A stretch of DNA of 64,000 nt from the human T2T-CHM13v2.0 reference genome, Homo sapiens, in assembly GCF_009914755.1 (NCBI RefSeq), contig NC_060947.1. The stretch is one strand, 5' to 3'. This document shows positions 1 through 64,000 of this stretch, in pieces. Both the position numbers and the translations under genes were made by a program. Every line of letters starts with the position of its first letter. Position 1 is the stretch's first letter. The notes below the pieces were generated by a model. The model ran no database searches. It saw nothing but the letters and a program-made list of their open reading frames with translations, and was not told the DNA's origin.

Positions 1-1100
1 CTCTCTTTCTGTCTTCTCCTACTGAGATTACCATAATGCATATACTAGTTCACTTGATGGTGTCCCAAAAGTCCCCTAGTCTATCTTCACTTTTCTTCAT
101 TCTTTTATTCTTTTGCTCCTCTGACATGATGATTTTAAATGACCTGCCTCCAAGCTTGATAATTCTTCTGCCTTATCAAGTGGTCTATTGAACACCTCCA
201 GTGAATTTTGCAGTTAAGTTATTGTATTATTTTTTCATCTCTAGAATCTGCGTGGTTCTTTGTTATAGTGTTAATTTCTTTGTCAATATTCTCATTTCGT
301 TCATGCTTCATTTTCCCGATTTCATTTAGTTGTCTCTCTGTGTTCTATTTTAGCTCATTGAACATCTTTATGACAATTACTTTAAATTCTTTGTCAGGCA
401 GCTCTTAGGTCTACATTTATTTAGGGCTGGCTCCTGGAGTGTTGTTTTGCTCCAGTGACTGGGCCATCTTCCCCAGTTGATTTGTATGTCTTGAAATCTT
501 TTGTTCGGATTTGGGCATTTGAAGAAACAATCACCTCTCCCAGTCTTTGCATACCAGCTTGGTGCATAGGAAGACCTTCGCCAATTGGCTGGAGGTTCTA
601 GGACCTCTCAAACCTTTTGTAATGTCTTGTTGCCCCTGGCATCTACCTACATAACTGCAGCTCTTACCTGCTGTGCACTTTCGTTTTCAGGAGCTTCCAG
701 ACTCTATCTCAGGTTGCTTCAGCCTTCCAAGTCAGGCAAGACAGAAACCAGTCCCTCAAATAGCCCCCAAACAAGCCAGAACGTTGTATGCATGGTCCAC
801 TCTCTTGTTTTTATCCCAAGGGAGGGGCCCAGAATTCGTGATTTTTTTTTTCCTAGTGTTCCACACTACACCATGTAGAGGGAGGGGCACAAGGGGGATG
901 CTGAATGCTGGGAATTTTCCTACCCCTGTCACTGGAATCCCCTCTTGGTTTTACAAGGGCCAATGTGCTGTAGCTTGTCCAGTGATCTCTACAATTCTCA
1001 CAGAGGTATTTAGGTTTATATAATGTTGTTAAGTTAATGTCTCTATCAGGGAAGGAGGGACTGTAGCTTTCTTGACTGCTGTCATGCTGATATCACTCCC
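1..1100 (-). mobile_element. Old L1 (L1M-type) ORF1/5' region fragment, antisense
   Basis: T-rich degenerate sequence typical of antisense L1M ORF1 (e.g. 'cacttgatggtgtcccaaaagtccc...tcacttttcttcattctt'). Pattern recognition only; boundaries approximate. Confidence 0.55.
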
Positions 1101-1892
1101 ATGGGGGAACTTTTTAACAAGTGGTATTGGAAAAACTGGATCTCTTCCTCACACCATACACGAGGATACATTTCAAGTGGACCAGAGTTTACAGTGTGAC
1201 AGGAGACAATCTTCTCTATATTTAGAGTGGGAAATCTTTCCTAGCTATGACTAAAAACCCAAAAGATATAAGGCAAAATATTGATAAAGTTTATTAAGGA
1301 AACATAAAATGCTTTTGCATGGCAAACAATGAAACAAAACACCATCAATGAGGTAAAAAGATACATGACAAAGAGGAAAAATGATTTACGACTTATATCA
1401 GAAGGAAAGGTAAATGTCCTAATATATCCCTAAGACGTAAAGAACTTTTCTTGGAAAGGAGAAAATGCCAAGGCCCCTATACTAACTGGGCCAAAACTAT
1501 AAACTAAAAGTACATAAGAATAAAGAAAACAGGAATTTCTCTTAACCGTATGGAAAAGATGTGCAGCCTTGCACATGTGAAGGGAAACGCAAGCTAATGT
1601 ATGCACTAATATATCATTTATCTCCTATCAGATGGGCAAATTCAAAAATCTGGCAATACTACTGGTGAGATGCTGGGAAAACTTTCTTTCTCCGATATTG
1701 ATGGGGAAAAGGCAAATGGTCCATCCTTCTTGAAGAGGTATTTGACAGTAATGAGCAAGATACCTTGTGTTTTCACCTTTTAAGCAGCAATGGTACATCT
1801 AGGGATCAATCCCAAAGATGTAGTGATATAAAAATTGCTAAAGATTATGTCAGGAGCCTATCCATTGCAGCCATATTTAAAATAATAGCGAG

Positions 1893-2029
1893 AGCCAGGT
1901 GCGGTGGCTCACGCCTGTAATCCCAGCACTTTGGGAGGCCGAGGCAGGTGGATCACCTGAGGTCAGGAGTTCGAGACCAGCCTGGCTAGCATGGTGAAAC
2001 CCCGTTTCTACTAAAAGAAAAAATAAAAT
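1893..2029 (+). mobile_element. AluS left monomer only, with TSD
   Basis: Alu left arm with 'cacctgaggtcaggagttcgagacc' ending in an A-rich tract. Flanked by aaaataatagc(g/a)aga at 1879-1893 and 2030-2044. Confidence 0.85.
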
Positions 2030-2183
2030 AAAATAATAGCAAGAATAGAAACAACCAGAGTGTCCATCAATAGAAGACCAGTTGACCACACTATGGTAGG
2101 TCCACACAATGGAGTACCCTCTAGTTGTCGTGAGGAGTGAGGGATGTCTGCAGGGAGGACTGTGGAGTGATCTCAAGGATATC

Positions 2184-2476
2184 TTTTTTTTTTCTGAGGT
2201 AGAGTCTCGCTCTGTCGCCCAGGCTGGAGAGCAGTGACGCGATCTTAGTTCGCTGCGGCCTCTGCCTCCCGGGTTCAAACAATTCTCCTGCCTCAGCCTC
2301 CTGAGTAGCTGGGATTACAGGCACCCACTACCACGCCTGACTAATTTTTGTATTTTTAGTAGAGACGGGGTTTTACCATGTTGGCCAGACTGGTCCCAAA
2401 CTCCTGACCTCAAGTGATCCACCTGCCTCGGCCTCCCAAAATGTTGGGATTACAGGCGTGAGCCACCACGCCGGCC
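2184..2476 (-). mobile_element. AluS (Sx/Sz-like), full length
   Basis: Poly-T, both arms, ends 'ccaccacgccggcc'. TSD ctcaaggat at 2172 and 2476. Confidence 0.9.
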
Positions 2477-3239
2477 TCAAGGATTTCTCTTTTTTCACTT
2501 TTAGTAACTTTGTTTATTCATGTGTCTTTAACCACTTCAGTACATGCATTACATTGTAGCTAACACATCTACTCACTGAAATAACACAGTTCTCAACGTG
2601 GGGAACAAGTGGCATTTATAGAAATTTTTCTTATATGTGTGACTTTAAATGCTTCACAAGATGCATAATAGTGTGGTCAGTACATCCATTCACTGAAATA
2701 ACACTGTTCTCAGCTTGGCGATCAGGTAGCCTCAAGGATGTGTTTTTAAGTTTTTAAAAAAGGCGAGGTGGAGAAGTTTATGTATTAACAGCTTATGCAG
2801 CATTTATCTAAGCAGGAGGCGAGAGTGTAATGAATGTCAGTCTCTCTAAAGAGAGATACAGGTCCAATGGCCAGGTAATACCGGTTGCCCCCATTTCTCT
2901 AGCCTTTAAGAAATCTGTTGACAAAAAAGAAAAGAGAAATCTGTTGAATATAACCGTGTATGGATGGGTTTTGCCAATTCTGAGATCCCTACCACTCACC
3001 TCTACCCGACTTTGGCCCCCTCCAAGAATGCGCATTCCCACATAAATGGTTTTGACTGTTTATTCCGCTCAATATTTGTCCCAGGTCTTTCCATTTTTTA
3101 ATTTAAAAATAATACTTTCCCATACATTTTAGGCTGTTCTTGATCAGAAACCAGCAGTAGCAGCCCTTTATGGCCCTGCAGTGTTAGCGGAACCTACTTT
3201 GGAAAAGCTGTCTTTCTGGGCAAGGGTTGAAAGTGGCGG

Positions 3240-3630
3240 AGTGCTGGAGCTGGCTCTTACCAGAACATAAGAGCCAACCATAAGATTTTCAAGAATTTTG
3301 TGAGCCAGTTGTTAAATACAGCCATTATTAAAAACTACATTATATAAACTAACAATCACATCAATTATATTGAAAACAAACATAATATATGCTAAAAAAT
3401 ATCAATCCCTAATTATTTTTCTACGTTGTACTGTTATCTGTGTTCTTGTGGTTATTTACATTTATGGTATCCGAATGGTAAAAATACATCTCTTCCCAAC
3501 TCTGCGTTCACTGACATCACTTTGATATCTTGCATTCGGCAAATGCAACAACCCAGGGCATTTCCCCCAACCTTCCTTTCCCCTGAGAGCCAGTTGCTAA
3601 ACCTGTACCTGCACACTAATGGTTGAAATT
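3240..3630. mobile_element. hAT-type DNA transposon remnant (Arthur1-like)
   Basis: Starts 'agtgctggagctggctcttaccag', with recurring 'gagccagttg' motifs at about 3303 and 3587. Family assignment from memory. Confidence 0.4.
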
Positions 3631-4719
3631 GATCCACTCTACAGAAGCTCTGATGTGATGGGTATGCTCAGATCTAACCAATGCTGTTATGTGACATACA
3701 CGAGTCAAGACATAACTCACAGTGCTCTACACAGCCATGTTTTAAATCTATGAACAGGGGTAGTACACGGCTAAGGGAAGTACACGAAAAAGGTTTGATA
3801 TTTAACATTCACAAAGATGTCCTAAGATGCCAAAAATACACCATTATGAGACTTTAGAAAAAGTGTGTGTGTGTATGGGGGGAGGGGGGCATCAGGAAAA
3901 TAAAAGGGGACAGGGAAAAGGGCCTCACTGCTTCCCCCAATGCCCATCACTTTATTTCTGTTTTTCCTCCCTCTTCTCATGCCACATCCTTTAACCAAAA
4001 TATGCCTCCTCTTTCACCCAAGTCAACTGTGGGACTGTGGTGTGCCTAGGACACGATTTCATAGCAGGATCTTAGTCCTCTTCCAGGTACTACCGCTTCA
4101 TTCCTCCAGAAATATGTGGACTTGTTCATCCATCACTAGGAAAGGAGGGGCTTTGGGATCATTTGTTCGAGTAACAAATCAGGGAAGAAGGAAGGTGTGA
4201 GCTGGACTTCAGTCTAGTCTTGCTCCGAGTCTGAGTGACTTTGCACGTTTGTTTCTCTGCCATCAGATCAAGAATATAAGAATCCTGACTTCTCGGGGTC
4301 TCAAAAAAGAAAGGACAAGTTGTAATTGGATGTCATCCGAATCAATTGTCTTGGGTAAAGTACTGGGAGGGAAGAAAGGAGGGAGATAATAGCATGGAAA
4401 AGGGCCCATATCCAGGCATGTCCAATTGAGCTTTCTTTCTGCCTGGTGGGGGGTCTCCAGGTCTTCATTTGTTTAGAATATCAGCAGAGGACTGGGAAAC
4501 CAGTGCAGGTAAGAAAGATCTGATCGATTACTACATATTGTTGTTACCTTGAGTAAGAAATAAAGGGACTATTTTGGAAAAACCCTCTGACTGATGTTTG
4601 TTGCTTTGAGTTTTGAACCTTTTATTCAATGCTTTATTTAAAAATCGAATTATTCGCTGATTTAGGGCCTGATAAAGACAAGGGAGTGTTCGCTGATCTT
4701 TGGCTTAAAATTTCCCCCA

Positions 4720-4850
4720 AACCACTTCTGCAAGTCACTTTCATTCTTTGAGTGTGTTTCCTCATAGGCAAAATGGCAATAATAATGCTTAGCTTGCAAA
4801 GTTGCCGTGAGGCTGTATGTGCTTAGTGCGGTGTGCACAGAATAAATAAA
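4720..4850 (+). mobile_element. MIR fragment
   Basis: 'caagtcactt...gtttcctcataggcaaaatggcaataataat...gttgccgtgagg' is MIR core-like. Confidence 0.6.
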
Positions 4851-5477
4851 AGGTAGTGATGCTTCCTCATATTTCATGGGTCCTTCAAAAACAGGGTCTG
4901 AGTCTAACTCATTTCTCCTGTTTGATTCTTCTTGTCCTGATTGGCCTCAGTTTCCCCCACTGTAAAATTCACATTGGTCTAGAACAAAACTGGCATTTCC
5001 CTTGGCCAAAACTGTCCTTCAAGGAAGTTTGGTTTGGCCCAGATATAGGGCTTAAAGAAGAAACCCGAGCCAACGTTTAAAGTTGAGTGATTTTATGTAG
5101 AAATCTAGAATTCCATCTTCTCTTGAAAAAACAGTCAATTTGGCCACCATGAGTCGCTATCCCTGCATGGCAACAATTGCCTGGAGCCAAGCAGCAGCTG
5201 CCCACTTACGCAGAGCATACACTGTCAGTTTGGCCAGAGGCCATCGGGCCTGCTCTACTCATTTACATGATCTGCTTGATCCTACAGGCATTGCCACTTA
5301 CGGCCCTCTGGGCAACTGGAAACAGTCTATGCCAGGCAGAGGGTAGGTACTTCCTTGCTCAATGAATACATACCCTACTCTTTTTCCTCTACCATTTTCT
5401 TATCTAGCCATGTTAGGAAATCCCAGTTATTGGATAAGGTGATTCTCACTTTGAAACATGAATTGAACAAATCGGTT

Positions 5478-5570
5478 AGAGTCGCGATAGTCTGGGTTAT
5501 ACTGTGGTAACAAACAACCCGTATATCACAGTGCCTTATAACAACAACGGTTTATTATTTGTTCACGTAC
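5478..5570 (-). mobile_element. MLT1-type (MaLR) LTR 3' fragment
   Basis: 'gggttatactgtggtaacaaacaacccgtatatcacagtgccttataacaacaacggtttatt' resembles the reverse-complemented MLT1 LTR end. Confidence 0.5.
5551..5556 (-). terminator. Probable DMRTC1 polyadenylation signal (AATAAA on minus strand)
   Basis: First canonical AATAAA found downstream of the DMRTC1 stop (about 400 nt away). Confidence 0.5.
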
Positions 5571-5958
5571 ATAAACCTAGACACAAAGTGAAAACATCTT
5601 CATGTTTCCACATGCAGGGGTATACACATGAGTGCACAGGTATGTCAGCAATCACAAGACGAATAAAAACTCTGGCATATGAACTCACACAGAACCCCAC
5701 TGAGAGACTGATCAACTTAGATTGCACAATCCTGTCTTTATGAGACAGAAAAAGGCCCCAGCATCCAAAAGAGTAAGGGACAGAGGTACAAGAATATCCA
5801 CCCTCAGCCAAGGAGTTGCCCCATATAATAAAAAGCTTATAAAACACCTGAAGGCTTTAAAAAAAGACGTTAAGCGTTTTGGACGTTAACCATTTTGCAC
5901 ATTCAGAAACTGGATACCAAATAGGCAGTGCTCTATTGAGGCCTCCTCCTCTGGGTTC

Positions 5959-6071
5959 CTAGCTCAAGAGGGAGATGCATCCCAGATGTCCAATAGGCAG
6001 CGAGATGGAGCTGGCTGGCCTGGGGCGGAGAGAGGGGCTGGGAGGCTGGAATCCTTTATCTCCAGCAGGAG
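5959..6071 (-). CDS. DMRTC1: DMRTC1 last coding exon (APAGDKGF...CISLLS*)
   Basis: Acceptor ccacAG at 6073-6072, phase 1, TAG stop ending at 5959. Confidence 0.93.
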
Positions 6072-9000
6072 CTGTGGACAGAAAGGAAGGGGCCAGAGCC
6101 AGGTCACATCCACATCCCCTTCCAGATCTACTCTTTTTATGCGTCCCGCCCAACCAAAGATTTGTCACCTGGACTGTTGCATAGACCTCTTCCTCTCTGA
6201 TTTCCCCATCTCCCATCTTGCCTCCCCCAATCCTTCCATCAAAGCCACCACAACTCTTTTTGTCAAGCTCAGGGTCTCTGAAATTGTTCTCCCTAGCTCA
6301 GAAAACGTTCCCTGGCTCCTCACTACCCACAGTTGCTGGTCCAGCCTCCTAAGCCTGACCTGTCAGACCTCTGTGATTGGTATCCTCTCCAGCCTCATCC
6401 CTTTCTGTTCCAGCAGTCCCTCCAGGGGTGTTTCTTCACTGACACACCATGCTCCATTCACCATTTGGATCTGGGAATGCCTAGCCTTCCCTCCCAGCCT
6501 CCCCAGTTGTTTATCCCCCCTCGGAGCTCCTCCAGCCCCTCCTCTCTGGGCACATCGTTAAAATTTGGCCACAAAACACAGCTTGCAAGGGCATCCAGGC
6601 TCCACATCTAGACTGGAAGCTCCCGGAAGGCAGAGACCAGACCTCCTTCCAGACCAAGCCCTTTATCACCTCTGTATGTCCTCCCCAGACCACAGTAGGC
6701 CACAGGCGGCTGAGCATAGACCCTGGGCTGAAAGTCAAGAGGGCCGGTTCTTCCACTTGATATGCTGCATGCATATCAGAGAGGGCAAGTCCCTGCCACT
6801 CTCAGGGCCTCAGCTTCCTTCTTTCTTGACATCAGGGCACTGAACGCTTGCTGTTGCACACAAAGCTCAATAAACCGAAGATTCAATAAACAGCCCTCAA
6901 CTACCATCTCGGGAGTCATACTGAGGAGCTTGGGTGCCTGGCCCCAAGGAGATTCAACTTACTGACTCTGATTTTTCAGTTAGAACCTGCTTACCACAAC
7001 GACCCCCATTCCCCAGCTATTCCCACCCTGTATTCTCCTTTCAGGGAGCAGGCTACCTGGTGGGTTGCAAGGCTGGTGCAGGGAGATGGAGTCAGGAGGG
7101 GCCTGGGCAGAGTTTCTCAGAGTCAGCAGAGCCTCAGCGGCCTCCAGCTTCCGCTGCCACTCTGAGTGGGCAGAAACCAAAGCCTGGTCAGAGACTTTGG
7201 GGACCTGGAAAGGAAAGTGCATGAGAGAATAGGCACTGGGAAACTACACCTCTTCCCAATACGACAAGTGCCCCTTCAGCCCCCTGTTCCCTCAACCTCC
7301 TCCCCCACCCCCACCAAGGCCTTCTGCTCTTCCCATCCACTAAACTCCGCCCCTCCCAGGGTTCTGGACCCCACTACTTTCCCAGGACCTGTGGCTGCAG
7401 TAGAAGAGGGTCAAGGGTGGCACAGGGCTGGAGGATCAGAGTTGAGCATCTAGAAACAAGGAAAGGAGAGGCCAGGGGATTAAATCCGCTGGCGGACACA
7501 TACTACCAGTAGACAGAAAGAGGGGCAGGATTTTGCAGTATCTGGATGTGAGAATCCCAATGCCTGCTGGACCATTAGTCATTGTGGCTGGGGCAAGTCC
7601 CTTCTCCCGCTTGGCCAGGTTTCTTTTCCATACCTCTTTTTCCTGACAGGGACGCTTATTCCTACCAGCTCTTTCCTCCCAGGGCAATGGTGAAAATCAT
7701 GGGAAATTACAGGTGTCCGTGCTTTAATTTGCAAAACACCTGGAGAGATGTGATTACTGTCCCTCTTCAGGGACTGGTTCTCACTTCCATATTGCCCAGT
7801 CCCCATGGGTCTTGAAGGGTCTCCAGGAAGCTTTCTCTAATGGCCTCTGGGCTTTGCCCTGGGCCTCTGTGGCCCTCGCCAGCACGGACCCCACCTTTCA
7901 GCAGGACCTTCTATCCCATCCACCTGTTTCATGTGGCATAACAACCCCCATTTGTTGAAGCCCTACTATGTGGCAGGCCTTGTGCCCGTTCCCTTTTCAA
8001 TGCTATGGGTATAGAATATTGTCCTCAGTACATCCATAGGGAAATGGAGGTTCAGACACATAAAGTCACTTGTCCAAAGTCTCACAAATAGAAAATAGCA
8101 AAGCTAGGAGAGCCCTGTCCTCGCCCGTTAGTATTAGATGCTGCCTTGCCCTCCTCCTTCTTCTCCTCCTCCTCCTCTCCCTCCTCCTCCTCCTCCTCCT
8201 CCTCCTGCTCCTCCTCCCCCTCCACCACCTCCTCCTCCTCCTCCCCCTCTTCCTCCTCCATCTCCCACGGCATCAAGGACAAGGTTAGGCACACAAGACA
8301 CAACCTGCTCCATGGTCCTCACGCTACTCACATGCTGGGCAGGGCAGGGGCCCTGTGGGGATCCCCAGAAGGAGAAACCAGTTGCTGCTCCAAGGTCACT
8401 GGAGTACAGGGCAGAGACAAAGGTTCTGGGGCCTGGCCAAGCAGCAGAGCCCCTTGGGAGCTCCCCTGCAGGGGCAGAGAGCACAGGTTGCAGTCAGGTA
8501 CCAGGCCAGCCATGGAGAGAGGAGGTGTGGACATGTTTTAGGATGAGGATAGGAGCCTAGAATGTCAGAGCTCCGAAGACCTTGAAGACCAGCCAGTCTT
8601 GCCTTTCATTTTGCAACTGGGGAAATTGAGGCCCAGGGAGGAGAAGTGATATTTCCCAAGGTCACATGGTGAGCTGGTGATAGGATTGAAGATGAAACCC
8701 ATGTCCTTGGGACACGGTGAAAGATGTCTGGACAGTGGCTGGGTGGGAGCCTGCCCGACTGGTCACCGACTCTCCTTACCTCCTCGGGGGCTGTGAAGAT
8801 GTGGGTCTCGGGCTGCAGCATGTTGTTCTCCTTCCCAGCTGTGAAAGACCAGGAACAGCTTTGGTGAGTCTTTCCCCCAACCCCACCCCACTTCACCCCA
8901 CCTCCAGTCGCAGGTCTCATCTCACCATGGAGCTCTTCGATTGCCCTGTCCCCCAGCTCTCTCCTTCCTACAAACACTTGGTAGACAACATTGGTGACAT

Positions 9001-9201
9001 TTTGCACCTGGGCACACTAAGGTCCAGGGAGCAATTTGCCCCAGGTCGCACTGCAATTCTGTGACAGGACTGGTGACAGAACCACTCATGCTTCCTCCAC
9101 CCAAACTCTGGCTCCCTCCCTTGCCAGAAACACTCACTGAGGGCTCCTGCTCTGATGGTCAAATTCCTGACACGGATGGGAGCTTTGGGAGGGGCAGCCA
9201 T
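5959..9201 (-). CDS. DMRTC1: DMRT-like family C1 protein (192 aa, DM-domain-less DMRT; DMRTC1 or near-identical paralogue DMRTC1B)
   Basis: Exons 9201-9138, 8838-8780, 8465-8332, 7449-7389, 7204-7057 and 6071-5959 join at GT-AG sites in consistent phases. Total 579 nt = [27 protein letters not shown]...[16 protein letters not shown]...[11 protein letters not shown], the recalled DMRTC1 protein, with a DMRTC2-like C-terminal region. Confidence 0.95.
7057..7204 (-). CDS. DMRTC1: DMRTC1 coding exon 5 (VPKVSDQ...QPCNPP)
   Basis: Acceptor ttccAG at 7206-7205, donor GTAG at 7056; 148 nt. Confidence 0.93.
7389..7449 (-). CDS. DMRTC1: DMRTC1 coding exon 4 ([21 protein letters not shown])
   Basis: Acceptor ttctAG at 7451-7450, weak donor GTCCTG at 7388; 61 nt. 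Too short to appear in the ORF track. Confidence 0.9.
8149..8260 (+). repeat. (CCT)n trinucleotide/polypyrimidine repeat in DMRTC1 intron
   Basis: About 110 bp of imperfect CCT units. It generates the poly-P/S/L/E/G ORFs in the track. Confidence 0.95.
8332..8465 (-). CDS. DMRTC1: DMRTC1 coding exon 3 (GSSQGALL...APALPS)
   Basis: Acceptor ctgcAG at 8467-8466, donor GTGAGT at 8331; 134 nt. Confidence 0.93.
8780..8838 (-). CDS. DMRTC1: DMRTC1 coding exon 2 ([20 protein letters not shown])
   Basis: Acceptor tcacAG at 8840-8839, donor GTAAGG at 8779; 59 nt. Confidence 0.93.
9138..9201 (-). CDS. DMRTC1: DMRTC1 first coding exon ([21 protein letters not shown]); exon probably starts at 9295
   Basis: ATG at 9201, donor GTGAGT at 9137, upstream acceptor ttcAG at 9297-9296. 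Confidence 0.9.
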
Positions 9202-9376
9202 ACTCCTTATTGGTCCTTGAGCCAGGTGTCTCTTTGATCGTGCCCGCTGCTCCCTCTTCAAGGCACTCACAGCAGGCAAGACCCTGAGGCGTTCTCTGAA
9301 GCAAAGGATAGCAGGGCTAAGATTAGTCCCATTTAGAGGAGGTCTGGCCCCTCCGCATCTCAGACACCATACTCAT

Positions 9377-9645
9377 GAGAAGAGGGCACAATTGTGACAC
9401 TCGCAGGCCTGGAAGAGGCAGAAATGCTTGTGGCCCCTGATTTGGGCAGTGATACCCAAATGGTTGTGGCAGCGGTCACAGCAACCTATAGCTCTTCTGG
9501 GGCCAAGTTCAGTCCCCCATGGGGCTCCAGTCTGACGCCCTGTGGTGCGTTCAGAGTCAGAGGGGCAGCAGGGTGCAGCGGGTATTTATTTGTCCTCAGT
9601 ACATCCATAGGGAAATGGAGGTTCAGACACACGGGATCCATGCTT
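9377..9645 (-). pseudogene. Vestigial DM-domain (zinc module) exon of DMRTC1
   Basis: Minus frame reads [46 protein letters not shown], homologous to DMRTC2 [48 protein letters not shown]. The donor reads ATGAGT; the ancestral ATG (9641) is out of frame. Confidence 0.88.
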
Positions 9646-10339
9646 CTAGGGTCAGGAGCGGAGGTCAGAATGGCCACGTGATCCCCTACCCCCAACGTAC
9701 TTCCTCTGCCCTTGGAAAACCCTATCTGAGGTGGCTCAATGCTCCTTCTCCATCCTTCTCACCGCTGGAATCAGATTGCCTTCCCTCCCCTTCTTCTCCC
9801 ATGGTTTTCGCCAACCTTCACTGCAACCCCCTTGCTGATGTTGCCTCCTTCCCAGAAGCCCCACTCACACATAGCCCCCTCCCAAGAAACTCTTGGAATG
9901 GATCCCATACCCATTCAATGCAGTCATTATTCTCCTTGCTTACCGTCACTTCACCATAGACCCCACTTTCAGGCATGCACATGCACTCCCCTGCCCTCTT
10001 CCACCATTACTACACGCCCTTCTTGTGTATCATCCTGCACTCTGCCAAACCCAAGTATTATTCCTGGCATCCACTTCACCAATTCTCTTCAGAACCTCCT
10101 GCATTCATTCACTCCCCGCACAGGATTTTGTGCCACCAGCACTCAATTCCATTGTCAGTCTCTTCTATGCCCTATATTCAATTTTCCCCTCACATTTCAT
10201 GCTGGTTCATGCTGATTTTTTTCTTGTACTCCACCTTACACTTAATTATTCCCTTGCTCCCCCTTTGAGCTGATTTCCCTCTTGTATCCCATGAAATCAT
10301 ATTGTTCTCCTGGATCCCTGGCCCTCTTTCAGTTACTAA

Positions 10340-10956
<617 letters not shown>

Positions 10957-11599
10957 GATTCCCTTGATTCTTCATTCAGCAGGTACCTGTTGAGCCTCCT
11001 ATGAAGTGTCAGGTTCTGATCTAGCCAGTAGGGAACTCCTCAGTGCAGTAGTGTTTCTCTTGGACTCACACACCTTTTCTGCTTTCATGAAAACCCACAC
11101 ATTCCCTCCACAGCCTCCCCAAAATCTTCCATAATCCTCTCCACACTTCAACAATTGTGCTTGAGCACACCATTTCCCCCCACCCCCACCCCACCCCACA
11201 CACGCAGTCCCACCACCCTGGAGCGCACCACTTCCTCAGGAAGCCCAATCATCCACTCCCTCCCGGACCTCCGAATCAAAAGCAATCCCATGAGCCCTGC
11301 CTCATTGGCCAAAGGCCAGGGCTCAGGGGGCTGGAGCAAGGAGTCCTCCCGAAAGGGATTCCGGGAGAGCTGAGGGCGCGATGGGACATCAGGAGCAGTT
11401 GGGGGTTCCCTGCTGAGGTAGCAGAGAGGGGAAGGGGTTGGGAATCTGGCTCAGGAGGGTGGGAGGAAATAAGAGGCGTGGAGAACGAGGACCTAATTCT
11501 GATGTCAGCCTGTGGTTGCCTCAGCCTCCGGCAAGTCAGAACCAGTCAGACGGTCTGAGGGAAGATCCAGCTTCTGCTTCCCTTCCCGCTCTTGCCACA

Positions 11600-11730
11600 A
11601 AGGCCAATGAGCTCTTGCGCTGCCTTCGACCTCCCGCCGCTGTGGCTGGCGACCAATGAACCTCGAGATCTCTTGATGCTCACGTTCTGAGGCCACGCCC
11701 CCATCACCTCCCCGTAGCTTCTCCCGCTCC
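11600..11730 (-). promoter_or_regulatory. Candidate proximal promoter/first exon region of DMRTC1
   Basis: Local CpG enrichment, CCAAT at about 11654 and Sp/KLF GC-box 'ggccacgccccc' at about 11691, 2.4 kb upstream of the ATG. Inference only. Confidence 0.35.
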
Positions 11731-11983
11731 CTGTACTAGGTCAGTCAAGAAATCGTGAAGTGATCGTTGAGCTTTATGCTCCCCAGGGCTTGTTTCCCAG
11801 ATTAGTCTCCCTTTGGGTGTGAAATATTTGGTGTGCATGCATTTATAACTCATGTACTTGGTATTTTGTAATTTACCTTTTAAAAATTCAGCATGTGATT
11901 AAAGATCGATCCATATTTCCATGCCGCGGATTCCCAATCAGTGGTGACTTTGCAACCCCCAGGGAACAATGCTTGGAGACACT

Positions 11984-13130
11984 TTCGTCCATATTTGTGT
12001 GTCTCTGTTTATGAACTCCCTGTTATGTTCCACAGATAAATGTGTCTATTCCTGTACCACTACTAAATTGTCTTAAATTTTTTCACTTCGCAATACATCT
12101 TGACATCTGCTAGGGCAAGTCCCTGCATGGTGTTCATCATCTCCAAACACATCTTTGCTATTCTTTGCCATTCTTTGCCTTCTTGTCCTTCCGCACGAAT
12201 TAGTATGCAATGTCAAGTCTCCCCAGACTCAGTCGTAACAGCTTTGGATTGCATTTTCACTGAATCTATGGATCAGTTAGGGGGAGAATCTACTATCTGT
12301 AGAATACTCAGCCTTCCTGTTCACCAACTTGGGATGTCTCCACTTATGTGCGTCCTTAATGTTTTAATCTTTCAGTTCAGTTTTTAGTTTCATCTTTTGT
12401 ATATTTAGATCTTGCACATCATTTATTGTATTTATTCCAAGATACTGTAGATTGTTGCTGTTCTTGTACTTGATGTCTGTTTAAAAGGACAATTTCTATT
12501 TGGATCGAATTTACAGAAATGCCTTTAACTTTTAAAAACGTGACTTGATCTTAAAGTCTGTCAACATGCTAAACTCTATAGTAGGCGTTCTGGGATTATC
12601 TGTGAGTTTATGCATAGTAGAAATAGAATTGAAGTTATGGGGGTTTTTTGTTTGTTTGTTTTTTTTTTTTTTTTGGTTGGTTGGCTGTTTGTTTTTTAAC
12701 AGCGCTGGCTAGGAAATTTAGTACCAGATCTAATAGCGACAGCAAAATTGGGCTTCTTTGGGTTGTTCCGGATTTTAAAAGGAATGCTGCCAGCATTTCC
12801 ATATTAATATTGTTTCCTTGTGTTTTCCTTAACTTTTCGTTTCCTTTTCTTTGCTTTCCTTTCCCTTCCCTTCCCTTCCCTTCCCTTCCCTTCCCTTCCT
12901 TTCCTTTCCGTTCTTTCCTTTCCTCCTTCCTTCCTTCCTTTCTTCTTCCTCTCTCCCTACACCACACCACCTCCACCCCCGAATGTCTTAGGCCTTTTGT
13001 CCTTCTGCATAAATTAGCATGCAATTTCAAGTTTCCCAAAAACTCGGTTGTAACAGATTTGGACTGCATTTTCACTGAATCTATGGATCAGTTATGGGAG
13101 AATCCATTATCTCTAGAATACCCAGCCTAG
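11984..13130 (-). mobile_element. Degenerate L1ME-type ORF2 fragments
   Basis: 'ttggattgcattttcactgaatctatggatcagtt', 'gctaggaaatttagtacc...gggcttctttgggttgttcc' are antisense L1 ORF2 motifs. Confidence 0.55.
12835..12950 (+). repeat. (CCCTT)n/(CTTC)n pyrimidine microsatellite
   Basis: Directly visible. Confidence 0.9.
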
Positions 13131-13221
13131 GTAACTTCCCAGGTTTTTTCCAAAACCTTCAGCCAAGTTTAACTTATAATCCAAAAGGTTAAAAAATCAT
13201 AAATGTATATCTTAATCAGTT

Positions 13222-13382
13222 TTCTATCTCTTTCTTTCTTTTCCTTTCTTTCTTTCTTTCTTTCTTACCCTTTCTTTCTCCCTTTCTCTCTCTCTTTCTC
13301 TTTCTCCTTCCTTCCTTCCTCCCTCCCTCCTTCCCTCCCTCCCACCCTTCCTTCCTTCCTTCCTTCCTTCCTTCCTTCCTTG
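13222..13382 (+). repeat. (TTTC)n/(CCTT)n pyrimidine microsatellite
   Basis: Directly visible. Confidence 0.9.
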
Positions 13383-13431
13383 GGCTGCTTTCTTTATTTG
13401 ATTTGTAAACAAAGAAGAAACAAAAAAGCAG

Positions 13432-13790
13432 CCCCTCACTCTGTCACCCAGGCTGCTGAAGTGCAGTGTCGTGATCTTGGCTCACTGCAACCTCCACCTC
13501 CTGGGCTCAAGCAATCCTCCTGCCTCAGCCTCTCAAGTACCTGGCACTACAGGCACACGACCATCCCCAGCTAATTTTCGTATATTTTGTAGAGACGGGG
13601 TTTCTCCATGTTGCCCAGGCTATCGTGAACTCCTGGGACTACAGGCACACGACCATCCCCAGCTAATTTTCGTATATTTTGTAGAGACGGGGTTTCTCCA
13701 TGTTGCCCAGGCTATCGTGAACTCCCGGGCCCAAGCAGTCCGCCCGACAAAAGTGCTGGGATTACAGGTGTGAGCCACCAAGCCAGGCCT
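13432..13790 (-). mobile_element. AluJ with internal tandem duplication
   Basis: AluJ-type 'ctgggctcaagcaatcctcc' and 'tgttgcccaggct'. An 88-bp segment is repeated (13546-13633, 13638-13725). Confidence 0.85.
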
Positions 13791-13987
13791 CTTAATGAGT
13801 TTTCAAAAATTAAATATACGCATGCAATTAGTATCTAGAACAGGCAACAAAATATATGAGCAACACACAAACCTCTCTCGGGTCCCCTTCCAGTTACAGC
13901 TTTGCTAATGTCAAACCAGCTTTCCTCTCCCATAGTAAATGTAACTTAGCTATGGTGTATTAATTTTTTTGTGTATGGTACATTAGA

Positions 13988-14555
<568 letters not shown>

Positions 14556-14559
14556 AGCA

Positions 14560-15720
14560 CAAGAGAGGATAACATAAGGAACCTCCAAATATCCATCTCC
14601 CAACTGCAACCATTAACGACTCATGGCCAATCACATTTCATACATATCCTCTCCTCTCCCCCTCCTCCAGATTATTTTCAAGCAAATATCAGAAATCAAA
14701 AAAGTACAAAAATCATACGTGGATATCTTAATGTATCTTATTTGATTTGTAAACATTTCAGTGCGTAACTCTAAATATGAGGAATCTATTTTCCTCAACG
14801 TTTTATTTTGAAAATACACAAAGCTGAGGGGGTAATACAGTGAACAATCTGATGCCTAGATTCACGTTGTCTCATTGCTTTATCTCTCAGTAATTTTTTT
14901 TCTTGCCTAACCACGTAGCAGTTCCAAACACTTCACCCAGTTACTTCAGCATGCACCTCCTAAACACTAGAATGTACTCCTATGAAACCGCAGTGCCATT
15001 ATCACATTGAAGAAATGTAACAATGAAGGGGTAATACTATCCAAGTTCACATACAGTTCATATTTAAATTTCACCAAATGTCCCAATAATATCCTTTTGA
15101 AAGACGTTTTGGGGGATCAACAATCCAGTCAAGCATGGTACACTGCACACAGTTGTCATGTCTCTTTAGTGTCCTCTAATTGCAAACAGTACCCCCAAAC
15201 AATTTTTTAAACCTTCCATGACGATGACATTTTTTCCAGAGCCGAGGCCTGTTGTCTCGTAAAGTGTCCCACAATACGGGCTGGCCTGATATTTGCCTCT
15301 TGTTTATATTTATGTTTGACACTTTGGGTACGAATATTAAGAAGGTGATGAGCAGTTCACATTATGTCACATCTGGAGGCTCCTAACGCCAGTTTCTCTA
15401 GTTATCGGTGATGCTGTTTGTATTCATCAGTTTTATCACTTAACTAAGGTATTTTTCAGACAGAGTACTACACTGGGAAGGTACTTCTCTCCCTTTGTGA
15501 TTAATAAGTAGTCTGTCAGGATATTTCGATGACATGCGGATATTCTGCTCTCCAACAGAATTTTACCTCTTGGCCTTAGTATTCATTCAGGGCTCCTGCC
15601 CGATTTGATTATTACTTTGTTGGTTAAAAAGTGGTGATTTCTCTAATTCTATAATTCATTTCTGCTTTTATGGATGGGCATTTTGATGTAAAAAAGCTCA
15701 TCTCACCCCCTCCCCCACCT
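14560..15720 (-). mobile_element. L1MC/ME-type 3' UTR fragments
   Basis: Degenerate antisense old-L1 3' sequence ('gttgtcatgtctctttagtgtcctctaat'). Confidence 0.45.
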
Positions 15721-16016
15721 CGTTGTTGTCGATGTTGCATTTGCTGTGGCAGAGACAGAGCACAAGCTGTTTATTCGTTTTGTTGAAAGAAATGTAAAGA
15801 GAATAAACTGGACAATATTAAGAGAAATGTAAGCAAATACATGATGAATTTGATAAGAATTTTCCCTCTAACAGTCTAATCAGATTGACAAAATTCGTTG
15901 CCTGAAATTAGAATTAATTGGTCAGCAATAGCAAAAAAGGCAGTTTATGATAATTATTAAGAGGATCTGAGGTTATTAATTTGGCCAACTAAAAAATGGC
16001 TCGGATCTTGTAGAAT

Positions 16017-16047
16017 ACACACACACAGACACACACACACACACACA
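16017..16047 (+). repeat. (CA)n microsatellite
   Basis: Directly visible. Confidence 0.9.
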
Positions 16048-16679
16048 TTTTTGGTGGAGACCTCATAAAAAGGTATTGTTATTTCAGTTACATAACGCAT
16101 AATAGAAAATTATGAGACCACATATATAATATTTTACAGAACGCAGAAGGCCTTCACCTAAGTCGCCACTCAAATGTCCATGTAATACAAGACCTTTCTA
16201 ACAGTATGGAAGAATAATTGATTCAAAGTCTGAAAAATTTCAACTACCTTACTTTTAGCATTACATGAATCATGGGAAATTTTGTCTCCAAGAACTTTCC
16301 AATTTGCAAAGACACGCTCGTAGCATGAAAAATTGAACTCATAGTGCAGTTATTTGGGTATCATGTCTACCTCTTAGAAAGGAAATCGAGTTAATTGTGA
16401 AAGACATCGCAGAAACTAGTTTCTATGGTGAAAGGCAGGGATCTGGCTGTTAGTTCAAAAATCAAATTTTGTTGTGATTTAAGTCAAGAGTCTGATGTTT
16501 CTTTTATTTCTTCTTTCCATTGTATGATTCATATTGAAAACATAAGGGCTTAGCTTCCTAAAGTCAACTATATGAAAAGTTTCATAACTATAGTTATTAA
16601 AGTCATTCAGTAAATATGCACAGAGGCAGTGAATCATCATAGGCTTATTTTGTCAGTCTTTGTTGAGTTTTGTATGTTT

Positions 16680-19600
16680 TGTTGGTCTTCTTAAAGACCT
16701 CGGTTTTTATTTATTGATTTTCTCTATTATTTTTCAGGTTTCCATTTCATTGATTATTTTACCTATCTTTCACATTTCCTTCCTTCTGCTTCTTTTGCTC
16801 CTCTTTTTCTAGTTTAGTGTAGTGACATCATAGATTACTGCTTTGATAATTTTCCATTTGTCTAATGGAAGCACTTAATGGCATAAATTTTCCTTTCAAC
16901 AATGCTTTAGCTTTGCACCACAGATGTTGACATGTTTTATAATCATTTCCATTCAGTTCAATTCACTTTCTGAAGTCCTGGAAGATTTAGTCTTCAGTAT
17001 TCTTTTTATTTAAATTGGCCAATAAAAATTGTATATATTTGTGGTGTACAACATGATGTTTTGATAATAAGTATACACTGTGAAATGGCTAAATCAAGGT
17101 AATTATCATATGCATTACCTCACATACTTACCATTTTTTGTGTGTGGTGAGAACACCTAAAAACTACTCTCAGCAAATTTCAAGTATACAGCATATTGTT
17201 ATTAACCATAGTCACCACGGTGTAGAATAGATCTTTTGAAATTATTCCTCCTGTCTAGCTGAAAGTTTGTACCCTTTGGTCAACATCTCCCCCACTCCCC
17301 CAAACTCCAGCCTCTGGTAACCACCATTCCACTCGCTACCTCTAAAAGATCGACTTTTTCACCTTCCACACATGGAAATGCCACGTGTTGTTGGAAACGC
17401 CATGATTTCCTTCTTTTACATGGCAGAACAGTATTCCATTGTGTATATAGACCACACTTTTCTTTATTCGTTAATCCGCTGATGAACACTTAGGTTCATT
17501 GTAAGTCTTGGCTATTGTGAATAGTGATGCAGTGAAGATGGGAGTGCAGATATCTCTCTGACATGCTGATTTCATAGCTTTTGAATATAGTCCCAGAAGT
17601 GGGGAGGCTAGGTCATATGGTAGTTCTATTTTAACTTTATGAGGAACCTTCACACTGTTTTCCATAATGGCTCTCCTAGTTTACATCTGGAAGATTTTCT
17701 CTTTAGCCCATGGATTGAGTGGCATCCTTAACACTGAGTGGTGGTGAAAATCCTGACATCATCCCAGCAGGGACAAAGAGGGGTGTCTCCTTATGGCCTG
17801 GTGGGAGTATATGTTGGAGATCTCCACATAATCCTGGTGATATGATAGCGCAAAGGGACCCTCGTCTCTGCCCATGGAAATGAATGTGGAAGTCTACGCT
17901 CCCCACTAGATCTTTGCTGGCATGAGTGGGGAAGGGGCCACAGAGTTTTCTGAGGTGTTCGACTGGAGTAGAGCAGTTATTGTGAAAAATATTTTCTGTC
18001 TTGTTTGGCTGCCTCTTTTCTGATCCTTAGGCTAGGCAGAACAGGCTTTTGTAGGTTTATTTCTTTGTTTCTTCACCTGTTTTGTTTAGTTTTGTTTCGT
18101 TTTGCCTGTGCATTTTGGCATTCCCTAGTAGCTGGTTTCTTCAGCTCCAAGTTTGGGATATATCAGGCAAAAACAAAACCCAAGGAACTCACCACCATGT
18201 CGTTCTGAGGTCCCCAGTTGGTCTACTTTCTTCTCTCCACTTCCAGCCTTATGTTTGTTTTATATATAGTGTCTAGAATTTTAAGTTGTACTTAGTGGGA
18301 AGAATAGGGAAATGTACAACTACACCATCTTTCCATCTTTCCAGAAGCAGCGGTCTCTATAAATTTATTTTATTTAAAAAAGCAAAAAATAATTATATAT
18401 ATTTGTGGGGTACAATACGATGTTTTGATATATGTATACAATGCGGAATGATTAAACTAAGCTAATTAGCATATCCATCTCCTCACCTACCTATCATTCT
18501 TTTGTGGCGAGAACATTTACAATCTACTCTTTTAGCAGTTTCAAAATACGTAATACATTATTTTTAACTAGAAATGCTGTGCAATAGATCACTAAAGCTT
18601 CTTGCTCCTGTCTAACTGGAACTTTGTACTCTTTGACCAACATCTTCCCTTGCCGTATCCCCCCCAAGCCCCGTCACCCCCAGCCTCTGGCAACCATCAT
18701 TCTACTCTCTGCTTCTATTAGATCAACTTTTTAAGATTCCACATGAGTGAGATCATGTGGTATTTGTCTTCCTTTTTTTTCTTTTATTTTTTAGTTGACA
18801 CATAGTAGTTGTGCATATTTACGAGGTACAGAGTGATATTTTGATACATCCATTCAATGTGTAATGACTATACCAGAGTAATTAGGGTATCCATCACCTC
18901 AAACATTTATCATTCCTTTGTGCTGGAAACATTCAAAATCCCCTCTTCCAGCTTTTTCTTAGCATATACTATACGATACTGTTAACTGTATTCAACCTAC
19001 AGTGCTATAGAACACTAGAACTTATTCCTCCTATCGATCTGTAATATTGTATCCATTAGCCAACCTCTCTCTATCCTCCCCTCCCCTCTATACTTCCCAG
19101 CCTCTAGTAACCACAATTCTACTCTCTACTTCTATGAGCCCAGTTTCCTTCAGCTTCCACATATGAGTGAGAACGTGTGGTATTTGTGTCTTTCTGTGCC
19201 TACCTTGTGTCACTTAACATAAAATCCTCCAGGTTCATTCATGTTGCCTCGAATGACAGGACTTCATTCTTTCTGGTAGCCGAATAATGTTCTATTGTGC
19301 ATAGATACCACATTTTCTTTATCCATTCATGTCGACGGACACTTAGGTTGATTCCGTATCTTAGCTATTGTGAATAGTGCTGCAATAAACGTGGGGAAGC
19401 AAATCTTTCTTTGATATACCGACTTCCTTTCTTTTGGATAAATACTCAGTTGAGGGACTGTTGGATCATATGGTAGCTCTGTTTTTAGTTTTTTGAGAAA
19501 CCTCCGTACTGTTTTCCATGATGTCTGCACTAATTTACACTCAGACCAACAATGTGTAAGAACTCCCCTTTCTTCACATCCTCGCCAAAACTTATCTTTT

Positions 19601-22310
19601 TGTCCTTTTCATAATGGCCATTCTAACTGGGGTGAGAGGATATCTCACGGTAGTTTGGACTTGCATTTCCCTGATGATTAGTGAGGTTGAGCAATCTTCC
19701 ATAAACTTCTTGGCGACTTGTATGTCTTCTTTTGAGAAATGTCTATTCCGATCCTTCGCTCATTTTTAATAGTGTTATTTGGGGGAGTTTTGCTGTTGAG
19801 TTCTTTGAACGTCTAGTGTATTCTGGATATCAGTCTCTTATCGGACGATTAGTTTGTAAGTATTTTCTCCCATTCTACAGGTTGTCTCCTCACTCTATTG
19901 ATTGTTTCCTTTGCTGTACAGAAGCTTTTTAGTTTTATATGGTCCCATTTGCGTATTTTTGCTTTTGCTGCCTGTGCTTTTGTAGTCTTACCCATAAAAT
20001 ATTTGCCCTACTAGAACAATGCCCTGAAGCTTTTCTCCTTTGTTATTTTTATAGTTTCAAGTCTTCCATTTAAGCCTTTAAGTTTCTATAACAATATCAC
20101 GGTGTCTTGGTTACTATAGCCTTATAGTATATTTTGAAGTCAGGCAGAGTGATGCCTCCAGCTTTGTTTGTTTGCTTCCCCCAACCCCTCAGGATTTCTT
20201 CGTTTATTTGAGGTCTCTTGGGGTCCCATATGAATTTTAGGATATTTTTTTCTATTTCCGTAAAAAATATCGTTGGTATTTTGGGTGGGATTGCATTGAA
20301 TCTGTAGATTGTTTTGGGTAATATGGTCATTTAAGCAATTTTCATTCTTCTAATCCATAGGCATGGAATGCCTTGCCATTATTTTGTGTGGTCTTCAATT
20401 TTTTTTATCAGTGTCTTGAAGTTTTCATTGTGGAGATCTATCACATCCTTGGTCACATTTATTCCTAGATACTTTTTTTTTTTTGTAGCTACTGTAAATG
20501 GGGTTGCCCTTTTTTTTTTTTTTTAATTTTACTTTAAGTTCAGAGATACATGTGCAGAACATGCAGGTTTGTTACATAAGTATACATGTGCCATGGTGGT
20601 TTGCTGCACCTATCAACCCGTCATCTAGGTTTTAAGCCCCGCATGCATTAGGTATTTGTCCTAATGCCCTCCTTCCCCTTGCCCCCCACCCCCAACAGGC
20701 CCCAGTGTGTGATGTTCCCCTCCCTGCGTCCATGTGTTCTCATCGTTCAGCTCCCACCTATGAGTGAGAACATGCGGCGTTTGGTTTTCTGTTCCTGTGT
20801 TAGTTTGCTGAGAATGATGGCTTCCAGCTTCATCCATGTCCCCGCAAAGGACATGAACTCATTCTTTCTTATGGCTGCAGGGGTTACTCTCTTGATTTCC
20901 TTTTCTGCTAGTTCATTATTGGTGCATAGAAGCACTACTGATTTTCGTACGTAGATTTTGTATCCTGCAACTCTATTGAATTTGTTTATCAGTTCTAAGA
21001 GTTTTCGGGGAGTCTTTAGGTTTTTCCATCTATCCGATCATGTCATCTGTGAAGGGGTGCAATTTGACGTCCTTTCTTTCCATTTGTATGTCATTTATTT
21101 CCTTCTGGTGCCTAATTGCTCTGGTAGGACGTTCAGTACTATGTTAAATAAGAGTGGTGAGAGTGGGCCTCCTTCTCTTGTTCCTGTTCTTAGAGAAAAG
21201 GCTTTCAGCTTTTCTCCATTCAGTATGATGTGGGTTAGTTATATATACAGCCTTTTATTATGTTGAGGTATATTCCATTTGTACCTAATTTGTTGAGAGC
21301 TTTTATCATGAAGTGACGCTGCATTTTGTCCAACACTTTTTCTGCATCTACTGAGCTGATCATATCATTTTCAATCTTTGTTCTGTTGATGAGACAGATT
21401 ATTGATTCGTGTGTGTTGAACCATCCTTGCATTTCTGGGATAGATCCCAATTGATCGTGGTGTATTATCTTTTTGATGTGCTGTTGGATTCAGTTTGTTA
21501 GTATTTTGTTGAAGATTTTTGCACCTGTGTTCATCAGGGACACTGGCCGGCAGCTTCCTCTTTTTCACTGTGTCTTTGTCTGGTCTGGGCATCAGGGTAA
21601 TGCTGGCCTTATAGAATGAATTAGGAAGAATTTCCTCCTCTTCCCCCACCCCCTCCCCCTCCCCCTCCCCTCCTGCCCTCCCCAACCCCCACCACCACAG
21701 AAATAGCCAGGCAGGCAGTCTTGGGAAGGAGGGGCAAACACGGGGGCATGTGGCTCAGATGCACCTTGGTCCCAGGGCAATGGCAGCGGGGCCTGTGTTG
21801 GGCACATGAGCACGCCTGGACTCCGCTATCTCCCGGCCCAGCAGACAGTAGGAGCTGCAGCTGCTTAGGGCAGGACACGGAGCCTTGGGGGTGGGCACCT
21901 AGAGCCATGTTTTGCTGCAGCTGCCCAGCACACTGAAGCCTTTTGGGCTCCACACAGGTTCAAGCAGTGCCTCTGCATCTTCTCCCTGTAGCTCTGCCTG
22001 CCAGCCCAAAGGGAACTCCTGTGTCTAGGATCTCAGAGGTCCACAGCAGGAATGTGGTGCCTTAGGGTTCCTTCACTCACCACTTCCTCGGGTCCAGTCT
22101 GTGTCCAGGGGCCAGTCGTGGCACCCAGCAATACCAAACAGGCAGTCCTGCTTCCTCCCTCTTCCACCACAGTGTCTTCCATTGCCCCTTTATTGAATTC
22201 CCATGTTTTCTCTCAAAAGATGTGTTTGAAGTGTGCAGATTTACTTAATATTTTGCTTCCTCTCTGGGGAAGAGGCACATCCCAGCTGCATTTGGTCAAC
22301 CATCTTTATT
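16680..22310 (-). mobile_element. Cluster of nested antisense L1 fragments (L1MA-type 3' ends at about 17005, 18360 and 18775; ORF2 pieces; old L1 5' piece at about 21700-22310)
   Basis: Minus-strand ORFs with L1 ORF2 C-terminal motifs (ELPYDP..., [22 protein letters not shown]). Confidence 0.8.
20510..20879 (-). mobile_element. 5'-truncated L1PA 3' end inserted in older L1
   Basis: Poly-T then L1PA 3'UTR ('gtgccatggtggtttgctgcacc'). TSD ggggtt(g/a)c(c/t)ct. Confidence 0.85.
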
Positions 22311-22910
22311 CCCAATCAAAATAAGCAATTCTGTCTGATAAAGCCATTGAAAAAAATGCAAGAGAACACTAAGAAAAAAAAAAAGCACGTATGTTGAATA
22401 GATTTTTTTTAATGGTATTTGAAAGACTCCCACGTATATCAAGAATATTTAAGGAACTCTATCATATGCAAACTGCCAGATTTTGGATTGAAAAAATAAT
22501 AATTCAGAAAATTTTCAGTCTTTAATTCTGGATTTTTCCCCAGTTCCTAAGGTATGTCCACCTCCACTGAGTTAATATTCAGAAAGGTATATTTCATCTT
22601 TAATAACCAAAAATTAGTACTCCTGTGAAAGCTGTTAAAATGACAATCAGGAAATTCAGTAAATGTGGCAAATTGGCCATTATGTAAGTGCATTAATTTG
22701 AGGAGAATTGATTGTGTTGTCACCTAGCATCACTAAGCATATCAGGGAGAGTCATGAACATGAAGGATCTCTCTCCCTGGCCACTTTACGTCCGTGGAAA
22801 CACAGGGGAAAAGCAGCTCACTGTTGGTCAGGTGAGGCAACTGGATTCCAAATCTCTTAATTTGGGTCACTAAAACAGACTGGGTGTTTATGGCATTAAG
22901 AGGTTGCTCA

Positions 22911-25900
22911 CAGGTAGAGCTGGCAAAATGGCCAAATAGGAACAGCTCCGGTCTGCAGCTCCCAGTGAGATCGACGCAGAAGGCGGGCGATTTCTGCATT
23001 TCTAACTGAAGTATCCAGTTCATCTCGTTGGTACTGGATGGACAGTGCGTGCAGCCCACGGAGGGCAAGCCAGAGCAGGGTGGGGTGTCGCCTCACCCAG
23101 GAAGCACAAGGGGTCAGGGGATTTCCCTTTCCTAGCCAAGGGAAGCTGTGATAGACTGTACCGGGAGGAACAGTACATTCCAGCCCAGATACTGCACTTT
23201 TCGCATGGTCTTCACAACCGGCAGACCAGGAGATTCTCTCCAGCGCCTGGCTCAGCGGGTCCCACCCCCACGGAGCCCCGCAAGCTAAGATCCACTGGCT
23301 TGAAATTCTCGCTGCTAGCACAGCAGTCTGAGGTCGACCTGGGATGCTCGAGCTTGGTGGGGGGAGGAGCATCCGCCACTGCCGAGGCTTGAGTAGGCGG
23401 TTTTACCCTCACTGTGTAAACAAAGCCTCTGGGAAGTTTGAACTGGGCGGAGTCCACCGCAGCTCAGCAAGGATGACTGCCTCTCTAGATTCCTCCTCTC
23501 TAAGCAGGGCATCTCTGAAAAAAAGGCAGCATCCCCAGGCAGGGACTTTCAGATAAAACCCCCATCTCCCTGGGACAGAGCACCTGGGGGAAGGGGCGGC
23601 TGTGGGCACAGCTTCAGCAGACTTAAACGTCCCTGCCTGACAGCTTTGAAGAGAGCAGCAGTTCTTCCAGCACAGTGTTCAGGCTGTGATAAGGGAAGGA
23701 CTGCCTCCTCAAGTGGGTCCCTGACCCCCATGTATCCTGACTGGGAGACACCTCCCAGTAGGGTCCAACAGACACCTCATACAGGAGAGCTCTGGCTGGC
23801 ATGTGGGGGGTGCCCCTCTGGGACGAAGCTTCCAGAGGAAGGACCAGGCAGCAATCTTTGCTGTTCTGCAGCTTCCGTTGGTGATACCCAGGCAAACAGG
23901 GTCTGTAGTGGACCTCCAGCAAACTCCAGCAGACCTGCAGCAGAGAGGCCTGACTGTTAGAAGGAAAACTAACAAACAGAAAGGAACGGTATCAACATCA
24001 ACAAAAAGGACGTCCACTCAGAGACCCCATCCGAAGGTCACCAACATCAAAGACCAAAGGTAGATAAATCCACGAAGATGTGGAGAAACCAGCGCAAAAA
24101 GGCTGAAAATTCCAAAAACCAGAACACCTCTTCTCCTCCAAAGGATCACAACTCCTCACCATCAAGGGAACAAAACTGGACGGAGAATGAGTTTGACTAA
24201 TTGACCGAAGTAGGCTTCAGAAGGTGGGTAATAACAAACTCCTCCAAGCTAAAGGAGCACGTTCTAACCCAACGCAAGGAAGCTAAGGACCTTGAAAAAG
24301 GGTTCGATGAATTGCTAACTAGGATAACCAGTTTAGAGAAGAACATGGATGACCTGATGGAGCTGAAAAAAACAGCACGAGAACTTCGTGAAGCATACAC
24401 AAGTATCAATAGCCGAATCAATCAAGTGGAAGAAAGGATATCAGAGATTGAAGATCAACTCAATGAAATAAAGCGAGAAGACAAGATTAGAGAAAAAAGG
24501 GTGAAAAGAAACGAACAAAGTCTCCAAGAAATATGGGACTATGTGAAAAGACCAAACCTACGTTTGATTGGTGTACCTGAAGGTGACGGGGAGAATGGAA
24601 CCAAGTTGGAAGACACTCTTCAGGATATTATCCAAGAGAACTTCCCCAACCTAGCAAGACAGGCCAACATTCAAATTCGGGAAATACAGAGAACACCACA
24701 AAGATATTCCTCAAGAAGAGCAAACCCAAGACACATAATCGTCAGATTCACCAAGGTTGAAATGAAGGAAAAAAATGTTAAAGCACAGCCAGAGAGAAAG
24801 GCCGGGTTACCCACAAAGGGAATCCCATCAGACTAACAGCGGATCTCTCTGAAGAAATCCTACAAGCCAGAAGAGAGTGGGGCTCAATATTCAACATTCT
24901 TACAGAAAAGGATTTTCAACCCAGAATTTCATATCCAGCCAAACTAAGCTTCATAAGTGAAGGAGAAATAAAATCCTTTACAGACAAGCAAATGCTGAGA
25001 GATTTGGTCACCACCAGGCCTGCCTTACAAGAGCTCCTGAGGGAAGCACTCAATACGGAAAGGAACAACCGGTATCAGCCACTGCAAAAACATGCCAAAT
25101 TGTAAAGACCATCGACGCTATGAAGAAACTGCATCAAGTAACAGGCAAAATAACCAGCTAGCATCATATTGACAGGAACGAATTCACACATAACAACATT
25201 AACCTTAAATGTAAACGGGCTAAGTGCCCCACTTAAAAGACACAGACTGGCAAATTGGATAAAGAGTCAGGACCCATCGGTGTGCTGTATTCAGGAGACC
25301 CATCTCACGGGCAAAGACACACATAGGCTCAAAACAAAGGGATGGAGGAAGATTTACCAAGCAAATGGAAAGCAAAGAAAAGCAGGGGTTGCAATCCTAG
25401 TCTCTGATGAAGCAGACTTTAAATCAACGAGGATCAAAAGAGACAAAGAAGGGCATTACATAATGGTAAAGGGATCAATGCAACAGGAAGAGCTAACTAT
25501 CCTAAATGCATATGCACCCAATACCGGAGCACCCAGCCTCATAAGGCAAGTCCTTAGAGACCTACAAAGAGACTTAGACTCGCACACAATAATAGTGGGT
25601 GAAGCAGACCTAACGGACATCTACAGAACTCTCCACCCCAAGTCAACGGAATATACATTCCTCTCAGCACCCCATCGCACTTATTCTAAAACTGACCACA
25701 CAATTGGAAGTAAAACACTCCTCAGCAAATGCAAACGAAAAAATGGAAATCATAACAAACTGTCTCTCAGACCGCAGTGCAATGAAATTGAACTCAGAAT
25801 TAAGAAACTCACTCAAAACCGCACAACTACATGGAAACTGAACAACCTGTTCCCGAATGACTACTGGCTAAATAACGAAATGAAGGCAGAAATAAAGATG

Positions 25901-28900
25901 TTCTTTGAAACCGATGAGAACAAAGACACCACGTACCAGAATCTCTGGGACGCATTCAAAGCAGTGTGTAGAGGGAAATTCATAGCACTAAATGCCCACA
26001 AGAGAAAGCAGGAAAGATCTAAAATCGACACTGTAACGTCACAATTAAAAGAACTAGAGAAGCAAGAGCAAACAAATTCAAAAGCTAGCAGAAGATAAGA
26101 AATAACTAAGATCAAAGCAGAACTGAAGGAGAGAGAGAGACACAAAAAACCCTTCAAAAAATCAATGAATCCAGGAGCTGGTTTTTTGAAAAGATCAACA
26201 AAATAGGTAGACCGCTAGCCAGACTAATAAAGAAGAAAAGAGAGAAGAATCAAACAGACGCAATAAAAAATGATAAAGGGGACGTCACCACCGATCCCAC
26301 AGAAATACAAACTACCACCAGAGAATACTATAGACACCTCTATGCAAATAAACTAGAAAATCTCGAAGAAATCGATAAATTCCTGGACACATACACCCTC
26401 CCAAGACTAAATCAGGAAGAAGTCAAATCCCTGAATAGACCAATAACAAGTTCTGAAATTGAGGCAGTAATTAATAACCTACCAACCAAAACATGTCCAG
26501 GACCAGACGGATTCACAGCCGAATTCTACCAGAGGTACAAAGAGGAGCTGGTACCATTCCTTCTGAAACGAATCCAAACAATAGAAAAAGAGGGAAACCT
26601 CCTGAACTCATTTTATGAGGCCAGCATCATCCTGATACCAAAACCTGGCAGAGACACAACAAAAAAAGGAAATTTCAGGCCAATATCCCTGACGAAAATC
26701 GATGGGAAAATCCTCAACAAAATACTGGCTAAACCAAATACAGCAGCACATCAAAAAGCTTATCCATCACGATCAAGTCGGCTCCATCCCTGGGATGGAA
26801 GGCTGCTTCAACATACACAAATCAATAAACGTAATCCGTCACATAAGCAGAACCAATGACAAAAACCACATGATTATCTCAACAGATGCAGAAAAGGTCT
26901 TCAACAAAATTCAACAGCCCTTCATGCTAAAAACTCTCAATAAACTAGGTATTCATGGAACGTATCTCAAAATAATAAGAGTTATTTATGAGAAACCCAC
27001 AGCCAATATCATACTGAATGGGCAAAAACTGGAAGCATTCCCTTTGAAAACTGGCACAAGACAAGGATGCCCTCTCTCACCACTCCTATTCAACATAGTA
27101 TTGGAAGATCTGGCCAGGGAAATCAGGCAAGAGAAAGAAATAAAGGGTATTCAATTAGGAAAAGAGGAAGTCAAATTGTCTCTGCTTGCAGATGACATGA
27201 CTGTATATTTAGAAAACCCCATCGTCTCAGCCCAAAATCTCCTTCAGCTGATAAGCAACTTCAGCAAAATCTCAGGATACGAAATCAAGGTCAAAAAATC
27301 ACAAGCATTCCTACACACCCGTAACAGACAAACAGAGAGCCAAATCATGAGTGAACTCCCATTCACGACTGCTACTAAGAGAATAAAATACCCAGGAATA
27401 CAACTGACAAGGGATACGAAGGACCTCTTCAAGGAGAACTACAAACCACTGCTCAAGGCATTAAAAGAGGACACAAACACATGGAAGAGCATTCCATGTT
27501 CATGGATAGGAAGAATCAATATTGTGAAAATGGCCATACTGCCCAAAGTAATTTATAGATTCAATGCTATCCCCATTGACTTTCTTCACAGAATTGGAAA
27601 AAACTACTTTAAAGCTCATGTGGAACCAAAAAAGAGGCCACATAGCCAAGACAATCCTAAGCCAAAAGAACAAAGCTGGAGGCATCAGGCTACCTGACTT
27701 CAAACTACATTACAAGGCTACAGTAACCAAAACAGCGAGGTACTGGTAGCAAAACAGATATATAGAACAATGGAACAGAACAGAGGCCTCCAAAATAACA
27801 CCACGCATCTACAACCACCTGATCTCTGACAACCCTGACAAAAACAAGCAATGGAGAAAAGATTCCCTATTTAATAAATGGTGTTGGGAAAATTGGCTAG
27901 CCATATGCAGAAAGCTGAAACTGGATCCCTTCCTTACACCTTATACAAAAATTAACTCAAGATGGATTAAAAAGTTAAACATAAGACCTAAAACCATAAA
28001 AATCCTAGAAGAAAACCTAGGCAATACCATTCAGGACATAGGCATGGGCAAAGATCTCACGACTAAAACAGCAAAAGCAATGGCAACAAAAGCCAAAATT
28101 GACAAATGGGATCTAATTAAATGAAAGAGCTTCTGCACAGCAAAAGGAACTATCATCAGAGGGAACAGGCAACCTACAGAAAGGGAGAAAATTTTTGCAC
28201 TCTATCCATCTGACAAAGGGCTAATATCCAGGATCTACAAATAAGTTAAACAAATTCACAAGGAAAAAAACAAACTTCCCCATCAAAAAGTGGGCAAAGG
28301 ATATGAACAGACACTTCTCAAAAGAAAACATTTATGCAGCCAACAAACATATGAAAAAAATGCTCATCATCACCGATCATTAGAGAAATGCAAATCAAAA
28401 CCACAGTGAGATACCATCTGACACCAGTTAGAACGGCAGTCATTAAAAAGTCAGGAAACGTCAGATGCTGGAGAGGATGTGGAGAAACAGGAACGCTTTT
28501 ACACTGTTGGTGGGAGTGTGAATTAGTTCAAACGGAAGAAAGTGTGGTGATGCCTCAAGGATTTAGAACTAGAAATACCATTTGGCCCAGCAATGCCATT
28601 ACTGGGTGTACACCCGAAGGATTATAAGTCATTCCACTATAAAGACACATGTACACGTATGTTTATTGCGGCACTGTTCACAATAGCAAAGACTTGGAAC
28701 CAACCCAAATGCCCATCAATGATAGACTGGATAAAGAAGAAAATGTGGCACACGTACACCGTGGAATACTATGCAGCCATAAAAAAGGGTGAGTTAATGT
28801 CCTTTGCAGGGACATGGATGAAGCTGGAAGCCATCATTCTCAGCAAACTAACACAAGAGCGGAGAATCAAACACCACATGTTCTCACTGATAAGTGGGAG

Positions 28901-29143
28901 TTGAACAATGAGAACACATGGACACAGGGAGGGGAACATAACACACCGGGTCCTGTCCGGGGGTGGGGGGCTGGGGGAGGGATAGCATTAGGAGAAATAC
29001 CTAATGTAGATGACGGGTTGATGGGTGCATAAAACCACCATGGCACATGTATACCTATGTAACAAACCTGCACGTTCTGTACATGTACCCCAGAACTTAA
29101 AGTATAATAAAAATAAAAATAAAAATAAAAATGAAAATAAAAA
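22911..29143 (+). mobile_element. Full-length L1PA7-like LINE-1 (inactive)
   Basis: About 1.17-kb 5'UTR, ORF1 ATG at 24078 (MWRNQRKKAENSKNQN..., disrupted), ORF2 from 25169 (start mutated to TTG; EN and RT motifs, LADDM), 3'UTR and poly-A. TSD aaga(g/c)gttgctca at 22898-22910 and 29144-29156. Confidence 0.93.
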
Positions 29144-29189
29144 AAGACGTTGCTCAATAGTAACTAAACCTAATATTTTTTGAAGCATT

Positions 29190-29380
29190 AGCTGGCTGCC
29201 GGATAGTGCACCACATGCTTTACACGTATTGTCATCTTTAATTCCTACAATCCCTTTAGTCTTATCCTCAGTTTTGCAAGTTAGGAATCTGAGGTTGAGG
29301 GAAGCTAAGTCATTTATCCATGGTCACGGGAAAGAAAGTGGCAGAGCCTGGATTCAGAGTAAAATTTGTCTGACTCTTAA
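29190..29380 (-). mobile_element. MIR
   Basis: 'ttatcctcagttttgcaagttaggaatctgaggttgagggaagctaagtcatttatccatggtcac'. Confidence 0.7.
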
Positions 29381-30289
29381 ACATTATACTGTCATTTGAA
29401 GGCTCTTGGCAACTTTACAGACATATTTATCCAAGGCACCAGAATACTTTGAGAAGTCACGCCCTCAACAAACAGGTTGTGAGTAAGTTAGCAGCTTCAG
29501 TTCAAAGGGTTTCAGAGACAGGTTATTCTATGTAAACTCAAGTCTTAGGTTACTAACGGGATCCTCGATCAATGACCATGTGATGTTTGTTGATATGCAG
29601 AGGTTGATTCAAAAGGAGAGGGATGGAGTTATGTTTCCACGCTGTGGTGTAAAGAGCAGTCTCTTGGGTCCCTGCTGCTTTCTACCTAAAGGCCTATTAA
29701 TAACTGCCCAGGTGGTGGGCTGCATCGATATAAATCAAGCCATTTCAGTGGGAAATCCTAGATTGGTGCTAAGGAGTTATTCAAAACCAAGCCCAGTTGT
29801 TGAAATAAATTTCAGTTTCTAGCTCTTCATATGGGACATCTCTGCAGCACCTCATCTGCACTCTTACTCCCTGAGGCTCCCAGCCACTTCTGAAGTGGCT
29901 AGGAATAAAACCTGTTGTGACAAGAGATACTAGCCAGGCTGCTGCCAAATATGCAGGTAAAAGCCTGGTTATATTTAAGACACGGTGGCCAAAAACAGCC
30001 CACATCCTTGATCCTCCATCCCTGCCCCCATCTTACTGAATTAAGAAATAATTTGGTGACCAGATGCAGGCTTGGTGATCATAAGGCTTTAAATGTTTTG
30101 GTTAAATGGAATCTACTTGAGAATGACAACTTTGAGATCAAAGGTGGTGAGCTATACATCTTTGCTTCTAGAGCTCCGGTTGTGGTCCCTTTCACATGGT
30201 CGGTAACCCGTAAAGTGATTATTGAGAGATACGTAAGTTCCGAGCACAGAGGGACCACCTAACAACAGACACCCTCATGGATAGGTATA

Positions 30290-33200
30290 ATGAAAACTCG
30301 TGCAGAGAGTCAGCAACATCAGCAACGTAAGGACCTCTAAAAATTCTCCCCTTCGTAAATGCAATGAGAAAACTGGCAAAAATTGTCAAAATGAATGTTT
30401 TCGGAAACCTGCAAATTCACCTAAAGCTGAGGGGCAACCTTGGGCGTGTTTATTCAAGAAAAACAGCAGAATCTTTTTAGGAACAGTGAACTATGTGACA
30501 TTTCAACTAGCCCTATCCTCATGGCCCTTTATGCAGCTCCATGGTAGCCTTGAATACCAACAGCCTGCAATCATGGTGAAAACCAGCAGCCTGGCAGCCA
30601 CCAGAGGGAACAGAACAGGGTTGGAGCTCCTGCAAAGCCGCATTCCCGAGAATTGTCATTATTTGATCTGTCTGGTAGTTCCCGGGAAGGCCCTACTTAC
30701 ATGGCTGTCTTTATTTGGACTGACTCAGAGTGTGCCCAGTTTGAAACGCCTTTTTCCCTGGATGCATTTGTGAAAAATATTTGGAGGCAATTGCTCAATA
30801 TTGCAGCTGCCTCAGGCAATGGATAACACTTGGGGCACACAATAGGCTAACCGATACCTTAAAAGGAAATCTAGGTAACGAGGTGTCCATTGGGACTTTT
30901 AAAAGCGATTACCTATTCCTGGGAATCTAGAAGGCCAGACACTCACCTAGGACTATGACATGGTCTGCAAAGACCCAAAAGGTGCCTAAACGGCCAACTC
31001 TGGTTTATTTTGAGGCTCTGTGAAAGAGTTGTCAATTGCCTGGCTGCGAGTTGAAGGCATGTCCAACATATCCACAGAGCCCCATGGCAATGACTGGGAA
31101 ACTTACCTTTTCCAGGCATATAAAGACATCTCTGTCCAATCACCAGGTCACCACTAAGCCAACCAAGCAGGGCATTCAGTAGCCACACATAACAGAGGAT
31201 ACAGACTTTACAGAAGTAGTTCAGAAAAGTCACTAAACAAACAAGTGACAGCAGGATTAATAGCACCAAACAACAACAACAATACCTTGAAAGAAGGGAG
31301 AGTCTGAATTTCAGCGTTGCCACGTTCTATTAGTTAAAGTGTCCAGTTTTCAACAAAAAACTTACGAGACGTGCAAAGAAACAGGAGAGTATGGAACACG
31401 CAGAGAGAAGCTCAGACATTGGACTTACTAGAAAAAGACTTCAAATCAGCTATTGTGAATATGTTCAAACAACTAAAGGAAACCATGTGAAAAGAATTAA
31501 AGAGAAGTATGAGAATGATGTCTCAACAAATAGAGAAATCATCACAGAATATAAATTAGTGTTTTTAAAACACCCAAGCAGAAATTCTGAAGTGGAAATG
31601 TACAATAACTACAGCGAAAAACTCACTAGAGGGGCTCAACAGAAATGGGAACTCGAGAAAGAGAGAACATTTGAAACAATAATGGCCCAAACTCCCCAAG
31701 TTTGATTCAAATTATTAATGGACACAAATGAGAACCACAGAAACTCCAAAGAGGATGAATTCAAGAAAATCTTCACCGAGGCACATCTTAGCCAAACTGT
31801 TGAAAATCAAAGACAATGAGAGAATGTGGAAAGCAGCAAAGAAAAACAGCTCACCACACACAAGGGATCCCCAGTAAGATTAACAACCGAGTTCTTATCA
31901 GAAACCAAGGGGACCAAAAGGTAGTGAGAAGTCACAGTCAAAGGGGTTAATGAAAACAACAACAACAACAACAAACAGTTAACCAAGAATGTTCCATCCA
32001 GAAATACTCTCCCTCAAAAATGATGATGAAGTAAAGCTATCCCCTGATAAAGAAAAGCTGAGTCAATGTATCATCAGCAGACTTCCCTTACAAAAAAATA
32101 TTAAAGGGAAATCTGGAAAAGACAGTAGACAGTAACTCAAATCCCGATGAATAAATAAGAACACCATTAAAGGTAACTAACTACAACAGCATTGATAAAA
32201 GACTGTACGAATGTATTGTTGTTTGTAACTCTTCCCTTCTTTTACCTGATTTAAAGGACAATTGTTGCATAAAGCAATCATTATAGAACTACCTAGATGG
32301 GCATCACAGGTATAAAGAAGTAATTTTATGACAATAGTAGCACAAAGGAGAAGAGACTCTTCAGCTTTATAGGGTCACAGTTTTGTGTAATATTGAAATT
32401 AAGGTGGTATCAATCTGAACTAGATTCTTTTGAGTTAAAATGTGATCTGTAATCTGTGGGGCAACCACTAAGAAAACAACCCAAAAATACAATAAAGAAA
32501 CAACAGGTAAATGAATAGAGTATATGAGAAAATATCTGTTTAGCAGAAAAGAATACGTCAGTGCAGGGACAGAGGAACAGTAAGACATGAGAAAGAAAAT
32601 ACAAAAAACGGCAGGCATAAATTCTACCCCAACAGTAATTACATTAAGTAATTACATTAAGTTCAGTGTGAATAGACTGAACAATACAAATGTATTTTAA
32701 AGCAGATATTGGCAGGATGTAATAAAAACATGGTTGAACTAGATGCTGTCTACAAGACACACACTTCGGATTCAAAGGCACAAATAGTTAGAATGTAAAA
32801 GGTTGAGAAAATAAATACACTGAAAACAGCAACCGCAAGAGAGCTGGAGTAGTTTTGTCAACCCCAGAAAAAATAGAGTTTAAAACACAAACTATGACTA
32901 GAGATAAAACATGAACATTCTACAATTATAAAAGTGTGAAGAGGAAGATATATAAATTATAAATATATTTGCACTGCACAACAGAACACCAAAATACCTG
33001 AAGTAAATGCTGACAGAAATGAAAAGGGGAATAGATAATTCAGCAATCATTGTTTGAGACTTCAATACCTTGCTTTCAATAATGAATAGAAAAGCTAGTC
33101 AGAATACCAACAAGGATATACTAGATTTGAAAAAGCAATAAATCAAATGGTCCTAACAGACATTTATAGAACACTACACCCAACAACATCAGAATATATG

Positions 33201-35260
33201 TTCTTCTCAAGTACACCTGAAATGTTCTCCAGGATAGACCATACGGTGGGCTATAAAACACCTTAATAAATGTAAAAGGATAGAAATAATATAAAGTAGG
33301 CCCCCAAACCACAATGGAATGAAGTTATACATCAATAAAACATACATTAGTGGGAAATACATGAGCATAAAGAAATCAACAAACTCCTAAATAATCAAGG
33401 GTCAGAGAAGAAATCAAAAGGGAAACTAGAAAATACTTTTTGAGATATATGAAAATGAAGACTCAGCATGTCAAACTTTTGGGATGCAGTTAAGCAGTGC
33501 TTAGAAGAAAATGTATAGCTCTAAATGCTGATACTAAAAAAAAATAAGAAACATCTCGGTTGGGAGGCCGAGGCGGGTGGATCACGAGGTCAGGAGATCG
33601 AGACCATCCTGGCTAACACGGTGAAACCCCGTCTCTACTAAAAATACAAAAAATTAGCCGGGCGAGGTGGCGGGCGCCTGTAGTCCCAGCTACTCGGGAG
33701 GCTGAGGCAGGAGAATGGCGTGAACCCCAGGGGGCGGAGCCTGCAGTGGGCCGAGATTGCGCCACTGCACTCCAGCCTGGGCGACAGCGAGACTCCGTCT
33801 CAAAAAACAAAAAAAAAAAAAAAGAAATATCTCGGGTCAATAACCTTACCCTCCGCATTGAGACCCTGGGAAAAAGAGCAAACTAAACCTAAGCAAATCG
33901 AAGAGAAAAGTGGACACTGATTAGAGCATGAATTAATGAAATGAAGAGTGGAAAAATAACAGAGATAAACCAATGAAACAAAAATCTGATTCCTTGAAGA
34001 AGTCAACAAAATTGACAAACTGTAAGCCAGATTGATCAAGAGAAAAGTGAGGAGGTTCTATTCGCTGAAATCAAGAAAGAAAGAGGAGACACTGCTATCT
34101 ACATTATGGAAAAATAAAGAATTATAAAGAAATAATATGAACAATTGTATGCCAATAGATTTGATGGCTTAGATGAAATGGATGAATTTCTAGGTATACA
34201 TATACCATGCAAACTGGCTGGAGGAGAAATACACAAGTTAAATAGATCTATGAAAATGAAACAGAATGAAATAGTAATTAAAAACAAAAAACAAAAAGCA
34301 AAAAAACTACCCAGAAAAAAAGATCAGGCTCAGATGGCTTCAATGGTTAATTCTACTAAATATGTAAATAAGAATTAATAGCAATTCTTCAACAGTTCTT
34401 CCAAAAAAATAGAAGAGGAGGGAAAACTTCATAACTCATAAGCCTGGCAACAAAATCATATATAGACTCAAAAGCAAAACTATGAATAGGACAGAAAAAA
34501 TCCCCAACAAAATATTAGCAAACCAAATCCAGCAACATACAAAAATATTTATACTCGGTGACCAAGTGGCATTTATCTCAGGCACATAAGGTTGCTTTAA
34601 CAGCTACACATCAATAAATGGATTTTATCATATGAACAGATAATCATTCAAAAAACACGTATTCATCTCAATTTATGCAGAAGAAGCATTTGAAAAAGTT
34701 CAACAGCCTGTCATAAGAAATACACTCAAGAAAAAAAAAACTGGGAATAGAAGGGAATTTTCCTCAAACTGATAAAGAGCACCTATGATAAAGAACACCC
34801 ACAGGTAACATCATATTTAATGGCAGAAGACCGAATCTTTTACCCTTAATGTCTGAAACAGCACAAGGATGCCTGATGTAGCCACTACTACTCAACAATG
34901 TATTGAGGGTTGTGGCCATGGTACCTGGTTTTCAAAAAGATGGGAAATGAAGACATAAAACTACCTCTATTAGCATACGGCATCATCTTGTAATTATAGA
35001 ATCTTAAGGAATCCACTAAAAGACTTTAAAGACAAATACTGAATTTGGCAAAGTGAAGGAATACAATGTCAATACACGAAAATAATTTCTATTCCTATAG
35101 AGTAGCAAAAAGGACATTGAATACAAAATTAAGAAAACAATTCCATTTGCAATAGCAGCAGAAATAATAAAATACATGGGAATAAACCTAACAGAAAGTG
35201 CAAAACTTATACTCTGCAAAACCACGAAGCATCGTGGAAACAAACTAAAAGACTTACAGT
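30290..35260 (+). mobile_element. Old L1M element: 5' region, decayed ORF1 and ORF2
   Basis: L1M 5'/ORF1-like sequence followed by EN/RT remnants ('gacttcaatacc', 'ttctccaggatagaccat'). Interrupted by an AluY. Confidence 0.7.
33560..33821 (+). mobile_element. 5'-truncated AluY (AluYe-like)
   Basis: 'ggcgaggtggcgggcgcc' and 'gaaccccagggggcggagcctgcag' resemble AluYe diagnostics. TSD aagaaa(c/t)atctcgg at 33546 and 33822. Confidence 0.85.
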
Positions 35261-35264
35261 GTTG

Positions 35265-36420
35265 AAAGACAAACAATAGTTGGAGACGTCAACACCCCAT
35301 TTTGAGCGTTGAACAGATCATCCAGACAGAAACTCAACAAAGAAATATCGGACTTGCTCTGCACGATACACCAAATGGACCTAACAGGTATTTACAGAAC
35401 ATTTCCTCCAACAGCTGTAGAATACACATCATTCTCCTCAGCACGTGGATAAGTTCTCAAGGATATGCCGCATGTTAGGCCACAAGACAAATCTTAAAAC
35501 ATTCAAAAAATTGAAATAATATCAAGTATCTTCTGTGACCAAAATGGAATAAAACTTGAAACCAATAACAAGGGAAATTTTGGGAACTATACAAAAATGT
35601 GCAATTTAAAGAATGTGTTCCTGAATGAGCAGTGGGTCAATGAAAAAATTAAGAAGGAAATTGAAAAATGTCTTAAAACAAATGATAGTGGAAACACAAA
35701 CTGCCAAAACCTGTGGGTTGCAGCAAAAGCAATACTAAGCGGGAAGCTTAACAGTTATAAGCCCCTATATCAAAAAAGTAGAAAAACTTCAGGTAAACAA
35801 CCTAACAACCTAACAGTGCATCTTAAGAAACTAGAAAAGCAAGAGCAAACCAATCTCAAAATTAATAGAAGAAAAGAAATAATAAAGATCAGAGCAGAAA
35901 TACATAAAATCTAAACGAAGAAAACAATGCACAAGATCAATGAAATGAAAAGTTGGTTTTTTCAAAAGAGAAACCAAATGGACCCACTTTTAGCCAGAAT
36001 AAATGAGAAATAAAAGAAAAGAACCAAATAAATAAAATCAGGGATGATAAGGGAGACATTACAACTGATAGTGCAGAAATTCAAAGGATCGTTAGAGGCT
36101 ACTGTGAGCAACTATATGCCTGTAGATTTGAAAACCTTGAAGAAATGGATAAGTTCATACACACATACAACCTACAAAGATGGAACCATGAGGAAATTTA
36201 AAACCTGAACAGAACAATAACAAGTAATGAGATGGAAGCCATAATTAAAGTCTCCCAGCAAAGTAAAGCCTGGTACCCAATGGCTTCACTGCTGAATTGC
36301 GCCAAACATTTAAAGAAGAACAAATACCAATCCTACTCAAAGTACTTCAAAAGGTAGAGGAGGAGGGAATACTTCTGAACTCATTCTATGAGTGTTTTCC
36401 TGATACCAAAACCAGACAAA

Positions 36421-36461
<41 letters not shown>

Positions 36462-38220
36462 ACACGCAGAAAACTATAGGCCAATATCCCTGATGAACAT
36501 TGATGCAAAAATCCTCAACAAAATACTCACTCACAAACCGAATTCACCAACACATTAAAAAGATAATTCATCATGACCAAATGGGATTTATCCCAGAGAT
36601 GGAAGGATGATTCGACATATGCAAATCAGTCAATGTGATGTATCATATTAACAGAATGAGGGACAAAAACATATGATAATTTCAAAGGATGCTGAGAAAG
36701 CATTTGATAAAATTCAACATCCCTTCATTATAAAAACTCTGCAGAAACTGAGTATAGAAGGAACAAACCTCAGCATAATAAAAGTCATATATGACACACC
36801 CACAGCTAGTATCATACTGAATGGGCAAAAACTGAAAGCCTTTCCTCTAAGATCTGGAACATGACAAGGATGCCCACTTTCACCACTGTTATTCAACATA
36901 GTACAGGAAGTTCTAGCTAGAGCAGTCAGACAAGAGAAAGAAATAAAGGGTGTCAAAATTACAGAGGAAAAAGCCAAATTATCCTTGTTTGCATATGACA
37001 TAATCTTATGTTTGGAAAAACCTAAAGACCCCACCAAAAAACTATTAGCACTGATAAACGAATTCAGTAAAGTCCCAGGATACAAAATCAACATACGAAA
37101 ATCACTACCAACTGTGAACAATCTGGAAAAGAAATCAATAAAGTAATCCCATTTACAATAGCTATCAATAAAATAAAATACCTAGGAATTAACAAAGGAA
37201 GTGAAAATCTCTACAAGGAACGCTGTAAAACACTGATGAAAGAAATTGAAGGGGATTGCAAAAATATGAAAAGCTATTCCATGTTCATTGATTGGAAGAA
37301 TTATTATTGTTAAAATATTCATACTATCCAAAACAATCTACAGATTGCCAAAAGAAGAGCAAAGGCTATCCTGAGCAAAAAGAACAAAACTGGAGGAATC
37401 ATATTACCTGACTTCAAATTATACTACAGAGCTATAGTAACCAAAAAGGCACGGTACTGGCATAGAAACAGACACATAGATCAATGGAACAGAATAGAGA
37501 GCCCAGAAACAAATCCACACACCTACAGTGAACTCATTTTCCACAAAGGTGCCAAAAACATGCACTAGAGAAAAGAGTCTCTTCAATAAATGGTGCTGGG
37601 AAAACTGGATATTCACATGCAGAAGCATGAAACTGGACCTCTATCTTTCAACTTACACAAAAATCAAATTAAAATAGATTACAGACTTAAATCTAAGACT
37701 TCAAACTATGAAACTACTAAAAGAAAACATTAGGGGAAACTCTCCAGTATATTGCACTGGGCAAAGATTTCTTGAGTAATACCCCGCACACACAGGCAAC
37801 CAAAGCAAGAAAAAAAAATAGACCAATGGGATCACATCAAGTTGAAAAGCTTCTGCCACAGCAAAGGAAACCGTCAACATTGAAAACAAAATAGAGAATA
37901 GAAAACCATGGGGGCAAAATCAATGAAACTAGGAGTCTCAAGTGGAATCCTTTGTTCATCAACAAAGTAAAGAGGCAAACCCACAGAATGGGAGAAAATA
38001 TTTGCAAACTACCTGTCTGACAAGAGATTAATAACCACAGTACATAAGGAGCTCAAACAACTCTATAGGGAAAAAATGTAATAATCCGATTAAAAAATAG
38101 GCAAAGGATCTGAATAGACACGTCTCAAAAGAAGACACATATATGGCAAACAGACATACGGAAAGGTACTCAACATCATTGATCATCAGAGAAATGCAAA
38201 CCAAAACTACAATGGGATAG
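35265..38220 (+). mobile_element. L1MA/L1PB-type ORF2 fragment with internal (CA)n at 36422-36465
   Basis: ORF2 motifs ([18 protein letters not shown]...). Confidence 0.8.
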
Positions 38221-38971
38221 GATAAACAGGACTTTCATTAAAATTAAAAACTTTTTGCTGCAATTAATAATACCATCAAGAATGTGAAAAAAGAAGCCCC
38301 AGAATGGGAGAAAGTATTTGCAAATCATATAACTTATAAGTGACTTGTATCTAGATTACAGAAATTAGTTTTAGAAATTAATAATAAAACATATAACCTC
38401 ATTGAGAAATGGGCAAAAGATGTGAACAGCCATTTCTCCCCCCAAAAAAATACAGGCAGAAGTAAATATAGGCAGAAGTAAAATGATACCACGTGGAAAC
38501 TAGGATTGACCAAGAGGAATGAATGAAACCTATGGCTATATATAAAAGATAGCTTTTTTCCTCATTTAAAAAAATATATATATAAATGACAACTGACAGT
38601 TTATAACTAACTTGAAAGCGGAATGATGTTTATAACATACATATGTTATAGCATATGTAGAAATAAAATGCGTAACAATAGCACTGCAAAAAAAAAAAAA
38701 AGAGGAGAAAAATAAGGTATACTCCAGTGAGATTGAAGCACTGTATGTGAAATGCTATAGTATTACTTGAAGATAGAGTGTGGTAAGTTGAGCAACCATT
38801 TAAATAAATTGAAATAGATACAGCTAATAAGACAGTAGTGAAGACAAATGGAATCCTAAAACGCCCAACCAAAATGTGATGAGATGAAAAAAAATGGACG
38901 AGAGGAGTAAAGAACAAATGGGAAAATAGAAAACAAACAGCAAGTACATAGATTTAAACAAAATATATTGA

Positions 38972-39306
<335 letters not shown>

Positions 39307-40130
39307 CTAAATTTACTTTTTATCTCCAGGAACTAGGAAAAGAAGAACAAACTAACTCCAAAGTTAGCAGAAAGAATGAAATAATAAAAAATTAGAGCAG
39401 AAATAAAAAAAAAATAGGGAATAGAAGACCACAGGAAAATAATCAGTGAAAATAAGAGTTGGTTTTTTGAAAAGATAAACAAAATTAACAAACCTTTAGC
39501 CAGACTAAATGAGAAGAAAAGAGAGAAGAATCAGGGAAATAAAATCAGAAATGAAAGAAGAGACTTTACAATTGATGCCAGAAATATAAAAAGAACCATA
39601 AGAGACAACTGTGAACAATTACGCAGCAATAAATGGGTCAGCCCAGAAGTGGATAAATTCATAGATGCATACAACCAACCAAGCCTGCATCATTAAAAAA
39701 AACAGAAAATCTGTACAGAACAATAAGGAGTAAGGAGATTGGATCAGTAATCAAAAACTTCCCATTAAAGAAAAGCTAAGGACCAGATGGCTTCCCTGGT
39801 GAGTTCTACCAAGCATTTAAAGAAAATTAACCCCAAACCTTCTCAAACGCTTCCCAAAGCTTGAAGAAGAGAGAATGCTGTCAAGTTCGTTCTATGAGGC
39901 CAGGGTCACCCTGATACCAAAGCCTGATGAAAACACTTCAAGAAAAGGAAGCAGGAGGACAATATCTCTGATGAACATAGAGGCAGAAATTCTCAACAAA
40001 ATACGAGCAAACCAAACTCAGGAGCACATTAAAAGGATCGTTCACCATGACTAAGCAGGATCTATTTCTGGGAAGCAAGCAAGGATGGTTCAACACGTGC
40101 AAATTAATTAATGTGATGCACCACATTAAA
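39307..40130 (+). mobile_element. L1M ORF2 fragment
   Basis: 'gaactaggaaaagaagaacaaactaactccaaagttagcag', 'ggaccagatggcttccctggtgagttctacc'. Confidence 0.75.
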
Positions 40131-40136
40131 AGGAAA

Positions 40137-42797
40137 ATTACAATTGAGGCAGTAACTAATAGCCTACTGACCAACAAAAGCCCAGGACCAGACGGATTCA
40201 CAGCCAAATTCTACCAGAGGTACAAAGAGGAGCTGGTACCATTCCTTCTGAAAGTATTTCAAACGATAGAAAAAGAGGGACTCCTCCCTAACTCATTTTA
40301 TGAGGCCAGCATCATCCTGATTCCAAAACTTGGAAGAGACACAACAAATAAAGAAAATTTCAGGCCAATATCCCTGATGAACGTCCACACAAAAGCCCTC
40401 AATAAAATACTGCCAAACCGAATCCCGCAGCACATCAGAAAGCTCATCCACCACGATCAAGTCGGCCTCATCCCTGGGATGCAAGGCTACTTCAACATAC
40501 GCAAATCAGTAACCGTAATCCATCACATAGACAGAACCAATGACAAAAACCACATGATTATCTCAATAGTCGCAGAAAAGACCTCCAATAAAATTCAACA
40601 CCCCTTCATGCTAAAAACCCTCGATAAACTAGGTATTGATGGAACATATCTCAAAATAATAAGAGCTATTTATGACAAACACGGAAACATTCCCTTTGAA
40701 AACCGGCACAAGACAAGGATGCCCTCTCTCATCACTCCTATTCAACATAGAATTGGAAGTTCTGGCCGGGACAATCAGGCAAGGGAAAGAAATAAAGCGT
40801 ATTCAAATAAGAAGAGAGTAACTCAAATTGTCTCTGTTTGCAGATGTCATGACAGTATATTTAGACAACTCCATCGTCTCAGCCCAAAATCTCCTTCAGC
40901 TGGTAAGCAACTTCAGCAAAGTCTCAGGATACAAAGATCAATGTGCAAAAATCGCAAGCATTCCTATACACCAATAATAGACAAGCAGAGAGCCAAATCA
41001 TGAGTGAATTCCCATGATTTCTTCTTTGCTACAAAGAAAATAAAATACCTAGGAATACAACTCACAAGGGATGTGAAGGACCTCTTCAAGGAGAACTACA
41101 AACCACTGCTCAAGGAAATAAGAGAGGACACAAATGGAAGAACATTCCATGCTCATGAATAGGAAGAATCAATATCGTGAAAATGGCCATACTGCCCAAA
41201 GTAATTTATAGATTCAATGCTATTCCCATCAAGACCATTGACTTTCTTCACAGAACTAGAAGAAAAACTACTTTAAGTTTCATATGGAATCAAAGAAGAC
41301 CCCATATAGCGAAGACAATCCTAAGCAAGAAGAACAAAACTGGGGGCATCACGCTACCTGACTTCAAACTATACTACAAGTCTACAGTAACCAAAACAGC
41401 ATGGTACTGGTACCAAAACAGACATATGGACCAATGGAACAGAATAGAGACCGCAGAAATAACACCACACATCTACAACCATCTGATCTTCGAAAAACCT
41501 GACAAAAACAAGGGGAAAGGATCTCCTATTAAATAAATGGTGCTGGGAAAACTGGCTAGCCATACGCAGAAAACAGAAACTGGACCCCTTCCTCAGACCT
41601 TATACAAAAATTAACTCAAGGTGGATTAAAGACTTAAATGTAAAACCCAAAACCATAAAAACCCTAGAAGAAAACCTAGGCAATACTATTCGGGACATAG
41701 GAATGGGCAAAGACTTCATGACGAAAACGCCAAAAGCAATTGCAACAAAAACCAAAATTGACAAATGGAATCTAATTAAACTAAAGAGCTTCTGCACAGC
41801 AAAAGAAACAAGCATCAGAATGAACAGGCAACCTACAGAACGGGAGAAAATCATTGCAATCTACCCATCTAACAAAGGGCTAATATCCAGAATTTACAGG
41901 GCACTTAAACAAATTTACAAGAAAAAAAAAACAAACAATCCCATCAAAAAGTGGACAAAGGATATGAACAGACACTTCTCAAAAGAAGACATTTACATGG
42001 CCAACAAACATATGAAAAAAAGCTCAACATCACTCATCATCAGAGAAATGCAAATCAAAACCACAATGAGATACCAACTTATGCCAGTCAGAATGGCGAT
42101 TATTAAAAATGTCAAGAAACGATAGATGCCGGCAAGGCTGTGGAGAAATGGGAACGCTTTTACGCTGTCGGTGGGAACGTAAATTAGTTCAACCATCGTG
42201 GAAGCCAGTGTGGTGATTCCTCAAGGATCTAGAACCAGAAATACCATTTGACCCAGCAATCCCATTAATGGGTATATACCCAAAGGAATATAAATCATTC
42301 TACTATAAAGATACATGCACATGTACGTTTATTGCAGGCACTATTTACAATAGCAAAGACTTGGAACCAACCCAAATGTCCATCAATGATAAACTGGATA
42401 AAGAAAATGTGGTACATATACACCATGGAATACTACGTAGCCATAAAAAGGAATGGGATCATGTCCTTTGCAGGGACATGGATGAAGCTGGAAACCATCA
42501 TTCTCAGCAAACTAACACAGGAACAGAAAACCAAACACCGCACGTTCTCACTCAGAAGTGGGAGTTGAACAATGAGAATACATGGACACAGAGAGGGGAA
42601 GGACACACACCAGGAGCTGTTGGGGGGTAGGGGATGAGGGGAGGCAACTTAGAGGATGGGTCAATAGGTGCAGCAAACCACCATGGCACACGTATACTTA
42701 TGTAACAAACCCGCACGTTCTGCACATGTATCCCGTTAATTGTTTTAGAAGAAATAAAGAAAAATAAAAATTAAAGAAAAGAAGAAAGAAAATAAGA
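40137..42797 (+). mobile_element. 5'-truncated L1PA (L1PA8A/PA10-like)
   Basis: ORF2 RT and C-terminal ORFs ([14 protein letters not shown]...), 3'UTR 'ttagaggatgggtcaataggtgcagcaaacc', A-rich tail. Confidence 0.85.
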
Positions 42798-43029
42798 CAT
42801 TTAAAAGCTGAGGAAAATTTTTTAAGCACACTCTTCTAATAACTACATATAATTAATTGGTAATCATCCCTAAAGACCTTGTTAAGGTTAAAAGAATGGT
42901 TATGTGGAGACTTTTTAAAACCGTATTTGTAAATCATAAAGAAAACTTCAGTCTTCAATAGATTTACTGGTTAGCAGTGTCATACATTTAAAGAAAACAT
43001 AGTAGTAGTCCCAAAAGAACACTTTTAGA

Positions 43030-44560
43030 AAATACAGGAGGGAACACTTTCCAGTTCATTTTATGATGGCAGCATTACTTTTATTTAAAAAAAAAAAATA
43101 GAAAAAAGATACCAGAAGAAAAAAAGGAACTACAAACCAGTGTTCCTAATGAACATAGTTACAAAACTCCTTGATAAAATTTTAGCAACTTGAATCCAAT
43201 AATATATGAAAAAAAAATAATCTATTACCAAGCACAGTCTGTCCTGGGAATGTAAGGTCATTTTACCATTAAAAATCCGTGACTATATTTCACCATATTA
43301 ATGGAATAAAAGAAAAGAGCATTTATTATCCAGATATATAACAGAAAAGTAATTTGATAACATAAAACACCCATTCATGACCAAAAAACCCAAACCACTT
43401 GATAAGTACATAAAGCAACGTCCTCAACCTAATAAAGTACTCCTACAAAAAACCTGCAGCTGGCACCATGCCTAATGGTGAAATACTGAATGCTTCTCCC
43501 ATAAGATTAAAAATAAGGCAGACTCTTACTATGCGTATACAATTATCCTTGAGGTCCCAGCTAGTGCAATGAGCCAAGGAAAATAAGTAAAAGGCATACA
43601 GATTGAATAGGAAGGAATAAAAAAAACCTCTCCATTTACAAATAGCATGATAGTCTACATACAAAATACTAAGGAATGTGGGGATAAACATCTCCTAGAC
43701 CTAACAAGTCACATAACAAAGTTACAAGACAGAAACTCAACATACAAAAACCCACTGTGTTTCAACATACTGGGAACAAATAATTGGAGATGACATTATT
43801 TAAAATGTCATTTATAATTACAGCAAAATAAATGAGGTATCTATTGAGAATTTTAATGTAATATGTGAAAGACCTGTATGCAGACCACTATAAAATACTG
43901 GCGAGAGAAAGTGGAGACCTAAATAAACAGAGATATATAATGTTCGTTGATCAGAAGACTCAGGTTAAGATGTCAATTCTCAAGTAATGGATCTATAGGC
44001 TCACCATAATCATAATTAAAGTGAAGAACTGTTTCTCAAAAGTTATATATAAATGCAAATGACATAGAAGATCCAAAGCCATTTGGAAAAGAACAAGCAT
44101 GAAGGACTCACATCACCAAAGTCTCTGACTTAATATAAAGACATGGTAATCATGACAGCCTGGTATGACCTTAAGAATTCACATAGGGATCATTGGATGA
44201 AATAGAAGAAGGGCTAGAAATAGACTTACATATATATAGTAAGTTGATTTCTAATAAAGGCTCAAAGATAATTAAATTAGCTGACAATTAACTAATAGTG
44301 CTGGAAAAAGTAGATCTCTTTACGGAAGACCCAAACAACTTCAATATCTCACCATTCATCCCGACATTATTCACACTTCATGCAGGCATTAATTCAAAAT
44401 AAATCCTAGATCTAAGTGTAAATTGCAAAATATTAAAACCTACAAACATCAGAAGAGAAAATCTCTGTTGTGAGGCTAGGCAACGATATCTTAGGGTAGG
44501 ACACATGAAAGCATGAATCACACTGGAAAAATGATCAATGGACTGCTATTGATCAAAATT
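43030..44560 (+). mobile_element. Ancient L1ME-type ORF2 fragment
   Basis: Degenerate ORF2 motifs ('aacacccattcatga', 'gaaatactgaatgcttctccc'). Confidence 0.6.
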
Positions 44561-45324
44561 CTATTATCAAATTCTATTAAATCAATATATATCAAAATTC
44601 TATTAAAAATATACCCTTTGGGTTCTCAAAAACCAGGGTTCAGTGTCTCTGTGAGGCACAGCTTTTCAGGTTCCTGTACTGGAACCTCGTGACTGACTTT
44701 GACTTCTATTAAACCCTAGAACAGAAAACCAGGCCTACATATTTTCAGTTGCAAAACCTCACGGTATTGTCTTGGGCTTCTACTTGTGATGCTCTCCCTT
44801 TTCTCTATTTCTTGGCCAATTTCTTTTGTCCCTCCTTTCAGGCACGCCTCCTCTGGGAACTCTTCACTGACTCCGTTCCAATTCCCAAGGCTGAGTGACT
44901 GCCCGCCTCCTCAGTCCTCCCGTAGCCCCATAAACGTCCCTCCATCACTCTCTGTTACATTCATGCCTCTCTCGGTTTCTCCCTCACAGAAGAGCTTGAA
45001 GCAGAGCCTCATTCAGGGCACGGCCCATGATAGGCTCACAGAGATCAACTCTGTAGCCTCAGGATTATGTAAGAGATGCTTTCCTAAACAGCACTATTGT
45101 TTCAAAAGCCAAAGAAAGACTCTGAGGCCACCTACTTCCACTTTCCCTTCAGGGTACTGTTTGCAGGGAGCTCCTGTGAAGTCAGCGGTGCGGACCGCAC
45201 AGACCTGGTTAGCAAACGGGGGGCATAACTTGGCAGCATTGCTTGTAACCCAAATGTCAAAGCCTGATTTTGACATAGCAAGACTAGGCAACAAGGAGCT
45301 TTCACCTCTGCTCTTCTACTTTCT

Positions 45325-45563
45325 TTTGTTTGTTTGTTTGATTTGTCAGTTTGTTTTTGAGACAGAGTCTCCTTCTGTCTCCCAGCCTGGAGTGCAGTGG
45401 AGTGGTGCCATCACGGCTCATTGCAGCCTCCGCCTCCCAGGCTCAAGCAATCCTCCCCCCTCAGCCTCCTGAGTAGGTGGGGCTAGAGGTGTGTGCCACC
45501 ATGCCAGGCTACTTTTGAAATTTTCTGTGGGGGTGGGGTCTCCCTATGCTGCCCAGGCTGGTC
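45325..45563 (-). mobile_element. AluJ (partial)
   Basis: 'gagacagagtctcc...gtgcagtgg...ggctcaagcaatcctccc...tgctgcccaggctggtc'. Confidence 0.8.
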
Positions 45564-46059
45564 GGCTGTTCTACTTTCAACTCACCCCAGCCCAGGCCCT
45601 TCACCTCTCCCTCTCTCTCACATTTTCCAAGCCCTCCAGGCCCTAAACCACCTGATACTGACTGGTACATAGACGTGGAGTCTCACGTAAACCTCTGAAA
45701 AGAAAACTGCTGTTGATTTGGACTCTGGATACCATTACCCAGCTCACGCTCCTTGCTGTGACGACTCATTTGGACTCATACACCTGCCCAGGGCATCCAT
45801 GTACATAATCCTGTGAATCAAAGGCAGGAGAGCACCCACATGGACACTCGGGTCTGTGGCATCCCCACCAAATGATGACTCATCACCAGCTTGAAGACCT
45901 CTGCTTTTTCTGCTCGGCAAGGAGAAACGTGGCTCGAGCCTGCTGAGAGGGCCAGGAAGCAGCAGCAAAGGAAAGAAAGATTGGAGGACTGGGAGTAAGA
46001 GATACAGAAACAAATGGAATGCGACATGCCAGAAATGTATCCCCTGCTGGAGCACCAGG

Positions 46060-46150
46060 CTGTAGGGGGGGAGGGACGATGGGGCAGGGGCAGAGGGGCT
46101 GAATGGGGCGTGGAGGGGGCAGGCCCTCGGCCTCTTTGCACCGGGCAGAG
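46060..46150 (+). promoter_or_regulatory. GC/G-run-rich proximal promoter region of FAM236
   Basis: Multiple G-tracts and 'ggggcgtggag' (Sp/KLF-like) about 100-160 bp upstream of the ATG. Confidence 0.4.
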
Positions 46151-46221
46151 TGACGAGCTTCGCCGGTGTCTTCATTGAAGTCCTGTTGGTCCCTACCGGC
46201 ACATCACACACTCCTGGAAGC

Positions 46222-46784
<563 letters not shown>

Positions 46785-46881
46785 GACCACCGGAGCCACA
46801 GACACAGGCGTGAACGGTGACCGAGCCCCCTCTGATGCTCCATGCCCCTGCTCGCCCCAGTGTCCCGGTCACCGGGCCTGA

Positions 46882-46887
46882 AATAAA
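46882..46887 (+). terminator. FAM236 polyadenylation signal AATAAA
   Basis: 98 nt after the stop, followed by a GT-rich element ('tgtttttgctttgtgg'). Confidence 0.8.
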
Positions 46888-47142
46888 TGCTGGCACGCTT
46901 GACTGTTTTTGCTTTGTGGCATTTGATGTAACTTTCAACACGTCGGCTGAACTGGGGGTGGTCAGCTTTGGTGGTGGTGGGGTTGTGAAGGGAGAGAGCT
47001 AGCATCTTCCTTAGCCCTGTTAGGCTGTCTGCCCTCCTCCTCGAGGCAGCGCTGCTTGTTACTAGGTCCTGGTGGCGATGGGCTGTAGCCAATCAACGGT
47101 GAGTTTTCCACGGCTCTCAGCTCTGACCCTGGCGGGGCACTT

Positions 47143-47204
47143 ACATGCAGGAATGAGGACGGAATAACATCTCACATGCAGGAATGAGGACGGAATAACA
47201 TCTC
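47143..47204 (+). repeat. Perfect 31-bp tandem duplication
   Basis: acatgcaggaatgaggacggaataacatctc x2. Confidence 0.95.
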
Positions 47205-48754
47205 TCTTACCCCCAGCAATGCACACAGTCTTCATATCTGAGGAAAACTGGGCGGTGTTTATATGCGGAGGCGAGAGGGTCATGTGGAGGAAGAATCTGT
47301 GGACCTCAGAAAAGGCGTTAACCCCTGTACTGACAAAGAGCTCCCAAGCCCCGCCTACTCCACCACAAGACAGAGACCCCTTCCAACAGACGGCCTTGTC
47401 TCCAACTATGCATTGTTCCTTTCCATAAGATGAGGACTTTATTTTTTTTCTTTTGCCTTCCTAAGGTGACCTTGATATGTGTTGCAACACAGTATCAGCA
47501 GGAGAATTCTGAAAGGGGGGCGGTTGGAGCATAATTGTCCCTGTTAACTAACAACCATGGAGGAGGCCCTGTTAGAAACTGCAGCACCAGGGGTCACCAA
47601 AGTAAATGGACAAGGATATTGGATGTGCTCTTTAGCATCAAGAAGCCTAACTAGGACACAGGAACACCAAAATTCTCTCTCCCCCTCCCCCGTCTCATGC
47701 AGTCCCCTGTGCAAAGCCAGGGGAGAAAAAAAAAAAAAATGCTTTCTTAGGGCCTGCTGGGTGAATTACTCACCCTCTGGTTCTTCAGAGGTCCAGGGCC
47801 TTTAAGCTCAAATGAAATCCAGATGGGGTAAGGTTCAGGTAGGCGACAGCATTTGGAAGTCCCACAGCCCTTTTCCTATATTCCTGGGGAACAGCCACGG
47901 TGAGACCCATAGGTACTGAACAGACAGAGCTGTTAATTATGGAGTGATGGAGTTCTTTAGATCCCATGTCTCTGCAGCTTTTTCGATGGCACAGGTACCA
48001 CCTATCTCCCCACAATGGCTCTGTCCTCCTGAGCTGGGCCCTAACTCAGTGGGGGAAGTTCAGCTCCATGTTGCTGCTTCTCCAAAAGGGGCTAGGACTT
48101 GACATCATGGGGTTTAGCCCTAAACCCCATGTTTAGTCCAAAAGAGGAGCAGCGTTCCAACTCCCTAGGGCTGGGGGCTTGTTGGGTGTTCGTTCCTTCA
48201 TAGCTGCTGTCATAACCATGAGCTCAGTCATTGCACTGGTAAGGGAGTGTCAGGGAGAGTCTGTGCATACATGTGCATGGGCATGCTTGTGCTTGTATGT
48301 GTGTATTTAGGATGCAAATACTTGTTGAAACAAGAAATGATGTGGGGAAATCTGGTGGATAGGGCACAACTTGGCAGTCACTCTTGAAACCCAAGTGGCA
48401 GAGATGGGATTTAAAGGTAGCCAGACTCAGCAACAAGGAGCCCTTCTCCCCAGCACCACACTCTCTCCAGGGCTCTCCAATCTGATCCTAACATTGTCCA
48501 AGTCTGCTTTGCCCAGAACCATATGCCCACTACCCACCAGATGCTGACTGACTCCCACACACAGCCACAGCACTACGCATCATCTCCTGAAAGGAACAAC
48601 TCCACTGCTGATTCGACCTCCAGTTGCCATCGTCCACCTCAGGCCCTCTTGGGTTGGATGGACCATGAGGACTTCCCTGCCTTCCCCATTGCGCAGGCCA
48701 GTGGACTCTGCAGCCTCACAGCAGAAAATGCTTTCCTCTGCCAGCCCCGTATAC

Positions 48755-49182
48755 ACAGGAGATTCCACTCATGTTGAAATTTGGTCCCCAAGGTGGTGGT
48801 GCTGGGAGGTGAGGCTTAGTGCACGGTTGTTTGGGTCACGAGGGCTCCACCTTTGTCCTTGTAGGTGTCTTGGTGCTCTCCTCACAGTAGTGAGTGAGTT
48901 CTTGCTCTGGCGAGACTGGATTAGTGCTCGCAGGAATGGACAAAGTGCCCAAGATAGTAGGTTGCTATACAGCCAGGATGCCCCTCAGGTTTTCTCTCAT
49001 TGCATGTGTCCACTTCCCCCTTGACCTTCCTCACCACATTATGACACAGCACACAAGCCCTCGCCTGAAGCTAGGGCCATGCCCTTCAACTTCCCAGCCT
49101 GCAGAACCATGAGCTAAATAAATATTTTTTTATTTATAAATCACGCAGTCTCATGTATTCTGTTACAGCGACACAAAACAGA
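48755..49182 (+). mobile_element. MST-type (MaLR) solo LTR
   Basis: 'catgttgaaatttggtcccc...aacttcccagcctgcagaaccatgagctaaataaa...tattctgttacagcgacacaaaacaga'. Confidence 0.75.
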
Positions 49183-52100
49183 TGCTCATGCATCTCAAGA
49201 GCAGGCCCATTACCCATTGCATAATGAACCATTTGAGCATGCAGGGCAATCACATGCAGGAATGGGGAAAGACAGGTCAGCAATAGGGGAAGGCATGGGT
49301 CGTCAGCTTTACACCTTCGTTTCTGAAATATGACCGTGACCGAGTTATGAGTTCTTCTCCTTTGCTTACACCTCCCCCCGACCCGCGTTTACATCACCTC
49401 ACAATCCCCGTGCCTGAGAGACGTCTCAGGTAGGTCAGTAAAGTAAAGTCGACAGTGCCTCAGAAGAAGGTGTGGGGTCAGAAATTCCACGGCTCCAGGC
49501 TCACCCAGCACTTCTGGTGAACAGAAGACCATTGGACTGTGCGAGTGAGCAAGAGATTAAGCTTGTTTTTCTGCCCCACCTGTCCTCAATCTCTCTGGTG
49601 CTATGTTCCCGTGAATCCTGGGCAGCCTTACAGAGGCAGCAACATTTGTACTTAGCTCCATGAAATGTTACACAGCCTGCTGTGTTACAGGAGCGTCACA
49701 TGTTTTTGTTTTATTATTCCACCATCCGGATCAAGGTGAGTGGTGTGATCACCATTCTGAGGTTGCATCGCCAGCACAAGAGGGAGCCAAGATACAGTCC
49801 CTGGTTGATCTGAGGCAAGGATCCTTCCATTACAGCAATGCAGTCTAAGAGCCACTGTCACCAACTACAAATCTAGGGGGTCCTATTGAACTGTGAGTTA
49901 CAGCCCAAGCTCTTGGTGATGGGGACACTGTACTTGCAGTCCCACATGCAGCAAAGCTAAAACATTCATGGAGTCAGGGTTCCCCGGTAACAGGGTGCTT
50001 GGAGACAGTTCCCACCACACAGTGCCCAATCTCCTCCCACACTGCACCCACTGGGGACTTGTTTTGACTGGTAAAATGATGGTGCGACGTAATGGGGAAA
50101 AAACTGCATCTGTCGTGCCCCTCCTCCAGTGCTCCCCATGGTCACCTGAGGTAATTCTACAGACTGCCAGAGTACTCCTGAGAACAGTCGGAAGACTGCT
50201 GGTGTCCTACAGAAGATGGAGCCTAACCGTGGGCCTTCCAGACACATACTAATGAGTGATGGGACCTCACATTGGTCATATCAAATCACATTCATCTGGT
50301 TTATTTCCTGTAGGGGAAAAGCTGCATCTCGCTGGAACCCCCAGAGTGGTGCCCGCAGCATCACAGGGTGGGCAGCTCAACCTTTAAGCCATCCCAAGGG
50401 GGAGCACACGCTCCAAGACCACTCTCATAAAAGGCTGACCCATCCTCACTGCACTGATTACAAAGAGAGACTTGGCTTTCCTGGGACTCCAGCATGAGGA
50501 AGTGTAATGAGATCATGCCAGTGAGGGTCAACGTGGGCTTTGCTTGTTTCTGTGACCCTGCCAGTCAATTTTATTCATTCACTGGCCATCTTTAGACACC
50601 TCTAGTCTCAATCACAGAAAATAGATGGGCATAGAGAGAAATTGTGCCCAAAGAAAATGCACTCACTCACTCGTGGGTTTTAAAGTTTGTGGGGAAAATT
50701 AGTGGAGGAGGGTTTGGAGGGAAGTGGCATTACTTGAGAGATGCTTTTCATAGGATAGATAGAACGGTGCTGTGTTAGGCTGGAGGTGGGCCTGGGGCAA
50801 GGTCCAGAGGCAAGGGGCCAAGGATGACACCCAGGTTTCTGGCTTGAGTGACTTGTGGCCCTGGGGTACCATTGACCCAGATAGGGATCACAGGCGGAGG
50901 AGGAGAATTCAGTGAAAGGCTGAAGAAATCGGGTCTAGTCTTCGGTTCTGCTAAGATTCATATAGCTGATGGGTTGCTGAGAAGCTACGTTGAACATACT
51001 TGGCAATTACACAGGAAATAACCAGAATTCTACCCCATTCAGGAAATTTATACACATCCTGTTCTTGTTTCGGCTTGGTTTGGAGTTTGTTTACATACAC
51101 GATAACACATGTATGTTTTGGTGTATGGTGTAAAGGTGAGGCTCAAAACTGGTGGTGCTCAACCATGTTGGGTAATATTTGCAGGCTGTCCCAGGCCCTA
51201 ATTGGCCACTTAAGGGTGGACAAGACCTGTAGTGCAGAGACATCATAAACCATTGGCACACACCATGGAGCATGGGTTAGGAGGCTTTGGTCTTGGTTTA
51301 CTTATCCATCAACATCCTCTGGGGATTGTGAGGGGAGGGTGAACAGCCTCCTCCCAGAGGTAGGAGCTAGACTTGTCTTATTTACTTGCTGTGAGAACTA
51401 GATGGGGTAAAACGTGTGGGGGCATGCCAGGCAAAACCTGGTCCCCAGTAACAGTGACTTCCCATATCTACCGAGAGGACAGGAGCTATGGATTCTTTGG
51501 GTGGCATTTGTAACTCCACTGGGAATAGTATCATCAGTGGGCATTTAATGATTAGTAGTAATGTCGGTGACCATTTGTCTCATAATACACAGCTCTGGTA
51601 TGTTTTCTGCAATTGCCTGGATGAGTAATCTGTTGGACTTGCATCATGTTCCTCATGTTCTTGTTTTTTTGTTGTTGCTGTTGTTGTGGGTACATAGCAG
51701 GTGTATCTCACTTTCTAATATCTTCCAGGGCTGTTGGGAGCTTTCTCATTACTCCTCACAGCAGTCCTGGGTGGTTGAGAAGGACCGATGCTATTACTCT
51801 TTGTGGGAGCGGGAAAGAAAGCGTCTCACAGAGGGGTTGTGAAGATTACTTGGGATGCCCCCTCCACAGAGCAGCTGGTGTTGTACCAGGCCTAGAGGCA
51901 ACATCCATCAGGTTCCTTGAGATCAGGCCCTTTGGGATAAGCTCTGGATGCCATTTGTCCCCAGATCATCATCCAGCAGCAGTCATTTACATGCAAATCA
52001 TGATGATACTAGCAATAGCTGCTAAGCCTGAGAGGTTGCATTGATAAGAGCTATGGGCTGCTGAAATGATTGCTGGAGGTATGTCTCACCCCCTTTCCTT

Positions 52101-55100
52101 TTATCCCAGCTGGGGTCAAAAAACCCACCTTTCCGACACTTGCAATGGTGGCTCAGAACTGTTATCTGGTTATTAGAGAAGTGGCCAGGAGAGAGCCAGT
52201 TGCTTAGACAAAGTCACAGTTAGTGGTGGGTCTTGTCCTGGCCCCCAGATCTCCCAACCCTCACTACAAGTGTCCTGTCCAGCAGGCCCATTATTATGCC
52301 CCTTCTTCTGCCATTCCTTGTCTTGTGTGCTTTGAAGTAGGCACACACCTCTGAGGACAAAAGAGGGCTTCTTCTGCTACATGCTGTGTTCCCTCTGTGT
52401 CTAGGAGGAGGCCAGTATGAATGGGGCTTTAATGTTGGCCTATAGCCTGCCATGGGCCCACGTCACTGCATAGCTTTCCAGTTAGGCACACATAGGTCGG
52501 GATCTTGGATTAGAATCTAGGGACAAATCCCTGCACCTTTTCTTAGCCTCGCTTTCTGCATTTGAGCGCTGGGGTAAATAGGAGGAGCGACGTCAGCAAG
52601 AAGGCTGAACAGATGATCCCACAGTACCACTCTTCCCACAAAAGTACAACTACAAATTAATCAAAGGCAAGAATACCACCCTGGTTTCACTAGAACTTGG
52701 GGGAGAAGCAAGGAAACTTCCTGGGATGACAAAACTGAGAAAAGCCACAACCAGTAAGAGGAACAACAGTCACGTTAGACTGTGCCACCTCCTCCCCCAA
52801 ACCAGCATAATGCTACTCACAGAGAATTTCTCTAGACCCACAATTTCTGAGGTGGAAGGAGGGAACTGGAAGTGGACATGTGACCTCCCCATCAGTCTGG
52901 GAATCTTCATGGGAAGTCCCCTCCAGCCCTATCCCACGGGTACCCTTCAGAGTTCCAGAAGAGAGCTGAAACACCTGGGGTGAATTGGGAACAGAAAGTG
53001 GGTGCACTGATCACAGCAACTCTCACGTGGATCTTGGCAGCTGCTCTGTGCCACGATCAGTGGGCATGCCAATGCTGAGGAGACTGGCCAGAACCACAGC
53101 ACTGCTGGGGGCGCAACACACAGGAAGGCCCAGATCCCTGGCCAGATTTCTCACTAAGCCCATGTGATCACATGGAGCCTTCCCTTGACCTGGAAAGAAC
53201 TAAAAGGTTGGCAATAATGGGCCAGTGTTCGCTTAAGTCTTCCCCAGACCAAGAAACAGTGGCAGGGCAGCAACATAGTTAAGTGGAGCATTTAAGTTCT
53301 GGTGCTCACAGTAAGTCTTTTCCAGACTGAAAGCAACAGCTGGCCAGGGATTAAGTTCCAATATTAAGTAGTAAAGGTTTGACACCACCAAGGAGCAGCT
53401 GCAAAACCTGGAAGAGGTGAGCATCTCCTTAAACACACAGACATCAACATAAAGAGACAAGGATTGTGAAAACTCACAAAATGTGACACGCCAAAAGAAA
53501 CCAACCAAACTCCAGTAACAGACCCAGAAAAACTGAAGATCTATGGAATGTCTGACAGACAATTCAGAATAATCCTAAAGAAGTTTGGGGAATTACATGA
53601 CAATATGGATAACAAACTAAATAAAATTTGAATAACAATCCAGGAACAAAACAAAAAATTTGACAAAGAAATAAAAACAATTAAAAAAAAAAAAAAAAAA
53701 ACCAGAAGTCCTAAAATAGAGAATACAGTGACTGAACTGAAAACCTCATTAGAAAGGTTTAACAGCAGAGTTGACCAAACAGGGGAAAGAATCTGTAAGC
53801 TCCAAGACAGAACATATATAGAGGAGGAAAAAGACAAAAGCATTTTAAAAGAGGGAAGAAGGCCTTTAAGAATTATAAGACATCATCAAGAAAATTAGAC
53901 TCTGCATAATAGAAATTGCTGAAGAAGACAAAAAAAAAATACAAGGTCTAGAAAGCATATTTAGAAAAATAACGGCTGAAATTTCCCAAATCTGGAGAAA
54001 GATCATAGCATTCAGGCACAGGAAGCTCAGAGGTGACAAATAAAATTCAACCCAAAGACAAATTCCCCAAGGCACACCATATTCAAATTATTTAAACAAA
54101 TCAGAGGCAAAGAAAAATGCTCAAAGCATCAAGAGAAAAACAACAAAAACAACATATCACACTCAATGGGTCACCAATACAGCTTTCAGTGGATTTCTCA
54201 CCAGAGACCCTGCAGGCCAGGGAAGGGAGGAATGATACATTCAACGTGATGAAGAGGAAAAAAACTGTCAGTCAAGAATACCATATTCAGCAAAGCTATC
54301 CTTCCAGCAAAAAAGAAAGAAAAAGACTTGCTGAAACAAAAAGAAAAGAAAGAAAAGAAAAAACGTGAGAAAAATCATCAACACAACACCTGTCTTACAA
54401 GAGATGCTAACGGGGTTTCTTCAGTCTGAAAGAAAAGAACACTAACATGTAACAAAAAAATATCCGAAGGTATAAAACTCACAGGTAATAGTAAGAAAGC
54501 AGACAGATTTACAATGCTATAATATTGTCATCGCGGGTTGCCAAATATATCTTAAGTATGAAACCTAAAAGACAAAACTGTTCAAAACAGTAATAACTAC
54601 AACAATTGGTTAAGAGATAAGAATACAAAAAGATGTAACTTAAAACATCAGAAAGTCAAAGTGTGGAGGGAGGGATGAGTTAAAGTGTAGAGTTTGTTTT
54701 TGTTCGTTTTTCCTGTGATTAAAGTTAAACTGCTATCTGTTTAAAATAACCTGTTGTAATTATAAGACATATTTTATACATCTCATCATGGTAACCACGA
54801 AGCAAAAACCTATAATAGGGACACTAAAATATAAATAGGAAGGAATCAAGATTTACTACTAGAGAAAAATACATAACAGCAAAAGAAGACAGTAAGAGCA
54901 AAACAAAGGAAGAACAGATCTACCAAAAAAAAAACAAAAAACAAAAAACAGAAAACAGGTAACAAAATGGTAGTGTTAAACTTTTACCTGTCAATGATAA
55001 ACTTGAATGTAAATGGACTAAGTTCTCCAATTAAAAGACATAGAGTGGCTAAAAACACAAGCCCCAACTAAATACTGTCTAGAAGAAACTCACTTCACCG

Positions 55101-55269
55101 ACAAAGACACACACAGACTGAAAGCAAAGGGTTGGAAACAGACATTCCATGCAAATGGAACCCAAAACAGAGTGGGAGTACCTCTACTTAGATCAGATAA
55201 AATAGACTTTATGTCAAGAACCATAAAAAGAAAAAGACAAAGAAGGCCATTATATGATGTTAAACAGGT

Positions 55270-55515
55270 CAATAAAGCAAAAGGATATAACAATTGTAAA
55301 TATATGTGTGTGTATATATATACATATGTTTTTGTAACAATTGTATATATAGTAATATATATTACAAAATATATATATTTTAACAACTGTAATATATATT
55401 GTAATATATATTTAATTGTTAAATACGTATATTCTAACCATTGTAAATATACATATTTTGTAAATATATATATAGTAAATATATATAAATACTTATAATT
55501 GTTATAAATATATGC
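55270..55515 (+). repeat. AT-rich degenerate minisatellite inside L1 ORF2 endonuclease region
   Basis: Repeated variants of 'taacaattgtaaatatat'. Confidence 0.8.
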
Positions 55516-56809
55516 ACCCAACACCAGGGCATCCAAATATGTAAAGCAAATATTAAAAGACCTGAAAGGAGAGATTGACCATAATACAATAATAGTGAGG
55601 GACTTTAATACCCCACTTTCAGCAGTGGACAGATCATCCAAACAGAAAATTAACCAAACAGAAAATTAATGTCGGCATTAAACTGCACTCTAGACCCCAT
55701 GGACCTAACAGATATTTACAGATCATTCCATCCAAAAGCCACAGAATACATATTTTTTCTCAACAGCACATGAAACATTCCTCAGAATAGACCATACGTT
55801 AGTTCACAAAGCAAGTCTTAACAAACTTTTAAAAATCAAAATCACATTGAGTACTTTCTGACCACAATGAAGTAATCAATAACAGAGGGAATATTGAAAA
55901 CTGGGCAAAGTCGTGGAAATGAAACAACATGCTCCTGAACAATGGATGGGTCAATGAAGGAATTAAAAAGGAAAAAGGAAATTTAAAGATTCCTTGAGAC
56001 AGATGAAAATGGAAACACAACATACCAAATCCTATGGGATACAGCAAATGCAGTTCTAAGAGGAAAGTTTATAGCAATAAATGCCTGTGTAACAGAAGTG
56101 GAAATATCTCAAATAAACAACCTAATGTTACGCCCCAAGAAACTAGAAAAAGAACAACAACAACAAAAAAAAAAAAACCCAAAGTTGGCAGAAGAAAAGA
56201 AATAACAAAGATCAGGGCAGAAATAAACAAAATAGAGATTTTTTAAAAACAACTTAAAAATCAAAAAACAAAGAGTTAGCCTTTTAAAAGATAAAGAAAT
56301 TGACAAATCTTTAGCTAGACTAACTAAGGAAAACAGAGAGAAGATTCAAATAAAAACAGAGATAAAAAAAGGAAACATTACAACTGGCACAACAGCGGTG
56401 GAGATGATGATAAGAGACTATCATGAACAACCATCTGCCAAGAAATTCAAAATCTAGAAGAAACAGATAAGTTCCTGAACACATACAAGCTACCAAGATT
56501 GCATCACAAAGAAATAGAAAACCTGAACAGAAACAATAAGGAATAATGACATTGAAGCAGGAGTAAACACTCTCCCATCAAAGAAAAGTCCAGGACCTGA
56601 TGGATTTGCTGGTGAATTCTACCAAACATGTAAAGAACTGGTACCAATTCTTCTCAAAGGCTTAAAAACAAACAAACAAACAAACAAGCAAATAAATGAA
56701 GAGGAGGGAATAGCTTCAAACACATTTTACGAGGCCAGCATTACTGTAATTCCAAAGCCAGACGAGGACACGACAAAACAACAAAGCTAAAGACCAATAT
56801 CCCTAGTAA

Positions 56810-56923
<114 letters not shown>

Positions 56924-57255
56924 TAATAAAAGTGATGCCTCACATCAACAGAACAAAGGACAAAATCCATATGCTCATTTCGATAGATGCTGAGAAGCAT
57001 TCAAAAAATGTCAACATCCCTTCATGATAGAAACTCCCAGCAAAGTGGGCAAAGAGGTAAAAAACATACCTCAACAAAATAAAGGCCGCATATGATAAAC
57101 CGAAAGCTAATATCATACTGAATAGGAAAAAGTTGGACGCTTTTTCTCTAAGATTTGTAACAAGAAAAGAATGCTCACTTTCACTGCTTAAATTCAACTT
57201 AGTATTGAAAGTTCTAGCCGGAGCAATTAGGCAAGAGAAAGAAATAAAGAGCGCC

Positions 57256-57620
57256 TGTATTAGTCTGTTCTCACGCTGCTGATAAAGACATACCCGAGAG
57301 TGGGTAATTTATTTTTTAAAAAGAGGCTTAATGGACTCACAGTTGCACGTGGCTAGGGAGTCCTCACAATCATGATGGAAGGCAAAAGGCACATCTTACA
57401 TGTCGGCAGGCAAGAGAGAAAATGAGAGCCAAACAAACGGGGAAACACCTTATAAAACCAACAGGTCTCGTGAGACTTATTCACTACCGCGAGAACAGTA
57501 TGGGGGAAACCGCCCCCAAGATTTTATTATCTCCCACCAGGTCCCTCCCACAACACGTGGCAATTATGGGGGCAACAATTCAAGATGAGATCTGGGCGGG
57601 GACACAGCCAAACCATAACA
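57256..57620 (-). mobile_element. THE1 (MaLR) solo LTR inserted in L1 ORF2
   Basis: 'tgtattagtctgttctcacgctgctgataaagacatacccgag...ggggacacagccaaaccataaca'. Degenerate 5-bp TSD gcgcc/gcatc. Confidence 0.9.
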
Positions 57621-60099
57621 GCATCCAACCTGAAAGGAGGAAGTCAAATTGTCCCTGTTTACAGACGACATGGTCTTATATAGAGAAAACCCTAAAGACT
57701 GCACCAAGTAACTATTAGAACTAATAAGTGAATTCGGTAAAGTTGCAGAATATAAAATCAGCATACAGGAATCAGTAGCATGTCTGTTTGCCAATAGCAA
57801 ACTATCTGAAAAAGAAATCAAGAAAGTAATTCCATTTACAATAGCCACAAAAAAATAAAAAATAAAATCCTAGCAATAAACTTAAGCTAGGAGATGAAAG
57901 ATCTCTACAGTGAAAACTGTAGAACACTGATAAAAGAAACTGAAGAGCACACAAATAAATGGAAAGAGATCCCACATTCATGGACGAATTAATATTGTTA
58001 CAATGTCCATATTAACCAAAGTGATCTCCATGTTCGACATTTGACATCCCTGTCAAAATACCAATGACAGTCCGGATAGAAAAAAAAAATCCTAGATTTG
58101 TATGGAGCCACAAAAGATGCTGATAGCCAAACCAATCCCAAGCAGGAAGAACAAAGCTGGAGACAACACACTACCTGACCTCGAAATATACAAAAGCAAC
58201 CAATACAACAGGGCACTGACATAAAATCAGATACATAGACCAATAAAACATTATAGGGAACCCAGATATAAATCCAAGCATTAACAGCCAACTGATTTTC
58301 TACAAAGGAGCCAAGAACATACATGGAGGATAGGACAGTCTCCCCAATAAATGGTGCTGGACAAACTGTACGTTCACAATCAGAAGAATGAAACCAGACC
58401 CCTATCTCTCACCATATACAAAAGTCAAATCAAAATGACTTAAAGACTGCAATGTCAGACCTGAAACTGTGAAACTTCTAGAAGAAAACATAGGGGAAAC
58501 GTTTCACGAAATTGAACTGGGCAACGATTCTTTTCTTCAGTAAGGCCTCGAAAGCATAGGCAACAAAAACACAAATAGACCAATAGGATTATATCAGACT
58601 ATAAAGCATCTGCACAGCAAAAGAAACAATCAGTAGAGTAAAGAGACAGCTTACAGAATGAGAGAAATAGTATTTTCAAACTATGCATCTGACAAGGGGT
58701 TAATATCCAGAATATATAAGGAGCCCAAACAATAGCAAAATTCATAATAATTCAATTAAAAATTGGGAAAAATGCCTGAATAGACTTTTCTCAAAAGAAG
58801 ATGTGCAAATGGCCAACGGATATATGAAAACAGTCAACATCACCAATCATCGGTGAAATGCAAATCTAAACCGCGATGTGATATCACTTCGCCCCAGTTA
58901 GAATGGCTATTATCAAAAAGACAAAAAGTAGCAAATGCTGGAGAGGATGTTGAGAAAGAGGAACACTTATGCACTGTTGGTGGGAATGAAAATTACTACA
59001 GTCATTATGGAAAACAGTATGAAGATTCCTCAAAAAATTGAAAATAGAACTGCTGTGTGATTCAGCAATCTCGTTACTGGGTATATAGCGAAAGAAAAGG
59101 AAATCATCACGTTGACGAGACATCTGCACTCCCGTGTTCGTTGCAGCAATATTCACAATAGCCAAGATATGGAATCAACCTAAATGCCCATCTACAGATG
59201 AATGGATAAAGAAAAATGTGGCTTGTATATACAATGGAATACCATCCAGCCATAAAACAAAATGAAATCCTGTCATTTGAGGCAACATGGGTGAACCTGG
59301 AGGACATTATGTTAAGTGAAATAAGCCAGGCACAGAAAGACAAACACCACATCACCTCACTCAGATGTGGAATCTTAAAAAGTTGATTTCACAGAAGCAG
59401 AAACTAGAGTAGTGGTTACCAGAAGCTGGGGAGGGAAGGGGGTGTGGGGCAACGGGAGAGGTTGGCAAAAATGTAAAAAGTTACAGTTAGACATAAAGAA
59501 CGAGTTCTGGTGTTCTATTACACAGTAGAGCGAGTATAGAAAATACCAATGTAGTGTATACTTCAAGATTTTAAATCTAGAAGATTTTAAATGTTAACAC
59601 TGCAAAGAGATGATAAATGTTTAAAGTGATGAATATGGTAATTACCCTGACTTGAAGATTATACAATGTATACAGGGGTTGAAACATCACACGGTACCCC
59701 ATAAATATGTACAATTATGTGTAAGTAATGCATTTTTAAATCATGAATGAAAAGAAAAAGAAGTTTAAGAGTGTGCCCGAAACTCTTACAGGTGCAAAGC
59801 TCTGTAAGGATACAGCTCATTACTGTGCCGCCAGCCCTCAGTGTGATCTTGGCGCATGGAACTATGGTGATTCTATCCCCAGTGTGCAGAGTACCTCTGA
59901 CACCTAACTCAATGAGCATTTATTAAATGTAAATAAAACCAACCAAACAAAAAGAAAACTGAGGTAAATACGAACAACCTCACATGGTTGTGGTGAGGCC
60001 TGAATAAAGCAGTCTGTATGAACACCCCAAATGAAAAGTGTCCATGCAAGAAGACACAGGAAACAAAATGCAAACACAAGTGAGAGACAGGGAGCAAAC

Positions 60100-60500
60100 A
60101 TCTTCTTCAATTATAACAGACTAAATAATCACATTTGCAATATACAGAGAGCTCTGATGAGACAACTCAAGAAACACATGCGAGAACAAACAACAATAGA
60201 AGAGCTAACAAACAATCTGAGCAGGCCATTTATAGAAATACAAATGGCCACTATGAAAGGAATAGGAGCTCCACATCACAAGTCATAATGGAATTAAGAT
60301 AACAGTGAGATTCCACTTTTCAAACTGCAACCTGACAAACACTTAAAATTATAATGATACCAATCGGGTATCATATACTGAGGTTCTGACGCTGGTAGTG
60401 TGAATTGGCACAGATTCACGCTACGCGCCAAATGTGCACTCCACATTTGGAGTGCCATTTGTCAGGGATTAAACAGTTTTAATATATTTACCCTATGGTG
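60100..60500 (+). mobile_element. Ancient L1ME 3' fragment
   Basis: 'gaaatacaaatggcc', 'aacagtgagattccacttt', 'gctggtagtgtgaattggcaca'. Confidence 0.45.
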
Positions 60501-61577
60501 CATCCCCAAATTCTTTCTTCCTCCTGACACCAATCATAACTAGAAGTAGGGTGGGAAAACTGATGCTTCCTAGACCAGAGCCCTGGGGGCTCAGATGCCA
60601 CTGTCTCAAGGCCCATCACAGGGTCCTAAAAGGGTTCTGTCAAGCCCTTGACAGACCCCTGGGCATCCTCAAGGCCAGGACCTTGGAAGGCTCCCGTAGG
60701 CTGAGCCTGAGCCTTGACTGAGCAGCCTGACTCAAAAATTATAGCTAAAAATCTCAGGGCTCCGTGAGACACAGTTTTCTACATCCATGCTTCCCTCAAG
60801 CACCCTACGTTGGCTTCCACTAATGCACAGAAGAGAAACCTGGAGTTTGATTGTGGATCCCCAGCAATGCTGGGGTTCGGCTCACTGGGAATTTAGGGGT
60901 AGTTTCAGGGTTGTCTACTCACTGAGTTTCTTGACATGAAGATGGAGCTGGTGGGGGGAAAAATATAATTGGCAAGTACCCCGGTTTGAATTTCAGTAAA
61001 CCTTAAAGATAACAATGCAGAAATAGATCTTCCCTTAAGTCTTTAGGCTTATATAAGTAGAGTAATGTGAAAATCAGAAACCATCACTTTCAATTCGTCA
61101 TTTAATCATCTACATGAGAGTCGCGTTGTGGGGCTGGAAGCTGATTAGAGTGGGTTCAAGGGGGAGTCGGGAGAGAGGAAAGGGAAGCGATGATACTAGT
61201 CAATGAGGCATCTCAGCACGTGAGGGAGTTTACGAGAATGTATCATCAACTGCTTGAAAAGAGCATACTCATCTACAGGAGGGGAGGGTGAAGATCCAGG
61301 CCAGGGACACGGGGATGGATTTTCACAGGGGGGGACAGGCCCTGAGCCAGAGGCCCAGCACAATGAAGAGTTCTGCCGGCCTCTGACAATAAGTCCTTTC
61401 AGACACCACATGTACATCGCACTTCTCAGAAAACATGAACTTCACTGGCATTCCTGCTGCTGCTGAGTCCTGATCTGACTGTATGGAGAAAGCCGCATCC
61501 CCCAGACTGGTGCTCTCAGCTTTGCAAGGTGGGCAGCTGCAGTTTTTAGCCTTCCCAAGGAAGAGCAAACTCTTGAG

Positions 61578-62360
<783 letters not shown>

Positions 62361-63784
62361 TCCCCCAGTCACTTTTGCAATAGCACAATGGTTGATGGAC
62401 AGTAAACATGCTACTGGTTTCAAACACTTCATATAGGGTGGCTGATGGGCACTGACTGAGTGATAGCCCTTGGGCCGGAGAGGAGGGCTGTAGGTTGAGG
62501 GACAGGGAGGTGAGGTCAGAAGGAGAGAAGATGTCACAGAATCCACAGGAAAGGCTTCAGAGGCATTAAGTTATAATCTGACCACAACAACCCCCACCTC
62601 AACCTTGGAGAGAGCCCCTCCAGCACATGGCCTCATATCCATCACCTCAGGTTGTTTGTCTCTTATTATGACACCGTGTCTCTTTGTAAGCTGCCCCTGA
62701 TATATATTGCAAGAAAATAGCAGCAGTGGGAAGAGCTGAGTCTGGTGGATGCTTCCCAGAACTGGAAAAAGCCCAGGCTTCTCCGGGATGGCTCTGCTCC
62801 TGGCTAAGGTTCTGCCATGGGAGTCCAGCCACCTGCAGTCCCGATCCCCACAGCCTAATGGAACCACTGGGTTCCTAGGAAACTCACAAGTTCACAATGC
62901 CACCCCCCAGCTTGACGCATTTGGCTCTGAGACACGCCTGGGAAATGTGGAGTCCAGGGGTCCTGAGAGCCCCCTCCTTCTCTTCTGTTTTCTACTTTTA
63001 GAGTATTGTACTACTGAAATATTTCAAACCTACAGAAAAACAGAGAGAAGAATACAGCAGCCACCATCCCTACTTAAAAATGCTTTGCTATATGTGCTTC
63101 ACATCTCTCTCTGCTTTTGAGTTAAATACATTTTGGAGACACACAAACCATCCCCAATCTATACTCACTCCTCTCCTCCCTAGAGTAGGTCCCCCATCTT
63201 AGGCGTCTGAACACTTCTGGGTCTCCACGCAGCTTCAGAGCAGCTCCTTCTCTGGCATGGGTGCTCCCACGTTGCCTTAGAGATGTTTCTGTGATGCCTG
63301 CTGGAGAACTTGGGGGGATTCTACCCAGAATCCCAACCCAGAGGGTAAAAGCAAGAACATCTCTGCAGCTTTCACAGATAACTCTGGACCCAGCCCTCTC
63401 CCACCTGTACCCGTGTTCTCCTGAGGTGGGCCCTGTCTCAGTGGGAGAGCTGAGCCCTTCACCTCTGTTTTACCAGGAGAGGCCTGGAGCACCATCCTGG
63501 GTCCCAGTCCCACCCGAGTGATGGGTGTGTGCTTCAGTCACAGGGAGCAGGTCCCTTTTCAGCTGCTGTGACATCTCATGGGCTCAGTGGCCAGGAGTAG
63601 CTGGTAGGTTTGGGGAGGAAGGCAAGGCCAGGCAGACTCGAGTCCTGGGCCTGCTGGAAGAGAGGTGGGATCAGATAGATGCAGGCCACATAGCACAGTC
63701 CAAGGTGGCCCATCAACCATTTGCTCCGTCAAGGTGGTTGATACCCAAAGGGGCTCACTATACTGAGGTGGGTGCAGGAGCAGG

Positions 63785-64000
63785 TGTGGTGGGCAGCCTT
63801 CCAGAATGGCTTCCAAGGATCCCCCTTCCTGGCACCCATGCTCCTATGGAATTCCCTCCCCTTGAGGGTGGGCTGGACCTAGTGACTTGCTTCTAACCAA
63901 CAAAATTTGGCAAAGGTGATGGCGTGTCATTTCCATGCTTAGGCTATAACAAGACTGTGACTTCTGACCTGCTGGCATTCATTCTCTCCCTCAGGCTCTT
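63785..64000 (+). mobile_element. MLT1 (E/F-like) MaLR LTR, runs off the window end
   Basis: 'tgtggtgggcagcc...ttccctccccttgagggtgggctggacctagtgacttgcttctaacc'. Confidence 0.75.

What the first reader, a model, noticed from the sequence alone, without database searches (positions are those of the whole stretch)
9202..9510. Fossil DM zinc finger, one splice base from being in frame with DMRTC1
Seen in sequence: on the minus strand, 9510-9377 reads [45 protein letters not shown] with no internal stop. All eight DM zinc ligands are kept (C-x2-C-x2-H-x9-H-x3-C-x4-C-x-C-x2-C; one extra residue versus the usual x8). An 81-nt intron follows (9376-9296) whose donor is ATGAGT instead of GTGAGT. The next exon (from 9295) reads ERLRVLPAVSALKREQRARSKRHLAQGPIRS, like the DMRTC2 recognition helix ERRRVMAAQVALRRQQEAQLKKHL, and is in frame with the DMRTC1 ATG 31 codons later. 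Restoring G at 9376 would join the zinc module, helix and C-terminus. The next GT (9372) would add ATGA and a stop. Established: DMRTC1 is described as DM-less and is related to DMRTC2. Inference: the DM domain was lost by point lesions rather than deletion, perhaps recently, and some mammals may keep a DNA-binding DMRTC1. The remnant may already be noted in the Dmrt8 literature.
Basis: partly seen in the sequence, partly recalled or inferred. Interest (0 to 1): 0.8.

Follow-up and report, generated by a model that had tools for sequence, protein, structure and literature searches.

The report
Decayed DM zinc-finger exon in DMRTC1
The human DMRTC1 gene still carries, in its first intron, the broken remains of the exon that once encoded its DNA-binding zinc finger; the relic is real but was already reported, and it is broken in four places, not one.

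Summary
Minus strand 9585-9373 is an open 70-codon frame holding a DM zinc module (Pfam PF00751, 33.3 bits, cut-off 27). DMRTC2 has an intron at the same codon and phase (83 nt against 81 nt). Joining 9377 to 9295 runs open to the DMRTC1 stop.

"One base from in frame" holds for the splice join but is too generous for a protein. The human exon has four lesions:
- a 41/42-nt frameshifting insertion after codon 3, an exact copy of intron sequence 8060-8019;
- a TAA where lemurs have Glu5;
- an extra Leu between the two His ligands (x9; 84 of 85 other modules are x8);
- a GT>AT donor with TGA.
The DM frame holds no ATG.

Lemur, squirrel, rabbit, tree-shrew, carnivore, horse, ungulate/whale and bat DMRTC1 models keep an open DM module: 49 of 83 DMRT8-type rows. 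No tarsier, monkey or ape row does. So the loss is lineage-specific, by small lesions.

This is already in print: human DMRT8 "contains a stop codon 3' of the DM domain" (PMC3406020, citing 2002/2003 papers). Interest is low.

The parts
9377..9645 (-). Ancestral DM-domain exon of DMRTC1/DMRT8, now a pseudo-exon in intron 1. The acceptor ..ccctag| lies just upstream. It is paralogous to the ATG/DM exon of DMRTC2.
   Evidence: Alignment A1 with DMRTC2; Pfam DM hit; 88% and 87% identity over 100% of the 69-aa query to Microcebus and Lemur catta DMRTC1. Not among the annotated exons in the gene table supplied with the finding.
9639..9641 (-). Ancestral start codon (M-D-P; lemur M-E-P; DMRTC2 M-E-P), now out of frame with the zinc module. 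Its own frame ends at TAG 9488-9486.
9590..9631 (-). Lesion 1: a 41/42-nt insertion after codon 3, causing a frameshift. It is an exact copy of 8060-8019 on the same strand. The boundaries are ambiguous by 1-2 nt.
   Evidence: 41-column gap in DMRTC2; 42 of 42 identity to window 8019-8060; absent from the lemur, squirrel and other N-termini.
8019..8060 (-). Intronic source of the copied 42 nt, between exons 8332-8465 and 7389-7449. It looks like part of an old MIR-type SINE; that label is recalled, not tested.
   Evidence: The genome search found only this place, the pseudo-exon and their DMRTC1B twins.
9586..9588 (-). Lesion 2: TAA in the DM frame where lemur DMRTC1 has Glu5 (K-E-I-P against human K-stop-I-P).
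9388..9480 (-). Zinc module with all eight ligand residues, C-x2-C-x2-H-x9-H-x3-C-x4-C-x-C-x2-C.
9457..9459 (-). Lesion 3: an extra TTG (Leu) between the two His ligands, giving x9 instead of x8.
   Evidence: 3-nt gap in DMRTC2; gap in the DMRT1 and Dsx alignments; 84 of 85 modules are x8, only the human one x9.
9373..9376 (-). Lesion 4: the donor dinucleotide reads AT instead of GT (9376-9375), so the in-frame TGA (9375-9373) ends the frame directly after the module.
   Evidence: It matches the 'stop codon 3' of the DM domain' quoted in PMC3406020.
9296..9376 (-). Former phase-2 intron inside the DM domain, 81 nt. DMRTC2 has 83 nt at the same codon.
9202..9295 (-). Remnant of the DM recognition helix (31 codons from 9294), now 5' UTR of DMRTC1 exon 2 and in frame with the ATG at 9201-9199.
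   Evidence: The aligned lemur, macaque X1 and other rows translate it.

Best explanation
Window 9645-9377 (minus strand) is the orthologous but dead DM-domain exon of human DMRTC1 (DMRT8).

Origin. DMRT8 arose as a genomic copy of DMRTC2 (DMRT7) that kept its introns. It inherited the intron that splits the DM domain between the zinc module and the recognition helix.

Loss in the human lineage. The exon was disabled by at least four small lesions:
- a frameshifting 41/42-nt insertion copied from an intron 1.6 kb away;
- a nonsense codon;
- a one-codon insertion between the zinc ligands;
- a GT>AT donor.

Present state. Transcripts start at a distal exon 1 and splice straight to the acceptor at 9295. 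They skip the relic, and translation starts at an internal Met (9201), giving the DM-less protein.

Shown: homology, the lesions, the shared intron, and open DM modules in other mammals' gene models. Inferred: the relic has no coding function today, and the order and dates of the lesions.
For: Domain identity.
- Pfam DM 33.3 bits against a cut-off of 27.
- DMRT1 and Dsx PDB hits.
- Genome scan: 9 DM matches. Six are full length (profile 1-47), DMRTC2 covers profile 1-37, and the two X copies cover 5-37. Only the C-type genes stop at the intron.

Shared gene structure.
- DMRTC2's exon ends ..CT|gtgagtatg, an 83-nt intron follows, and the next exon resumes G GAG CGC. DMRTC1 has ..TC|atgagtatg, 81 nt, then A GAA CGC.
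- Homology continues into the flanking intron, so this is not a retrocopy.
- The conceptual join is open for 294 codons to the DMRTC1 stop.

Orthologues.
- Microcebus and Lemur catta DMRTC1 are 88% and 87% identical over 100% of the 69-aa relic and carry PF00751 plus PF15791.
- Tree: 37 DMRTC2 rows form one side of a branch with support 100. The human sequence falls with the 79 others.

Lesions.

DM-skipping transcript.
- Human exon 1 joined to exon 2 reads an open frame without ATG. Its peptide (..ASWASQSRRE) recurs in beaver, jerboa and cricetid models.

Other.
- DMRTC1 and DMRTC1B are identical over 8500-10300.
- Literature.
Against: - The DM-bearing orthologues are database gene models, mostly computer-predicted, not proven proteins. 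Two of the 49 are flagged LOW QUALITY.
- No non-human DNA could be fetched, so no lesion is dated and no dN/dS was computed.
- No expression data could be seen, so inclusion of the relic in rare transcripts is not excluded.
- The primary papers (Ottolenghi 2002, Veith 2006) are not held. Prior knowledge therefore rests on passages in citing papers.
- The human zinc module is 93% identical to the lemur one, higher than the protein's middle part at 63-67%. That fits either a late loss or chance over 30 residues.
Confidence: 0.92

Rival explanations
1. One reading: the DM domain is separated from a working DMRTC1 protein by a single donor-site base, lost very recently.
For: The join 9377|9295 is in frame and open to the stop codon. 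All eight ligands are kept. The zinc module is 93% identical to the lemur one.
Against: - The DM frame has no Met and is closed upstream by TAA 9588-9586.
- The ancestral ATG is out of frame because of the 41/42-nt insertion.
- The x9 spacing is unique among 85 modules.
- The macaque, orang-utan, langur and tarsier rows are all DM-less.
Confidence: 0.03
2. The relic is still used, as a rarely included non-coding or NMD-triggering exon, or as a regulatory element of DMRTC1, which would explain its good preservation.
For: The acceptor ..ccctag| is conserved with DMRTC2. A GT at 9372 could serve as a donor. The relic lies 81 nt from a used acceptor. One unnamed lorisid-like model (P0025) starts with a peptide that matches the ORF at 9864-9736 just upstream.
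Against: No annotated human transcript contains it, according to the gene table supplied with the finding. Its preservation is within what a few tens of millions of years of neutral drift allow. No expression data were seen.
Confidence: 0.05
3. Chance resemblance, or a recent gene-conversion patch from DMRTC2.
For: None beyond the short length of the module.
Against: The Pfam score is above the curated cut-off. Homology spans exon, intron and next exon. DNA identity to DMRTC2 is only 83% over 100 nt, while the relic is 88% identical at protein level to lemur DMRTC1 and shares DMRT8-specific features: no SRSPT arm, His at ligand 4 +2, and Pro in the helix.
Confidence: 0.005

Closest known systems
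Human DMRT8/DMRTC1 DM-domain remnant as described by Ottolenghi et al. 2002 and Kim et al. 2003. Known here only through the passage in PMC3406020; the primary papers were not seen.
   Same: The same locus and the same feature: a DM domain followed by a stop codon. This fits TGA 9375-9373 directly after the zinc module.
   Different: The passage mentions only the stop codon. The other items are not in any text I could read: the upstream frameshifting insertion and its intronic source, the TAA, the extra Leu, and the broken donor as the cause of the stop. Veith 2006 may cover some of them.
DMRTC2 (DMRT7), chr19, locus L007
   Same: Paralogue with the same exon layout: ATG and zinc module in one exon, a phase-2 intron of about 82 nt at the same codon, and the recognition helix in the next exon. 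Its protein carries the C-terminal PF15791 domain, as do the DMRTC1 orthologues scanned.
   Different: DMRTC2's module is intact and almost invariant: 97% mean pairwise identity over 37 rows and 74 bits. The DMRT8 type is derived and variable: 69% identity and 30-48 bits.
DM-bearing DMRTC1/DMRT8 gene models of other eutherians (for example Microcebus P0003, Lemur catta P0004, Sciurus P0006, Equus P0011)
   Same: Orthologous exon. The N-terminus M-E-P-K-E-I-P-A-A-P-C-C.. matches the human relic residue for residue apart from the lesions.
   Different: They have an open frame, x8 spacing, and a helix joined to the module. They are models, not tested proteins.
Mouse Dmrt8.1/8.2/8.3, the 'DM domain-less' genes of Veith et al. 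2006 (title and citing passages only)
   Same: X-linked DMRT8 genes whose products lack a functional DM domain.
   Different: Cricetid models read the distal exon 1 instead of a DM exon. I did not examine mouse DNA.

Membership tests
DM DNA-binding domain (Pfam PF00751) | Profile score above the curated gathering cut-off | tested here: met
   33.3 bits against 27, E=4.6e-8, profile 5-36 of 47; 36.1 bits in the genome scan.
DM DNA-binding domain (Pfam PF00751) | Eight zinc ligands (C,C,H,H,C,C,C,C) | tested here: met
   All eight aligned ligand columns are occupied by the canonical residue in the human relic.
DM DNA-binding domain (Pfam PF00751) | Canonical H-x8-H spacing | tested here: not met
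   The human spacing is x9, from an extra Leu at 9459-9457. 84 of 85 modules in the set are x8.
DM DNA-binding domain (Pfam PF00751) | Zinc module continuous with the recognition helix in one translated product that starts at an ATG | tested here: not met
   The DM frame has no Met. TAA lies upstream, TGA and an AT donor downstream.
DM DNA-binding domain (Pfam PF00751) | Zinc and DNA binding | not testable with these tools
   An AlphaFold2 model of lemur P0003 with 49 aligned rows had pLDDT 33-51 over the module, which is uninformative.
DMRT8/DMRTC1 orthologue group | Groups with DMRTC1-type proteins, not with DMRTC2 | tested here: met
   FastTree of 116 rows: the DMRTC2 side (37 rows) is split off at support 100. 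The human sequence is nearest to macaque, orang-utan and lemur DMRTC1.
DMRT8/DMRTC1 orthologue group | DMRT8-specific residues: His two residues after ligand 4, Pro in the helix, no SRSPT arm | tested here: met
   The human relic has ..GHKHFC and ..VLPAV. His at +2 is found in 48 of 49 DMRT8-type modules against Arg in 37 of 37 DMRTC2 rows. Pro is found in 67 of 70 against Ala in 37 of 37.
Processed pseudogene (retrocopy) | Introns absent | tested here: not met
   The 81-nt intron and the flanking intron homology are retained.
Dead exon inside a live gene (lineage-specific exon loss) | The orthologous exon is coding elsewhere, carries disabling lesions here, and is absent from annotated transcripts | tested here: met
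   coding in other mammals' models; lesions; the gene table supplied with the finding (no exon at 9377-9645).

The most novel reading that the evidence does not exclude
DMRT8 may not be a 'DM-less' gene in general.

In most eutherian orders sampled, its gene models keep an open DM module of a derived type. Gln, Glu or Asn replaces the second His ligand in 39 of 49 modules. A His two residues later is near-universal (48 of 49). Pro sits in the recognition helix in 67 of 70 rows.

This module is conserved about as well as the C-terminal domain (69% against 66% mean pairwise identity) and better than the linker (43%).

That would make DMRT8 a re-tooled DM factor, with altered zinc coordination and perhaps no or different DNA binding. 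The module was then lost independently in tarsiers, monkeys and apes and in several rodent lines. In our lineage one blow was a 42-nt insertion templated from a neighbouring intron.
Probability: 0.3. Interest if true: 0.45.

Novelty: already known. Interest (0 to 1): 0.22.

Why it matters
For the human genome this is a tidy, well-preserved example of domain loss by small lesions inside a gene that stayed alive. It explains why DMRTC1 starts at an internal Met of the ancestral protein. It adds no new kind of element, and the core fact was published more than twenty years ago.

The modest added value has two parts. The first is the full list of lesions, including a templated insertion whose source can be pointed to. 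The second is a reminder that 'DMRT8 lacks a DM domain', as current papers put it, is true for human and mouse products but not for many other mammals' gene models.

Tried and rejected
- One search was rejected because one reference contained a stop codon. It was repeated with correct frames.
- The helix-remnant exon alone (52 aa) and the ATG-frame peptide (51 aa) gave no Pfam family, even at E up to 10.
- Veith 2006 and Ottolenghi 2002 are not held. 'Dmrt8' plus 'pseudogene' found 0 papers.
I did not repeat it, because the genome DNA search answered the question.
- AlphaFold2 of lemur DMRTC1 with 49 aligned rows gave mean pLDDT 45.5, and 33-51 over the DM module. Only the helix at 218-243 was confident. 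That is too poor for a fold search, so none was run.
No non-human mammalian DNA is reachable with these tools.
- A U12-type AT-AC reading of the ATGAGT donor was considered and dropped. It does not resemble the U12 donor consensus as I recall it; no tool tested this.

Full report
**1. What is in the sequence**

On the minus strand, 9585..9373 is an open frame of 70 codons. Its second half is a DM zinc module, with the first Cys at 9480-9478 and the last at 9390-9388.
- Pfam's DM model scores it at 33.3 bits, E=4.6e-8. This is above the curated 27-bit cut-off and covers profile positions 5-36 of 47.
- The solved DM domains of DMRT1 (4yj0, E=1e-6) and Doublesex (1lpv, E=1.5e-6) are the best PDB matches. 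Each needs a one-residue gap after the first His.
- A six-frame DM scan of the whole assembly finds nine places. Six are full-length matches at 81-89 bits. DMRTC2 on contig 19 scores 61 bits and covers profile 1-37 only. The last two are this place and its DMRTC1B twin, at 36 bits and profile 5-37.

So the match is not chance. Only the two C-type genes stop at profile position 37.

**2. The shared intron**

In DMRTC2 (L007) the exon ends ..CTC ATC CT|gtgagtatg. An 83-nt intron follows, and the next exon resumes G GAG CGC CGC AGG.

In the window the exon ends ..CTC TTC TC|atgagtatg. Eighty-one nucleotides follow (9376-9296), and the annotated exon 2 resumes A GAA CGC CTC AGG.

The position and phase (2) are identical. 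Homology runs through the intron and upstream of the acceptor, so this is a genomic paralogue, not a retrocopy.

From 9294 there are 31 codons of helix remnant, then the DMRTC1 ATG at 9201-9199. Joining 9585-9377 by coordinates to the annotated coding exons gives 294 codons with only the terminal stop.

Both are passed.

**3. Why 'one base' is too generous**

Comparison with DMRTC2 DNA and with lemur, marmot and squirrel DMRTC1 proteins shows four lesions in the human exon.
- *Insertion.* After codon 3 (ATG GAT CCC at 9641-9633), 41/42 nt are inserted at 9631-9590, shifting the frame. The ATG frame then ends at TAG 9488-9486.
- *Nonsense codon.* The next ancestral codons read AAA TAA ATA CCC, where lemurs have K-E-I-P. 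A TAA at 9588-9586 therefore closes the DM frame, and that frame contains no Met.
- *Extra codon.* A TTG (Leu, 9459-9457) lies between the two His ligands. Among 85 modules that fit the pattern, 84 have x8 and only the human one has x9.
- *Donor.* It reads AT instead of GT, so the in-frame TGA at 9375-9373 ends the frame.

Restoring the donor alone would therefore join the frames but would not give a translatable DM protein.

**4. A traceable insertion**

The inserted 42 nt are 100% identical to window 8060-8019 on the same strand. That place lies in the intron between exons 8332-8465 and 7389-7449.
- The flanks of the two copies are unrelated.
- The genome search found no other copy apart from the DMRTC1B arm.
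- The source looks like part of an old MIR-type repeat. That label is recalled, not tested.

I read this as a templated insertion from 1.6 kb away. Forty-two bases are too few to date it. Exact identity argues only against great age.

**5. Other mammals**

Searching the 69-aa relic against longer proteins returned five hits: DMRTC1 of Microcebus (88% identity, 100% coverage), Lemur catta (87%), two Marmota species and Sciurus. All carry PF00751 plus PF15791.

Searching with the Microcebus protein gave 163 hits, of which 120 were listed. In a FastTree of 116 rows, the 37 DMRTC2 rows form one side of a branch with support 100. All the others, the human sequence included, are DMRT8-type. Five rows under 190 aa were dropped before the tree was built.

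Of the 83 DMRT8-type rows, 49 hold an aligned zinc module with at least 6 of 8 canonical ligands.
- These come from lemurs, marmots and squirrels, rabbit, tree shrew, carnivores, horses and rhinos, pigs, ruminants, hippo, whales, fruit bats, a low-quality dugong model, and unnamed rows.
- Rows are cluster representatives, not species. Most are computer-predicted models.

The rows from Macaca (2), Pongo, Pygathrix and Carlito have no module, nor does Nycticebus isoform X2. The same holds for Galeopterus, the 193-aa Sciurus row, Heterocephalus, Castor, Jaculus and the cricetids.

A search with the helix-remnant exon found only the macaque X1 cluster (27 members, DM-less) and the two lemurs.

So the loss is lineage-specific within primates. 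No tarsier, monkey or ape row with the module was found.

**6. The retained modules are derived**

Pfam scores of nine DM-bearing DMRT8 models are 29.6-47.9 bits, against 74.2 for gorilla DMRTC2.

Ligand strings among the 49 modules:
- CCHQCCCC: 30
- CCHHCCCC: 9
- CCHECCCC: 6
- CCHNCCCC: 2
- HCHHCCCC: 1
- CCHQCCCS: 1

The second His ligand is therefore replaced in 39 of 49.

| Feature | DMRT8-type | DMRTC2 |
|---|---|---|
| Residue two places after ligand 4 | His in 48 of 49 | Arg in 37 of 37 |
| Recognition-helix position | Pro in 67 of 70 | Ala in 37 of 37 |
| Zinc module, mean pairwise identity | 0.69 | 0.97 |
| Helix, mean pairwise identity | 0.56 | 0.98 |
| C-terminal 110 residues, mean pairwise identity | 0.66 | 0.86 |
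| Middle part, mean pairwise identity | 0.43 | 0.74 |

The DMRT8 module evolves much faster than DMRTC2's. Within DMRT8, however, it is no less conserved than the C-terminal domain.

Whether it still binds zinc or DNA is unknown. An AlphaFold2 model of the lemur protein was too poor to help, with pLDDT 33-51 over the module.

**7. How the live gene bypasses the relic**

The gene table supplied with the finding has no exon at 9377-9645. Exon 1 lies about 68 kb upstream and splices to 9295.

I fetched that region as L009. The donor at contig position 71377084 joins in frame to exon 2 with an open frame but no ATG. The joined frame reads ..PPNARGRASLPRVPASWASQSRRE|RLRV...

The same peptide is part of the beaver, jerboa, Onychomys and Sigmodon models. 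The DM-skipping first exon is therefore shared by primates and rodents and probably predates the decay of the DM exon.

DMRTC1 and DMRTC1B are identical over at least 8500-10300.

**8. What is known**
[quoted passage not shown] It cites Kim et al. 2003 and Ottolenghi et al. 2002.
- Other papers (passages only) simply call DMRT8 DM-less or incomplete.
- The primary papers are not held. I cannot say how many of the lesions, or of the DM-bearing orthologues, they already describe.
- Six full-text searches turned up no text on the insertion, the TAA, the extra Leu, the ligand substitutions or the DM-bearing orthologues.

**9. Verdict**

The relic is real, correctly located and correctly identified. 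The mechanism is loss by small lesions with the helix remnant left in the 5' UTR. The 'one base' and 'recent' claims are overstated or untested.

The core fact is already published, so the finding ranks low. The lesion list, the templated insertion and the derived DM module of other mammals are minor additions.

Noticed in passing
window 8019-8060 and 9590-9631 (minus strand): An exact 42-nt copy of intron sequence sits inside the dead DM exon, with unrelated flanks. It looks like a templated insertion from 1.6 kb away. The source resembles an old MIR-type repeat; that label is recalled, not tested.
   Followed up: partly
L009 (own genome, contig 23, 71375000-71378000), donor at 71377084: Human DMRTC1 exon 1 joined to exon 2 is an open frame without ATG. 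Its peptide recurs in beaver, jerboa and cricetid DMRTC1 models, where an upstream ATG makes it coding. The DM-skipping first exon seems older than the primate-rodent split.
   Followed up: partly
proteins P0003-P0119 (alignment, counts): DMRT8-type DM modules replace the second His ligand with Gln, Glu or Asn in 39 of 49 rows. They carry His two residues later in 48 of 49 (Arg in all 37 DMRTC2 rows) and Pro in the recognition helix in 67 of 70. This may be a shifted zinc ligand.
   Followed up: partly
own genome, loci L001-L008: Of the nine human DM-domain matches, only DMRTC2 and the two DMRTC1 copies end at profile position 37. An intron splitting the DM domain is specific to the C-type genes.
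   Followed up: yes
window 8500-10300 against L008: DMRTC1 and DMRTC1B are base-for-base identical over this 1.8 kb, so both arms carry all four lesions.
   Followed up: yes
window 9736-9864 (minus strand) and protein P0025: An unnamed DMRTC1-type protein that groups with Nycticebus starts with a peptide (EGWRKPWE..) matching the open frame just upstream of the dead exon. This hints at a proximal first exon or promoter there in a relative.
   Followed up: no
protein P0018 (Macaca mulatta isoform X1, cluster of 27 members): The macaque model translates the helix remnant from a short upstream exon (M-R-I-R, then E-H-L-R-V-L-P..). The stretch that is 5' UTR in the human annotation is predicted coding in an Old World monkey.
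   Followed up: no
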